Origin: an uncultured Gemmatimonadales bacterium
Lineage (GTDB): Bacteria > Gemmatimonadota > Gemmatimonadetes > Gemmatimonadales > Gemmatimonadaceae
DNA: 64,000 nt
Assembly: GCA_963707505.1 (NCBI GenBank)
Contig: CAVPQB010000004.1
Span: 672,001 to 736,000, forward strand
Direction of reading: 5' to 3'
Position 1 is the stretch's first letter. The number at the start of each line of letters is the position of its first letter. A program made the translations under genes and the position numbers. Below are positions 1 through 64,000 of the stretch, piece after piece. A model generated the notes under the pieces. It had not been told where the DNA came from, searched no databases, and was given only the letters and a program-made list of their open reading frames with translations.

Positions 1-730
1 TCGAAGACCGCGCGGTTGTACACTGATCTGGGACTGTTCACGGTAAGCCGATCGATCGGCGCCGACATCACGGATCTGTTCAATGCACTGACCGGATTTT
101 CCAGACAGCGGTTGTATCGCAAGATCCTGGTCGCACCCGCGAACATGCGCGACCGGCTGTTGGAGATGATCCGCCGAGAGACGGCACTTGCGAGTGCGGG
201 GAAAACGGGACGGATAATCGCGAAGATGAACTCGATCGTAGACGAGCAGATCATCGAGGCGCTGTACGACGCATCGCGCGCCGGCGTCGAGATCGATCTC
301 ATCGTCCGCGGCATCTGCTGCCTGCGGCCCGGCATTCCCGGCGCCAGCGACAACATTCGCGTAATGAGCGTGATCGGGCGATTCCTGGAACATTCACGAC
401 TGTTCTATTTCGCGAACGACAGCGAGCCGGAGTATTACATCGGGTCAGCGGACTGGATGACGCGGAACTTCGATCGCCGCGTCGAGGCGATTGTTCCGGT
501 CGACGACGTGCTGTTGCACGAAAAGCTGCACTCTCTTCTCACGACTTCGCTGACCGACAACAGGGAGGCGTGGGATCTTGCGCCGGACGGAACGCTACGC
601 GCAGCGAAATCCCGGAGATGCTCCGGTGCGTGCGACGCAGGAGATATTCCTGCGCGATCCGTGGGGCGGAGCCCCGCCGGACGCTCGGCTGGAAGACTCG
701 CGTATGGCGCACGCGTCGCGCAGGAGCTGA
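1..730 (+). CDS. ppk1: Polyphosphate kinase 1, C-terminal part (5'-truncated by window; apparent frameshift near 595)
   Basis: PPK1 motifs YTDLGLFT, IIAKMNS, IDLIVRGICCLRPG, GRFLEHSR, GSADWMTRNFDRRVE. Removing one base near 595 gives YAQRNPGDAPVRATQEIFLRDPWG... ending at TGA 728-730, just before the next gene's stop at 738. Confidence 0.93.
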
Positions 731-737
731 TCCTCGC

Positions 738-1605
738 TTACGCTCCTATCGGGTGCCAGACTGTCTTGAATTCTACGAAGTTCCGGATCTCGTAAACACC
801 TTCCGTACGATCGGATGACCAGTCGATGTCGGGCTGGCGAACCTTCACACGCTTGACACTGTCTGCCGCGCCGCGGCGCAACGATGTCGCATCATCACCG
901 GTTGCTACTGCGTCGATTCCACGGATGTGCGTGTGCGTGGCGAAGGTCGGAATCAATTCCTTTTTGTAGCCGGTGATGATGTTGACCACGCCGCCGGGTA
1001 GATCCGACGTCGCCAGCATCTCGCCGAGTGTGATCGCAGGGTAGGGCGTCGATTCGGAGGCGAGCGCCACGATGGTGTTGCCGCTCACGATAGTCGCTGC
1101 GACCTGCGTCACGAGGCCCAACAGCGGCGATGCGTCCGACGCGATGATGCCGATCACGCCGACAGGCTCGGTGATGGTGAAATTGAAGAACGGTGCGGCG
1201 ACCGGATTGGCGCTGCCGAGCACCTGCTCGTACTTGTCGGCCCAGCCGGCGTAGTGCACCAGCCGATCGATGGATTCGGAGACCTCGCGCTCGGCGGCCG
1301 TCGTCCATTCGCGGTGAGAACTGGCGTAGCACGCTCGTCATCTCGTCTGCTCTGGCTTCCAGCATCTCTGCGAGACGGTAGATGATCTGACCGCGATTGT
1401 ACGGCGTGCGGGCAGACCATCCAGGCCCCGCCTTCGCTGCTGCCTCGACGGCGTTGCGCAGATCCTTGCGAGTGCATTGCGGAACATTCGCGACGAACTG
1501 TCCGCCACTATCGTACACTGGAAATGTGCGCCCGCTCTCCGACCGGATGAACGCCCCACCAACGTACACTTTCGGCGTCTTCACTACAGGGATGCGCGCG
1601 GTCAT
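738..1605 (-). CDS. Short aldehyde dehydrogenase-family protein (NAD-binding-like half only); frameshift near 1300
   Basis: Starts [26 protein letters not shown] (ATG 1605, ATGA overlap with the upstream stop). Continues in a second frame through [29 protein letters not shown] to [10 protein letters not shown]. Confidence 0.85.
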
Positions 1606-3132
1606 GACAGCTCCACGTAGTCGAGCAGGCCCTGACGGCCGCCCTTCGCGTCCGAAACCGGATTCCTTGTAGCCGCCGAACGGCGACGAGGGATCGAACT
1701 TGTTGAACGTGTTGGCCCACACGACGCCCGCCTTGAGTTCCGCAGCCATCTTGAAGAATGCGCGAGCCCTTGTCGGTCCAGACGCCGGCGGAGAGTCCGT
1801 ACATCGTGTTGTTGGCCTTCTCGATCGCTTCGTCGATCGTGCGGAACGTGAGAATGCTGAGCACCGGCCCGAAGATCTCCTCGCGCGCGATGCGATGGCT
1901 CTGGGTGACTTCGGTGAACAGCGTCGGGCGGAAGAAGAATCCGCTCGCCGGAAGCGAGCACGCGGGTTGGTACATCTCCGCACCTTCGGTCACGCCGCTT
2001 TCCACCAGCTCGCAGATTCTGTCGAGCTGCTCGCGCGAGTTGATCGCACCGATGTCGGTGTTCTTGTCGAGCGGATCGCCGACGCGCAGACTGGCCATCC
2101 GCTGTTGCAGCTTGTGCACGAACGAATCCGCGATCGATTCCTGAACGAGCAGGCGACTGCCTGCGCAGCACACGTGGCCCTGATTGAAGAAGATTCCGTT
2201 GACGACGCCCTCGACCGCCTGATCGATCGGCGAATCGTCGAAGACGATGTTCGCTGCCTTGCCGCCCAGCTCCATCGTCATGCGCGTGCCGCGCCGGCGA
2301 GCTGGCGCATGATGATCTTGCCGACTTCGGTCGATCCGGTGAACGCGATCTTCGCCGCGGCAGGATGCCCGTGACCGCGGCGCCGGTTTCGCCCGCACCG
2401 GTGACGATGTTCACGACGCCAGCCGGCAGCTCCGCCTCCTGCAACAGCTCCGCGAACTTCATCGCCGTGACCGACGTCGTCTCTGCCGGCTTGAGCACGA
2501 CGCAGTTTCCCAGCCAGCGCCGGCGCGATCTTCCACGCGAGCATGAGCAGCGGGAAATTCCACGGGATCACCTGGCCGACGACGCCGAGCGGCGCGACCG
2601 TACGACCGGGCGCGACATACTCGAGCTTGTCGGCCCAGCCCGCGTGATAGAAGAAGTGCGCGGCGGCCATCGGCACGTCGAAGTCGCGCGACTCCTTGAT
2701 CGGCTTGCCGCCATCGATCGATTCGGCGACGGCAAATTCGCGCGCGCGATCCTGCAGCAGGCGCGCGATGCGATAGAGATACTTCCCGCGCTCGCGACCC
2801 GGCATCTTGCGCCACGACTGTCTGGTACGCGAGCTGTGCAGCCATGTACGCGGCATCGACGTCGCCGGAGTTGGCGAGCGCGATCTCGGCGAGAGCTGCT
2901 CGGTCGCCGGATTGATCGAGTCGAAGTACTTGCCCGATTTCGGCGCGATGAAACTTCCGCCGATGAAGAGATCGTAACGCGACTTGAGCTGCGGATCCGC
3001 GGTCTCCGGCGCCGGATCGTATTCCCACAGGTCACCGAAGATCAGCTCGGGCATTCCCTGCTTGCGTCCGTGTTTCTTCTTCGAATCCTTCGATGCGGAT
3101 TCGTGCTCGGACGGGTCCAGTGTGATCGCCAT
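1602..3132 (-). CDS. Aldehyde dehydrogenase (full length, several apparent frameshifts)
   Basis: Pieces over three frames: [34 protein letters not shown] (catalytic Glu), [13 protein letters not shown] (catalytic Cys), [22 protein letters not shown]. Confidence 0.9.
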
Positions 3133-3134
3133 TT

Positions 3135-4060
3135 TCAGTAGCTCTCAGCGGCTTCGGTGAAGTAGTACGGCGCCTGGTACGCGCCGTGCTTCTCCTTTTC
3201 GATCTGGCGGAGCAGATCGTTGAGCAGCGAGCTTGCTCCGAAACGGTAGCGCGACGAGTTGAGCCACGCGTCGCCGAGCGTCTCCTTGACCGCGACGAGA
3301 TAGTGCAGCGCCTGCTTCGCGGTGCGGATTCCGCCGGCGGGCTTCATGCCGATCGCGAATGCCGGTCTCGAGATAGAAATCGCGGATCGCTTCGATCATC
3401 ACCTGCGTGTTGGCGAGCGTCGCGCTGCCGGACGCCTTGCCCGTGCTGGTCTTGATGAAGTCGCCAGCGCGAATCACCTGCATCGCGAGGAACGAGGCGG
3501 CGCGGATGTTGTCGTAGGTCTCGAGCTCGCTGACTTCGAGGATCACCTTGAGCTGTCGCGTCGCCGCAGGCCTCGACGACTGCGGCGATCTCGTCCTGCA
3601 CCGCGTCGAACTCGCCCGAGAGAAAGAGTCCGCGGTTGATCACCATGTCGATCTCGTCGGCGCCAGCAGGTCACGGCCGTACTTCACTTCCTGCAGGCGC
3701 ATCTTGAGCGAGCTCTGGCCGGACGGAAACGCCGTCGCGACCGACGCGATCTTGATCGGCGGAATCGGCGAGGTGCTTGCGCGCTTCCTTGACCAGCGAT
3801 GGATAGATGCAGACCGCCGCGACGGGCGGAATGGTGGCGTCGTCGCTTGGCTGGCGAGCCTTCTGACACAGCGACGCGACCTTGCCCGGGGTGTCCTTGC
3901 CTTCGAGGGTCGTGAGATCGACCATCGAGACGGCGGTCTTGAGGCCCCAGAGCTTGGATGCCTTCTTGATGCTGCGCGTGGTGAACTTGGCCACGCGCTC
4001 CTCGATCCCGACCTGGTCCACGGTGCCGAAATCGTCGACAATTGAATGCTTGGTCACCAT
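3135..4060 (-). CDS. deoC: Deoxyribose-phosphate aldolase (long type; apparent frameshifts near 3765, 3670, 3553, 3355)
   Basis: [80 protein letters not shown]. Confidence 0.9.
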
Positions 4061-4188
4061 TGAAATATAGGACACTGACGATGAGCGGGGACCGCTCGGG
4101 GCGGTGGTCTCGCCGTGGGAAGGACCAGTCGTCCACGCCGAGCGAAACTTCCCGGAAGTGATATACTTCTGCTGCAACGGAGGTGCGA

Positions 4189-4668
4189 ATGTCGACGACC
4201 CCACTCTTGAATCCCGGCGTGCGCTTTCCTCCGCCGTTCATCTTCCTCATCGGCCTTATTGCTGGATGGGCGCTGGACCGGTACATAATTGCGGTTCCAC
4301 TCACATACCCCAATGCGACGGCCCTGCTGGCCGTCGGCACGTCGCTCGTGGCAATCGGTGTGGTCCTTGCTGCGTGTGGAATCATCACGTTCCGAATTGC
4401 ACGCACGAGCGTGATTCCGCATCACAGCGCGAGTCGGCTCGTGACCGCCGGCCCGTACCGGTTCACGCGGAATCCAATGTATACCGGGCTGGTTATCTCG
4501 TACATCGGTGCCACGGCGTTGCTTCACACCCTCTGGCCACTGGTGCTGTTGCCGCTCGTGATCGCCATCATGATTCGGTTCGTGATCCTCCGGGAGGAGC
4601 GCTACCTGTCCGACGCGTTCGGCGCCGATTATTCCGCCTACCGCAGCCGCGTGCGCCGCTGGGTGTGA
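4189..4668 (+). CDS. Isoprenylcysteine carboxyl methyltransferase/PEMT-family membrane protein
   Basis: Hydrophobic protein with LVTAGPYRFTRNPMY and EERYL...FGADY.AYRSRVRRW. Confidence 0.85.
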   Translation: MSTTPLLNPGVRFPPPFIFLIGLIAGWALDRYIIAVPLTYPNATALLAVGTSLVAIGVVLAACGIITFRIARTSVIPHHSASRLVTAGPYRFTRNPMYTGLVISYIGATALLHTLWPLVLLPLVIAIMIRFVILREERYLSDAFGADYSAYRSRVRRWV

Positions 4669-4677
4669 GCGCCGTAG

Positions 4678-6270
4678 CTAGGCAGCCTCGATCCGCACCG
4701 GAACGCCGAGCACATCCTCCAGGAGATCGCTTTTCCGTGCGGCACCCCAGAGCTCGAGCCGTAGATCGTAGGAATTCGACGCCGGAGTCGCGCGGATAAG
4801 GAATTCAGTTCGCGTGAGCTCGGCGTCCAGGTCCTTCACCGCGCTTGCGTGCCCGCGATCCAGTCCGTCCGCTACCCGCAGGATTGCGGCGAGTCGTTTG
4901 ATGCGGCGTCTTAGCTGGCGATCGAGGCCGGCGTACGCACGATGCTGGGCCTTTGGCGCCGCGCCCCGATGGTATCGTGCGACGTTCGCGACCATCACGC
5001 GCTCTGCCGGCGTCATGCCAAGCAATTCGGCGTGCAGGATCAGGTGATACGAATGCTTGTGATGCGCTTCGAAGTTTATGTGATAGCCGATATCATGCAA
5101 CAGCGCGGCGTCCGCGAGAACCGCCCGATCACTCGGCCCGAGCTCGAGCTTTGCGGCCACCGCGTCAAAGATCTGCAGCGCCAGGCGTCGGACCTGTTGT
5201 GCATGCGGTGCCTCGTAGCGCGAGCGTTCGGCGAGCTGAAGCACCGAGCGACTGCGTGCTTCTCCGGGATCCGCAACGACCGGAGCAATGCTCGCGGCTT
5301 CGAGCAACAAACCCTCGCGAATCCCATACGCAGACACGACCATCTCTCTCGCCTCGATGCGCGCCATCACCTCCGCGGCAACAGCGAGCCCCGCCACGAT
5401 GATGTCGGCGCGAGCGGGGGACAGTCCCGGCACCGTCTGTCGTTCCGACGGCGACATTCCCTGCAACAGATCGAGCACGTGCTCCAGCTCGGCGCGTGTA
5501 ACAATCGTTCCATGAACGCCAGATGCGCGTCCCATCCCTTGACGCGACAGAATCATCCCAGCGAGATTCGTGAACGTGCCTCCGGAGCCGATCAGCCGCG
5601 CTCCGTGCCAGTCACGACGGGATACAGAGGCCCGCAGCTCCTTGCGGACGAACCGGCGTAGCTCCGCCAGTTCCTTGCGCCCACGATTCTTGCCGAAGAA
5701 CTGCTCCGTCATCGTGATGGCGCCCATCGGGAACGACATCAACCCGTCCAGCAGGCCGTCCGCACTCAGTGCCAGCTCCAGCGATCCACCACCGATGTCC
5801 ATCACCACCGCCCTGCCGGTCGCAAGGTCGAAGTGCGCCAGGGCGCTTCGGTACGACAGCAGCGCTTCCTCGTCGCCCTCCAGGATGCGGACCGTGAGCC
5901 CTGTGGTGTCGCGAACGGCGGCGATGAATTCGGCACCGTTCTCAGCGTCGCGCACGGCGCTGGTGGCGACGGCTTCGGTGCGCACAGCACCCATCTGACG
6001 CGTGAGCGTGGCCATGCGGAGCAGCGCGTCGAGCGCGTTACGAATTGCAGCCTCGCCAATGCGCCCGGTTTCGCCTACACCCTCGCCGAGTCGCGGAGCT
6101 GCCTTCATCTCATCAATGACGCGGATCTCGCCGTCGGGAGATACGTCAGCGACTATCTGCCGAATGGAATTCGAGCCGATGCCGATCGCGGCAATGCGTA
6201 CGTCGTCCGCACGCGGTGCCGGACGGCGCGATTGCGCCGAAGGTGGCGTCTGATCAGCTTCGTTCGGCAT
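4678..6270 (-). CDS. ppx: Ppx/GppA exopolyphosphatase with C-terminal HD domain
   Basis: IGSNSIR, ATSAVRDAENG, DIGGGSLEL, GSGGT, GIREG, LLHDIG; last gene of the pst/phoU run. Confidence 0.9.
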   Translation of the reverse strand: MPNEADQTPPSAQSRRPAPRADDVRIAAIGIGSNSIRQIVADVSPDGEIRVIDEMKAAPRLGEGVGETGRIGEAAIRNALDALLRMATLTRQMGAVRTEAVATSAVRDAENGAEFIAAVRDTTGLTVRILEGDEEALLSYRSALAHFDLATGRAVVMDIGGGSLELALSADGLLDGLMSFPMGAITMTEQFFGKNRGRKELAELRRFVRKELRASVSRRDWHGARLIGSGGTFTNLAGMILSRQGMGRASGVHGTIVTRAELEHVLDLLQGMSPSERQTVPGLSPARADIIVAGLAVAAEVMARIEAREMVVSAYGIREGLLLEAASIAPVVADPGEARSRSVLQLAERSRYEAPHAQQVRRLALQIFDAVAAKLELGPSDRAVLADAALLHDIGYHINFEAHHKHSYHLILHAELLGMTPAERVMVANVARYHRGAAPKAQHRAYAGLDRQLRRRIKRLAAILRVADGLDRGHASAVKDLDAELTRTEFLIRATPASNSYDLRLELWGAARKSDLLEDVLGVPVRIEAA

Positions 6271-6318
6271 TCACATCTCCGGCCCAGATCATAACCGGAA
6301 ATGTAACGCCGTCCGCGT

Positions 6319-6370
6319 GATCAGTTCTCGCGATCAGTTCTCGCGATTAGTTCTCGCGATCAGTCCTCGA
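6319..6370. repeat. 13-bp tandem repeat x4 (GATCAGTTCTCGC) overlapping the phoU stop
   Basis: gatcagttctcgc 6319-6331, gatcagttctcgc 6332-6344, gattagttctcgc 6345-6357, gatcagtcctcga 6358-6370. Confidence 0.95.
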
Positions 6371-7049
6371 AGTGATGCTTGATCTGTTTTCCTTCTGCGA
6401 GATATACTGCGTCCTCGCTGATGTTGGTGGCGAGATCCGCAACGCGCTCGAGGTTTCGGCTTACCAGAAGCAGCTCCAGCGACGGCGTGATGGTGCGGGC
6501 GTCACCCATCATATGTGTGAGCAGGATGCGGAAGATGGAATCGTGCAGGGCGTCGACTGCATCATCAGCCTGACAGACTTTTCTACCGAGCGCACCGTCG
6601 CTCCGAAGAAACGCATCCAGCGAATCGCTCAACATGAGTCGCGCGCGCCGCGCCATGTCCTCGATCTCAGGATCCGGAACGAGCGTTGCACGCTGCTCGA
6701 TCAGGCGCTGCGATGACTGCGCAATGTTCACCGCGTGATCACCGATTCGCTCGAGGTCACTGGACACCCGGATCGCACCGACAATGAAACGAAGGTCGCG
6801 CGCCATGGGCTGCTGCAATGCCAGGAGTGCCACCGCGCGCTGCTCGATCTCCACCTCCAGCGCGTTGAGCTCGGCGTCGCTGGTAATGACCATCTCGGCG
6901 ATCGCATGATCGTTATGGAGCAGAGCGTCGACTGCCTGCTCGATCATCTCCTCCGCGCGTGTGGACATGGCGAGCAGGCGCGCCTTGAGCTCGTCCATCT
7001 GATCGTGAAAGTGACGGAAGCCGTTCGGCGCGTCCTGAAGGCCGGTCAT
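6360..7049 (-). CDS. phoU: Phosphate signalling/transport regulator PhoU
   Basis: [40 protein letters not shown]; follows pstB. Confidence 0.96.
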
Positions 7050-7840
7050 CCGAATCTCCCGGTTATGTATGCTTCGGTGCGGTCCTCGCGCGGTCGCGTG
7101 AACATTCTATCCGTGCTATCCGCCTCGACGAGCTCGCCAAGGAAGAAGAACGCGGTGCGCGTCGAGATGCGTGCCGCTTGTTGCAGGTTGTGGGTAACGA
7201 TGACGATCGTAAGCTCCGACTTGAGCTCGTGAAGCAGCTGCTCGATCTTGCGCGTGGCGATCGGATCGAGCGCGCTTGCAGGCTCATCCAACAGAAGGAC
7301 CTCCGGTCGATTTGCGAGTGCGCGCGCGATGCAGAGCCGCTGTTGCTGTCCACCGGATAGTCCAAGCGCGCTTTTGCGCAGGCGATCCTTCACCTCGTCC
7401 CAGAGTGCAGCGCGACGCAGAGCATCTTCTGCGAACTCGTCAAGCTGCGATCGCGATGTTACGCCGTTGATGCGTGGGCCGTACGTAACGTTGTCATAAA
7501 TCGATGCCGGGAACGGATTCCAGCGTTGAAAAACCATGCCAACGCGCTGCCGTAGGGCGACGACATCCGTGCCACGCGCATATACATCTGTTCCGTCCAG
7601 GAGTATCGAGCCTTCCTGCCGCGTCCCGGGAATCGTGTCGTTCATCCGGTTGATCGATCGGAGGAATGTCGATTTACCGCAGCCTGACGGACCGATGAGC
7701 GCGGTGACGCTGTGTGGCTCGATCGCAAGCGACACATTGAACAATGCCTGCTTCTTTCCATAGAAGAAGGAGAAGTCGACAGCCTCGATCGTCCCTGTTG
7801 CGACGGGACTGTGATCGAGCTGGGCGGCCAGTGCACTCAT
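7046..7840 (-). CDS. pstB: Phosphate ABC transporter ATP-binding protein
   Basis: [45 protein letters not shown]. Confidence 0.96.
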
Positions 7841-8757
7841 CCGAACCTCCCTGTGATGTATGCTTCGGTGCGCGGATCGCTTGGCGCGGTGAACAGCGTA
7901 TTTGTTGGCGCTGCTTCGATCAATTCGCCATCGAGCATGAACGCGGTGCGATCCGAGACACGCGCTGCCTGCTGCATGTTGTGCGTAACGATTCCAACCG
8001 TGACAGTGGAGCGAAGCTCGTAAACGAGCTCCTCGATCTTCTGGGTACTGGAAGGATCGAGTGACGCCGTCGGCTCATCCAGTAACAGCACACGCGGCTT
8101 GGTAGCGAGCGCACGCGCGATGCAGAGTCGTTGTTGCTGCCCGCCGGACAGTGCGATGGCACCAGTGCCAAGGCGATCCTTGACTTCGTGCCAGAGAGCG
8201 GCGCGACGGAGTGCGTCCTCGACTACTTCGTCGACGCGCGAGCGCGACGGTACACTGCCGTGAATTCTCAGCCCAGCCGCTACGTTGTCGCGGATCGACA
8301 TCGTTGGAAACGGCGTGGGCCGCTGAAACACCATGCCTACATGTCGGCGCACCGCGATGGCGCTCGTTCCGTCGCCGTACAGCTGCTCGCCATCGAGTGT
8401 CACGCTGCCGCTCGTACGGGCGCCAGGGACAGTCTCATGCATGCGGTTCAGGCAGCGTAACAGCGTGGACTTGCCACAGCCGGACGGGCCTATTATCGCG
8501 GTGACGCTGCGCGGATCGAGCGTTAGCGTTACCTCCTTCACGGCGTGCTGTTGTCCGAAGTATGCGTTCAGCCCTGTTGCTTCGAGACGGGCGACGGCCG
8601 CGTCCGTGCCGGAGGTTGTGATCCGACGGTCCGCATTGGGGAACACGTGCCTGGCGACCGGTATCTCCAGACGACTGGCGGCGTCTGGCGCAGTCGCCAA
8701 CAATCGATCATCGAATGCGGCGTCGGCGGGCACTGCGATAATTCCGGGTTCAGTCAA
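7837..8757 (-). CDS. pstB: Phosphate ABC transporter ATP-binding protein (second paralog)
   Basis: [45 protein letters not shown]; start approximate. Confidence 0.93.
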
Positions 8758-9628
8758 CGGCGGCTCCGAATCGCGACCGCGTGGCGAACCGCGCGGCGAT
8801 GCTTATGATCAGGACGATCCCGATCAGGACGAGCGCTCCCGCCCAGGCGAGAGAATGCCACTCGTCGTACGGGCTGATTGCGTACGTGAAGATCTGCAAC
8901 GGCAGCGCCGCGATCGGCTGCCGCAGCGACGTCGACCAGAACTGATTGCCGAATGCGGTGAACAGCAGCGGAGCCGTCTCGCCGGCGATTCTTGCGATCG
9001 CTACAAGCGCCCCCGTAACGATGCCGGGCATCGCCGTGCGCAGGATCACGCTGAGCGATGTGCGCCAGCGCTGATACCCAAGCGCGAGCGCCGCTTCGCG
9101 GAGCGAATTGGGGACGATGCGGATCATCTCCTCCGTAGTCCGCGTCACCAGCGGAATGATCATCGCGCCGAGCGCGATCCCGCCGGAGAGAGCTGAGAAG
9201 TGGCCGACGGGTCGGACGAGTAGTTGCCATGCGAAGATGCCCATCACTATTGACGGGATTCCGTTCAACACGTCGGAGAGAAACCGAACGGTATTTGCAA
9301 GCGGCGTTCGCTTGTGCTCGGCCAAATACATCCCCGCGCCGATTCCAACCGGCACGCCAACCGCGGCGGCGATGCCGATCAGTATCAGTGTGCCCGAGAT
9401 CGCATTCGCCATTCCGCCGCCTGCTTCGCCGACAGGCTGGGGCATTTTCGTAAATAGATCGACGCTGATGGCTCCAGCCCCGAGCTTGACGATATGTACG
9501 ATAATGAAGAGTAGCGGCAGCGTTGCGAGCGCCGCCGCGACATATGTCAGCGCGACCATTATGCCGCTCACACCGCGGCGCTTCGCTCGATTCACGCGCG
9601 TCGAGCGCGGAATTACGGCGGTGGTCAA
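8750..9628 (-). CDS. pstA: Phosphate ABC transporter permease PstA
   Basis: [46 protein letters not shown] start overlaps the pstC stop. Confidence 0.95.
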
Positions 9629-10587
9629 GTTTCGTTCCTCACCGATACGCTCCACACCAGCCAGCGCGCTATCGCGTTGACGACGATGGTGATGACGAAC
9701 AGCACCGCTCCGACGGCCATGAGCGCCGAGAGATGCAGGTCGCTGGTCGCTTCACTGAACTCGTTGGCAATGAGCGATGCCATGGTGTAGCCGGGCGCCA
9801 GCAGCGACGACGATATCTCTGCCCGATTTCCGATCACCATGGTGACCGCCATGGTCTCACCGAGTGCGCGGCCCAAGCCGAGTATGACGCCGCCGATTAT
9901 GCCCGAGCGTGCGTTTGGGATTACGGCATCTCGTATTACTTCCCAGCGTGTTGCACCGAGTGCGAGAGCCGCCTCGCGCTGCGACCGCGGAACGGCGCGG
10001 AGAACCTCGCGCGATACTGCCGAGATGTATGGGAGCGCCATGATGGCGAGAATGATTCCCGCCGCAAGCATGCTCGGACCGTACGCCGGTCCCGCAAAGA
10101 ATGGCGTCGCGCCGAGATGGAGGGTGTCGCGCAGGAATGGCACGACGTCTTCGCGCAGCAATGGAATCATGACGAAGATTCCCCACAGCCCGTAAACCAC
10201 GCTGGGAATGGCGGCGAGCAGATCCACGAGGAATGCGACCGGTTGTTGCAGCCAGCGGGGAGCGAACTCGGATAGGAAGATCGCGACACCGAGCGCGAGC
10301 GGAGTCGCGATGAGCAGCGCGATGAACGAGGAGACGATCGTGCCGAAAATTGCGGGCGCAGCACCATACTTGCCTGCCGGAACGTCCCATTCGCTCGACG
10401 TCAGGAAGCCGAATCCGAACTGATGCAGGGCAGGCCACGCTGCGCGCCCGATCTCGATCGCGATGGCGATCAACAACAGCGGTATGCAGACCGCAAACGC
10501 AGTCGTTATGACAGAGTAAGCGCGGTCGCCCAGATCGGAGCCGACGATCGACACGCTCCCGGTAGTCTCACCTCCGAGGCCGCTCAT
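9625..10587 (-). CDS. pstC: Phosphate ABC transporter permease PstC
   Basis: LAAIPSVVYGLWG, EAALALGATRWE, GRALGETMAVTMVIGN; start may instead be 10614. Confidence 0.95.
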   Translation of the reverse strand: MSGLGGETTGSVSIVGSDLGDRAYSVITTAFAVCIPLLLIAIAIEIGRAAWPALHQFGFGFLTSSEWDVPAGKYGAAPAIFGTIVSSFIALLIATPLALGVAIFLSEFAPRWLQQPVAFLVDLLAAIPSVVYGLWGIFVMIPLLREDVVPFLRDTLHLGATPFFAGPAYGPSMLAAGIILAIMALPYISAVSREVLRAVPRSQREAALALGATRWEVIRDAVIPNARSGIIGGVILGLGRALGETMAVTMVIGNRAEISSSLLAPGYTMASLIANEFSEATSDLHLSALMAVGAVLFVITIVVNAIARWLVWSVSVRNET

Positions 10588-10650
10588 TCCGCGAATTCTG
10601 TCGATGCTGTCCATGTGGATACAGAAAGCTAGAACGACCGGCACTATAGA

Positions 10651-10680
10651 GTGACGAATGCCGTGTAACGGCATTGTCAC
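10651..10680. promoter_or_regulatory. Putative Pho box upstream of pstC, embedded in an inverted repeat
   Basis: TGTAAC (10664) and TGTCAC (10675) at 11-bp period; gtgac(g)aatgccgt-gta-acggcattgtcac also forms a hairpin. Confidence 0.6.
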
Positions 10681-10750
10681 AAGCGGTGCCGGTCGTTCTG
10701 TCCGCGCTACCTGGACTCAGCGCCTCGAATCCGATCGCAACCCCAGCCGG

Positions 10751-11143
10751 TCATGAGTTCGGCATTCCAGTGATTCGATGTCGCCGCTGCGATTGGCGCA
10801 GGATGAGGGCGTACGCCACGATATTGAGCAATAGTGCAAGAGTGCCGAGCGTCCAGCGAATTTGTGGCGTGAGGCCGGAGGGGTAGAGCCGTCGGAGGAT
10901 GTAATGGTCGATGAACCCACCGGAATATCCGGCAACACCGGCCCGCGCCCGCAGCATGATCTCCAGCGGCGTCAGTGGGCAGATCCAGCCACCGTATTCG
11001 ATCAGCACGCCCCACGCGGCGGCTGGCAGGTGCAGCCATACAAGCCGGTGCCATCGAAGCGCCATGAATCCGCCGACGATTACGAAGACGACGAAGGCCG
11101 CATGGAACAGCACGACAGCGCCGGCAAGCCAGTGATAGATCAT
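10751..11143 (-). CDS. DUF2784-like membrane protein
   Basis: HLPAAAWG, WICPLTPLE, GYSGGFIDHYI pattern; hydrophobic. Confidence 0.8.
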   Translation of the reverse strand: MIYHWLAGAVVLFHAAFVVFVIVGGFMALRWHRLVWLHLPAAAWGVLIEYGGWICPLTPLEIMLRARAGVAGYSGGFIDHYILRRLYPSGLTPQIRWTLGTLALLLNIVAYALILRQSQRRHRITGMPNS

Positions 11144-11198
11144 TCGGATCGACGGGATCAATTGCGAGTGCGTGCGTCGCCGCCCCGTCACGGGCCAA

Positions 11199-11230
11199 CG
11201 GGAGAGCATGCCGGTCGGCATGCTCTCCCG
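11199..11230. terminator. Perfect inverted repeat, probable terminator/stability hairpin after the lipoprotein gene
   Basis: cgggagagcatgccg-gt-cggcatgctctcccg, 7 nt past the stop at 11238; only a weak U tract. Confidence 0.6.
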
Positions 11231-11237
11231 CTCTGAA

Positions 11238-13142
11238 TTACGGAGTGACGCGAATCCTAGTGTCTACGTAGGCGGCTGTGCCACGATCACGCGCTCTGAT
11301 GGCCAGAACATGCGACCCGCCAAGCGACGGGATCGGGAATGTGTAACTGTCTCGTGCTGCACAGTTGTCGTGCATCACGAACCCGCTGCCGGGATCGTAT
11401 CCGGCGGCGCCAGTCGGTGTGACGTTCACACCGTCGACGTACGCCTTGAAGTCGTTATCGATGGCGATGCCGACTGTGAGTCCGGCGGTCCACCATGCGG
11501 GGAGCGTGAAAGTCTTGCGCAGCAACATGTCGGTCAGTCCGGACGGATTATTCGGCCAGGTCGTTCCGACACTCGCCGACAACGCCGAGCACGCTGTCGC
11601 AAGGTTGGCGCTTGCGAAGGCGCCGCCACCCGTGTTCCAGCCGTTTTGCGGTGTCGCAGCGAAGTTCGGCTGCTCGAAGCCCGGCGCGATGCCATCGGCG
11701 CCGGAGAGGTACATGTAACCGGTGCCCTCATAGGGAATTACGTCGGTGCTGGTTGCGGTGAACGTCAGCGGGTTACCAGAGACGATCACCGCGGCGCCGG
11801 CGCCCACACCAGAGGTTGGGAATCCCGAGATGCTGGTTGGCAGCGTGAAGCTTGCGTTCGCGGTAACGGAGTTGGCAGGTCCAACACCGAGCGTCCAGTT
11901 CGGAACGGTTGCGAGTCCGTTGGCGTCGGTGGTGAGCGTAACGGTGGTGGTCCGTGTCGAGCTCGATTCTGGTCCGACGCTTCCCCCCCCAGACGCAACA
12001 TTGAACGTTACCGACGCACCGCTGAGCGGAGTATGTCCGTTGGTCGTCTGCACCAACGCGGACGGTGCGGAGGCAACCGACGAGCCCGCAGGTGCGGTTT
12101 GGGGTTGAGCGGGGAAGTTTGCGGGCAACTTCACCACGACGGCGGTATCGACGCCGCCGAACGGGCTGAATGAGGTAGTTTTTCCGCCCACGCCGCTCGA
12201 TACGAGTGCGTACGCCGGCGTGGGGGAAAAGAGGCCGAGGGCGACCGAGCCGAGTCGTTTCGCAGCGCGCCCGTACTCTCCATTGCGGGCCAGATCGAAC
12301 ACGCTTGGCTGCGGCGCGAGTGCAGTTGCGCCGCAAACCAGAAATGGCACGGGTACCCGCGGGAGGATCTGGATGCCCGTACCCACGTTGTGCGCGAGAT
12401 CGACGCTCGACGGCGGTTGATCGCCGGCTGGCGTCTGGAGACATGCTGCGGCAACAACCGGTGCGGAGAACGTTTGCTGCGGAACGACCTTGAATTCAAA
12501 GAATGGGCCGTACTGATCCAGTTTGGTATTGAGCGGACCCGCGGGGAAAGTAAATGTCGCAGGGATAATCGAGATGGAAATCGTGACTGGTTGCGACAGT
12601 GTGCCGCCGGGGATCATCAATCCCGCGTGTTTCGAGCCGGTGACGATCGTCTGATCTGTCGATGAAGGCAGCACGACAGCGACGACATTATCCGCGTCGA
12701 GCGGAGTGGAACCTAGTGTCAGGGCAGACCCATCGAGGCCGACGAGGCAATAGAGCGCGCTTCCGAATGCGAGAGTCTTTTGTTGCGTCTGTAGGGACAT
12801 GCCACCGCGCAGATCGCCGGCGTAGTAATTGTCGAGCGTGAATTTCCACTCCGCGTACATGTCGCCTATTGCATCGCTATTGCGGCGGTGCAGCAGATCG
12901 TTGTCGATTTTGACGAAGCCGACGATCGCCTTCCCGAGGTCCCTGGGCTTGAAGAGCTCGAATATCTGCCACTGTGCAGCCACCTGACATCTTTGGGCGG
13001 GGGACTGTACGCCGCGGCTTGCACTTATCGATGGATCGACACTTGTCGGCGCTGTCTGGCGGTCAGTCGAACAAGCCGTCAGCCAGATCACGGCAGGAAT
13101 GCAGACGCCAAGGAGCGTGGAAAGCCGAGAGCTGCGACGCAT
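11238..13142 (-). CDS. Large secreted lipoprotein with beta-rich Ig-like (Big_1-like) modules
   Basis: Signal peptide with lipobox LTAC; GASVTFNVASGGGSV...TTDANGLATV..WTLG Ig-like segment; Thr/Gly-rich; C-terminal beta domain (LRKTFTLP, IDNDFKAYVDG). Confidence 0.7.
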   Translation of the reverse strand: MRRSSRLSTLLGVCIPAVIWLTACSTDRQTAPTSVDPSISASRGVQSPAQRCQVAAQWQIFELFKPRDLGKAIVGFVKIDNDLLHRRNSDAIGDMYAEWKFTLDNYYAGDLRGGMSLQTQQKTLAFGSALYCLVGLDGSALTLGSTPLDADNVVAVVLPSSTDQTIVTGSKHAGLMIPGGTLSQPVTISISIIPATFTFPAGPLNTKLDQYGPFFEFKVVPQQTFSAPVVAAACLQTPAGDQPPSSVDLAHNVGTGIQILPRVPVPFLVCGATALAPQPSVFDLARNGEYGRAAKRLGSVALGLFSPTPAYALVSSGVGGKTTSFSPFGGVDTAVVVKLPANFPAQPQTAPAGSSVASAPSALVQTTNGHTPLSGASVTFNVASGGGSVGPESSSTRTTTVTLTTDANGLATVPNWTLGVGPANSVTANASFTLPTSISGFPTSGVGAGAAVIVSGNPLTFTATSTDVIPYEGTGYMYLSGADGIAPGFEQPNFAATPQNGWNTGGGAFASANLATACSALSASVGTTWPNNPSGLTDMLLRKTFTLPAWWTAGLTVGIAIDNDFKAYVDGVNVTPTGAAGYDPGSGFVMHDNCAARDSYTFPIPSLGGSHVLAIRARDRGTAAYVDTRIRVTP

Positions 13143-13193
13143 TGGATACTCCGCGTGAATCGTTCGGTTGTCCGGACTTCCGAGAAGAGAAGG

Positions 13194-15696
13194 TTACTTC
13201 GTGGGCTTCACGACAAGCGCCTGAAAGCGCGGATCGTCATGGATACTTCGCCACTGCCAGTTGTGCTCGTCGTCAAACCCGATCGCGCGCGCAGGATTGG
13301 CGCTAAGGTACAGTGCAAGAGCGCTGATTGCCTTGTCCTTCTTACCGAGCAGCGTCCACACGAACGCTTCGGTTTCCGTAACGTCCTTGGTTGGATCAAT
13401 GTCGGAAGGATCTTGCAGTTTCGCAAGGACGTGCTCCGCGCTGTCCGCGCGTCCAGCACGAGCGAGCGCCGCGGCCACGAGCGCCTGACCATTGAGTTTG
13501 GCGAGAGGCCGGTCGGAGGCCTGCGACACCATGACGAGAGAGTCAGCGAGGCGCCAGGCGCGCGGAATGTCCGGCTTGACCGCGTTTGTCCCCATCATGA
13601 GGAGGTTGCACTGTGCGAGAAGGGCATTTGTCGGGAAGCGGACGGTTCCCACGTCGCACCAGTGAATTGCGTCGGGGAATTGCTCCAGATCGAACGAGGA
13701 AATGAAGAGCCTCCACACGATGCGGTCAGCGTCACTGAGGTACGCATCCTCTTCGTACGCGCGGCGGGCGGCAAGCTTTGCATTCACCACGTCGTTGTAC
13801 TGGTAATACAGGTGGCTGAGCACCGACCACGCGGTAGGCCGGTTGGGAGAGATTTCGGTGGCGCTCTCGAGATCCTTGCGTGAATCATCGAGGAGCGCTC
13901 GTGCCTTTACGGGATCTGGCTCGATTGCGAGGAGCCATCGCCAGTAGTGCAGGGTACCGCGTAGTTCGAGCGCGTCAGGATCCTTCGGGTGCGATCTGGA
14001 TCGCTTGCGCCACATGCATGAGCCCCTTGTCGATCCATTGATTTGCACGCAGCTGATCTCTGCCGAAAAAGCGTGAGGCGCGATAATCGATTCGCCCGCG
14101 CAGTGTGGGAAGCTGCGCCCAGTCCGGATCGATGGATACCGCTCGCATCAGCGTCGAGTCCGCCCGTGCATAGTCACGCAGTATGCTAGCCGTGTCGTTC
14201 GACGTCGCAGCACTGTCGCCGCTTCGCATCTCGAGCTTTGCCTGCTGCAACAACGACCACGCTTGCGGATTGGTGGTGCCCGCGCGCTCATCTCTCAGGC
14301 TTATCTCCTGGCCCAGGCGCTGGCGCAGGAACCTCGTAACGCGTTCCGCAAGCGTATCGCGGAGTGCCAGAGGATCGGATGCCGCGGCTTCGAACGTCGC
14401 GCGTTGAAAGTCAGTCCCCGTCGCGTCCTTGAGTCTCACGCTGACACTGATCTTGTCGCCGTGTTGCTCGACACTGCCGTCGACGAGCGTTCCGACGGTC
14501 AGTGCGCGCGCGATGCTGTCGCGCGGGACGTCCTTGTTCGCGAATAACGCGGAGCCGTTCTTCGACGTGACCTGGAGCTCGGGAATCGCGGAGAGCCGGT
14601 CGATCAGCCCCTCTGTCAGACCACTCGCGAGATAACCCAGCTTGTGTCCGTCGCTCTCATCACCGAAATAAAGAACGGCGATTCGTCGTGGATCGGGGCC
14701 GCTAACGGCGCCCACGCCACCCGTACTGTGGTTGCTTCGCCACACACCGTAGCCGCCGGCGGCTACAACCGCAACCGTGGCAACTCCGATCGCGACACGT
14801 TTCCAGAGCGGTATCCCGCGCGACTCGACGTGCGCCGGTTGCACGGCGCGAAATGTCTGTGTCTCCGGATGCCGCAATGCGCTGATGAACTCTCCCGACG
14901 TCAGGTACCGATCGGCCGGGACCTTCGACAGCGCCTTCAACAGGATCCGTTCTATCTGCGGCGGTACCGTGCTTCGTATGATCGTCAGCGATGGCACGGA
15001 CTCCAGCATGTGCCGCGCGATCACTGCCTGCGCAGTAGGCCCGGTGAACGGTGGCTGACCACCGATCATCTCGTACGCAACGCATGCAAGACTGTACAGG
15101 TCGCTCCGGCCATCCAGCGCACGTTCCGCGGACGCCTGCTCGGGGCTCATGTATGTCGGTGTGCCGAGCGAGATGCCGGTCTGCGTCAGACGTTGCTCGC
15201 CAACCTGCGCCATTGCGTGCGCGATTCCGAAATCGGCGAGCACCGCGCGATCGCCGTCGAGCAGAATGTTCTCCGGCTTGATGTCGCGATGCACGATCCC
15301 GTGTTGGTGCGCGTACTCGAGCGCGTCACCGATCTCACATGTGATACGGATCGCGTCGTCGATCGACAGACTGCGCTCACGGTCGAGACGTGCGCGCAGC
15401 GATTCTCCCTCCACGTATGGCATCACATAGTAGAGAGAATTGCCGGCCTGGCCCGAGTCGAGTATCGGGAGAATGTGCGGATGCACCAGCGCGGTCGTAA
15501 CCTCGATCTCGCGTCTGAAGCGTTCGGCGCCGAGGACGATTGACACGTCAGTACTGAGCACCTTTACCGCTACCTGACGGTCGTGCTCCATGTCGTGGGC
15601 GAGATATACGGTGGCCATGCCTCCCTGGCCAATCTCTCGCTCGACAACGTACCGGTCGCTAATCGAGGACCGAACTCTTTCTATCAACGCTGACAC
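13194..15696 (-). CDS. Membrane Ser/Thr protein kinase with extracytoplasmic TolB-N-like and TPR region (apparent frameshift near 13988)
   Basis: IGQGGMATVY, VAVK, HRDIKPEN, DFG, GTPTYMSPE, TM helix, RIAVLYF...LVDGSVE. Second frame resumes at PKDPDALELRG after a CCC run. Confidence 0.88.
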
Positions 15697-15984
15697 GGGC
15701 CCGTATTTCTCGCGGGGGGAATCCTCCAACATGCCGCAAAACGCAAGGATGCGCTAGAAGCGGATTGGCTAAGTTCCGCCACAAACGCACCATCAGAATT
15801 GCGCTTGGGTGACGCAATCGCCCGCGCCACTCGTGCGCTGCAAGGCTCCGCGGTCCGCGGGAGCGTTCGGTCGAAGAACGCGGGGTTCGGCAGGATCGGC
15901 ATTTCAGTGTTCCTGGCGCCCGTACGGGCGCGGAGGCAGGGTGCCGAGCCAGGATGCCGGTATTCACGGCGTGAGCCCGCGAGG

Positions 15985-16776
15985 TCAGCCGGGTTGCGTC
16001 TCCGTGGAGTACGCCGTTGGGTCCTGACGATAAAACTCGCGAAGCTCCCGGAACAGCTCCGGATGCCGGGCCTGCAGTGCCAGCGGCCGCTCGAAGAACG
16101 CTTCGGTCGCGACAGCGAAGAATTCGGCTGGATTCGTTGCGCCGTAGGTGTCCAGCACGGTCGGAAGGCCGGCGTCGTCCGCATGGCGTAACGCCCGGAG
16201 CTCAGCGCTCATCACGCGCGCCCACGCGACGTACGCCCCTTTCGTTTGGAGCTCCGGAGTTCCATCGGCGACGAGATTCTCGAAATCCAGCTGATGCGCG
16301 AATTCGTGGAGAACGAGGTTTCTTCCGTCGCTCGGATCAGCCGCGCCCTGCTTCGCGGCGTCCCATGCGAGCACCATCGCGCGGAGCTCCCGCGCCGTGT
16401 GCCCAAGGCGGTCCTGGCCGCCTTCCTCCCAGATCCAACCGCCGATGGGATTTTGCTCGTATGCGGTGTATCCCGACGGATACACGATTATCGAAGTGAG
16501 CTCGGGATAGTAGTCGGTCTCACGGTGCAGCAGCAGCATGCACGCCTGCGCGGCGATCGTTACGCGGATCTCGTCGGTCATCTCGAGTCCGCCGCTCCCT
16601 TCGAAGTGCTTCTCGACGAGAAAGACCTGCACGTGGCCGAGCAGCTCGGTCTGATCCGCAGCCGTAAGACGCCGGAATACCGGGAGATTTCGCTCTACGA
16701 TGGCGCGCCATGCTTCCGGGAACGGCTGCGTGCGAAGACGCTCCCGCCGCCGCTTCGTGCCAAGGCCAAAGACCAT
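15985..16776 (-). CDS. MtfA-like zinc-dependent peptidase (M90 family)
   Basis: FLVEKHFEG, TIAAQAC, DGRNLVLHEFAHQLD, YGATNPAEFFAVATEAFFE. Confidence 0.88.
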   Translation of the reverse strand: MVFGLGTKRRRERLRTQPFPEAWRAIVERNLPVFRRLTAADQTELLGHVQVFLVEKHFEGSGGLEMTDEIRVTIAAQACMLLLHRETDYYPELTSIIVYPSGYTAYEQNPIGGWIWEEGGQDRLGHTARELRAMVLAWDAAKQGAADPSDGRNLVLHEFAHQLDFENLVADGTPELQTKGAYVAWARVMSAELRALRHADDAGLPTVLDTYGATNPAEFFAVATEAFFERPLALQARHPELFRELREFYRQDPTAYSTETQPG

Positions 16777-16805
16777 ACGCAAAGTTAACCGCGGCGCGGC
16801 GAGTG

Positions 16806-17990
16806 CTATCTCTTTCCGACGCTGTATTTCGCCAGTATCTCACGCACGCGATCCAGTGGTATCGCCTCGACCGTTCTGCCTTCGCTCGTCACCGATGTCG
16901 CCATGAACATCGAGTTGTAAACTGCTTCTTCCGTCGATTCTATCACCGCCTCGAACAGTGGCGACATGTCGTCGTTCGATACGTCTTCGGTGCTTCTTGG
17001 CACGGGCTTCCGATCCTGCGGCCTTCCACTCGACTGGACTATGCGGCGACGCACTCCTTCCGCAGTGGAGAAGGCGATCACGTAGTCTCCTGATCCGTTC
17101 GACGCGCTCGAGCCCGTGCGCGCAATGCCCATCATCGCGCGCGCAGCGAGCCGCTCCAGGTTGCGATCCGAAAGTGGTGCATCGGTTGCGACGACGATCA
17201 TCACCGATCCGTCGCCACGCTCCTGCTCGACGTAGTCCTTATACGCGTATTTCCCGAGCTCTCGGCCAACCGGCGCGCCCATCACCTGAAGCACGCCGCC
17301 GAAGTTGGTCTGAACGAGCACGCCGACGGTCCAGCCGCCGAGCGTGGTAGGCAACACGCGTGACGACGTGCCGATGCCACCCTTCCACTGGAATACGATC
17401 GTTCCTGCACCCGCACCGACGCTCCCTTCGGCAACCGGTCCGCTATTCGCGGACGCCAGCGCGTGGTGAACGTCTTCCGGAGAGATCGGGCGCGAGCGGA
17501 TCGCGTTCAACGTTCCATCGTTCGTCTCGCCGACGACAGGATTGATCGATCTCACGTTCTCCATGCCGGGCATGCTCAGCAGTTCCGCCGTGAGCGCATC
17601 TGCCGCGCGCCACACACAGAGCGTGCATGTCAGCAGGATCGGCGTCTCCAGCTCGCCCAACTCCCTGAGCTGCGTCGCGCCGACCAGCTTGCCGAATGCG
17701 TTCCCGACGAATACGGCTGCCGGAACTCGATCGAAAAACATGTTGCCGCCATGCGGAAGAATCGCGGTCACGCCGGTGTGCACCGAATCGCCAGCGATCA
17801 CTGTCGACTGTCCAACAAGGACACCTCTGACGTCGGTAATCGCGTTCTGCTTTCCCGGCGTGAAGATGCCCGGCGCGACGCCGAGCGCTCGTGCGCGCAC
17901 GCGGGGTTGCTGTGCGTCGAGGATGCCGGTAACTGTCAGGGCTGCCACGCAGATGGCGAGCACTCTGCTGTTTGAACTGATTGGGTGCAT
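16806..17990 (-). CDS. DmpA-like P1/S58 aminopeptidase with signal peptide
   Basis: NAITDVRGV.VG, PVVGETNDG.LN, EGSVGAGAG, KGGIGTSSR, GDGSVMIVVATDAPL, NGSGDY.IAFST. Confidence 0.9.
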   Translation of the reverse strand: MHPISSNSRVLAICVAALTVTGILDAQQPRVRARALGVAPGIFTPGKQNAITDVRGVLVGQSTVIAGDSVHTGVTAILPHGGNMFFDRVPAAVFVGNAFGKLVGATQLRELGELETPILLTCTLCVWRAADALTAELLSMPGMENVRSINPVVGETNDGTLNAIRSRPISPEDVHHALASANSGPVAEGSVGAGAGTIVFQWKGGIGTSSRVLPTTLGGWTVGVLVQTNFGGVLQVMGAPVGRELGKYAYKDYVEQERGDGSVMIVVATDAPLSDRNLERLAARAMMGIARTGSSASNGSGDYVIAFSTAEGVRRRIVQSSGRPQDRKPVPRSTEDVSNDDMSPLFEAVIESTEEAVYNSMFMATSVTSEGRTVEAIPLDRVREILAKYSVGKR

Positions 17991-18055
17991 GCGTGTGGGA
18001 GGTTGGAGTGACCAATCATACTACGGACGGAGCGAGACCGACATCGGACAGGTGT

Positions 18056-18236
18056 GTTGGGCATACCCAACGCGGTTGCGCCCGCGCGGATCGGGGCTCA
18101 GATTTCATTGCGTAACCCAGGTTGCACCCCGTCCGCGGAAAGGGATTATCCCACCTGAGCGCTTGTCGCACCACTGAGCGTCGACCTCACTTCTGCCCGT
18201 TGCTGGCGGACCTCGGGCGTTGCAGAAGGAGGAGTG
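18056..18236 (+). promoter_or_regulatory. Structured 5' leader / candidate cis-regulatory RNA upstream of the ankyrin gene
   Basis: Several pairings, including cttctgc 18190-18196 with gcagaag 18222-18228, which overlaps the SD aggagg 18227-18232, and gtccgc 18131-18136 with gcggac 18206-18211. Confidence 0.5.
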
Positions 18237-19673
18237 ATGTCTCGTGCGCTGCCATCCCGTCCCAATCTGGAGCACCTCAAAAAACAGGCGAAAGCTCTGC
18301 TTCGCCACTATCTCGCGGGAGATACGGACGCACTTCGATCGTTCGGTGCGCGCAAGCCTGGCGCACCCTCACCCAAGCTCGCCGACGCGCAGCACGCACT
18401 TGCGCGGGAGTACGGTTTCCCGAGCTGGGCCCGGCTCAAGCACAACGTGGAATCGCTGACCGGTACCGACGCGGCCCGCGCACTCGAGGCCGCAGTCCGG
18501 CTTAACGACGCGCAGCGTGTTCGCGATGTCATCGCGCGTTTCCCGGGCATCGCGAGCGAGCTCGACAGTGCCATGCCGAATGGCGACTTCGGCGCGACGC
18601 CATTGCTCGCCGCCGTGCATCTCTGCAACCGCGAAATGATCGACGTGCTGCTCGCAGCGGGCGCCAACGTTAATCAGCGCAGCCACTGGTGGGCCGGCAG
18701 CTTCGGAGTATTGGGCAGCGATGCGGATCTCAACGCCTTCCTCATCGCTCGTGGCGCAGTTGTGGACGCACACGATGCTGCGCAGGCGGGAATGCTGGAA
18801 CGGTTGAAGGAGCTCGTGGCAATGGATCCGGAAGTCGTGCGCGCACGGTTCGGCGATGGGCAGACGCCGCTGCACGTTGCATCTTCAGTCGAGATCGCGG
18901 AGCTGTTGCTCGATACCGGCGCGGATATCGACGCGCTGGACGTGGATCACGAATCCACGCCCGCTCAGTATCTCGTTCGTGATCATCAGGACGTGGTGCG
19001 TTATCTCATCTCGCGCGGCTGCAGGACCGACATCCTCATGGCGTGCGCGATCGGTGACGTAGAGCTTGTCCGCCGCCACCTGACGGACGATCCGCACTCG
19101 GTCTGGACGACCGTTTCGCCAAAATATTTCCCGATGAAGGACTCACGCGCTGGTGGTTCGATCTACATCTGGACGCTGGGAAACTTGCTGAGCGCACACT
19201 CCGTCGCTCGTCAATTCGGACATGAGGACGTTCTGGCGCTGTTGATGGACCATACGCCTGATTCACTCGCGCTCGCCCTGGCATACGAAGCTGGCGACGA
19301 GGCCGCGGTAGATGGCATCAAGGCTCGCAATCCGAATATGGACCACCAGCTCACCGACGAGCTTCTCGCAAAACTTCCGGCAGCGGCGCGGTCGAACAAC
19401 TCTGTCGGCATTCACCTCATGCTTCTCGCTGGATGGCCAGCTTCTGCCCTGAACGACCGGGGTGAGACTGCGCTGCACTGGGCTGCATTTCATGGCAACG
19501 GGGACTCCGTCGCCGAACTCATCCGCCACGGTGCAGATGTAACGCTCAAGGACGTCGCCTTCGAGGGCACGCCACTCGGCTGGGGCCAATACGGCGCCGA
19601 CAATAGCTGGCTTCGCGACGGCGGCGATTATCCATCAGTCATTCGCGCGCTAGAAGCCGCTGGCGCAAGGTGA
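18237..19673 (+). CDS. Ankyrin-repeat protein with N-terminal LPSRPNLEHLKKQAK...AREYGFPSW module
   Basis: Ankyrin motifs GATPLLAAV, GQTPLHVA, GETALHWAAFHG..VAELIRHGADV; strong SD aggagg. Confidence 0.88.
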   Translation: MSRALPSRPNLEHLKKQAKALLRHYLAGDTDALRSFGARKPGAPSPKLADAQHALAREYGFPSWARLKHNVESLTGTDAARALEAAVRLNDAQRVRDVIARFPGIASELDSAMPNGDFGATPLLAAVHLCNREMIDVLLAAGANVNQRSHWWAGSFGVLGSDADLNAFLIARGAVVDAHDAAQAGMLERLKELVAMDPEVVRARFGDGQTPLHVASSVEIAELLLDTGADIDALDVDHESTPAQYLVRDHQDVVRYLISRGCRTDILMACAIGDVELVRRHLTDDPHSVWTTVSPKYFPMKDSRAGGSIYIWTLGNLLSAHSVARQFGHEDVLALLMDHTPDSLALALAYEAGDEAAVDGIKARNPNMDHQLTDELLAKLPAAARSNNSVGIHLMLLAGWPASALNDRGETALHWAAFHGNGDSVAELIRHGADVTLKDVAFEGTPLGWGQYGADNSWLRDGGDYPSVIRALEAAGAR

Positions 19674-19674
19674 C

Positions 19675-19718
19675 AAAAAACCATACCGGGAGCGCGACGG
19701 TGCGCTGCCGGTATGGTT
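19675..19718. terminator. Intrinsic terminator between convergent ankyrin and porin genes
   Basis: Stem aaccataccgg 19679-19689 / ccggtatggtt 19708-19718; the A6 run at 19675-19680 gives a U tract on the minus strand. Confidence 0.75.
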
Positions 19719-19774
19719 CAGTTTGTCAATTCATCACAAGGAGCATAAGGAACGGTGCGTCATAAGGTGCGTCG

Positions 19775-20941
19775 CTAGAAATTCGCAACCCAGTGCATGT
19801 AGTAAGTCTTTGTAGGTGCGACGGGGGCGCCATTCGCTGGCGTTGCTTCCTGGTAGTCGAGTGATATCGACGTTCTGGACGTCAGATCCCAGCTGAGTCC
19901 ACCGATGAACGTGTTGATTTTCGGACTGGTGGACGTGTTGGGGGTCAGCTGATCGTATCTCAGCACGACACCGAGCGGAATCGTCGATTTTGAGTCGACC
20001 ATCTTGAACGGCCTGGCGACGACGTAGCCTGCAACCAGGCGTCCGGTGCTATCCGCTATTCCGGCGGGAGAGGCAGCCGTGTTCGCACCCGTGTCCATTC
20101 CGTCCTGACGTTGCGCGTAGTCGATACCAACTACGAGACGCGGATCACGGATTCCGACGAAACCGCCGTACCGGTTGCGTTCCAGGCCGGTACCTATCGG
20201 ACCAAGCTGTCCACTCCCTCCATTCACGAACTTGCTGGCGAGATCGCCGCGATACACCCATCCGTCGATCGCGAGTGTGCGGAGATACGACAGATCGCTG
20301 TTGCCGAGAGGTGTGATGGTGAGTCGCCCCTGATAATCCTTGAACCTGTCAGTCTCGCGCGATGCGTATCCGGATCCGTTCGTCACGGCGACATATGCTT
20401 CGCCCAATTTGTTCGGCAGCGTAACGATGCCGGCGATTCCCGCGTCTGCTGAGGAGAAAAAGCCAGCGCGCTCGACCGGAGTCTGTGACAACCAGCGCGG
20501 CCAGAAGTTTTCCTCGTGGTCGATGAACATCGTGTGTATGAGACCGATCCGGCTGGTGAATCCCCAGTCACCGCTCTTCTTTGCCTTGAGAAAATCATAC
20601 TGCAGGTACGCGTACTTCGCGCGCAGCACCCAGCCCTTGTAGTACGAATCGCTTCCGGATGCCGTCTGCTGATACAGATCCCCAGTTACGCGGATGCTCG
20701 CTCGATCGCCGGCCGGCATCTTGAAGGTGAGATAAGCGCGCTCGACGTCGAACTTGTTCTGGTCCTTGTTTGCGCCGGCAGCAGCCTGATACTGGTAATT
20801 CCCGAATACGACGCCGGAGAAGTCGATCGGAATTGTTACCTTCGTAACGGTTTTGGTGGTATCGGTCCGAGTCGTGTCCTGAGCCATCAGCGTCGGCGGA
20901 AGCAACACGGCGACTGCGAGAAGTGAGGCGGATATTCGCAT
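19775..20941 (-). CDS. Outer-membrane beta-barrel protein, putative phosphate porin
   Basis: Signal peptide, alternating aromatic beta strands, FDVERAYL, AKYAYLQY, C-terminal Phe (WVANF); 2 nt downstream of pstS. Confidence 0.72.
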   Translation of the reverse strand: MRISASLLAVAVLLPPTLMAQDTTRTDTTKTVTKVTIPIDFSGVVFGNYQYQAAAGANKDQNKFDVERAYLTFKMPAGDRASIRVTGDLYQQTASGSDSYYKGWVLRAKYAYLQYDFLKAKKSGDWGFTSRIGLIHTMFIDHEENFWPRWLSQTPVERAGFFSSADAGIAGIVTLPNKLGEAYVAVTNGSGYASRETDRFKDYQGRLTITPLGNSDLSYLRTLAIDGWVYRGDLASKFVNGGSGQLGPIGTGLERNRYGGFVGIRDPRLVVGIDYAQRQDGMDTGANTAASPAGIADSTGRLVAGYVVARPFKMVDSKSTIPLGVVLRYDQLTPNTSTSPKINTFIGGLSWDLTSRTSISLDYQEATPANGAPVAPTKTYYMHWVANF

Positions 20942-20943
20942 TG

Positions 20944-21984
20944 TTACTTGCTCGCTCCGAGCGCGGTGAGACGTGCGTCAAGCCGACTAACCATTGTTGC
21001 CGGAAGTGGTGCGTAGTCGAGCGATCCTGCAACCGACTCACCATTCTTATATACCCAACGCAGGAAGTTGGCGAGCGCCTTTCCCTTCACAGCATCCTTG
21101 GGATGCTCGTAAACGAGTATCCAGGTGAACGATGAGATCGGATACGCAGCCTTGCCTGGCGCGTTCACGATCGAGATGCGGTAATCGGTATTCGCGGGAA
21201 TCTTTGCCGCCGCTCCAGCCGCCGCTGCGGTAACCGATTCCAGCGTCGGTGCGACCCACTCGCCAGCCGCATTCTTGATCAGCGCAACCGGAAGCTTGTT
21301 CTGCTTCGCGTACGACAGCTCGACGTAGCCGACCGCGCCTGGAAGCTGTTTCACCTGGCCCGTAACACCTTCGCTGCCCTTGCCACCGAGTCCCACTGGC
21401 CAGTTGAGGCTCTGTCCTCTACCTACCTTGCCCGCCCATGACGTGCTGATGGTTGCGAGGTAATCGCTGAAGATGAACGTCGTGCCGCTGCCATCAGCGC
21501 GGTGTACCACTATCACGTCGGTCGATGGGAGCTTCACGCCCGGGTTGAGCGCCGCGACGCGCGAGTCGTTCCACTTCGTGATGCCGCCCATGAAGATGTC
21601 GGCGAGAACGGGACCGGTGAGCTTGAGCGGCTGCGTCACGCCCGGAAGGTTGTACGTTACGGCGACACCACCCAGAACCGTCGGGAAGTGCAGGATCGCG
21701 CCACCCTTCGCTTTGGCGAGCTGCTCGTCCGTCATAGGCCCGTCGGTCGCGCCAAAATCGACGATTCCGTCGGATAGCTGACGAATTCCACCGCTCGATC
21801 CGATCGATTGGTAGTTGATCTTCACTCCGGTTTTCTGCGCGTACATCGCGGCCCATTTGGAGTAGATCGGATACGCGAAACTCGATCCGGCGCCAGTGAG
21901 GTTGGTTGCTTGCGCGCACGCTATCGAGATGAATGCGCCTGACATCACTGCAGTCAGTGCCGCAATACGAACAGGTCGAATCAC
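20944..21984 (-). CDS. pstS: Phosphate ABC transporter substrate-binding protein
   Basis: LTGAGSSFAYP, NYQSIGSSGG, DFGATD, RADGSGTT, VGYVE, YPISSFTW; GTG start with GGAG SD. Confidence 0.96.
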   Translation of the reverse strand: MIRPVRIAALTAVMSGAFISIACAQATNLTGAGSSFAYPIYSKWAAMYAQKTGVKINYQSIGSSGGIRQLSDGIVDFGATDGPMTDEQLAKAKGGAILHFPTVLGGVAVTYNLPGVTQPLKLTGPVLADIFMGGITKWNDSRVAALNPGVKLPSTDVIVVHRADGSGTTFIFSDYLATISTSWAGKVGRGQSLNWPVGLGGKGSEGVTGQVKQLPGAVGYVELSYAKQNKLPVALIKNAAGEWVAPTLESVTAAAAGAAAKIPANTDYRISIVNAPGKAAYPISSFTWILVYEHPKDAVKGKALANFLRWVYKNGESVAGSLDYAPLPATMVSRLDARLTALGASK

Positions 21985-22057
21985 AGGGTACTCCGTGAGA
22001 GGGTTTGAACCAGCACCCAATGATCGCTAACACACATCACGGAATTCACCGCGATTC

Positions 22058-22079
22058 GGTAACGGCTATGTCACGGCTG
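22058..22079. promoter_or_regulatory. Putative Pho box upstream of pstS
   Basis: GGTAACGGCTA / TGTCACGGCTG direct repeat, 11-bp period. Confidence 0.6.
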
Positions 22080-22084
22080 ATCCA

Positions 22085-23809
22085 TCACGTCTCGCGCGGC
22101 GCCGACACGGCGGCCGGAAACGAGGCGCTCACGGTCGTGCCGCGTCCGAGCACACTCTCGGCCCGCACCGTTCCTCCGTGCGCCTCCACCAGATGCTTCA
22201 CGATCGCGAGCCCGAGCCCGGTCCCGCCCTTGTCGCGCGAGCGCGCGGAGTCGGCGCGATAAAAACGCTCGAAGATGCGCGGCAGATGCGCGGGCGCAAT
22301 CCCGACCCCGGAGTCTCTCACACCAACCACGGTGTATCCGGCCGCGTCGCGGTGAGCGAATACCGTGACCGTTCCGTGTGAAGTGTGGCGGACGGCATTC
22401 TCGACGAGATTCGAGATTACCTGACGCAACGCGGTGCGATCCGCGTACACCCAGCGTGCATCGTTGGATACCTGCGCTTCCGTTATGACGTCGTTGGCCG
22501 TAGCAACTTCGGCACTGGACGCGATCGCTTCGGCTGCGACAGCAGCGACGTCCACATTCACCGGCCGCGGAACCCAACCGCCCGACTCGATGCGCGATAG
22601 GTCCAGCAGCTCGTCCACGATGCGTTGCATGCGGGCAGTGTTGGATTGTATCAATGCTGCGAATCTGATGCGATCGCCCTCCTCGACGCCGGGCTCGCGG
22701 AGTGTCTCGGCGAATCCACCGATCACGGTGAGCGGAGTGCGCAGCTCGTGCGACACATTTGCGACGAAATCCCGCCGCATCGCTTCCAGTCTGCGTGTTC
22801 TGGTGAGGTCGGTGAGCGCGAGTACCGCGCCACCATGCGGCAACGGCCGTGCCGCTACGGCCAGCATCCGTCCCGAGATCTCCATGGGGTCGCCGTCAGA
22901 CGGTACGCCGCTCAGTGCACTCTCGAGTACGGTGTGCAGCTCGCGCTCACGTGGTATGTGATCGGCGGAGAACGGTACCTGCTCATGGATGCCCAGCATG
23001 CCGCGTGCGGCAGTATTGATGCGCAGCACGGAACGGCGAGCGCTGATTGCGAGTACGCCTTCACCGAGCGACTCCACAACGGCCGACACCAGCGCCTCGT
23101 CATCCTGCAACGCCTTGAGGCGCGCGCCGAGCTGCTCGGACAGACTGTACAGTGCGCGCGCCAGATCGCCGACCTCGCCGGGCGCCGACATCGATGGCCG
23201 GCGCGACAGGTCGCCGTCCGCGATCGCGCGCGCAACGTCGCGCAATTCGACTACCGGACGCGACACGGTGCGGGCGAAAACAATTGCGAGTAACAGCGCG
23301 ATGGCCGCGGCGGCCACACCGGCGAAGGCGACGTCGCCCAGTGCAGTATTGAATATCGTGTCGAACGACGCAGTGCTCTGCGATACGCGAGCAGCGCCCA
23401 ATTGGGCGGGTACCGCGACGTACACCTCGTCGTCGCCTTCCGATGGACTGAGCCGGCGCGACGTGCCAACCCGGCCGGCGAACGCGGCGATCACCTCCGG
23501 TCGTCCCGAGTGATTCTGCAAGCCGGCGACGCCCGCCGAGTCGAACTGCGAGTCTCCGAGCACGACTCCGTCGCGACGGATCAGCGTTACCCTGTGCCCC
23601 AGTGTTCTTCCCGCAGCGTGCGCCAGTTGCGGCGCGCTGACAGCTGGCGTCCATTGCGAGGCTACGAACTGAGCCTCGCGCGCGAGCTCGTCAGTGCGCT
23701 CGGTAGTGAGACGCCCGTGCAGCTGCCGATCCAGAATGAACGCGACCGTCAACGTCAGCGCGATGATTATTGCGAGTGACGAAAGCAGCAATCGATTGGC
23801 GAGCCTCAC
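22085..23809 (-). CDS. phoR: Phosphate-regulon sensor histidine kinase
   Basis: NHSGRPEV periplasmic motif, HAMP, PAS, DFVANVSHELRTPLT, NLVENA, RIFERFYR, GGTGLGLAIVKH. Confidence 0.9.
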   Translation of the reverse strand: MRLANRLLLSSLAIIIALTLTVAFILDRQLHGRLTTERTDELAREAQFVASQWTPAVSAPQLAHAAGRTLGHRVTLIRRDGVVLGDSQFDSAGVAGLQNHSGRPEVIAAFAGRVGTSRRLSPSEGDDEVYVAVPAQLGAARVSQSTASFDTIFNTALGDVAFAGVAAAAIALLLAIVFARTVSRPVVELRDVARAIADGDLSRRPSMSAPGEVGDLARALYSLSEQLGARLKALQDDEALVSAVVESLGEGVLAISARRSVLRINTAARGMLGIHEQVPFSADHIPRERELHTVLESALSGVPSDGDPMEISGRMLAVAARPLPHGGAVLALTDLTRTRRLEAMRRDFVANVSHELRTPLTVIGGFAETLREPGVEEGDRIRFAALIQSNTARMQRIVDELLDLSRIESGGWVPRPVNVDVAAVAAEAIASSAEVATANDVITEAQVSNDARWVYADRTALRQVISNLVENAVRHTSHGTVTVFAHRDAAGYTVVGVRDSGVGIAPAHLPRIFERFYRADSARSRDKGGTGLGLAIVKHLVEAHGGTVRAESVLGRGTTVSASFPAAVSAPRET

Positions 23810-24537
23810 ATACTCCTCGGCGGCGCCGCGTTGATTCGATAGCCAAACCCGCGCACCGTTTCGATCATGTCACCGGATGCGCCGAGCTTGGTCCGAAGTC
23901 GCTGCACGTGCATGTCCACGGTGCGTGTCTGGATGTCGGGCGCAGCCTCCCACACTGTCTCCAGCAGCAACGTGCGCGCAAGCACGCGGCCACGGCGCTC
24001 CGCCAGTGTCAGCAGCAGCTTGTATTCGGTGGGAGTGAGATCGATCAAATCGCCATCGACTCGCACTTCGTGAGCAGCGCGATCGATCCGCACTGCCCCC
24101 ACCTTTATCACGTCGCTCTGTACCGTGGCCGGTGCGCGAACCCGCCTGAGGATCGCGCCCACGCGAAGCGTCAGCTCCTGCGGCGAGAATGGCTTGGTCA
24201 GATAGTCGTCGGCGCCGAGGACCAGACCGCGCACGCGATCGGGCTCCTCTCGTCGTGCGGTGAGCATCAGAACCGCGATGTTCGCAGTAGCCGGCTCGGC
24301 GCGCAGTTTCTCGATGACGTCGAATCCCGACATTCCGGGCAGCATGAGATCGAGCACAATGAGCGCCGGCGACTCGGCGTTGGCTTTTGCCAGGGCCTCC
24401 GGCCCCGTGCTGGCCGTCGACACACCATAGCCCGCGCGAGCGAGATGGTAAGCGACAAGAGCGACTATATCCGGCTCGTCGTCGACGACCAGTATTCGCT
24501 CCGTGACTGCGCCGTTGTCGTCGTTTCCAGATATCAT
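23806..24537 (-). CDS. phoB: OmpR/PhoB-family response regulator
   Basis: ILVVDDE, LDLMLPG, GADDYLTKPFS, TRTVDMHVQRLRTKL, IETVRGFGY; coupled to phoR; start approximate. Confidence 0.9.
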   Translation of the reverse strand: MISGNDDNGAVTERILVVDDEPDIVALVAYHLARAGYGVSTASTGPEALAKANAESPALIVLDLMLPGMSGFDVIEKLRAEPATANIAVLMLTARREEPDRVRGLVLGADDYLTKPFSPQELTLRVGAILRRVRAPATVQSDVIKVGAVRIDRAAHEVRVDGDLIDLTPTEYKLLLTLAERRGRVLARTLLLETVWEAAPDIQTRTVDMHVQRLRTKLGASGDMIETVRGFGYRINAAPPRSM

Positions 24538-24586
24538 GATCGTCACCAAAGTTCGCTGCCCGGAGCCATCGACGGGAGCGCGGATC

Positions 24587-24603
24587 TGTCACGAAGGTGT
24601 ATC
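24587..24603. promoter_or_regulatory. Putative Pho box in the divergent phoB / 5'-nucleotidase intergenic region
   Basis: TGTCAC (24587) and TGTATC (24598), 11-bp period. Confidence 0.45.
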
Positions 24604-24657
24604 AACCCGGGTCGACCCGCGGTTTCGGGCCATCGCCGCCCCCAATAACTTATTGTG

Positions 24658-26334
24658 ATGTTGGGACTTACCTGTCGCGGCCTGCCGCTTTGGGCTACCG
24701 CCGCACTTCTGGCGCCAGTCGCCCTCCGGGGCATCCGTCCGGCTCAGGCCGGATGCCGTCCCGGTACGGACGTCAGTCTGCGCATCGCGGCGACGACGGA
24801 TGTGCATGGGCACATTCGTGGCTGGGACTACTATGAGAACCGTGCAGATCCCGACCGGGGACTCACCCGGGCAGCGACTATCGTCGATTCCGTCCGCCGC
24901 GCCAACCAGGGCAGGGTTATTCTCGTCGATGCCGGAGACATGCTTCAGGGCACGCCGCTCGCATACGTCGCTGCAAGGATCTCCACGACGCGACACAATC
25001 CGATCGTCGCTGCAATGAACTCGATGCGCTACGACGCCGCGGCTATCGGCAATCATGAGTTCAACTACGGCGTCTCCTATCTCGACAGCGCGGTTGCCCA
25101 GGCGCAGTTTCCGTTGCTTGCGGCGAACGTGAGTCGCGCCGGACAGCCGCATGCGTACAAATCGTTCACCATCGTTGAGCGCGCGGGTGTGCGTGTCGGA
25201 ATCGTCGGTGCGACGACGCCGGGCTCCAATCTGTGGGATTCGAGCAATCTTGCAGGAGTGAAGCTGCACGTTGGCGACATAGTGCCCGCAGTTCACGCTG
25301 CAGTCACGCAAGCACGCAACGCGGGCGCAGACGTCATCGTCGTCGTGCTGCATTCCGGACTCGACGAGCCGTCGAGTTACGACACCGTAAGCACCGGTGT
25401 CGCGAGCGAGAACGTCGCGGCGCGCGTTGCCGCCGAGATCCCGGGAATTGCCGCGGTAGTCTACGGGCACTCGCATCGTGAGAATCCTGGTCGGATGATC
25501 GGGAATACCCTCGTGATTCAGCCGAAGAACTGGGCCGGCAGCGTCGCGGTCGTGACTCTGCCGATCGCGTGCAGCGCGGGTCGCACGTGGACGAGCGCTT
25601 CGGCAACTGGCGTCCTGATCCAGAGCAAAAAGCATCCGGAGGACGCGCGCGTCGTCGCCGCGGTACGACAGGCCCATCGGGCAACAGTGCGGTATGTGAA
25701 CTCCGCAATCGGCTCGACGCCCGATGCCTGGCGCGCTGATTCCGCCCGCGTAGCCCCGACCGGAACAACGGGCTTCATTCTGGACGTGCAGCGGCGCGCC
25801 GCCAATGCCGACATCGCATCTACCGCGGCGTTCGACCTTCGCTCGAGGCTCGGCCCGGGCCGCATCACCGTCGCGCAGCTGGCGCAGTTGTATCCATATG
25901 ACAACACACTCCGCGCCATCCGCGTAAGTGGTGCGCAGTTGAAACAGTACATCGAGTTCAGCAGCCGCTACTACCGGACCCAAGCGAACCGGGCACTCGT
26001 TGTCGACACGTCGGTCGCAGGTTACAACTTCGACGTCGTAAGTGGCGTGAATTACACGATCGACGTGAGTCGGCCGGTCGGGGAGCGCGTTACAACGCTC
26101 ACCTTTCGCGGCAAGCCAGTCGCCGCGACCGACTCGTTCACCCTGGCACTGAACAACTATCGCCAGACGGGCGGCGGTGGCTACTCTATGCTTCGAGGTG
26201 CACCGGTCGTTTATGACAGACAGCAGGACATCCGCCAGCTCCTGATCGATGAGGTGCGACGCAAGCACACGCTTCATGAGTCAGATTACAACGAGCACAA
26301 CTGGTCATTCGTGAAACCTGGAACGACACATTGA
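24658..26334 (+). CDS. Secreted 5'-nucleotidase / 2',3'-cyclic-nucleotide phosphodiesterase family protein
   Basis: TTDVHG, DAGDMLQG, GNHEFNYG, HSG, GHSH, LYPYDNTL, LALNNYRQTGGGGY. Confidence 0.9.
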   Translation: MLGLTCRGLPLWATAALLAPVALRGIRPAQAGCRPGTDVSLRIAATTDVHGHIRGWDYYENRADPDRGLTRAATIVDSVRRANQGRVILVDAGDMLQGTPLAYVAARISTTRHNPIVAAMNSMRYDAAAIGNHEFNYGVSYLDSAVAQAQFPLLAANVSRAGQPHAYKSFTIVERAGVRVGIVGATTPGSNLWDSSNLAGVKLHVGDIVPAVHAAVTQARNAGADVIVVVLHSGLDEPSSYDTVSTGVASENVAARVAAEIPGIAAVVYGHSHRENPGRMIGNTLVIQPKNWAGSVAVVTLPIACSAGRTWTSASATGVLIQSKKHPEDARVVAAVRQAHRATVRYVNSAIGSTPDAWRADSARVAPTGTTGFILDVQRRAANADIASTAAFDLRSRLGPGRITVAQLAQLYPYDNTLRAIRVSGAQLKQYIEFSSRYYRTQANRALVVDTSVAGYNFDVVSGVNYTIDVSRPVGERVTTLTFRGKPVAATDSFTLALNNYRQTGGGGYSMLRGAPVVYDRQQDIRQLLIDEVRRKHTLHESDYNEHNWSFVKPGTTH

Positions 26335-26573
26335 TTTCTCCGTTCTTTATCTTCGTCGACGGCGCACCAGTCTCCGCCACCTCGGGCCAGACAACGCTCG
26401 ACGCGATTGCGGCATGGAAGCCGGAGTTGGCAACGTTGCTCGGAGATACGCGCAATCTTGCCGATAGCCGCGGCCTTCCGATCGATCCCGAGCTGCCCGC
26501 CTATGCCGGCGCAATCTTTCGCGTCGTAAGCGCTCGGCGGCCTGCCATCTCGGATGAGGCCTCGCCAGAGTGA
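26331..26573 (+). CDS. Small hypothetical protein (80 aa), possible beta-grasp fold
   Basis: Fills the gap exactly, with 4-nt overlaps at both ends (TTGA, GTGA); IFVDGAPVSATSGQTTLDAI. Confidence 0.7.
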   Translation: MISPFFIFVDGAPVSATSGQTTLDAIAAWKPELATLLGDTRNLADSRGLPIDPELPAYAGAIFRVVSARRPAISDEASPE

Positions 26574-27643
26574 CGGCGTTCAACACCAACCAACATTTCG
26601 TGGACACAGTTACTGTAGACGACCTCCGAGGCATGCCCAAAGCCGAGCTCCACTGTCACCTCGACGGCTCGCTTCGGCCCGAAACGATGCTGGACCTGGC
26701 GCGTGAGCACGGCATCACGCTCCCCCGAGAAGACGCGGGAGCGTTGCGCAAGTACATGTGCGCGGACAACGTCACTGACCTGGGCGACTACCTCCATCGC
26801 TTCGATACTACGATCTCGATTCTACAGACTGCGTGTGCGCTCGAGCGCGTTGCATACGAGCTGGTGGAAGATGCAAGCAAGGATGGTCTGCGCTACGTCG
26901 AGGTCCGCAATGCACCGCATCTCAACATTCGCGCCGGTCTCACGGTCGATGAAGTAATCGAAGCGACTCTGCGCGGACTGCAACGCGGTGAGCGTGATTT
27001 CGGAACCGTGGCGCGTTTCATCACCTGTTCGCTACGTCACTGGGATCCGGCTCGGTCACTCGAAGCCGCACAGGCCGCCGTGCGACACATGAAGTCGGGC
27101 GTCGTTGGATTCGATCTCGCAGGCGCGGAAGCCGAGTTCTCAGCAGCCGATCATGCAGAGGCATTTGCCTACGCGCGCAGGCACTTCCTCCAGGTAACGT
27201 GCCATGCTGGCGAGGCGGCCGGTCCGACGTCTATCGAAAGCGCGCTCTTCGACTGCAACGTCTCCCGCCTCGGCCACGGCGTTCGCGCAGGGGAAGACCC
27301 AGCGTTGCTCGACTATATCCGGGACCGCGGCATCACGCTTGAGATGTGTCCCACGAGCAATGAGCAGACGCATGCAGTGCCGAGCTACAGGCAGCATCCG
27401 CTCAAGCGCTATCTCGATTCCGGCGTGCGAGTCACGATCAACACCGACAGCCGTCTCATAAGCGGCGTCACCCTCACGGAGGAATACGCCAGAGCTGTGA
27501 AGGAGCTCGGCATGACGATTGCGGACCTGTGTCGCTGTGTTCTCAACGCATGCGAGGCGTCGTTTCTGCCGTTCGCCGAGCGTACACTACTCATCACGTC
27601 GGTGCGCGCAGAGCTCGCGCGCGACTGGGGATACCAATCGTGA
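26570..27643 (+). CDS. add: Adenosine deaminase
   Basis: PKAELHCHLDGSLR, GFDLAGAE, HAGEAAG, RLGHG, LEMCPTSN, INTD. Confidence 0.92.
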   Translation: MTAFNTNQHFVDTVTVDDLRGMPKAELHCHLDGSLRPETMLDLAREHGITLPREDAGALRKYMCADNVTDLGDYLHRFDTTISILQTACALERVAYELVEDASKDGLRYVEVRNAPHLNIRAGLTVDEVIEATLRGLQRGERDFGTVARFITCSLRHWDPARSLEAAQAAVRHMKSGVVGFDLAGAEAEFSAADHAEAFAYARRHFLQVTCHAGEAAGPTSIESALFDCNVSRLGHGVRAGEDPALLDYIRDRGITLEMCPTSNEQTHAVPSYRQHPLKRYLDSGVRVTINTDSRLISGVTLTEEYARAVKELGMTIADLCRCVLNACEASFLPFAERTLLITSVRAELARDWGYQS

Positions 27644-28464
27644 GACCATACGGCGGCGACGCCGCGCGTGAGGCGGCAACGAGCATCAGGCCGCTCATTG
27701 GAGACACCACGCCGTCGGTTGCGATAATACTTGGCTCCGGGCTGGGCGGTCTCGTCGACGATGTTCGCGATCACGTGACTGTACCGTACGGCGAGATCCC
27801 GGGACTTCCTGGCGTGAGCGTGGCCGGCCACGCCGGCAAGCTTGTGATTGGCGACATCGAAGGCAGAAAGGTAGCGGTGTTCGCGGGACGCTTTCATGCC
27901 TACGAGGGCCATCCGCCACAGCTCACGGCCTTTCCAGTTCGTATCGCTCACGCGCTCGGCGCGCGTACGCTATTTGTGTCGAACGCGGCCGGTGGTGTCA
28001 ACACGAGCCTGGCGGCAGGAGATCTGATGGTCATCGAAGACCATCTCAACCTTACCTTCACGTCACCACTTACAGGTTCTGCAGAGCCGGGTGAGATCCG
28101 ATTCCCCGACATGTCGGATGCGTATGATCCGGTGCTGCGTGCGCAATTGCATTCTGCCGGATCGCATCTCGGGATCGAGCTGCGCGACGGTGTTTATGCG
28201 ATGCTGCCGGGCCCTGCATACGAAACGCCGGCGGAAGTACGAATGCTTCGCACGCTCGGTGCCGATGCAGTGGGCATGTCCACAGTTCCAGAAGTCACGA
28301 TGGCGCGTATGCTGGGCCTGCGTGTGGCAGGCGTGAGCTGCATCACGAATGCTGCAGCTGGCATCGCGCACGCTCCGCTCGCTCACGCCGAAGTCCTCGA
28401 GACGACCGCACGCGTTGCCGCGCGATTTCAGGCGCTCGTGCGCGCGTTCGTGCATACGCTCTGA
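27640..28464 (+). CDS. Purine-nucleoside phosphorylase (trimeric type)
   Basis: IILGSGLG, GHAG, GRFHAYEG, SNAAGG, GPAYETPAE, DAVGMSTVPEV. Confidence 0.93.
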   Translation: MRPYGGDAAREAATSIRPLIGDTTPSVAIILGSGLGGLVDDVRDHVTVPYGEIPGLPGVSVAGHAGKLVIGDIEGRKVAVFAGRFHAYEGHPPQLTAFPVRIAHALGARTLFVSNAAGGVNTSLAAGDLMVIEDHLNLTFTSPLTGSAEPGEIRFPDMSDAYDPVLRAQLHSAGSHLGIELRDGVYAMLPGPAYETPAEVRMLRTLGADAVGMSTVPEVTMARMLGLRVAGVSCITNAAAGIAHAPLAHAEVLETTARVAARFQALVRAFVHTL

Positions 28465-28509
28465 CGTCGCGCGGACGCTGAGCGCCCGCGTTTTCGTGCA
28501 CGATCTTCG

Positions 28510-29304
28510 CTACTTGGAGATCGGTGCAGCGGGAAGCGTCGCCAGGCGGTCCTTGAATGTGTGAAAGTTCTTCGAGTCCTTGGTTAGCGACGCCAGTTGC
28601 TGGGGCGTGAGCGTGTTGATCAGTTTCTGGACGTCGGCGATGCGATCTTCTTCCAGCGGATGTGTCGCAAACCATGCGTCAACCGAGCCCGGACTCCTCT
28701 GCCGCTCATCGATCAGCGTCTGGAACATCGTCACGAGGCCTTCCGGTGATATGCCTGCCCGAACCACGTTCCTGAACCCTTCCTCGTCGGCTTCCGCCTC
28801 GTCGCCGCGGCTGAATTTCGCGAACAGCGCAGTTGCGCCAACATTGATCGCCGTGCCCGTCGCCTGGTTGTTGCACACACCGGTGAGCACGCACGCGAGC
28901 GTGATGCCGATGTTCGCGCCCTGCTCTTGTTGCATCTGCTTCACCGTATGACGCTTCACCACGTGCCCGATCTCGTGGCCCAGCACGCCAGCCAGCTCAT
29001 CCATGGTTTTCGCGCGCTCGATCAGGCCACGGTTGACGTACACGTACCCCCCCGGCACGGCGAACGCATTGACTTCCGAGCTGTTGACGACAAAGAAGTG
29101 CCAGTCGAGATCGCGGCGACTCGTCACGTGCGCGATCGAATCACCCAACACGTTGATGTAGCGTACGATCTCGGGATCGTTGACGAGCGGCAGTTGCTGC
29201 GCGATCTGCGCGGAGTACTGCTGGCCCATCTGGACTTCCTGCTGTTGACTGACTGCACAGCCGCATAGCATCACGGCCGCGATCAAAATCACTATTCGTT
29301 TCAT
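28510..29304 (-). CDS. M48-family zinc metallopeptidase lipoprotein
   Basis: Lipobox LCGC, VNAFAVPGG, LAGVLGHEIGH, EAEAD, WFATHP. Confidence 0.9.
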   Translation of the reverse strand: MKRIVILIAAVMLCGCAVSQQQEVQMGQQYSAQIAQQLPLVNDPEIVRYINVLGDSIAHVTSRRDLDWHFFVVNSSEVNAFAVPGGYVYVNRGLIERAKTMDELAGVLGHEIGHVVKRHTVKQMQQEQGANIGITLACVLTGVCNNQATGTAINVGATALFAKFSRGDEAEADEEGFRNVVRAGISPEGLVTMFQTLIDERQRSPGSVDAWFATHPLEEDRIADVQKLINTLTPQQLASLTKDSKNFHTFKDRLATLPAAPISK

Positions 29305-29386
29305 TCAGGATCTCACTGTAGATTTCCGCTGCCACCGGCAAAAGCTATTCCATGCAGATACACCAACAACCCCCAAGCCGACACTC

Positions 29387-30164
29387 GTGAAGTCACTCAC
29401 CGTCGCCCGCGATCTGCAACGCCGGCGCGCGCGTGAGCGCACGAGCCTGTTCACCGCCGAGGGCGTTCGTTGCGTCGAGGAGTTGCTGGCGTCCCCGCTG
29501 CGTATCCGCTCGGCCGTGGTCGCCCCGGGCCTCCGCGAAACCGATCGCGGCGCTGCGCTCGAAGCCGCCCTTCGCTCGGCCGCCGCCGGTCGCGGATTCG
29601 ACGTCGACGAAACGACTGACGCCGAGCTCGCCGCTGCCTCGGCAACAGATACACCGCAGGGTATCATCGTGATCGCCGAACAGCCCGAACGATCGTTCGA
29701 AAGCATCGGAAAGCCGGATTTGCTGCTTCTTCTGGATGGAATCCAGGATCCGGGGAATGTGGGGACGATTCTCCGGACCGCCCAGGCTTTCGGCGTGGCG
29801 GCGACGGTCGCGTTGCCGGGAACGGTCGACCTGTTCAACCCGAAAGTTGTGCGCGCTGCGATGGGAGCGCTGTTCTCGCACGTCGCCTTTCACGCAACCG
29901 TCGAGGGTACATTGGAGTTCCTCAGGGAGAGGGCAGTGCCGATCTGGGCCACGAGCGTCACCGGCGAGCCGGTCGATGCGCCGGTCGCATGTGCCGGGTG
30001 GCGACAGTGGTGTGGCGATCGTCGTTGGAAACGAAGGAAACGGCGTGTCGAGCGAGCTCGTCGGCGCTGCGAGTCGCACCGTCGCGATCCCGATTCGCGG
30101 CGTCGAATCACTCAACGTTGCAGTCGCGACAGGGATTCTCCTCTATGCCGTTACAAGAGTATGA
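29387..30164 (+). CDS. TrmH/SpoU RNA 2'-O-methyltransferase (apparent frameshift near 29990)
   Basis: FTAEG, TPQGI, IQDPGNVGTILRTA; second frame gives VGNEGNGVS...VESLNVAVATGILLY, stop at 30164. Confidence 0.88.
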
Positions 30165-31015
30165 GTGACGTGGTGATCGGCGCGGTCTTCGCATTTCTGA
30201 TCGGCGCGTGCATCGGCTCGTTTCTCAACGTCTGCATTGCGCGCTGGCCCGCGGGAATGTCGATAGTAAGGCCGCCCTCGCGTTGCCCGACGTGCGAGCG
30301 GCCGATTCGTGCGTACGAGAATGTTCCGATCTTCGGATGGATCGCGCTGCGTGGCCGCTGCGCTGGTTGCAAGTCGGAGATCTCAGCGCAGTACCCGCTG
30401 GTCGAGCTGCTGATTGCGCTCGTCTGGCTCGGTGCCGTTCTGTTGTTCGGTCCAACTCTGCTCGCGTTGCGCGTCGCCGTTTTCGCAACGCTCATGACCG
30501 GCATCGCGATCACCGACGCGAAGCACTACGTAATTCCCGACGGCTTCACGATCTTCGGCTTGATATGGGTGCTCGTCACCTCGTTTGCGGCCGTGTTCAT
30601 GCGCTCGCAATCGGCGTTCGCCACGCCCTACGATGCAATGATGGGCGCGCTCGCCGGTGCCGGTGCGATCGCAATCGCCGGCTGGCTGGGCGAGGCCGCG
30701 CTCAAGCGCGAGGCGATGGGCTTTGGTGACGTCACTCTGATGGCGGTCGTTGGTGCGGCGCTCGGTCCCCAACGGGCACTGCTCACGATCTTTATCGGCG
30801 CGGCAATCGGAGTCATCGTCTTTGTTGGTGTGGTGCTTCCGGTTACGCGATTTTTTGCGCGCTCGGAGAACACCGGCACCGACGGTGACGGCACGGAAGT
30901 CGCGACGCTTCCACTCGTTCCATTTGGCGTGTTTCTCGCGCCTGCTGCCATTGTCGCACTTTTCTATGGCAATGCGCTGATCCAGTGGTACTTCACTCAT
31001 TTCATCGGTCAATGA
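30161..31015 (+). CDS. pilD: Prepilin peptidase (A24)
   Basis: GSFLNVCI.R, PPSRCPTC, GRCAGC, QYPLVE, EAMGFGDV, PFGVFLA; ATGA overlap with the methylase stop. Confidence 0.88.
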   Translation: MSDVVIGAVFAFLIGACIGSFLNVCIARWPAGMSIVRPPSRCPTCERPIRAYENVPIFGWIALRGRCAGCKSEISAQYPLVELLIALVWLGAVLLFGPTLLALRVAVFATLMTGIAITDAKHYVIPDGFTIFGLIWVLVTSFAAVFMRSQSAFATPYDAMMGALAGAGAIAIAGWLGEAALKREAMGFGDVTLMAVVGAALGPQRALLTIFIGAAIGVIVFVGVVLPVTRFFARSENTGTDGDGTEVATLPLVPFGVFLAPAAIVALFYGNALIQWYFTHFIGQ

Positions 31016-32259
31016 TGCAGCGCATATCGGGCGCCGGCGGGCGTGCAGCGCAGGCAGTCGCAGTGTTACTTCTCGTCGTCGCGAGTGCGTCGTGCCGCAG
31101 CCGTCCCGAGAGCGCGGGCGGACCTTACGGCGACATCGTCGCGCAGGCGGTTCCTGCAGTCGAGCAAGCAGTCGGTCTCAAGTTCAAGACGCCGCCCAGG
31201 ATCGAGGTGCGTAGCAAGGAGCAGGTGCGCGACTACGTGCTCAAGCAGCTTGCGGATACGGGAACCATGCGCGCGATTGCGGGCCAGTCCGCTGCCTACA
31301 AGCTGCTCGGCATGATCCCCGACACGCTCGATCTGCCGAAGCTGATGACGCGCCTGCTCGAAGAGCAGATCGTTGGATTCTATGATCCCGAGACGAAGGT
31401 GCTTTACATCGTGAAGGGGGCACCGAAGGAATCGGCTCAGCTCATCGTGACGCATGAGCTGGTTCACGCGCTGCAGGATCAGTACGTGAATCTCGATTCG
31501 ATCCAGAAGCTCACGAGCGACAACGATCGTCAAGCAGCGCAACAGGCTGTGTTCGAGGGCGAAGCGGTGTACGAGCAGATACACGCAATGCTCGGACCCG
31601 GTAACATCGCCGTAGCGATGCCCGGTGGATGGGACCGCGTGCGGCAGACCATTCGTAACAATCAGGCGGCGATGCCGGTCTACGCGAGCGCACCGATGGT
31701 GATTCAGGAAACGCTGGTGTTTCCATATCTGAGTGGCGCGGAATTCGTAAAGAACTTCCGCGCGCGGGAGCCCGGCAAGGTGCCGTTCATGGATCTGCCG
31801 GTATCGACGTCGCAGGTGCTGCATCAGAACGAGTTCTTCGACAAGCGCGTTGCACCAACTCCAGTCTCGTTCGCACGGGTTTCAGCTGTTGCTCCGACCT
31901 ACGAAAACGATCTCGGCGAGTTCGAAACGCGATTGTATCTCTATCAGCACCTGAACGACGTCGACGAAGCCGCGCGCGGCGCGTCAGGATGGAACGGCGA
32001 CCGTTACGTCACCTGGAACACGGCGAGCGGGCCGGCCATAGCATGGGCGACCGTGTGGCTGACGCCAGAGCGCGCCGCGGACTTCTACGAGTTGATGCAA
32101 CGCGCCGCCACAGCAAGAGAGCCGGCGAAGCACGGGCGGGCCGAAAGGGTCACGACGGGCGAGGTCGACGGCCGACCGGTTGTGCTGCTGGTCGATACAC
32201 CCGCCGGGATCGCCCCGCCGATCAGCGTAAGCGACATCCGTTTGGGGAAACGTCCGTAG
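31012..32259 (+). CDS. Secreted/lipoprotein putative zinc metalloprotease
   Basis: Signal/lipobox ASC, GFYDP, THELVHALQDQ (HExxH), EGEA, FPYLSG. Confidence 0.7.
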   Translation: MMQRISGAGGRAAQAVAVLLLVVASASCRSRPESAGGPYGDIVAQAVPAVEQAVGLKFKTPPRIEVRSKEQVRDYVLKQLADTGTMRAIAGQSAAYKLLGMIPDTLDLPKLMTRLLEEQIVGFYDPETKVLYIVKGAPKESAQLIVTHELVHALQDQYVNLDSIQKLTSDNDRQAAQQAVFEGEAVYEQIHAMLGPGNIAVAMPGGWDRVRQTIRNNQAAMPVYASAPMVIQETLVFPYLSGAEFVKNFRAREPGKVPFMDLPVSTSQVLHQNEFFDKRVAPTPVSFARVSAVAPTYENDLGEFETRLYLYQHLNDVDEAARGASGWNGDRYVTWNTASGPAIAWATVWLTPERAADFYELMQRAATAREPAKHGRAERVTTGEVDGRPVVLLVDTPAGIAPPISVSDIRLGKRP

Positions 32260-32329
32260 CCCGAGCCCGTTTCAAATGTGGAAAACCATCCGTTTGTGAT
32301 CGCGCCTCGAGATCACCTCGAGTGTGCTT

Positions 32330-32935
32330 CTACTGCTCCGCGCGAATCTCTGGCGTGGATGAAGGTGTCTGGTTCCTGGCCACATTGTGTTGCACGTCTG
32401 CAACAATTCTCTCCGCCAGCGCATCTTCATACGTGCGTGCGAGATCGAGGACGTCGATGTCGGCAATCTGATATTTGCCGATGATGTCGGCGAGCTCTCG
32501 AGCATCCAACCCACGGAGCTCCTGACGCAGTGTGTACTCGCCGGAATGTCTGTAAACCGCAAACGGATCCAGCACCGGCTCGTCGCTTCCGGTCGGTGTC
32601 GTCTCGAGAACCGACTCACCTTCGGCACCGTCAGCGGCGTCTGCAAGCCGCGCAGTTGCATCGAGGTTCTGCGCTTCCTGTGGGGCCAGTGCGCGGGCTA
32701 GAGCGTCTCTCAACTGGTGTCGCGTAATGCCAGCGGCCCAGAAACGAAGGTCGCCTCGGGACAGTTGCTCAGTCTCGCGCTGCGTTCGCACAGGGTCGCC
32801 GCCAATTCGCGGTTGAAACTCGATCCACGCTTCCCACAGTCCGGTCGGAAGTCGATTTCCACGCACTTCCGCGGTAAACATTCTGCCGTCTGCGCTTAGC
32901 TGAGGCTCGTCGAATTGAACCAGTACGTCCGACAT
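32330..32935 (-). CDS. Hypothetical protein
   Basis: Coherent ORF (VLVQFDEP, GLWEAWIEF, RETEQ, VLDPFAVY); start approximate. Confidence 0.65.
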   Translation of the reverse strand: MSDVLVQFDEPQLSADGRMFTAEVRGNRLPTGLWEAWIEFQPRIGGDPVRTQRETEQLSRGDLRFWAAGITRHQLRDALARALAPQEAQNLDATARLADAADGAEGESVLETTPTGSDEPVLDPFAVYRHSGEYTLRQELRGLDARELADIIGKYQIADIDVLDLARTYEDALAERIVADVQHNVARNQTPSSTPEIRAEQ

Positions 32936-33184
32936 GGCATCGAGGGCGGTGACGGGTCGCGAGTACTGTTGTAGTACCGCAAACATCGTCGATTTGCCGC
33001 GGCGTAGTGCAAGCAACCGGCCATATATGCTTTCAAGAAAATGTCATCCTGCTGACAGGAAGTTGCATCAGAGTGGATACGACGAAACGTCCGTTTCTGG
33101 CGGAATCGTATCCGGGATCCAATAATTGTGATGCCCCGCGGTGCCCGAATCGCCGAGCTGCGACGTTAACATTCAGCGGTGACG

Positions 33185-34495
33185 ATGCACGAGCCACCAA
33201 CGATCCAGAAGCCGCAGCCCCGCCTGACCATCGCCGCGCCGCCGATCGCGGACGAGGCGCTCAAGCGCGAGCGGTTGGTCCGCATGAAGCGTTTCGCGCT
33301 GCTGCTGCTCATCTTCTCAGGCGTCATTTTCGTCATCGCTCTCGTAATGGAGCGACGTTACGGTTGGCTCTGGCTCGGCTACTTGCGCGCAGCCGCCGAG
33401 GCGTCCGTGGTCGGTGGAGTGGCGGACTGGTTTGCCGTGACTGCGCTGTTCCGCCATCCGCTCGGTATTCCGATACCGCACACGGCCATCGTACCGGCGC
33501 GCAAGGATCGGATCGGTCGCGCGCTCGGAAATTTCGTCCAGCAGAATTTTCTGGACAGGGAAGTGGTCGCGCGCAAGCTCGCCGCACTCCGGCTGGGCGA
33601 CCGCACCGCGCAGTGGCTGTCGGAGCCTGCGAATGCGCGCACCGTAACTCGCGCCACCGCGCACGCGCTCACTTCGGCCGCGAACGTCCTGCGCGACGAG
33701 GATGTGCAGTCGTTCCTGGAGCGTACCGCCGGCGACCGTCTGCGCAGCGTGCAGGTCGCACCATTACTCGGTCGCGCGTTACGGTTGCTCACGGCGGATG
33801 GCCGGCACCAGGAGCTGCTGGATGAAGCGCTTCGCCTCGCCGCACGCGCGACGGAAGCGAACGATACGCTCATTCGTGAGAAGGTGCAGGAGCAGACGCC
33901 ATGGTGGATTCCCAACGTCGTGGATAGACGCATTTCCGACCGCGTGGTAAGTGGAATCGGCCGGACGTTGGCGGAGGTAAGCGCCGATCCCGATCATCCA
34001 CTGCGGCACAAGTTCGACGACGCGGTGCGCAATTTCATCGAGCGTCTGCAAACCTCGCCAGAAACCATCGCACGAGCGGAAGCGTTGAAGGAGGAGTTGC
34101 TCGCGGATGCGGCGACGCGCGAGTTCATCGGCACGATCTGGTCCGACGTCAAGCGCAAGCTCAAGGATTACGCGCTGCTCACCGAAGATGCGGAGTTTAC
34201 CGGTGGCAAGCTGGAGGGCGCGATCGCATCGCTTGCCCACAATGCGCTGGAAGATCCCGTGCTGTCGGAGAAACTGAACGGCTGGATCGATCAGGCAGTA
34301 CTCGCGGCGGTCGACGTGTCACGCACTGAGATCGCGCAGCTCATCTCGGGGACGGTGAGCGCATGGGATCCGCAGGAGACGTCACGCCGCATCGAGCTCC
34401 AGATAGGGCGGGACCTGCAGTTTGTGCGAATCAACGGCACCATCGTGGGCGGAATGGTCGGTCTGCTGCTCTATGCTCTCACGCGCGCATTGTAG
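33185..34495 (+). CDS. DUF445-family membrane protein
   Basis: AEASVVGGVADWFAVTALFRHPLG.PIPHTAI, IGRDLQFVRINGT.VGG. Confidence 0.9.
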   Translation: MHEPPTIQKPQPRLTIAAPPIADEALKRERLVRMKRFALLLLIFSGVIFVIALVMERRYGWLWLGYLRAAAEASVVGGVADWFAVTALFRHPLGIPIPHTAIVPARKDRIGRALGNFVQQNFLDREVVARKLAALRLGDRTAQWLSEPANARTVTRATAHALTSAANVLRDEDVQSFLERTAGDRLRSVQVAPLLGRALRLLTADGRHQELLDEALRLAARATEANDTLIREKVQEQTPWWIPNVVDRRISDRVVSGIGRTLAEVSADPDHPLRHKFDDAVRNFIERLQTSPETIARAEALKEELLADAATREFIGTIWSDVKRKLKDYALLTEDAEFTGGKLEGAIASLAHNALEDPVLSEKLNGWIDQAVLAAVDVSRTEIAQLISGTVSAWDPQETSRRIELQIGRDLQFVRINGTIVGGMVGLLLYALTRAL

Positions 34496-34530
34496 CGGCG
34501 CGCGTGAGAGAGAACGCATGACTGGCGGAA

Positions 34531-36990
34531 TCACGCACTCGCTTCCGCTTCCGCCATCGCGGGAGCGAAGTCAGCGAGTTGCGTCGGCGCGTCCGGCTCT
34601 GTAGCAGCATCGACCAGCGGCGGCTCAGGCTGTGGTAACAGCGCGACGCGCAGAACGTCATCCATGTCCGCGGCGAAGGTGAATTTCATCGCCTGCCGCA
34701 CTTCGTCCGGAATGTCGCGCAGATCCTTCTCGTTCGATGCAGGCATCATCACCTCTCTCAGGCCCGCGCGATACGCGGCCAGCACTTTCTCCTTCACGCC
34801 ACCGATCTCGAGCACCTTGCCGCGCAGCGTCACTTCGCCGGTCATCGCGAGATCGCGCCGCACGGGACGCCGGCTCAGCACGCTGGCGATCGCGAGTGTC
34901 ACGGCGGCGCCAGCACTCGGTCCGTCCTTCGGGATCGCGCCGGCGGGGAAGTGGATGTGGACGTCGGTTTCCTTGAAATCTTCGGCCGGGATACCCAGCT
35001 CGTTGCCGCGCGCGCGGACGTACGAATACGCCGCGTCCACCGATTCGCGCATCACGTCGCCAAGCTGACCCGTGACGATGAGTCGTCCGCTGCCGGGCAT
35101 GCGCAGTGCTTCGATCTGCATCAGGTCGCCGCCCGTCGCGGTCCACGCCAACCCGGTCACTGCTCCGATCTCGGGCTCCATCTCGGCTTCTTCCACATTG
35201 TAGCGCGGGACGCCGAGTACTTCGTTCACCATCGGGAGGTCGACTATCCACGCCCCCTCCTCACCCTCCGCCTTGCGTCTCGCGCGCTTTCGCATGATCG
35301 CGGCAAGATTGCGCTCGAAATTACGCAACCCTGCCTCGCGCGAATAACGGTTCGCGATGAATGCGAGTGTCTCATCGGTGAACTGGATGTCCTTGTCGCT
35401 GATGCCGTGATCTTCCAGCAGGCGCGGCAGCAGATAGCGCCACGCGATCTCGACCTTCTCTTCGACGGTGTATCCGGAGATGCGAATTATCTCCATCCTG
35501 TCGCGCAGTGCGGGCGGAATGTCGAAGAGATTGTTCGCGGTGCAGATGAAGAGGATCGACGAGAGATCGAACGGCAGATTGAGATAGTGATCTACAAATG
35601 TCTTGTTCTGTGATGGATCGAGCACTTCGAGCATCGCCGCGGTGGGATCGCCCGACGGTCCGCCATGCGTCATCTTGTCGATCTCGTCGATCATCATCAC
35701 GGGATCGCGTACCGCGACGCGCCGCAACGCCTGGATGATCAGTCCCGGCATCGCGCCGACGTACGTGCGCCGGTGTCCGCGAATCTCGGCCTCGTCGCGC
35801 ACACCGCCGACCGAGATCCGATAGAACTGTCGCCCGATCGACGTCGCGATCGCTTCGCCGAGCGACGTCTTGCCAGTGCCCGGCGGCCCGACAAAGCAGA
35901 GGATGGGACCGTGTTGCTCGCCGCCGCGCAGCTTGCGCACGGCGAGATATTCGATGATGCGCTCCTTGGCGTCGCTCAATCCGTAGTGTCGCGAGTCGAG
36001 CGCCTCTTCCACTGACTTGAGCTCGATCTGATCAGCGCCGGTGCGCGCGTGCCAGGGCAGCGACAGAATCCAGTCGAGATACGTGCGAATCACCTGATAC
36101 TCGCTCGACGCCGGCGACAGCATGCGCAACCGTTCGGTCTCACGTTTCGCTTCCGCCAGCGCGCGCTCCGGAAGATTCGCCTCTTCCACGCGACGCAACA
36201 GCTGAACCGAATCCTTTTCGCCGGGATCAGCCTCACCAAGCTCCGCCTGAATCGCGCGTAGCTGTTGGCGAAGGTAGAACTCGCGCTGATGTTGCTCGAT
36301 CTTGATTTCCGTCTGTCGCTTGACGTCCTCGACCACGCGCGCGCGTGCGACCTCGCGCTCGAGCCGGGTGAGTATGAAGCGAAGGCGCTGACCGATGTCG
36401 AGGCGCTGGAGAACTTCATCCTTGTCGGCGATCCGGAAGTTCATGTTCGTCGCAGCGAGATCGGCGAACCTCCCCGGATCGGAGATGTTCATCTTGAGAA
36501 TCGCCGGAACCTCGTCCGGGATTCTGTCGATGAGCTCGGCAAGTGTTTCAGACGCAGATGCAACGCGCGTGACAAGGTCATCGACTTCGAGCGCATCCGG
36601 CGCAACCTCGCGCGCGGGCTTGATGTTCGCTTCCGGGTACGGCTCCGTCTGAACGATCTCGCCGATCACGATGCGGCGCAGCCCCTGCATCGTGATCTGT
36701 ACCGTGTCGCCGGGAAGATTGATGCGCTCATGTATGCGTGCCGCGACGCCGACCCTGCCCACGAAGCGCGCGAGGTCCGCGTCCTGGTCATGATCGCCGG
36801 TCGCCACCACGAGCGCCACGATCAGCCCCGGTTCCTCGTGCGCTTTCAATAGCGCCAGATTCTCCGGCGCACCCATCTGCACCGCGATGGTGCCGAGTGG
36901 ATAGACGATGGTGGATCGGAGCGCCATCAGCGGAAGTGTCGGCGGCAGCTCCGAGCGGAGGATCTCTTCCTTGCGTTGCGGCTTGGGCAT
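34531..36990 (-). CDS. lon: ATP-dependent protease La (Lon)
   Basis: LON N-domain, GPPGTGKTS, HRRTYVGAMPG, DEIDK, PKDGPSAG (catalytic Ser), IGGVKEK. Confidence 0.96.
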   Translation of the reverse strand: MPKPQRKEEILRSELPPTLPLMALRSTIVYPLGTIAVQMGAPENLALLKAHEEPGLIVALVVATGDHDQDADLARFVGRVGVAARIHERINLPGDTVQITMQGLRRIVIGEIVQTEPYPEANIKPAREVAPDALEVDDLVTRVASASETLAELIDRIPDEVPAILKMNISDPGRFADLAATNMNFRIADKDEVLQRLDIGQRLRFILTRLEREVARARVVEDVKRQTEIKIEQHQREFYLRQQLRAIQAELGEADPGEKDSVQLLRRVEEANLPERALAEAKRETERLRMLSPASSEYQVIRTYLDWILSLPWHARTGADQIELKSVEEALDSRHYGLSDAKERIIEYLAVRKLRGGEQHGPILCFVGPPGTGKTSLGEAIATSIGRQFYRISVGGVRDEAEIRGHRRTYVGAMPGLIIQALRRVAVRDPVMMIDEIDKMTHGGPSGDPTAAMLEVLDPSQNKTFVDHYLNLPFDLSSILFICTANNLFDIPPALRDRMEIIRISGYTVEEKVEIAWRYLLPRLLEDHGISDKDIQFTDETLAFIANRYSREAGLRNFERNLAAIMRKRARRKAEGEEGAWIVDLPMVNEVLGVPRYNVEEAEMEPEIGAVTGLAWTATGGDLMQIEALRMPGSGRLIVTGQLGDVMRESVDAAYSYVRARGNELGIPAEDFKETDVHIHFPAGAIPKDGPSAGAAVTLAIASVLSRRPVRRDLAMTGEVTLRGKVLEIGGVKEKVLAAYRAGLREVMMPASNEKDLRDIPDEVRQAMKFTFAADMDDVLRVALLPQPEPPLVDAATEPDAPTQLADFAPAMAEAEASA

Positions 36991-37058
36991 GTATGAGAAT
37001 CTAGGGCGCTAGACCGGCATAGTTAAGCGCCGGGGACGCCGATATGTCCCAGCCTTTC

Positions 37059-37150
37059 GTGACACCCCCGAAAGCGGGAACCCATCCAACGGTCATCCGC
37101 GCGAAAGCGGGGATCCATCCAACCGTCATCCCCGCGGAAGCGGAAATCCA
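37059..37150. repeat. Three tandem REP-like palindromes, 33-bp period
   Basis: gtgacacccccgaaagcgggaaccca (37059), gtcatccgcgcgaaagcggggatcca (37092), gtcatccccgcggaagcggaaatcca (37125). Confidence 0.85.
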
Positions 37151-37184
37151 TTCTTGACCATGCCATGGCGGTTTGCAACGGTCC

Positions 37185-37570
37185 CGCACCAATCTGAGGT
37201 CGAACCGGAACGGAAGCATGCGTACCACTGTGATTGCACCTTCATCCTGGTGACGCGGATTGATCAGCACATTGGATTCTCCCGGCACGATTGCGGAGGG
37301 CACCAGCAGCGCTGCAGTGCCGCCACGAGCGAGCCAGGCGTCGTCCAACGCGCGCGACGCGGGGTGCGATGGCTTGTCTTGCCATTCCGGCGGAAGCACA
37401 TCATTCGGAACGGTCGTCGTGCGCAAGTTGTCGGGGATCTCCGTCTCGTAACTCATGAGACCTGGTGGCACTGCGTCCGGCTCAACGTGTACCAGCACCT
37501 CCAGCACTGCAAGCGACAGCCGCTCGGATGCGTACACGACGGGATTGCCGGGGGAATTCCATCGTCCGCG
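37185..37570 (-). pseudogene. RES-domain (NAD+-consuming toxin family) gene remnant lacking its N-terminus
   Basis: In-frame RGRWNSPGNPVVYASERLSLAVLEVLVH...LLVPSAIVPGESNVLINPRH...FRFDLRL. No in-frame start before GRWN, and the frame runs on into the REP array. Confidence 0.72.
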
Positions 37571-37673
37571 GTCAGCCGTCCTGCTCGAATCACACTCTCC
37601 AGTGCGCTGACGGGCACCAGGGCACCATAGGCGCTGATCCCGTCGGCATCGGTCTACCCCTTATCTTTCACGC

Positions 37674-39011
37674 ATGTTCGAAGAACTATCCGATAAACTC
37701 GAGAACACCTTCGCCAAGCTCCGCGGCCGCGGCGTTCTCACCGAAGCCGATATCAAGGAAGGCCTCCGCGAAGTGCGCCGCGTGCTGCTCGAAGCAGACG
37801 TGTCGTTCACACTCACGCGCGAATTTCTCGAGCGCGTGGAAGCCAAGGCCGTTGGCATCACGCAGCTCAAGAGTGTCTCACCAGCACAGCAGCTCATCAA
37901 GGTCGTTTACGAAGAGCTCACTGCAATGCTCGGCGAGCGCCGCGAAGGGCTCAAGCTGTCATCGATTCCGCCGACGGTGGTGATGTTGGTCGGACTGCAG
38001 GGCTCGGGCAAGACGACCACCGCGGGCAAGCTCGCACTGAAGCTCAAGAAGGAAGGTCGTGCAACGCGTCTCGTCGCCGCCGACGTATATCGTCCCGCAG
38101 CAATCGACCAGCTCGAGACACTCGGCAAACAGCTCGACGTCCCCGTGTACGCCGATCGTTCCACGCAGGACGTCGTGCGCATCGCTAAGGCCGGCATCGA
38201 GGAAGCGAAGCGCGAGCGCGACCGTGTGGTCATCGTCGATACCGCCGGCCGGCTGCAGATCGACGATTCGATGATGCAGGAGCTGCAGCGCCTGAAGAAG
38301 GAAATCCAGCCGACTGAAATCCTGCTGGTCGCCGATGGCATGACCGGTCAGGACGCAGTGCGGATCGCCGAAGGATTCGACAAGGCGCTCAACGTCACCG
38401 GCGTCATTCTCACCAAGATGGACGGCGACGCGCGCGGTGGTGCGGCGCTCTCGATCTACGGCGTCACCAAAAAGCCAATCAAGTACATCGGTGTCGGCGA
38501 GAAGTCCGATGCGCTGGAAGACTTCTATCCCGACCGCATGGCGGGCCGCATTCTGCAGCAGGGTGACGTGCTCACACTGGTCGAGAAGGCCCAGGGTGCG
38601 TTCGACGCAGCGGAGGCCAAGAAGCTCGAGAAGAAGGTCCGCAAGGAAGGGATGGACCTGGCCGACTTTCTCACCGCGATGAAGCAGATCGAGAAGCTCG
38701 GGCCCCTGGAAGGGATCCTCAAAATGCTGCCCGGCGTCAACACCAAGGCGCTCAAGCAGATGAAGACCGAGCCCAAGCGGCTCAAGCACGTCGAGGCGAT
38801 GATTCTGTCGATGACCCCTGCTGAGCGACGGGACCCCAGTCTGCTCAACGGATCCCGGAGAGCCCGGGTCGCCCGTGGATCGGGCCGGACGATCCAGGAA
38901 GTGAACCGGCTCCTGGAGCAGTTCCGTGACATGCAGAAGATGATGAAGAAAATGGGCACCAAGCCCGGTGGCCGGATGCCGGCACTGCCAGGCATGTTCG
39001 GGATGCGTTAA
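37674..39011 (+). CDS. ffh: Signal recognition particle protein
   Basis: GLQGSGKTTT, DTAGR, TKMDGDARGGAALS, M-domain ILSMT..ER, SRRARVARGSG. Confidence 0.98.
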   Translation: MFEELSDKLENTFAKLRGRGVLTEADIKEGLREVRRVLLEADVSFTLTREFLERVEAKAVGITQLKSVSPAQQLIKVVYEELTAMLGERREGLKLSSIPPTVVMLVGLQGSGKTTTAGKLALKLKKEGRATRLVAADVYRPAAIDQLETLGKQLDVPVYADRSTQDVVRIAKAGIEEAKRERDRVVIVDTAGRLQIDDSMMQELQRLKKEIQPTEILLVADGMTGQDAVRIAEGFDKALNVTGVILTKMDGDARGGAALSIYGVTKKPIKYIGVGEKSDALEDFYPDRMAGRILQQGDVLTLVEKAQGAFDAAEAKKLEKKVRKEGMDLADFLTAMKQIEKLGPLEGILKMLPGVNTKALKQMKTEPKRLKHVEAMILSMTPAERRDPSLLNGSRRARVARGSGRTIQEVNRLLEQFRDMQKMMKKMGTKPGGRMPALPGMFGMR

Positions 39012-39100
39012 ATTTCTCAGGCTATACCGGATGCGCCGCGGAGACACCGCGGACGCGATGAGTCCGGCGTTCGACCCGCTACCTCATAGGGAGTATTCAC

Positions 39101-39457
39101 ATGGTTCGTATTCGTCTCCGCCGCATCGGCCGCAAAAAGGCGCCGGTGTATCGTATAGTCGTCGCCGACTCACAGAGTCCGCGCGATGGCAAGTTCATCG
39201 AGATCATCGGTCAGTATGCTCCTCGCCAGAGCGAGGGCGGGTTGAACGTCAATGAGGATCGCGCCAACTACTGGATGAACGTCGGCGCTCAGCCGAGCGA
39301 TACCGTTCGGTCGTTGCTGCGTCGCGCTGGGATTCTCAAGCGCCGTCACGAGCTGCGCACGGGACGCGTGGTTACCTCCAAGGCCGCTCCGGTCGAAGAG
39401 CAGCCCGATCTGTCCAACGTCATTCCGATCAACGAAGAGCCAGCTGCCGAAGCTTGA
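39101..39457 (+). CDS. rpsP: 30S ribosomal protein S16
   Basis: MVRIRLRRIGRKKAPVYRIVVADS.SPRDGKFIE, GAQPSDTV. Confidence 0.98.
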   Translation: MVRIRLRRIGRKKAPVYRIVVADSQSPRDGKFIEIIGQYAPRQSEGGLNVNEDRANYWMNVGAQPSDTVRSLLRRAGILKRRHELRTGRVVTSKAAPVEEQPDLSNVIPINEEPAAEA

Positions 39458-39479
39458 TGCTTCAGCGCGCATAAATTGC

Positions 39480-39509
39480 AAGGCCGGCCCCGTGGCCGGC
39501 CTTACTTTT
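39480..39509 (+). terminator. Intrinsic terminator after rpsP
   Basis: aaggccggcc-ccgt-ggccggcctt followed by actttt. Confidence 0.7.
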
Positions 39510-39512
39510 GCC

Positions 39513-39593
39513 CGTCATCCCCGTTTGTTCGTCATTTTCCGCTTGCGCGTCATCCCCGCAGCCCATCGTCATCCCCGCGAAAGCGGGGATCCA
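39513..39593. repeat. REP-like element plus three partial CGTCAT half-sites
   Basis: cgtcat at 39513, 39530 and 39548; full cgtcatccccgcgaaagcggggatcca at 39567-39593. Confidence 0.8.
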
Positions 39594-39603
39594 TTTTTCA
39601 ACG

Positions 39604-40161
39604 ATGCCAGATAACGCATTCGCAATCATCGGCCGCATCCGCAAGCCCCAGGGCATTCGCGGTGACGTCACGGTCGAGCTGCTCACCGACGAGCCCGAGC
39701 GTTTCTTCGCGCCCGGAAGTCGCGTATTCGCGGGGACGATCACGGGTGACATTGCACAGCATCCGTCCGATCGCCGGAACCCGCTGAGCCGGCAGGAGCT
39801 GCGTGTGGAAGAGGCCTCGCCATACAAGGGTGGCCTCGTCGTGAAGTTCGACGCGATGCCGGATCGCACTGCCGCCGAGATGTGGCGTCAACGGTATCTG
39901 CTCGTGCCAGCGGATGAGCTTACCCCGCCGAGTGTTGACGAGGTATTCATGCACGATCTCATCGGCATGCACGTGCGCGGCGACGATGGAACCGAGATCG
40001 GCGAAGTTACGGGTCTGTATGAATTGCCGCAGGGACTCACACTCGACGTGAAGCGTGTGGGCGGCGATGTGCTGGTTCCGTACCGACCGTCCGTTGTGCG
40101 CGAAGTCGATCTGGATGCGCGCGTGGTGCTGGTGGAGATGTCGTCGGGATTGTTCGAGTGA
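39604..40161 (+). CDS. rimM: Ribosome maturation factor RimM
   Basis: IGRIRKPQGIRG, HDLIG, LVPY; synteny rpsP-rimM-trmD-rplS. Confidence 0.93.
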   Translation: MPDNAFAIIGRIRKPQGIRGDVTVELLTDEPERFFAPGSRVFAGTITGDIAQHPSDRRNPLSRQELRVEEASPYKGGLVVKFDAMPDRTAAEMWRQRYLLVPADELTPPSVDEVFMHDLIGMHVRGDDGTEIGEVTGLYELPQGLTLDVKRVGGDVLVPYRPSVVREVDLDARVVLVEMSSGLFE

Positions 40162-40201
40162 TGTCGTGCGTGACGGTGTGCGCCATCGCAACGCGGTCGA
40201 C

Positions 40202-40855
40202 ATGCTGACGATAAACGTCGTAACGATATTCCCCGATTTCTTCACGACGCCGCTCGCGCTCAGCATTCCGTCACGGGCCGCTGCGGCTGGTTCCGTGAAG
40301 TACAATGTCGTCGACCTGCGCGACTTCACGCACGATCGTCACCGCACGGTGGATGATTATCCGTACGGCGGCGGCCCCGGAATGGTGATGAAACCGGACC
40401 CGTTCTTCGAAGCCGTCGATGCACTTGGCGCGAGCGCTCCGATTGTGCTGCTGTCGCCGCGCGGGCGCCGCTTCGAACAGGCGGACGCGGTGCGATTCGC
40501 GAGCGGTACGGAGCTCACGCTTTTGTGCGGCCATTACAAGGACGTCGATCAGCGAGTAGCGGATCATCTCGCTACCGAAGAGCTCTCACTCGGCGACTTC
40601 GTCGTGAGCGGAGGAGAGGTTGCTGCGCTTGCGATCATCGACGCGACGGCGCGGCTGCTGCCCGGCGCGATGTCGGATCTGGAGAGCGCTTACGGCGACT
40701 CGTTCTACGATGGCCGCGGAATATCGGCGCCGAGCTACACGCGGCCGCCGGAATTCAGGGGACACGCTGTGCCGGAGATTTTGTTGTCGGGCGATCACGC
40801 GAAGATCGCGAAGTGGAAGAAGGAGCAGGAGCGCTCGTCGGCAAGCCGCGAATGA
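40202..40855 (+). CDS. trmD: tRNA (guanine-37-N1)-methyltransferase
   Basis: VDDYPYGGGPGMVMK, LSPRG, CGHY, SLGDFVVSGGE, YTRP, LLSGDH. Confidence 0.96.
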   Translation: MLTINVVTIFPDFFTTPLALSIPSRAAAAGSVKYNVVDLRDFTHDRHRTVDDYPYGGGPGMVMKPDPFFEAVDALGASAPIVLLSPRGRRFEQADAVRFASGTELTLLCGHYKDVDQRVADHLATEELSLGDFVVSGGEVAALAIIDATARLLPGAMSDLESAYGDSFYDGRGISAPSYTRPPEFRGHAVPEILLSGDHAKIAKWKKEQERSSASRE

Positions 40856-41019
40856 CAGGGCAAGTCGAGCTCTCCGAACGCTCCTGGCGCTTCGCGGCGA
40901 CTGGAATTGCCGTCAGTTTTCGCGGCCAGGCCGGGGGCTTGCCGCCAATACCGCGTGCCACCGCGGAGCCGTGCCAGTGTCAGCTCCGAGTATGGCCACG
41001 GGCGGGGTCCGACCTGCCA

Positions 41020-41048
41020 TTGCAGTTCAATTGGTACCCGGCTATTTT
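41020..41048 (+). promoter_or_regulatory. Possible sigma70-type promoter for rplS
   Basis: TTGCAG-17 bp-TATTTT in a 230-bp intergenic gap. Confidence 0.35.
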
Positions 41049-41083
41049 CCAAGACTGTCCCCGAAAACGTCGAGAATATCCCC

Positions 41084-41458
41084 ATGCACGCCTTTAGCGA
41101 AACCCAGAAAGAGTGGCTCCGTACCGATGTTCCCCCCTTCCGGGCCGGCGACACGGTGCGCGTGAACGTCCGGGTCAAAGAGGGTGACAAGGAGCGGGTT
41201 CAGGCTTTCGAGGGCGTCTGCATCGCCCGCCGCGGTGCTGGCGTTTCGGCCAGCTTCACGGTTCGGAAGATCTCGAACGGCATTGGTGTAGAGCGCATTT
41301 TCCCGCTCCATTCGCCGATGCTCGCCGATATCGCAGTCGTCCGCCGCGGCCGCGTCCGCCGCGCCAAGCTGTTCTATCTCCGGGCACTGACCGGCAAGGC
41401 CACGCGCATCAAGGAGCGTAAGGCCAAGCCAGCGACCGCACAGGCCGGCAACGCCTGA
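41084..41458 (+). CDS. rplS: 50S ribosomal protein L19
   Basis: [46 protein letters not shown]. Confidence 0.98.
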
Positions 41459-42075
41459 TGCGGTGGGGCCCTGTGGAGCGTGAACTGCGCTCCGCTGGCG
41501 GGCTCCTTCTGGCTGGAGTTGATGAAGTCGGACGGGGCCCCCTTGCGGGCCCCGTTGTCGCATGTGCGGTCGTCATGGACCCCGATGCCGCGACCATCAA
41601 TGGAGTCGCCGACTCCAAAACGGTGGGCGCCGCAGAGCGTCGCGAGTTGGTGGTGAAGATCCTGGCACGTGCGATCTGTGTCGGATTGGGTGCTGCCTCC
41701 GTTCGTGAGATCGACAGGCTCAATATCTACCACGCGAGCACGCTCGCGATCCGGCGGGCGATCGGGAAGCTTCGCGTCGTACCCAATCACGTGCTGATAG
41801 ACGGCAATCCCATTCGCGCGCTCGAGGTGGAGCATCGCGCGATCGTGGGCGGCGACGCCAGCTGCTACAGCATCGCCTGCGCTTCGATCATCGCCAAGGT
41901 CACCCGCGACAGGCTCATGGTCTCCCTCGCACGACGATATCCAGCGTATCTTTGGGAGCGCAACGTTGGCTACAGCACCAGCGCGCATCTGTCGGCTCTC
42001 AATTCCGTGGGACCGACCGTCCATCACCGCAAGAGCTTCGGTCCAGTCGCACAGTGTCAGTTTCAACTCCGCTAA
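41458..42075 (+). CDS. rnhB: Ribonuclease HII
   Basis: [46 protein letters not shown]. Confidence 0.96.
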
Positions 42076-42557
42076 TCGGCGTCATCATGGGGTCGCAGTC
42101 GGACTGGGAGACGATGTCTCACGCCGCGACGACCCTGGAGCAGCTCAACGTTCCGTTCGAGACGCGTGTGGTGAGCGCTCATCGAACGCCGGATCTGCTG
42201 TTCGAGTACGCGTCGACTGCCGCAGAGAGAGGACTCGAGGTCATCATCGCAGGCGCGGGCGGCGCGGCACACCTTCCCGGAATGTGCGCGTCGAAAACTC
42301 TGCTGCCGGTGCTCGGCGTTCCCGTCGAGTCGAAAGCGTTGCACGGTATGGATTCGCTGTTGTCCATCGTGCAGATGCCGGCGGGGATTCCGGTTGGCGC
42401 GCTCGCGATCGGACGTGCGGGCGCGATCAATGCAGCGTTGCTCGCAACTGCAGTCGTCGCGAACAGGCATCCAGAGTTTCGCGATGCGCTGAGTCGCTTC
42501 CGTTCGGAACAGACGCAGAAGGTGCTGGATTCCCCCGAACCGCGGGGCGCAGCTTGA
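42054..42557 (+). CDS. purE: N5-CAIR mutase
   Basis: [40 protein letters not shown]. Confidence 0.97.
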
Positions 42558-42613
42558 TGTACTGGATGGTGCGTCGGTTCCTGCGCTGGCTGGTAGGCTG
42601 GCTGATTCCGTGA
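42557..42613 (+). CDS. Putative 18-aa microprotein [18 protein letters not shown]
   Basis: ATG overlaps the purE stop (TGATG); its TGA overlaps the purK GTG (GTGA). Confidence 0.5.
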   Translation: MYWMVRRFLRWLVGWLIP

Positions 42614-43737
42614 CCGGACCGTCGCAACGCGATGGCATCATCATGCGGGTCGGAATTCTTGGCGCTGGCCAGTTGGGACAGATGCTGGCGCTGGCTGGAA
42701 TCCCGCTGGGGATGCGTTTCGACTTTTTCTCGCCAACGCCAAGCGCGTCCGCGGAAGCTGTCGGCAACGTAATCATCGGCGAGTACGATGATATCGCGGC
42801 GCTGCGCGAGTTTGCGCGAAGTGTCGACGTGGTCACCTACGAGTTCGAGAACGTTTCGTCGGAAGCCGTTGCAGAGATCGAACAGATATGTCCAGTGTGG
42901 CCGCCCCGCGCTGCACTCGTGACATCGCAGGACCGCGGGCTCGAGAAGCAGGAATTCACGCGACTCGGAATCCCGATCGCACCGTACCGACTGATCGACT
43001 CGCTTGCCGATCTGGAAAGCGCCGTCCGCGATGTCGGCGTGCCGGGCATCCTCAAGACGCGCCGGTTCGGATACGATGGCAAGGGCCAGGTGAGGATTGC
43101 CACGCGCGCCGACGCCGAGTCGGCGTGGAACGCACTCGGTCCCGTTCCCTTGATATATGAAGGGTTCGTCCAATTCGAGCGGGAGTTGTCCGTGATCGCA
43201 GTGCGTTCCGCCGATGGGACGACGCTGTGCTATCCTGTCGCCGAGAACCATCATCGGGACGGCATCTTGCGAACGTCGTTCGCACCGGCCGACAAGTTGA
43301 GCGACGCCAAGCGTCATCAGGCCGAGAGCTATGCGCGCGCGTTGTTGACTGCGTTCGGATATGTAGGCGTCTTCGCGATCGAGATGTTCGACACGGCGTC
43401 CGGTCTGGTCGCGAACGAGATGGCGCCGCGGGTGCACAATTCCGGCCACTGGACGATCGAGGGCGCGGAGACGAGTCAGTTCGAGAATCACATACGTGCA
43501 GTGTGCAATCTTCCACTCGGCGACTGCGCTCCTGTGGGGCATTCCGCGATGTTCAATCTGATCGCAGAGCACCCGGATACGGCAGGCGTGCTGGCGATCC
43601 CGGATGCGCATCTTCACCTGTACGGAAAGAGCGAGCGGAGCGGACGCAAGCTGGGGCATGTTACGATCAGATCGCGGACTCGCGAGGACCTGCAGCGGCA
43701 CGTCGCATCTCTGCGTGCGATTCCGCGTATCGTCTAG
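42610..43737 (+). CDS. purK: N5-CAIR synthetase
   Basis: GILGAGQLGQM, TYEFENV, GYDGKGQ, NEMAPRVHNSGHWT, YGK..R.GRKLGH; start may be ATG 42643. Confidence 0.96.
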   Translation: MTGPSQRDGIIMRVGILGAGQLGQMLALAGIPLGMRFDFFSPTPSASAEAVGNVIIGEYDDIAALREFARSVDVVTYEFENVSSEAVAEIEQICPVWPPRAALVTSQDRGLEKQEFTRLGIPIAPYRLIDSLADLESAVRDVGVPGILKTRRFGYDGKGQVRIATRADAESAWNALGPVPLIYEGFVQFERELSVIAVRSADGTTLCYPVAENHHRDGILRTSFAPADKLSDAKRHQAESYARALLTAFGYVGVFAIEMFDTASGLVANEMAPRVHNSGHWTIEGAETSQFENHIRAVCNLPLGDCAPVGHSAMFNLIAEHPDTAGVLAIPDAHLHLYGKSERSGRKLGHVTIRSRTREDLQRHVASLRAIPRIV

Positions 43738-43748
43738 AGGCTGCGCCG

Positions 43749-44399
43749 TTGATCAATCAGTCGACTGTCGCGTTCACGACGCTCGCGTTCACATCGCTTC
43801 TCGCGATCGTGAATCCACTGAGCGCCGTTCCACTTTACGTTACCGCGACTGCCGACCTCGACGACAAGCAACGCGCGTCCACTCTGAGACTCGCCGTAGC
43901 GACTGGAATCATCGCGCTGGTCGCGTTCGGACTGGCGGGCACTTACATACTGCGGTTCTTCGGAATAACCACGTACGCGTTCCGCATCGCCGGAGGAATC
44001 ATCTTCCTCGGAATCGGCAGCGACATGCTCAAGGCGCGACGATCGCGCGATCGAACCAGCCGCGGTGAGCAGGAGGCCGCCGAGCAGAAGGCGGAGGTCG
44101 GGATCATTCCGCTGGGAATACCGACGCTGGCGGGGCCGGGCTCCATCACGACTGTGATCACGCTCACGGCACAGGCCGACACGCGCATTGAGCTGGTGGG
44201 TTTGTACGGCGCGATCGTTGCGGTGATGGTACTGTCGTGGATGGTGTTGGCTGTGGCGCCATTCATCGTTCAACGAGTCGGGCGTACCGGAATGAATGTG
44301 ATGACGCGGTTGATGGGTCTCCTTATCATGGTAATTGGTGTGCAGTTCATCATCGAGGGTGTCCGGACCGTTGCGCTCGACATCCTGCGTCACGCGTGA
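43749..44399 (+). CDS. MarC-family membrane protein
   Basis: IVNPL, FRIAGGII, IIPLGIP.LAGPG, TRLMGL. Confidence 0.9.
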   Translation: MINQSTVAFTTLAFTSLLAIVNPLSAVPLYVTATADLDDKQRASTLRLAVATGIIALVAFGLAGTYILRFFGITTYAFRIAGGIIFLGIGSDMLKARRSRDRTSRGEQEAAEQKAEVGIIPLGIPTLAGPGSITTVITLTAQADTRIELVGLYGAIVAVMVLSWMVLAVAPFIVQRVGRTGMNVMTRLMGLLIMVIGVQFIIEGVRTVALDILRHA

Positions 44400-47300
44400 C
44401 CGACGACTATCTGGAAGACGAGGAGCCTTCCGGGCCCGTATTTCTAGATAGAACCGGGCGCCGCTGGCCGCGCGTGCGTCGCTTTGCGACAGTGATTGGC
44501 GTCGTGACCACGCTGCTGTTGCTGTCTCTTGCAGGTATCATGGTTCTCGCGCCGCCTGCGCTACCGGCGTTTCGTCCTGCCACGACAACCGTTACGCCGC
44601 GCTTCGTCGGTGCGCGGGAGAACAGACGCCGTCGCACCAAACGCAGCGAGCTCTACGCCGCGCTTCAGGTTCAGAAGACGGCTCGTTCCATCCGCAAGGC
44701 GGCTGCCGCGATCGAGCGTGAGTTGGCTGGGGTGCCGAGCGCGCGTCAGATACGGGCCGGCTTCTACGTATGGTGGGCCGACAACTCGTTTGCGTCTTTT
44801 CAGCGCAACTATGATGATCTCGACTGGATAATCTCCGAGTGGGGTTATCTGTCGGCTGCTGGCGACAGCGTCGATCTCAGCATGATTCAGAAGGACACCA
44901 GCTTCTTCGGGATGTACGACTCGATTCCATCGCCGCCGAAGGTGCTGCTCCTCGTCAACAACGTCGATCGCAAGACGCAGTTGTTCAGCTCGGCGGGAGT
45001 TACAGCGATGCTGGCAACGCCGGTCGCGCGGAGCAAGGTGGAGAATCAGATCGTCGGCGCAGTTCTGCACTACAAGTTCGCCGGCGTGACGATCGACTTC
45101 GAGAATGTGCCGCCGAGCGCCACCGCCAATCTGGTGCTGTTCCAGAGCGAGCTCGGCGCGATGCTGCACGCGCACAAGTTGTTGCTCACGCAGACGGTCG
45201 GTGTCAACACCGGCCCGCGCGATCTGAAGGCTTTCTCTGCCGTCAACGACTATCTCTTTCTGATGCTCTACGACGAGCATTATGGAAAGGGTGACCCCGG
45301 GCCAGTTGCGAGCCAGCAGTGGTACGTCGATCGGGCGCGCGAGATGTTGCGAAGCGTGCCGGCGACGAAAGCGATATTCGCGCTTGGCGCCTACGGCTAC
45401 GACTGGAACGATGCTGGGCCGGCGAATTCCGGTGAGTCGTACACGTTTCAGGAAGTGCTGGCCAAGGGACGCGACAATCCGGGCAGCTCACACATGGGCT
45501 TCGACCGGGAAGCGCTCAATCCCTACATGACGTGGACCGACCCCGATTCCACCGACCATCTCGTGTGGTATCTCGATGGTGCGAGTGCATACAATCAGGT
45601 GCGCGCGGAGCGCGCGCTGGGCGGAGCGGGTTACGCTGTCTGGCGGCTTGGCGCGGAAGACCCAGCGCTATGGAAGGCGGTCGCTGAAGATCGCGTTGCC
45701 GACGCCGCCAGTGTGTTGGCGGACATTCCGGCTGGCTACGAGACCGAGTTCATTGGCGACGGCGAGATACTTCAGATCGTTGCATCACCGCGCACTGGAC
45801 GGCGCATATTGACGCCCGATACCGCGCGCGGGGTGATCACCAACGAGCGGATCGTCGCCTACCCGTCGCCGTACATCGTTCGAAAGTACGGGAAGTCGGA
45901 GCACGAGGTCGCACTGACTTTCGACGATGGCCCCGATGGTACATGGACGCCGCCGATTCTCGATACGCTCAAGTCGCGGCATGTGGTCGGAACGTTCTTC
46001 GTGATCGGGCGAAACGTCGAGGCGCACATCCCGTTGATGCGACGGATAGTTCGCGAAGGGCATCTGTTCGGCAATCATACATTCACGCATCCCAATCTCG
46101 CGCTGACGTCCGATTTCGTCACCAAGCTCGAGATAGACGCGAACCAGCGATTGCTCGAAGCGATTCTGGATCGTCGCTCGTTCTTCTTCCGGCCGCCCTA
46201 TTTCGGTGACGCCGAGCCCACGACGACCGACGAGCTGGTTCCGGTGGACATCGCAAGCAAGCGCGGCTACGTGACGGTTGGTCTGCACATCGACGCTGAA
46301 GACTGGGAGCCGATATCGGCGAATCAGATCGTCAAGAACGTCATGGATCAGCGCTATTACGGCGGCGTCGTAACCGCTGGCGGACTGCGTGCGGGTGGCA
46401 ACGTGATACTGCTGCACGATGGCGGCGGCAATCGCGCTCAGACGGTAAAGGCGCTCGGTCCGATCATTGATTCGCTGCGCGCGCATGGGGATACCGTTGT
46501 TCCACTCTCACAACTCGCCGGAATCTCGGAGCAGGAGGCGATTCCGGGACTTCCGCCTCGTAGCGCAGTGACGCGCGGGATCGAGCTCGCGACGTTCTCA
46601 TTCGTCAGCGGGCTCGAATGGACACTGTACTGGCTGTTCTTCATTGCCGTGGTGGTTGGCGCGATACGACTGGTCGTCATCATCGTGCTTGCGACATACC
46701 AGCGGTATCACTCGCGCAAGCCGACTCCGAATTACACACCGTCGGTGACGATCATCGTTCCTGCGTACAATGAAGAGCGCGTCATTGTATCGACCGTGAG
46801 GAGCCTGCTGAACCAGGAGTATGGCGGCGAGCTCAACATTCTGATAGTTGACGACGGATCCCCGGACGAGACGTTCAACGTCGCGCAGCGCGAGTTTGGC
46901 GATGATCCACGCGTTGTCGTATTGCGCAAGGAAAACGGTGGCAAGGCGAGTGCACTGAACTTCGGAATTGCGCGCGCTCGCGGAGAGATCATCGTATGCC
47001 TCGATGCTGACACTCAATTCACGCCGACCACGGTTGAGCGACTTGTCGCACCAATGAGCGATCATAAGGTCGGAGCAGTTGCCGGAAATGCGAAGGTTGG
47101 CAACCGGCACAACATGGTCACGCGTTGGCAGGCGCTGGAGTACGTCACGAGCCAGAATCTGGAGCGGCGCGCGTTCGCGGTCCTGAACGCGATAACCATA
47201 GTTCCTGGTGCCGTGGGGGCGTGGCGCAAGTCGTACGTGCAGGCGGTCGGCGGGTTCAGCGATGACACGCTCGCGGAGGACCAGGATCTGACCTGGGCGC

Positions 47301-47938
47301 TGGGCGAGGAAGGGGTGCGAGTCACGTACGCTGATGACGCAATCGCATACACGGAGGCACCCGACACTCTCAAGACGCTGATTCGCCAGCGATTCAGATG
47401 GTCATTCGGAACGCTTCAGTCGGTTTGGAAGCACAAGAAGATCACCTTCCGGCCAAAATACGGCGCGCTCGGAATGATCGCGATGCCAAACGTCTGGATC
47501 TTTCAGCTGTTCTACACCGCGATATCGCCGCTCGCTGACATTCTGTTCGCCTGGAGTCTGTTCTCGGTCCTGATTGCACGATATCAGCATGGTGACCGAT
47601 ATGCGTTGAGCAATCTCGAAGACGTACTGAAGTTGTACGTCATATTTCTTATCGTTGACTGGCTTGCGGCCGTCGTTGCGTTCCTCATGGAGCCTGGTGA
47701 GGAAAAGGCGCTCACGTGGCTGGTGCTGATTCAACGCTTCGTGTTCCGGCAGACGATGTATTGGGTCGTGGTGAAGTCGATCGCGGCGGCACTGCGCGGG
47801 CATGTCGTGGGTTGGGGCAAACTGGAGCGCAAGGGAATGAATCTCCTACCGACCACGGCGAACGCATCGGGTCATGCACCGACTCTACCACCGGCCCAGC
47901 CACCGGCGCAGCCTGCTCCACCCGGTCCAGTCGCGTGA
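44396..47938 (+). CDS. Multidomain GH18-like + CE4 polysaccharide deacetylase + GT2 synthase
   Basis: GVTIDFE (GH18-like); TFDDGP, HTFTH, RPPY, LLHDG (NodB/CE4); VPAYNE, DDGS, DAD, TLAED, QRFRW (processive GT2); C-terminal TM helices. Confidence 0.9.
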   Translation: MTDDYLEDEEPSGPVFLDRTGRRWPRVRRFATVIGVVTTLLLLSLAGIMVLAPPALPAFRPATTTVTPRFVGARENRRRRTKRSELYAALQVQKTARSIRKAAAAIERELAGVPSARQIRAGFYVWWADNSFASFQRNYDDLDWIISEWGYLSAAGDSVDLSMIQKDTSFFGMYDSIPSPPKVLLLVNNVDRKTQLFSSAGVTAMLATPVARSKVENQIVGAVLHYKFAGVTIDFENVPPSATANLVLFQSELGAMLHAHKLLLTQTVGVNTGPRDLKAFSAVNDYLFLMLYDEHYGKGDPGPVASQQWYVDRAREMLRSVPATKAIFALGAYGYDWNDAGPANSGESYTFQEVLAKGRDNPGSSHMGFDREALNPYMTWTDPDSTDHLVWYLDGASAYNQVRAERALGGAGYAVWRLGAEDPALWKAVAEDRVADAASVLADIPAGYETEFIGDGEILQIVASPRTGRRILTPDTARGVITNERIVAYPSPYIVRKYGKSEHEVALTFDDGPDGTWTPPILDTLKSRHVVGTFFVIGRNVEAHIPLMRRIVREGHLFGNHTFTHPNLALTSDFVTKLEIDANQRLLEAILDRRSFFFRPPYFGDAEPTTTDELVPVDIASKRGYVTVGLHIDAEDWEPISANQIVKNVMDQRYYGGVVTAGGLRAGGNVILLHDGGGNRAQTVKALGPIIDSLRAHGDTVVPLSQLAGISEQEAIPGLPPRSAVTRGIELATFSFVSGLEWTLYWLFFIAVVVGAIRLVVIIVLATYQRYHSRKPTPNYTPSVTIIVPAYNEERVIVSTVRSLLNQEYGGELNILIVDDGSPDETFNVAQREFGDDPRVVVLRKENGGKASALNFGIARARGEIIVCLDADTQFTPTTVERLVAPMSDHKVGAVAGNAKVGNRHNMVTRWQALEYVTSQNLERRAFAVLNAITIVPGAVGAWRKSYVQAVGGFSDDTLAEDQDLTWALGEEGVRVTYADDAIAYTEAPDTLKTLIRQRFRWSFGTLQSVWKHKKITFRPKYGALGMIAMPNVWIFQLFYTAISPLADILFAWSLFSVLIARYQHGDRYALSNLEDVLKLYVIFLIVDWLAAVVAFLMEPGEEKALTWLVLIQRFVFRQTMYWVVVKSIAAALRGHVVGWGKLERKGMNLLPTTANASGHAPTLPPAQPPAQPAPPGPVA

Positions 47939-48003
47939 AGCAGCGCGATGTGCTCGAGTGCATGCAGGGGATCTCGGGCTGTCACGTGCCCTGAGCGCAC
48001 GCT

Positions 48004-48200
48004 GGATACAGGATACAAAAGCGGAAGTCATCGTCGAACCATTTGTTCAGCTATCGCGAGATCTCGGTCACAACGTCGACGGGATCGTTCTCGCGCCGGC
48101 CATCTCTCGCGACCTTGCATGCGCCATGGACGGAGATCTACGTGTGGCGAGCACGGTTGGCCGCGGCTTCGGCTTCACGCTTCCGCTTCCTCGCGCGTAG
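48004..48200 (+). pseudogene. Degenerate C-terminal fragment of a histidine kinase ATPase domain
   Basis: AEVIVEPFVQL...DGIVLAPAISRDLACAMDGDLRVASTVGRGFGFTLPLPRA* matches the F-box/G2-box layout (IFEPF..GxGLGLAIS..L...MGG.L.V.S..G.G..F.L.LP) with the G2 glycines lost. Confidence 0.6.
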
Positions 48201-48334
48201 CATGTGTGTAGGGTATTGACGCTGGGCCGTTAACGCGGGTCTGGGGTATTCGTCTCAGAGTTCGACAAGCTGCGCAACCATTTTCGGTTCGGCGTCGTCT
48301 AATCGGAAACCACCTCGATCAAAGACAGCAACCA

Positions 48335-49744
48335 GTGACCTCCTCAATACCGGAAATCATGCGCGCCGAGCTTGGCGACGCGTATGTCATCGAGCGAGAG
48401 CTCGACGGAGGAATGTCATGCGTCTTTGTTGCCGAGGACCGTGAGCTGGCTCGGCGCGTCGTGATCAAGGTACTGCACCCGCATCTCGCCGCGTCTGTTT
48501 CGGTCGAGCGGTTCAGGCGGGAGATCCTCACGGTTGCAGGCCTCCAGCACCCGCACATAGTCGGCGTTCTCCGCACAGGTACCGCGGCTGGCCTGCCGTA
48601 TTTCATAATGCCGTACGTCGATGGTGAATCGCTGGCCAAGCGCATCACCGCGGGTCCAATGGCCGTGCGCGACGCCGTTGCGATTCTCAAGGATGTGGCT
48701 CGCGCGCTCGCTTTCGCCCACGAGCGCGGAGTGGTGCATCGCGACATCAAGCCGGGAAACATCCTTCTGGCCGGTGGCTCGGCGATGGTCACGGACTTTG
48801 GCGTCGCCAAGGCGCTGTCGTCCGCGCGCCGCACCGGCCCGGACGCGGCTGGACGTGGCTTGACGACCGACGGCGCGTCGATCGGCACGCTCCTCTACAT
48901 GGCGCCTGAGCAGGCCGCCGCCGATCCGGACATAGACGGGCGTGCTGACATCTACTCGCTCGGGGTCACTGCATATGAGATGTTGACGGGCTCGCCACCA
49001 TTCGCGGGTCTATCTGCACGCGCAATGCTGGCGGCGCGGATGAGTACGCTGCCTCCGGCGATCTCAACGGTGCGCTCCGATGTTCCGGCGGAGCTGAACG
49101 ATCTGATCATGCAGTGTCTCGCGACCGATCCAGCCGATCGGACAGCGAGTGCGCAGGATCTCGTCGATGCGCTCGAGCAGCCGGGCGTGGTCAGTGGAGA
49201 GTTTCTCAAGGCTGCACATCCCCGAATGCGCCGGCGCGGACTGGCGGGAATTGCGGCGGGCCTCGCGCTCGTCGCCATTGTTGGCGCAGGCGTCGCCACC
49301 AGCCGCAGCCATGCAGGCGGCGGTGCGAGCCTGCGCGCGGCTGCACTGGTCACGCCACTGGGTGAGATCGCCGTCGTCCCATTCGTCGACCTCGGCTCGG
49401 ATGCGGCTGATTCGAGCGTGGCCATCGGTATAACGAACGCCGTTGCCGACAACCTCACGAAGTCTGCGCATCTCAAGGTGATCTCACCGACTGCCTCCGC
49501 CGCGCTCGTCCGCGACATACGAGCTGGTACCACTTCGGTCAGCAAGACGCCCCCCAAGCTGCTGCTCGAGGGCACCGTGCAGCGTGAAGGATCCAAGCTG
49601 CGGGTCACTGCACGCCTGAGTAACGCGTCGGATGGCGTGATGCGCTGGGCCGATGTGTACGATCGAGATGGTCGCGATCTCTTCAAGGTGACTGACGACA
49701 TCGCTGCAGCAATCGTTGCCTCGATCAAGCACCCGTCCGCGTAG
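48335..49744 (+). CDS. Membrane Ser/Thr protein kinase with TolB-N-like C-terminal domain
   Basis: VVIK, HRDIKPGN, DFG, YMAPE, DGRADIYSLG; TM helix; IAVVPFVD...LEGTVQREGSKLRVTARL. Confidence 0.88.
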   Translation: MTSSIPEIMRAELGDAYVIERELDGGMSCVFVAEDRELARRVVIKVLHPHLAASVSVERFRREILTVAGLQHPHIVGVLRTGTAAGLPYFIMPYVDGESLAKRITAGPMAVRDAVAILKDVARALAFAHERGVVHRDIKPGNILLAGGSAMVTDFGVAKALSSARRTGPDAAGRGLTTDGASIGTLLYMAPEQAAADPDIDGRADIYSLGVTAYEMLTGSPPFAGLSARAMLAARMSTLPPAISTVRSDVPAELNDLIMQCLATDPADRTASAQDLVDALEQPGVVSGEFLKAAHPRMRRRGLAGIAAGLALVAIVGAGVATSRSHAGGGASLRAAALVTPLGEIAVVPFVDLGSDAADSSVAIGITNAVADNLTKSAHLKVISPTASAALVRDIRAGTTSVSKTPPKLLLEGTVQREGSKLRVTARLSNASDGVMRWADVYDRDGRDLFKVTDDIAAAIVASIKHPSA

Positions 49745-49945
49745 CGCGTCTTCCTTGCGCTCCACCGCGCGGAAGTTAAGGATCAAAAAATGTTGATGAA
49801 TTCTTAGCGTCGGTTATCGAAGAACTCCGACTCACTGGCGTGCGCGCTGCCACAGCGACGTTTGCGAGCTGGCGGTGTACGCTTTCTTACCGAATTTGTC
49901 GTGCTTCCGTTACAGCGAGTGACGCTGTTCAAACGTACCGATTCG

Positions 49946-51439
49946 ATGCCTCTTCCAAACCGATTGCGAACCTGCGCTGCCTTTATCGCAACCCTCTGCC
50001 TCGGCGCTTGCACATATGGGCCGCCGAGTGTGAATGGCGTTCCTGGGGCGCCAGCCTCACCGAGTACCACCTGGACGCGACCCAGCCACGGCCTTGCCAC
50101 TGAACCAGCGCAGACAGTTTCTGCACTTCCTCCCGACGTTCTCGAGCGAGCGAGCCAGCTCACCCTCGGCGATGTAATCGATGTTGCGTTGCGTAACAAT
50201 CCCGTGACGCGGGTGTCCTGGGCACAGGCGCGAGCGGCCGCCGCGGAGTATGGATCGACGCGTGGTTCGTTTCTCCCGACAATTACGGGATCCGCGACTG
50301 TGTCCAGAACCAAATCGGTCCCCCCAAACGGCGGGGAGCCGATCGAGCGCACGCAGGTCAATCCTGCGCTCACGTTGAGTTATCTGCTGCTCGACTTCGG
50401 TGGGCGCAGCGGCACCATCGACGAAGCGCGGCAGAATCTCTTCGCTGCCGATCTCACGCATAACGCCACGCTCCAGAACGTGGTGTTGCAGGTCGAGACG
50501 GCATACTTCACATACATGGCGAACAGTGCATTGCTGCGCGCCGAGCGTTCGGCGATCGCTGAAGCGCAGGCGAATCTGTCGTCGGCGCAACAGCGAGACA
50601 GCGTCGGCCTCGCGACAATTGCCGACGTGCTTCAGGCGCGGACTGCGCTATCGCAGGAACAGCTCAATCTCGAATCGATACAGGGTAGCCTTCAAACGGC
50701 GCGCGGGAATCTCGCGGCCGCGATGGGTATTCCAGCGAACGTGTCGTACGATCTCGGGCCATTGTCTGGCGCCGTTCCCGTACGCGCGGTGTCGGTGACT
50801 GTGGATAGTCTCATAGCTGACGCGCTTGCGCGGCGGCCCGACCTCGCCGCTGCTCGTGCGCAGGCCGCAGCGGCGCTGGCAGACGTCAGAGTTGTCAAAT
50901 CCGCGGCGTTGCCAGCGCTCACATTTGGAAGTACTGCCGGCAGGACCTACGCCGACCCGAGCAAATATGGCGGTGGCTCGTACGGACTCACCCTCGGTGT
51001 GTCGGTACCCATCTTCAGCGGCTTTTCGCAGCAGTACAACATCGTCGCTGCACGTGCGCGTGCTGACGCGGCGACGGCGCAGGCCGACATTCTGCGACAG
51101 GAAGTGACGACGCAGGTCTTCACGTCGTATTACGGACTCCAGACAGCAGGGCAGAGAGTTATAACCGCGGACGCGCTGCTCGCGAGTGCAGAACAGTCCG
51201 AGCAGGTTGCGGCGGGACGATATCGTGAGGGAGTCGGGAGCATCATCGACTTGCTAACGGCGCAGTCCGCCCTGGCCAACGCCCGCGCGCAGCAGGTTCA
51301 GTCGCGCTGGCAGTGGTACACAGCGCTGGCACAACTCGCGCACGATGCCGGAGTGCTCGGTACACGTGGCGAAACGCCGTTCCCATTCGTGCCGAGCCCC
51401 GACACGACTCCCACGTTGCAGACCGCACCGCATCCATGA
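49946..51439 (+). CDS. TolC-family outer-membrane efflux lipoprotein
   Basis: Lipobox LGAC, ALRNNP, LLDFGGR, RRPDL, RYREGVGSIIDLL. Confidence 0.88.
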   Translation: MPLPNRLRTCAAFIATLCLGACTYGPPSVNGVPGAPASPSTTWTRPSHGLATEPAQTVSALPPDVLERASQLTLGDVIDVALRNNPVTRVSWAQARAAAAEYGSTRGSFLPTITGSATVSRTKSVPPNGGEPIERTQVNPALTLSYLLLDFGGRSGTIDEARQNLFAADLTHNATLQNVVLQVETAYFTYMANSALLRAERSAIAEAQANLSSAQQRDSVGLATIADVLQARTALSQEQLNLESIQGSLQTARGNLAAAMGIPANVSYDLGPLSGAVPVRAVSVTVDSLIADALARRPDLAAARAQAAAALADVRVVKSAALPALTFGSTAGRTYADPSKYGGGSYGLTLGVSVPIFSGFSQQYNIVAARARADAATAQADILRQEVTTQVFTSYYGLQTAGQRVITADALLASAEQSEQVAAGRYREGVGSIIDLLTAQSALANARAQQVQSRWQWYTALAQLAHDAGVLGTRGETPFPFVPSPDTTPTLQTAPHP

Positions 51440-52719
51440 GTTATAGACAGAAGTCGTCGTACGCAATTTTCGTATCGATCGTGCTGGCAGCGGGTTGCTC
51501 GAAAGCCCCGCCGCAGAAGCAGCCAAAGGTTCCGGTGATCGTGGCCACAGCGCGACGGACAGCGGTGCCTTACACGCTGACCACGAACGGAGTGGTCGAG
51601 CCGCTTCAGACTGCGGCCGTCGAAGCGCAGGTTGGCGGAATCCTGACGCGCGTTGCGTTCACGGAAGGCCAGGAAGTCAAGGCTGGCGACGTTCTGTTCC
51701 AGATCGATGCGCGGCCCTACGTTGCGGCACTCGACCAGGCCCGCGGTCAGCTCGCGCGCGATCAGGCACAGGCTGCGAGTGCGGCACGCGACTCGGCGCG
51801 CTATTCGGCGCTGGTACAGAAAGATTATGTAACTCGCTCGCAGGCCGATCAGATCGTTGCAACTGCAGCCTCAGCGGCCGCGACCGTGGACGCTGACCGC
51901 GCCGCGGTCGAGCGCGCACAGGTTGACGTGTCGAACTGCACGATCCGCGCACCGATTTCGGGTCGTACCGGCGCGTTGCTCGTTCGTCAGGGAAACCTGG
52001 TGAAGGCGAATGCATCGACTCCAATGGTTGTTATAAATCAGATCGAGCCGATTCTGGTACGATTCTCGGTACCGCAGGGAGATCTGCCGGATATCCAGCG
52101 CTACTTCGGCGCCGGCAAGCCACTGGCCGTGCAGGCACTCGCTTCCGAGGGGCCAGGATCGACACTGGACGGCACACTCGCGTTCGTTGATAACACCGTG
52201 GACTCGACCACTGGTACAGTTCTTCTCAAGGCCAAGTTCGAGAACAGCAAGTCGACGCTGTGGCCGGGCCAGTTCGTGGACGTGACGCTCCGGCTGTACG
52301 TCGACCCGAACGCGCTCACCGTTCCGTCCGCGGCGGTACTCACAGGCCAGAACGGATCCTACGTGTTCACTGTGGATAACGCGGCCAACGCGCATCAACA
52401 GCCGGTGCAGGTCGTCAGAACCGCTGATACTCTCTCCGTGATCGGCACCGGCCTCAAGGACGGTGATCGTGTAATAACGGACGGCCAGTCACGTCTGGTC
52501 GCGGGGTCCAAGGTCGTCATACGACCGGCTAGCGCTGCCGGAGCGACTCCAAGAATTGCCGATTCCGGCGCAGCCGGTGCAGCCTACCCTCAAGGGCGTT
52601 CGGGACCGCCATCGGGAGGGTCGGCCGGAACGCCGTCGGGATCTCCATCGACTACTGCGCAGCCCGCTGGAACTGCCCGACCAGGGAGCGGTACCAGCAA
52701 ACCGGGGCACGGACAATGA
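51436..52719 (+). CDS. RND efflux periplasmic adaptor (MdtA-like)
   Basis: EGQEVKAGDVLFQIDARPY, IRAPISGRTG, DNTVDSTTGT, LWPGQFV. Confidence 0.92.
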   Translation: MSYRQKSSYAIFVSIVLAAGCSKAPPQKQPKVPVIVATARRTAVPYTLTTNGVVEPLQTAAVEAQVGGILTRVAFTEGQEVKAGDVLFQIDARPYVAALDQARGQLARDQAQAASAARDSARYSALVQKDYVTRSQADQIVATAASAAATVDADRAAVERAQVDVSNCTIRAPISGRTGALLVRQGNLVKANASTPMVVINQIEPILVRFSVPQGDLPDIQRYFGAGKPLAVQALASEGPGSTLDGTLAFVDNTVDSTTGTVLLKAKFENSKSTLWPGQFVDVTLRLYVDPNALTVPSAAVLTGQNGSYVFTVDNAANAHQQPVQVVRTADTLSVIGTGLKDGDRVITDGQSRLVAGSKVVIRPASAAGATPRIADSGAAGAAYPQGRSGPPSGGSAGTPSGSPSTTAQPAGTARPGSGTSKPGHGQ

Positions 52720-55700
52720 CCGCATTATTCATTCGACGGCCGATCATGACGACTCTCGTCATGATCGCCATTCTGTTTTTTGGCGTCGTTTCGTATCAAC
52801 GACTGCCGGTAAGCGATCTTCCATCGGTCGACTTCCCGACGATCAGCGTGAGCGCGAATCTTCCCGGTGCGAGCCCGGAGACGATGGCATCCTCCGTCGC
52901 AACGCCACTCGAGAAACAGTTCTCGACGATCGCCGGCATCGACAACATGACGTCGACGAGCCAGCTCGGATCGACTTCGATCACGATCCAGTTCACGCTG
53001 GATCGTGACATCGATGCCGCTGCACAGGACGTGAAGGCCGCGATCTCGCAGACGCTGCGCAGACTGCCGCTCGGCATTCTTCCTCCGTCGTACCGAAAGG
53101 TGAATCCGGCCGATTCGCCCATCCTGTATCTCGCGCTCACGTCCAACACGATGCCGCTGTCGCAGCTCGACGAGTACGGCGAGACGGTGATGGCACAGCA
53201 AATCTCGATGACGCCGGGCATCGCGCAGGTCGTCGGTGTACGGTGCACAGAAGTACGCAGTCCGCGTCCAGCTCGACCCCACATCACTGGCCAATCGTGG
53301 TATCGGAATCGACGAGGTCGCCAGCGCGATCAATTCGCAGAACGTGAGCATGCCGACGGGCACGCTCTGGGGTCCCAATCGCGCACTCGACTGTCGAAAC
53401 CAACGGCCAGCTGCAGAACGCAGCGCAGTTTCGTCAGATGGTCGTGGCGTACCGCGACGGTGCGCCCGTGCACCTCGAGCGAACTGGGCCAGGTGTTGGA
53501 CGACGTCGAAAACAACAAGACCGCAAGTTGGTACAACGGAGACCGCGCGGTCGTTCTTGCAGTGCAACGCCAGCCGGGTACCAACACTGTTGCAGTTGCT
53601 CAGGGCGTAAAGGATCTGCTTGCATCCCTGCGTACTGAGATTCCGGCAAGTGTCAAGATAAACATTCTCTATGACCGCTCCGCGTCGATCGAGGCGTCGG
53701 TCGATGACGTGAAGTTGACACTCATGCTCACGCTGTTCCTCGTGATCATGGTGATCTTCCTGTTCCTGCGAAACATCTCGGCGACCGTCATCCCGAGTCT
53801 CGCGCTGCCGATGTCGCTGGTCGGAACGTTCGCGGTGATGTATCTACTCGGCTACTCGCTCGACAACCTGTCGCTGATGGCGCTCACTCTCGCCGTCGGA
53901 TTCGTCGTCGACGACGCGATCGTCATGCTCGAGAACATCGTGCGACACATGGAGATGGGAAAGACTCCGTTGCAGGCGGCGTTCGACGGATCCGCCGAGA
54001 TCGGATTCACGATTCTCGTCGATGACACTGTCGCTGACGGCCGTGTTCATTCCGCTGCTGTTCATGGGCGGCATCGTCGGCCGTCTGTTCCACGAATTCG
54101 CAGTAACGATCGGCACTGCGATTCTCGTTTCAGGCTTCGTGTCGCTCACGCTGACACCGATGTTGTCGAGCCGGTTCCTCAAGCCGCCGTCGCACGAGCA
54201 CGGGCGCATGTTCAACGCCACCGAGCGCGTATACGAGAAGCTCGCTGGCGGATACGACTCGCAGCCTCGGCTGGGTGATGCAGCACCGGTTCGGTGCGTT
54301 GATGTTCTCGCTGCTGATACTCGTCGGCTACCGGCGTGTTGTCCAAGATCGTTCCGACCGGCTTCATTCCAACGCAGGACACCGGACAGATCGTCCGCGA
54401 CAACCGAAGCGGCGCAGGGAACATCGTTCGCCGACATGGTCACGCATGAGCAGCAGATCGCGGCGATATCGTCGCCAAGGATACCAACGTGGCTGCGTTC
54501 ATGTCGTCGGTCGGGTCGGGCGGCGGCAGCGGCAATCAGGGCCGCATTCTCCTCAGTCTCAAGCCATTCGGCCAGCGACTGAGCGCTGACGAGATCGTCA
54601 ACGAGCTGCGCCCGAAACTCACCGGCGTCCCCGGCATGAACGTGTTCATGCAGGTGCCGCCGGCCATTCAGATCGGCGCCCGCTCGTCCAAGAGCCTGTA
54701 TCAGTACACGATGCAGGGCCCCGACATCGCGGCGCTCGATTCCGCCGCGGAAAGAATGGAAGCGCGCATGCGGGACTTCCCGAGCTCCAGGATGTGACAA
54801 GCGATCTGCAGATCGCCAATCCGCAGGTGAACGTGAACATCGATCGCGATCACGCAGCCTCGCTCGGAGTCACTGCACAGCAGATCGAAAGCGCGCTGTA
54901 CGACGCGTACGGTTCGCGCCAGGTCTCGAACGATCTACACGCCGAACAACCAGTACTTCGTCATCATGGAGCTGCTGCCGCAATTCCAGCAGGATATCTC
55001 CGCGCTTCGCATGCTGTACGTGCAATCGTCGGCGACGGCGTACTCTCGTTCCGTTGAGCGCGGTCGCGACTCTATCGCAGAACGTCGGTCCGCTCGCAAT
55101 CAACCACTCTGGCCAGCTTCCGTCGGTGACGATTTCGTTCAATACGCGCCCGGGTGTCGGCGCTTGGCGACGCCACGACGGCAATTCAGAGCCGCCGCCG
55201 CTACAACCCTTCCGCCTGGCATAACCACGAGCTTCTCCGGTACCGCACAGGCATTCCAAGCAAAGCCAGCAGGGACTCGTTGCACTGCTCATCCTCGCGA
55301 TCTTCGTGATCTACATGGTGCTTGGCATTCTCTACGAGAGTTTCATCCATCCGCTCACGATTCTCACCGGGTTGCCATTCGCCGCCTTCGGCGCGCTGCT
55401 ATCGCTGTACATCTTTCACATGCCGCTCGACGTGTACGGCTTCGTCGGACTCATTCTGCTCGTCGGCATCGTGAAGAAGAACGCGATCATGATGATCGAC
55501 TTTGCGATCGAAGCAGAGCGCAAGGAGCATAAGACGCCGGCGGACGCCATCGTCGAAGCTGCGAGTGTACGATTCCGTCCGATCATGATGACGACGATGG
55601 CTGCTCTCATGGCGACGCTTCCGATCGCGCTCGGCACCGGAGCGGGCGCCGAGTCCCGACGTCCGCTCGGCGTCGCGGTGGTCGGCGGTCTTGCGTTTTC

Positions 55701-55848
55701 ACAGCTCGTCACGCTGTACGTGACACCGGTGTTCTACACCTACTTCGACGAGCTTCCAGGCAAGATTCGCGAGATGGCTCACGGCGTCACGTCCAGAATA
55801 CGCGGAACACGCGGCGCTCCCGCGCCGCGAACGGCACGACCGGAATAG
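52716..55848 (+). CDS. RND efflux permease (MdtB/C-like) with many apparent frameshifts
   Basis: [69 protein letters not shown], spread across successive frames. Confidence 0.88.
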
Positions 55849-55861
55849 TGATATAATCGTC

Positions 55862-55891
55862 ACTGGCGCGATGCATCGGCGTCGCGCCAGT
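55862..55891. terminator. GC-rich hairpin after the RND operon
   Basis: actggcgcgatgc-atcg-gcgtcgcgccagt; no U tract. Confidence 0.4.
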
Positions 55892-55910
55892 CACCCTACA
55901 CTGTACTAAC

Positions 55911-56951
55911 ATGCCGCGAATCGTGCTGCTTCTTGGGGGCATCGTGTGCGCATCGGCCAGCGTCGCCGCGCAATCGTCTCCCGTATCACACACGCTGATG
56001 CCGAGCCCCACGACAGTCGCGTGGGGATATTACGACGCAGCTGCGAAGCCAGTCCTGCACATCAACTCGGGAGACCAGATCGTCGTTGGCACGCTCATAA
56101 CGTCGAGCCCCAAGCGACTCGAAGGCGCCGGTGTCAAGCCGGCGGACGTGGAGCAGTCTCTGCGCGACATCTACGACAAGGTTACCGACAAGGGGCCGGG
56201 TGGGCACATTCTCACCGGCCCCATCTACGTGAACGGGGCAGACTCCGGCGACGTGCTGGAAGTGCGCATCAAGAAGATCGATCTGGCGATTCCGTACGCG
56301 TACAATGCGTTCGGCGGAAAGAGTGGCTTTTTGCCCGAGGATTTCGGCTACTCCAGAATGCGCATCATCCCGCTCGACAAGCGGAAAATGCTCGCGCACT
56401 TCGCCGATGGCATCGACATTCCGCTGCGACCCTTCTTCGGCAGCATCGGTGACGCGCCGGATCCAGCACTCGGCCGGCTCAACAGCGCGCCGCCGGGAAT
56501 GCACGCTGGCAATCTCGACAACAAGGAGCTCGTTGCAGGCACTACGCTATATATCCCGGTGCACACCGCCGGTGCGTTGCTCGAGATAGGTGACGGACAC
56601 GCAGGTCAGGGAAATGGCGAGGTGGACATCACTGCACTGGAAACCTCGCTCGTCGGCACATTTCAGGTGATTGTCCGCAAGGACATGCACCTCACCTGGC
56701 CGCGCGCCGAGACGCCGACTCACTGGATCGCCATGGGCACCGACAAGGATCTCGTTACCGCAACCAAGACAGCCATCCGCCAGGCCATCGAATTCCTCAT
56801 GAGCCGCGGTCTCAGCAAGGACGATGCGTACATGCTCGTGAGTGTGGCCTGCGATGTCGATGACACTCAGCTCGTCGACGGAAACGTCGGTGTTCACGTG
56901 ATGATTCCCAAGGCGATCTTCACCGGGCAGACCGCCGCCGCCAACCGGTAG
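55911..56951 (+). CDS. Acetamidase/formamidase-family protein with signal peptide
   Basis: GHILTGPIYV.GA..GD.L, PFFG, GNLDN, GDGHAGQGNGEV..TALE. Confidence 0.88.
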   Translation: MPRIVLLLGGIVCASASVAAQSSPVSHTLMPSPTTVAWGYYDAAAKPVLHINSGDQIVVGTLITSSPKRLEGAGVKPADVEQSLRDIYDKVTDKGPGGHILTGPIYVNGADSGDVLEVRIKKIDLAIPYAYNAFGGKSGFLPEDFGYSRMRIIPLDKRKMLAHFADGIDIPLRPFFGSIGDAPDPALGRLNSAPPGMHAGNLDNKELVAGTTLYIPVHTAGALLEIGDGHAGQGNGEVDITALETSLVGTFQVIVRKDMHLTWPRAETPTHWIAMGTDKDLVTATKTAIRQAIEFLMSRGLSKDDAYMLVSVACDVDDTQLVDGNVGVHVMIPKAIFTGQTAAANR

Positions 56952-56976
56952 TGCGTGGCTTGGTATGATAGAGGTC

Positions 56977-57004
56977 CGTCATCCCCGCGAAAGCGGGGAT
57001 GACG
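56977..57004. repeat. Perfect REP-like palindrome
   Basis: cgtcatccccgc-gaaa-gcggggatgacg; same family as the 37.1 and 39.6 kb copies. Confidence 0.88.
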
Positions 57005-57061
57005 ATGCATTTACGCCTCCACCAGCAATTCGTTTAAATTCCCTTGCCGTAAGAGGATTGC

Positions 57062-57135
57062 GGGCGGGTAGCTCAGTTGGTTAGAGCAGGAGCCTTTTAA
57101 GCTTCAGGTCGTGGGTTCGATTCCCACCCCGCTCA
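57062..57135 (+). tRNA. tRNA-Lys (anticodon TTT); CCA not encoded
   Basis: Acceptor GGGCGGG/CCCGCTC, D arm gctc..gagc, anticodon stem ggagc/gcttc with loop cttttaa, T arm gtggg-ttcgatt-cccac. Confidence 0.95.
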
Positions 57136-57215
57136 TTGTAGTTCGGCCGCCCCCAGCGCGCGCTCGCGATTTCGTCCTTGCCACGGACCCTTGCCGCCCG
57201 TAACGTCATTCTTCC

Positions 57216-57506
57216 ATGAACGACACTGGCGGCCTCGACTCAGATCTACCCCAGCTTCCCGACCCAGGCGTTTCCGCTATTACGGAGCGCGTCGAACATG
57301 TGAACGAGCTCGTACGGCATCTCTGGAATGCCCTCCACGGACTCAATCATATGGCGCCGGAAGGCACGCGCGACGAAGTATCTGCAGCACGAATCATGGT
57401 TCGCGATCTCAAGCGAGAGATCATGGAAAGCATCGAGCGCCTCCCGGCCGACTATGCCCGCGTCTATAATTCCGCGGTAATAGCTGTCTATTCTCTCCTG
57501 CGGTAG
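57216..57506 (+). CDS. Hypothetical helical protein (96 aa)
   Basis: ATG-initiated ORF with amphipathic helical pattern; no recognised family. Confidence 0.5.
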   Translation: MNDTGGLDSDLPQLPDPGVSAITERVEHVNELVRHLWNALHGLNHMAPEGTRDEVSAARIMVRDLKREIMESIERLPADYARVYNSAVIAVYSLLR

Positions 57507-57647
57507 GACGGCCCTCCGGCGCGGAAATTCGTGCCTGAATGTCATCGTTGGGTGACAGTTTGCAGTTCGTACTGGCGCCGCTGTGATCGCACGCCTATCG
57601 TGGTGCCTATTCGACCCACCATCAGGATCTCCTGCGGCGAGGCTACG

Positions 57648-58484
57648 ATGAGTACGAAAGATCTGCTTTCGTCGTGGATCTGTTGCCATCACCGATACGG
57701 CGGCGCCTTCATCACTGAATGCGCACTGGCGCTCGCTCTCGCCGGCTCCCTCAGTGCGCAGCAACAACCCCCCGCTGTACGATCGACGCAACCGCTCGCC
57801 CAGGCCATTCAGAGACCATCGTCGGTTCGTGGTCTCGTTCGCGACTCCGCCGATACGCCCATTCCATTTGCGACGGTCGTCTGGGGCGAAGCGCGCCAGG
57901 TCATCACCACCAGTGACTCCGGCGCATTCGCGCTCACCGACATACCAGCCGGCAAGACGCGATTCACGATTCGGCGCCTCGGCTACGTTCCGGTCGATTT
58001 CGATCTGATCCTCAAGCCTGGAACGATCAAGCCCGTCGTCGTTCATCTTTCACCCACTGCTCCCTCCCTCACGACAGTCGATGTCGAGGCGCCGCGCGCG
58101 ATGGGGACTGACACGTATCGTGACGATCGATTCCGGGCAACTGGGTTCTTCGACAGAAAGGCACATCTCTCCGGCTACTTCATATCACCGGACGAGGTGG
58201 AGCGGCGTCGGCCGATGTACGTAAGCGATCTCATGTACGGGGTGCCAGGCGTGACTTTGACCGGCCGGCCGCATACGCCTTCTGCTCGCTATGTCTCTTC
58301 GAGCGAGCATTGCCGTCTGCAGGTCTACCTGGATGGTCATCCCGTACCAGACGGAGATGAGTTCGTCTCCGGAAGCGACATCAAGGCGGTCGAGGTTTAC
58401 AGCAGTCTCCTTCGCGCATCGGACAGATTTCTTCCGTCGCCGCAGAAGGGTTATTGCGGCAGCATCGTCGTCTGGACCAAGTAG
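57648..58484 (+). CDS. Secreted CarboxypepD_reg-like domain + TonB-plug-like domain protein (no barrel)
   Basis: VRGLVRDSADTPIPFATV...TSDSGAF...RRLGYVP, then SDLMYGVPGV, VYLDG, DIKAVEVY, CGSIVVWTK*; start approximate. Confidence 0.72.
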   Translation: MSTKDLLSSWICCHHRYGGAFITECALALALAGSLSAQQQPPAVRSTQPLAQAIQRPSSVRGLVRDSADTPIPFATVVWGEARQVITTSDSGAFALTDIPAGKTRFTIRRLGYVPVDFDLILKPGTIKPVVVHLSPTAPSLTTVDVEAPRAMGTDTYRDDRFRATGFFDRKAHLSGYFISPDEVERRRPMYVSDLMYGVPGVTLTGRPHTPSARYVSSSEHCRLQVYLDGHPVPDGDEFVSGSDIKAVEVYSSLLRASDRFLPSPQKGYCGSIVVWTK

Positions 58485-58522
58485 CTCGCATCTGATAAGG
58501 CCGTAACGTCGCGGTTCATTGC

Positions 58523-59374
58523 CTACGCGCTTCCAGTGGATCGCGTCGCCGTGCTGCTGCCGCGTCGCTCCGGGCCAATGTATGTGCGAGACGAAACGTC
58601 AGTTGGGTGCGCATCATGTCGCGCAGCGACCTCGATGAACTTCACCGGTATCGAATCGGGATCCAGCTTGAGCAGCAGCGGCATCGCGACGTTGTAGACC
58701 GGAACTCCAGCGGCCGTCGCGCCTTCGGGTGTCCCGTTGTGCGCGTGACCATGCAGAACAGCAGCGACAGGATAACGCGACAACGGTTCTTCCAATCTGC
58801 CGCATCCGAGAAACGGAAATATTTCCGGCGACTCACCAACGACCGTTCCCCTTATCGGCGAATAGTGCATTATCGCCACACGCGGCTCAGTGCGAATGCG
58901 CGCGAGCGCGGTCTCGAGTTTCAACGCTTCGTGTATCGCCTCGTTGACGAAGCTCTTGACCTCCGCCTCGCCCCACGCGCCAAGCGTCCCGCTCCCGAAA
59001 CCGCCCGCGAATCCCTTTGTGCCCGCGAATCCCACGCCGAGTATCTCCACCGCTTCGCCGTCCAGCACATGGACTCCGGCATCGTTCAGAATGTCGTGCA
59101 GCTCCGTGGGCCTCCCGGATTCGTAATCGTGATTGCCGAGAACGGCGACCACCTGCGCGCGAATTCCAGCAAGCTCCTTGACGAGCACACGTGCCTCGTC
59201 TGGCAAACCGTAATCCGTGAGGTCACCGCATATCGCGATGACATCGGCACGCTCGGCGGCAGCGGCAAAAATCGGCTGTAGCGTCCCCTGCGAAGTTCGG
59301 CTGCAGTGGATGTCGCTCATCGCGGCAATTCGCACGCGGTCGGGATAAATGGGCATCAATGGCGAAATGGACAT
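58523..59374 (-). CDS. Calcineurin-like metallophosphoesterase (Icc-related)
   Basis: SDIH, GDLTD, VLGNHD, MHYSP, HGHAH; start 59374 or 59356. Confidence 0.9.
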   Translation of the reverse strand: MSISPLMPIYPDRVRIAAMSDIHCSRTSQGTLQPIFAAAAERADVIAICGDLTDYGLPDEARVLVKELAGIRAQVVAVLGNHDYESGRPTELHDILNDAGVHVLDGEAVEILGVGFAGTKGFAGGFGSGTLGAWGEAEVKSFVNEAIHEALKLETALARIRTEPRVAIMHYSPIRGTVVGESPEIFPFLGCGRLEEPLSRYPVAAVLHGHAHNGTPEGATAAGVPVYNVAMPLLLKLDPDSIPVKFIEVAARHDAHPTDVSSRTYIGPERRGSSTATRSTGSA

Positions 59375-59453
59375 GGATTCGAACGGTTGTTCAGGATCTG
59401 CGAGCCCCACACTTGCAGCAAGCGCCAATTCACCGTTCAACAATCGTTCCCAC

Positions 59454-60338
59454 ATGACCTCGACTTCAGCCGCCTTCGTCGATCCGATGATGCCAGCCAT
59501 CCAACCAATACCCGGTGATTTCGAGCGTCGCGCGGCCCGACGAAAGTCGTCGAGGCGGGACCTCGCCTCGCCCGCTGCTCAGGCGTTCTACGCCCGCGTG
59601 ATGCGCATTCTGCGTGGCGCCGGCCTGGAATTCCTGGTGGGGGGGACCTACGCATTTACGCCCTACACTGGTATCGAGCGGTCGTCCAAGGATTTCGACA
59701 TCTTCGTCCGGAGCGACGACATCGAGCGCGTCCTTGCGGTGCTAGCCACCTCGGGGCTCCGCACGGATATGGCTTTTCCGCACTGGCTCGCCAAGGTGTT
59801 CCATCGACGCTACTTCGTCGACATCATCTTCAATTCGGGGAACGCAGTAACTCCGGTCGATGAGCAATGGTTCACGCATGGCCCAGCCGGCACGGTACTC
59901 GGCGTGCCGGTAAAGCTGGTTCCGGCGGAAGAGATGCTCTGGTCCAAGGCCTTCGTCATGGAGCGCGAGCGATACGACGGCGCCGACGTCGTCCACATTC
60001 TCCGGTCTCGCGCGGAGCGGCTGGACTGGGACCGATTGCTCGAGCGCTTCGGCGATAGGTGGCGCGTGCTGCTCTTCAATCTCGTCCTGTTCGGCTTCGT
60101 CTATCCAGCCGAGCGGGCGCGCATTCCAGCGCGGGTGATGCGAACTCTCACAGAGAGATTGCGCGACGAGTTGGACAGCGACGCCCCAACCGCACGGGTA
60201 TGTCAAGGAACGCTGATCTCGCGGGAACAGTACCTTCCGGACACGACCGGCTGGGGTTACGCCGACGCGCGCCAGCTCCCGATTGGCAACATGACGGCGA
60301 AACAGGTCAGCGACTGGACGGCGGCTATTGGTCTGTAA
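59454..60338 (+). CDS. Pol-beta-superfamily nucleotidyltransferase of unknown function
   Basis: LVGGTYA...KDFDIFV (GG...DxD), VDIIF, WSKAFVMERERYDGADV; start 59454 or 59487. Confidence 0.8.
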   Translation: MTSTSAAFVDPMMPAIQPIPGDFERRAARRKSSRRDLASPAAQAFYARVMRILRGAGLEFLVGGTYAFTPYTGIERSSKDFDIFVRSDDIERVLAVLATSGLRTDMAFPHWLAKVFHRRYFVDIIFNSGNAVTPVDEQWFTHGPAGTVLGVPVKLVPAEEMLWSKAFVMERERYDGADVVHILRSRAERLDWDRLLERFGDRWRVLLFNLVLFGFVYPAERARIPARVMRTLTERLRDELDSDAPTARVCQGTLISREQYLPDTTGWGYADARQLPIGNMTAKQVSDWTAAIGL

Positions 60339-60464
60339 TATCGGCAATATCGACCTGTAAACGGTCGCGGGATGGCCGCACGGTGAGTACTTTGGGCTCG
60401 AATGCCGATCCTTACCTACTGATGCCGTATCGTTTGCCGTCTCGCGCCGTTTACCTTGCTACAG

Positions 60465-62531
60465 ATGAATTGGCTGATTAACGCCGCCGACAAGGCCGGT
60501 TGGCATGCCGCCTCCAGGCCAGCCGTCTCGGCAAGCACTACCCTGGAAGCCGCGTGGCGCGCCGTGGCCGATGCTTACGCCGTCTCGGAGGCAGAGCTCG
60601 CCTGCCAGGTGGCAGCGCTGTTTCGCATCCAGCTCGCCACACTCGACGCAGTGGAACCGCGCGCGGTCAAGCTCGTTCCCGAGAAGACTGCGCGAAAACA
60701 CCATGTTCTCCCGCTTCGCGAGTCGCAGAACGAGATAGTCGTCGCGACCAGCGACCCCACCGATTACAACGCGGAGCAGGCTGTACAGTTCACGGCCGGC
60801 CGTCGTGTCGTGTTGGAGGTCGCGCCCTATCAGGCGCTGCTGGACGGAATCAATGCGCACTATTCGCCCGAGCGGGCGATGGAGGGGTTGCTGCGCTCGA
60901 TGGACGTCACGTTGAGTGACGTCAAGGTGGTCGAGACGGAAGTAGCGGACCAGGTCGCGGTAAGTGAGGCAGACGCCGCGCCGGTGATTCAGCTGACCAA
61001 CATGGTTCTGCACGCGGCGATCGCATGCAATGCAAGCGACATTCATCTCGAGCCCGGCCGGCATCAGGGCGTCGTTCGGTTCAGAGTCGACGGCGTCATG
61101 CGACAGTACATGCAGATGCCGTTGATTGCGCTCACGCGCGTCGTATCGCGCATCAAGGTCATCGCCAAGCTCGATATTGCCGACAGGCTGCGTCCGCAGG
61201 ATGGCCGCACGCGCGTGTCGATCGCAGGCCGCACATTCGACCTGCGCATCTCCACCGTTCCGACGCGCGAGGCGGAGAAGGCTGTCATTCGTATTCTGAA
61301 TCCTGACGCGTCGCGCTCGCTCGAGGATCTCGGCATCGCGGATCACGAGCTGGCACGGCTCAAGTATCTGCTCTCATTCCGTGAAGGGGTAGTCATCGTC
61401 ACTGGTCCAACGGGATCAGGGAAGACGACAACGCTCTACGGCGGAGTGCGCGAGCTCGCCGCGCATGCGATCAATATCATGACCGTCGAAGATCCGGTCG
61501 AGTACGAGCTGCCGGGTGTCACGCAGATTCAGATCGATCCCAAGCGCGACGTAACGTTCGCATCGGCGTTGCGCGCCATTCTTCGCCAGGATCCCGACGT
61601 CGTATTCGTCGGCGAGATTCGCGATGCGGAGACGGCCAGCATCGCGCTCCAGGCGGCCGCGACTGGCCACCTCGTCCTGTCCACGCTTCACACCAACGAT
61701 GCTGTCGGCGCCATACAGCGCCTGATCGATCTCGGTCTCGATCGCTCCGCAGTCGCTCCGGCGCTCCGTGGTGTGGTGGGCCAGAGATTGATTCGCCGTT
61801 TGTGCAGTGTCTGTTCAATCGACCAGCCGGAGCAACGCGATGCTGCGACTGTGCGTCTGGAGCGTGCGTTCGGCGTCCGTCAGGCGCGTCGCGCGGTCGG
61901 TTGCAAGGAATGCGGTGAGACCGGCTATCGCGGACGCATTCCACTCGACGAAGTGTTGGTGAGCAACCCCGACTTTCAGGAGAAGCTGACACACAACGCC
62001 CCCACGCTCGATCTTCAGCGCGCGGCCGAGAAGGGCGGGATGCGTCCCATTCGCGAAGTCGCGCTTGGCCACGTTGTCGTCGGGAACACGACACTCGACG
62101 AAGTGGAACGCGTGCTCGGCGAAGGTGAAGGTCCGCCTGATAGAGGCGATGAACGTCCGCGCATTCTCGTTGTCGACGACGATCCGGTCACCCGCGAGCT
62201 CGCTGTCGGAGTGTTGAAGGCGACGGGATTCACCGTTGAGCAGGCAACCGACGGACAGGCGGCTCTGGATCTGCTCGCGCACGATTCACGATTCTCGCTC
62301 GTCACGCTAGACCTGAGCATGCCGCGAGTGACCGGCCTCGACGTCCTGCGACAGATGCGCGCGTCCGCAGCGACGTCGGGCGTACCGATTGTCGTGTTGA
62401 CGAGCACCGATGGTGAGGAAATGGAAATCAGCCTCATGAACGAAGGCGCCGACGATTACCTGCGCAAGCCGCTCGACCCAGCCCGATTCATCGCGCGCAT
62501 TCGGGCAGTGTTGCGACGGGCGGCAAGCTAG
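60465..62531 (+). CDS. GspE/PilB-family secretion ATPase with C-terminal receiver domain
   Basis: ASDIHLEP, RLRPQDGR, GPTGSGKTTT, TVEDPVE, LRQDPDV..VGEIRD, TLHTND, CxxC...CxxC; REC ILVVDDD...TLDLSMP...GADDYLRKP. Confidence 0.9.
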   Translation: MNWLINAADKAGWHAASRPAVSASTTLEAAWRAVADAYAVSEAELACQVAALFRIQLATLDAVEPRAVKLVPEKTARKHHVLPLRESQNEIVVATSDPTDYNAEQAVQFTAGRRVVLEVAPYQALLDGINAHYSPERAMEGLLRSMDVTLSDVKVVETEVADQVAVSEADAAPVIQLTNMVLHAAIACNASDIHLEPGRHQGVVRFRVDGVMRQYMQMPLIALTRVVSRIKVIAKLDIADRLRPQDGRTRVSIAGRTFDLRISTVPTREAEKAVIRILNPDASRSLEDLGIADHELARLKYLLSFREGVVIVTGPTGSGKTTTLYGGVRELAAHAINIMTVEDPVEYELPGVTQIQIDPKRDVTFASALRAILRQDPDVVFVGEIRDAETASIALQAAATGHLVLSTLHTNDAVGAIQRLIDLGLDRSAVAPALRGVVGQRLIRRLCSVCSIDQPEQRDAATVRLERAFGVRQARRAVGCKECGETGYRGRIPLDEVLVSNPDFQEKLTHNAPTLDLQRAAEKGGMRPIREVALGHVVVGNTTLDEVERVLGEGEGPPDRGDERPRILVVDDDPVTRELAVGVLKATGFTVEQATDGQAALDLLAHDSRFSLVTLDLSMPRVTGLDVLRQMRASAATSGVPIVVLTSTDGEEMEISLMNEGADDYLRKPLDPARFIARIRAVLRRAAS

Positions 62532-62545
62532 ACGGCGAGCTTTCC

Positions 62546-63049
62546 TCAAGCTCCAGCCGTGTACTCCCCCGATTTACCGCCGCTCTTTCGCAGCAGTCGC
62601 ACGCCGCCAATGACCATCGATCTGTCCACGCTCTTCGCCATGTCGTAGATCGTTGCGAGCGCGATGGACACTGCCACGATCGCTTCCATCTCCACGCCCG
62701 TTGTGCCGGTGCTCACTGCAGTTGCCTCGACGTGAATTCCGCAAATCGAGTCGTCGATCGATAATACGACGTCGACATGTGACAACGCGATCTGATGACA
62801 CAACGGAATCAGATCAGCGGTTCGTTTCGCCGCCATGATTCCGGCGATCCGCGCAACTCCCAGTACATCGCCCTTCGCAATCATGTTGTCGCGAATCGCG
62901 GCGACAGCGACAGCCGACATCGTGATGTTGCCGGCTGCAGTTGCGGTGCGAAGCGTTTCTGCCTTTGCGCTGACATCCACCATGTGCGCTTCACCGGCTG
63001 AGTTCGTATGACTCAGACGCGGGTTCTCTGGGCGTTGCGCGGGAATCAA
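62546..63049 (-). CDS. moaC: Cyclic pyranopterin monophosphate synthase
   Basis: LSH..GEAHMVDVSAK, KGDVL..ARIAGIMAAKRT..LIPLCH, TGVEMEA, YDMAKSVD, KSGGKSG. Confidence 0.96.
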   Translation of the reverse strand: MIPAQRPENPRLSHTNSAGEAHMVDVSAKAETLRTATAAGNITMSAVAVAAIRDNMIAKGDVLGVARIAGIMAAKRTADLIPLCHQIALSHVDVVLSIDDSICGIHVEATAVSTGTTGVEMEAIVAVSIALATIYDMAKSVDRSMVIGGVRLLRKSGGKSGEYTAGA

Positions 63050-64000
63050 GCCGGCACCCCCTGCAGCGCATCGAGCAACGCCGCGGCAGTCAGCTGTGGA
63101 CTCACGTTTCCATCAGCGCGCGCCTGTGCTTCGGTCACGGCGACGGTTGCTTTCGCCGCCGCATACGCACCGGCGGTGTCACCACTCGACAGCGAAGACT
63201 CCGCGCGCTCACGTAGAAGCACGTTGAGCTCGGCGAGCATGTCGCTGAACGCGCCGCGCGCGCCCGCCGTGCCCTGCGCAAGCGCTGCTGCATAACGCTC
63301 CGCGCCGCGCGACGACGACGCCTGCAGCAGTTTGAGTGCAGCCGCGCGCGCGCTCGAAAGCGCAACAGCCGATAGCAGATCGCCCGGCGCGCCATGTGCA
63401 AGCGCAACACGCTCTGTGTCGCCACGTGGAAGATCCAGCGAATCGAGCATCGCCTTCACGTTCGGCTCCCGAATGAACGCCAGCACTTCCGCGTCCGCGA
63501 GCGGTGCGCAACGAATGCTTATCACGCGCGAGCGAACCGTTGGGAGCAGCGCGCCGGGCTCGCTCGACGTCAACAGAATCGTAGTGTCCGGTGGCGGCTC
63601 CTCCAGCAGCTTGAGAAACGCGTTCGCCGCCTGATCGGATCCTTCCTGCGCAACCATGCGCTCGGCATCGCCCACGATGAAGACCTTGCGATGACCCATC
63701 GCTGGCGACATCGCGGCCTTGCCGACAATGGTGAGCGTAGTCGCGAGAAAGATCGCCTCGCTGCCAGAAGGGCGCGGATACAATCCGTGACTCTCGACAC
63801 GCTCGCTGCTCGCCTCTCCCAGATCCTCCATAACGTCGTCGGATGTCGCCGAGGAGTCGGTGAGACGCGGGCGCGGATATACCCAGAACACGTCGGGATG
63901 CCGCAACTCCAGCACACTCCTGCACGCGAGGCAGGTTCCGCATGGCTTGTCGGCGTGCTCACAGACGAGCAGCTGTGCGAGCCATAGAGCCAGCCGCTGC
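63046..64000 (-). CDS. holB: DNA polymerase III delta' subunit (5' end outside window)
   Basis: CxxC zinc motif then HPD, KVFIVGDAERM, AANAFLKLLEEPP, LLPTVRSR. Confidence 0.88.
   Translation of the reverse strand, partial: QRLALWLAQLLVCEHADKPCGTCLACRSVLELRHPDVFWVYPRPRLTDSSATSDDVMEDLGEASSERVESHGLYPRPSGSEAIFLATTLTIVGKAAMSPAMGHRKVFIVGDAERMVAQEGSDQAANAFLKLLEEPPPDTTILLTSSEPGALLPTVRSRVISIRCAPLADAEVLAFIREPNVKAMLDSLDLPRGDTERVALAHGAPGDLLSAVALSSARAAALKLLQASSSRGAERYAAALAQGTAGARGAFSDMLAELNVLLRERAESSLSSGDTAGAYAAAKATVAVTEAQARADGNVSPQLTAAALLDALQGVPA

Follow-up and report, generated by a model that had tools for sequence, protein, structure and literature searches.

The gene for an ankyrin-repeat protein in a 64-kb window (the whole stretch of DNA analysed here) is preceded by a structured 5' leader RNA of about 125 nt that extends from just behind a predicted sigma-70-like promoter to the start codon and folds around the Shine-Dalgarno (SD) sequence. 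Judging from genome comparisons and catalogue searches, this leader belongs to an uncatalogued and widespread family with a partner domain, the N-terminal helical module of the protein encoded downstream, and would exert autogenous control of a known principle. We lean towards the view that leader and module make up a portable unit of autoregulation: by binding the leader, the module would repress its own translation. The features of the region are the following:

16806-17990, minus strand: peptidase S58 (DmpA-like), divergent neighbour (Pfam)
18056..18071, plus strand: 5' hairpin of the sequence-only reading; present, upstream of the predicted -35
18076..18104, plus strand: predicted sigma-70-like promoter (-35 at 18076-81, 17-nt spacer, -10 at 18099-104)
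18110..18236, plus strand: structured 5' leader RNA, type I (ankyrin-type) of an uncatalogued family (model R1)
18112..18125, plus strand: P1 hairpin, 18112-15 pairing with 18122-25
18118..18157, plus strand: pseudoknot 1, P1 loop 18118-21 pairing with 18154-57 downstream of P3
18128..18138, plus strand: P2, 2-3 bp, closing a 7-nt loop that contains the kissing hexamer
18131..18211, plus strand: pseudoknot 2, long-range loop-loop helix of P2 loop 18131-36 with P4 loop 18206-11
18142..18152, plus strand: P3 mini-hairpin, with covariation in the alignment
18158..18184, plus strand: variable, weakly structured linker containing a second, non-conserved repeat copy
18185..18232, plus strand: P4 terminal hairpin, upper stem 18195-98 with 18215-18
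within 18185..18232, plus strand: P4 lower stem, anti-SD 18185-93 with SD region 18225-32
18237..19673, plus strand: ankyrin-repeat protein gene, 478 aa (ORF list; Pfam ankyrin families)
18237..18458, plus strand: N-terminal helical module, about 74 aa, predicted to bind RNA; remote relative of the PF20066 N-terminal domain

Structure and extent of the leader RNA

The structure was derived from a MAFFT alignment of 65 protein-selected leaders, from which near-duplicates, three long-insert leaders, pattern-derived loci and the unpublished genome G022 were left out. A six-helix model pairs 90.8% of the cells of this alignment, compared with 35-49% for slid controls, and 18 of its 26 pairs show double changes on both sides; homologues thus do have conserved, covarying structure upstream, as the sequence-only reading required. 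The mini-hairpin P3, which that reading had recognised in the window, is conserved and covarying in the 65 leaders (99.2% paired, double changes in 4/4 pairs). Its proposed pairing of caggt with acctg proved conserved and covarying as well, with the coordinates corrected to 18118-21 and 18154-57: this is pseudoknot 1, with 96.9% of cells paired and double changes in 3 of 4 pairs across the 65 leaders. The 3 pairs of P2 reach 87.7% pairing, with its two inner pairs retained in 65/65 leaders, and the upper stem of P4 is 90.4% paired. For P1, shifts of register make the alignment count too low; with anchored counting, all four pairs are found in 159/165 leaders versus 49/155 control windows, with many compensatory variants. 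Since our sets of leaders contain kin, this contrast and the others with controls given below are not to be read as formal probabilities.

The complementarity of gtccgc and gcggac had been put forward as either a pseudoknot or an alternative fold. As a pseudoknot it is borne out by covariation: the six core pairs of pseudoknot 2 are retained in 65/65 leaders, four of them with a double change, and RNAalifold, unaided, selects this long-range helix together with P3. A seventh pair of the helix, which the window lacks, is Watson-Crick in 75/165 leaders versus 38 expected. An alternative fold found no support: the one alternative pairing tried, an anti-anti-SD switch via the internal purine tract, scored -6.5 versus -6.6 +/- 0.12 kcal/mol for permuted partners and displayed no covariation. 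Folding of the window copy alone was rejected as support for a structured RNA because it is not significant against shuffles (z = -1.23 for 18040-18240, with 25/200 shuffles equally good; z from -0.6 to +0.7 for five longer windows).

The terminal stem covaries and sequesters the SD as the sequence-only reading had supposed, and gcccg/cgggc and cttc/gaag, which it had taken for alternatives, are stacked parts of the one hairpin P4. The cognate anti-SD:SD duplex is worth -11.1 kcal/mol compared with -8.3 +/- 0.15 kcal/mol for permuted combinations, so each anti-SD tracks its own SD, and the conserved structure in the 5' UTR overlaps the ribosome-binding site, as looked for in an autogenous operator. 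Opening the SD costs 12.6 kcal/mol in the window leader and a median of 10.3 kcal/mol in 160 leaders versus 4.7 kcal/mol in 60 control genes of the window's own genome. The kissing hexamer keeps a nearly constant distance from the P4 arms (on the 3' side, 2-3 nt in 148/160), and the linker measures 16-27 nt (5th-95th percentile) with a median MFE of -1.0 kcal/mol. The leader also contains invariant G, C and A positions, most of which are paired.

At the 5' end, a TAnnnT (-10-like) element begins 30-33 nt upstream of the kissing hexamer in 135/163 leaders, and a TTG followed after 16-18 nt by such a -10 is found in 86/163 leaders, the window among them, versus 0/155 control windows; a strict consensus promoter scan did not find the promoter at 18076-18104. 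From this promoter the RNA start is predicted near 18110, or about 18110-18112, and model R1 matches 18107-18242 with 113 bits, the window belonging to its training set. All motifs listed in the sequence-only reading are present in the DNA at the positions it gave, and its claim of a structured leader is real, but the 5' third of its RNA likely lies outside the transcript, homologues setting the limits at about 18110-18236. The 18056 hairpin, an arm of which recurs in 3/167 other leaders, sits upstream of the predicted -35 and is thus likely to be outside both element and transcript; the direct repeat recurs in 0/167 other leaders and so does the gctcag/ctgagc pairing, whose gctcag overlaps the predicted -10. 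P1, P2 and the promoter are features which that reading did not contain. The covered part of the Sinorhizobium meliloti 1021 start-site table (Schlueter 2013, PMC3616915) holds no start between 3,100,777 and 3,104,341, the interval in which the S. meliloti homologue was placed by its neighbours' coordinates; the RNA start predicted for this homologue lies about 138-145 nt upstream of the ATG.

The N-terminal module and its coupling to the leader

Residues 1-78 of the window protein have no Pfam family match at E<=1, and Pfam, profile and structure prediction agree in setting this module apart from the ankyrin repeats, as had been claimed from the sequence. AlphaFold2 predicts four helices (pLDDT 86), and the net charge is +1 to +7 in 35/35 type I modules, in keeping with the basic character first noted. 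A profile search with the module retrieved 10,721 protein clusters (50% identity) at E<=0.001; among the best 150 of these, the first module copy begins no more than 19 residues from the N-terminus, often in tandem, and many proteins carry two or three modules in a row. Sequence and fold searches with Foldseek, VIA-align and ESM Atlas gave no usable solved relative (best E 2.2 with Foldseek against the PDB; best Z 4.0 with VIA-align, rmsd 4.5 over 66 aligned residues), and none of the known RNA-binding folds was significantly matched by the module in these searches. Missing structural relatives are no proof of a new fold.

In the window's own genome, DNA and model searches found the module once and the leader once; short DNA look-alikes of the leader sit inside coding regions and were dismissed as chance rather than paralogous leaders. 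A gene neighbour upstream of the leader is shared by at most 4/118 loci, and none is conserved. An inverted repeat at 19675-19718, just past the stop codon and with an A run on its left side, is likely the intrinsic terminator of a convergent porin-like gene (19775-20941, minus strand), although a terminator scan did not call it; beyond this gene, reading by eye recognised a PstS-like protein, a sensor kinase and a response regulator at 20944-24549 (minus strand).

Starting from the protein, we searched 151 genomes of the window's class with the 75-aa module and obtained 26 loci from 21 of them. A recognisable leader is present at 24 of the 25 loci that remain when G022 is left out; locus L007 retains the 3' half of the leader only. 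Model R1 matches 80/80 metagenome loci that had been chosen by the module, one of them cut by a contig end, 42 of the 80 being training rows of R1. In the class of a Streptomyces genome (actinomycetes), the leader was found at 14 of 15 new loci, none of which was used in training. Modules without a leader also occur, as at L331 and in G152, where six of eight module matches, being divergent or internal copies, have none. At L007 (1260-1495), a terminator-like hairpin stands in place of the leader's 5' half, with P4 and gene intact, which amounts to a natural deletion mutant. G152 is a gammaproteobacterial bin in which several ankyrin genes with divergent modules (L154-L159) have no leader and two others have one; a loss of control after duplication is possible there.

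Starting from the RNA, we searched with a DNA pattern of the 5' half of the leader alone and followed up 120 loci among the stored genome stretches matching one strict leader pattern, which we estimate at about 1,800. The module lies downstream in 114/120, the other 6 being 4 contig ends and 2 broken remnants, and the partner hexamer, which is outside the search pattern, is found downstream in 115/120 versus 10/77 control windows. Among the 80 pattern matches listed, whose phyla were assigned by hand from record names, 51 are from Acidobacteriota, 15 from Actinomycetota and 8 from Gemmatimonadota, with one each from Planctomycetota, Chloroflexota, Pseudomonadota and Rhodothermales and 2 unclassified; in all, leader and module occur together across seven phylum-level groups. 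A model search of the window's class gave 31 strong matches (one in G022), separated from weak ones by a gap of six orders of magnitude, and inspection by eye placed all 6 new strong matches upstream of module-type sequence, which is truncated or frameshifted in 2 cases. Weak model matches, at 16 type II and 7 type I loci, lie away from any module and were put down to chance. Two close homologues of the ankyrin part do not carry the module, and neither of them (0/2) has a leader. At L041, L046, L280, L298 and L304, intact or partly intact leaders stand before module genes that are truncated, frameshifted or missing. An enrichment in phages was considered and rejected, 2 of 15 loose-pattern viral matches resembling the motif and 1 having a module.

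Leader similarity follows that of the module (rho 0.30) more than that of the C-terminus (0.17), and in the 1,945 of 3,486 pairs with essentially unrelated C-termini, leader cores score 0.63 versus 0.40 for upstream DNA. Across the genomes compared, the RNA thus appears near-exclusively tied to the module, whatever C-terminal domain follows. So strict an association would also follow from simple linkage, and kin are not independent.

The PF20066 branch and C-terminal partners

The module has a remote relative in the N-terminal helical part of PF20066 (Glyoxalase_8), to which it aligns with an hhalign probability of 97.3% (E 2e-11, 54 columns); the genes of this family carry a sister leader. 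The window's module differs in having an extra helix and lies below the family's detection, the window protein having no match to PF20066 at E<=1 (gathering cut-off 23.7 bits), while some type I relatives score 21-25 bits. Among 27 PF20066 loci, 25 are proteobacterial with the module and all of these have a related leader, recognised by script in 24 cases and by model at L251. L261, a PF20066 gene without the module, has no leader, and L252 has a type I-like leader with an altered kissing pair. The 151 genomes of the Streptomyces phylum yielded 1 PF20066 match.

This second type of leader (type II) shares a common core with type I, the difference being that P3 lies inside the P2 loop rather than after P2. 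In an alignment of 23 type II leaders, 89.9% of cells are paired, with the long-range helix at 100% and 3 of its 6 pairs compensated. Type II leaders are present in S. meliloti and on two Pseudomonas plasmids, the latter with a largely exchanged kissing pair and weak model scores, and 16/16 strong matches of the type II model precede PF20066 genes, nearly all of them being training rows. As the type I model scores the S. meliloti leader weakly (E 0.014), it is the common architecture and the linked domains that argue for homology between the two RNAs. Type II modules are weakly basic, with net charges of -1 to +4. At L253, about 110 extra nt separate the type II leader from the start codon. 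The record of L314 (CP090106.1) is labelled pSymB, probably wrongly: it spans 3.7 Mb, and the coordinates to which its genes map are those of the S. meliloti 1021 chromosome.

Pfam scans of 58 of 99 eligible downstream proteins found ankyrin repeats in 51, with LRR, Clp_N and TPR also present. A second set, made up of 40 representatives chosen for having no obvious ankyrin motif and 12 locus proteins, added zf-C4_ClpX, LON substrate-binding, Glyoxalase_7 (VOC), APH and FliM to LRR and Clp_N. Together with the RNA-first result of 114/120, these scans uphold the earlier proposal of a portable leader-plus-domain unit with varied C-terminal domains. At L150, L266, L248, L263, L009, P0144 and P0175, the module is joined to isolated ClpX zinc-finger, Clp N-terminal or Lon substrate-binding domains. 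Pfam reports no ATPase or peptidase domain in these fusions, which are possibly protease adaptors or decoys. The ClpX zinc finger occurs with the type I module and RNA at L150 and with the type II module and RNA at L266: the type of RNA goes with the type of module, not with the C-terminus.

Proposed control of translation, related systems and significance

For an RNA that is tied to one small basic domain, indifferent to C-terminus and neighbours, and built round the SD, an operator role is the most fitting interpretation. The leader, folded into its double pseudoknot, would be bound by the module encoded on the same mRNA, and binding would keep the SD locked in P4, so that translation of the module's own gene would be shut off. 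When the C-terminal domain engages its target, or when the protein is degraded, the leader may be released and more protein made; this step is more speculative, as is its corollary that target-driven release would match the supply of each protein to demand. The recurrence of isolated protease substrate-recognition domains among the fusions suggests that release may be driven by target binding or turnover. Four elements of this scheme we infer from the comparative data: that transcription starts from the predicted promoter, that both pseudoknots coexist with P4, that the module binds the leader directly, and that the outcome is repression.

The direction could be the reverse. An SD buried by about 10 kcal/mol without any protein leaves a repressor little to add, which makes activation possible: P4 would be off by default and opened by the module, or by the long-range helix when stabilised by the module, giving a feed-forward or bistable switch. 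A nested-only consensus fold, which favours the long-range helix over P4, points the same way, but the distances between hexamer and P4 are as tightly held as expected if both form together, and a covarying anti-anti-SD partner is lacking, so that we regard positive control as unlikely. We would give slightly less weight again to a sensor independent of protein, either a riboswitch for a small molecule or ion or a thermosensor, that controls this gene family. Two pseudoknots, invariant G, C and A positions and an SD-sequestering stem are riboswitch-like indeed; however, the module is the sole feature common to the downstream genes, which share no metabolic or transport theme, the invariant positions are mostly base-paired, the type II leaders show that the hexamer can be exchanged completely with compensation, and no Rfam riboswitch matches.

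About as improbable as a sensor, its two variants taken jointly, is a leader that serves as a structural partner, be it as a stable processed RNA that joins the module in a ribonucleoprotein, acting for example as antitoxin, scaffold or cis tether, or as a natural copy of a fold that the module recognises on other RNAs. A fold more elaborate and conserved than SD masking requires, the two or three tandem modules of many proteins and the near one-to-one coupling would all suit such a role, whereas the covariation of the anti-SD with each gene's own SD, the constant end of the RNA at the start codon, its presence as a single copy per gene without tandem arrays, and the lack of conserved neighbours and of extra copies in the window's genome count against it. 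That the mRNA begins with a self-cleaving ribozyme seems to us very improbable. HDV-like, twister and pistol ribozymes are small double-pseudoknot RNAs too, but their known helix order is unlike that of the leader, whose second pseudoknot depends on the SD hairpin; no Rfam ribozyme matches, and the coupling to one protein domain would be left unexplained. Our preferred reading remains repression of translation by the module.

Leaders of ribosomal genes such as rpsO/S15 and the alpha operon/S4 are likewise structured 5' UTRs beside the SD and tied to the gene of the presumed binder. In E. coli, the rpsO/S15 leader is a pseudoknot and the alpha-operon/S4 leader a nested pseudoknot. They differ in that the protein there is ribosomal, whereas here a non-ribosomal small domain sits on many unrelated domains with the RNA travelling along; the leader here has no Rfam match, and its presumed operator role is read from co-occurrence. 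Another likeness is to Rop/Rom of ColE1, a small all-helical protein that recognises the RNAI-RNAII loop-loop helix. In that system the RNA pairing is intermolecular and controls replication, and Rop gave no sequence or fold match to the module in our structure searches. The Chlorobi-RRM motif has reportedly been proposed to be bound by the product of the downstream gene. The msiK RNA motif is a cis motif similarly presumed to bind its downstream gene's product (Weinberg 2010, PMC2864571). Both are simple hairpins, each confined to one lineage and one gene family, unlike the window leader, and both, being in or submitted to Rfam-era sets, gave no match to it in Rfam scans. The feedback principle of autogenous ribosomal leaders is stated in the literature (PMC2864571), S15 leaders are covered (PMC8470358, PMC4137082), and the logic of gene association is applied to ribosomal leaders and protein-binding candidates (PMC2864571, PMC11109978).

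The leader fits no described Rfam family; the sequence-only reading, too, had been unable to assign it to a riboswitch class. A tRNA gene at 57062-57135 is the sole Rfam match in the window at gathering thresholds, followed by one irrelevant match at E 1.2, and neither the 20 type I loci nor the 12 type II loci scanned gave any match to Rfam 15 at E<=1. Solibacter-1 and Rhodopirellula-1 (Weinberg 2010; not in Rfam) have overlapping taxa, but in the supplement alignments covered they share no sequence with the leader, nor does any other motif there match it. A literature search found no description of the leader, although a listing is possible in the uncovered supplementary motif lists of PMC11109978, PMC5737381 and most of PMC8632094, and a search by the name and accession of PF20066 found no function or RNA described. 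What is new here is the large ankyrin-type branch and its tie to the PF20066 branch.

More tentatively, we suggest that these genes may encode an undescribed, multi-phylum class of one-component regulators with RNA output, in which a new RNA-binding domain and its leader cassette were fused thousands of times to protein-recognition domains, including isolated substrate-binding parts of ClpX, ClpA/B/C and Lon, so that synthesis would be set by the amount of target, and in which domain and RNA would have co-diverged into at least two subtypes differing by a moved hairpin. An unannotated domain and the N-terminus of a misnamed "glyoxalase superfamily" would thereby acquire a function, and a likely new RNA-binding fold would be added. 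If true, an RNA of about 125 nt and a domain of about 70 aa would make up a portable feedback part, and homologues in Sinorhizobium meliloti, Streptomyces and Pseudomonas plasmids make the cassette directly testable.
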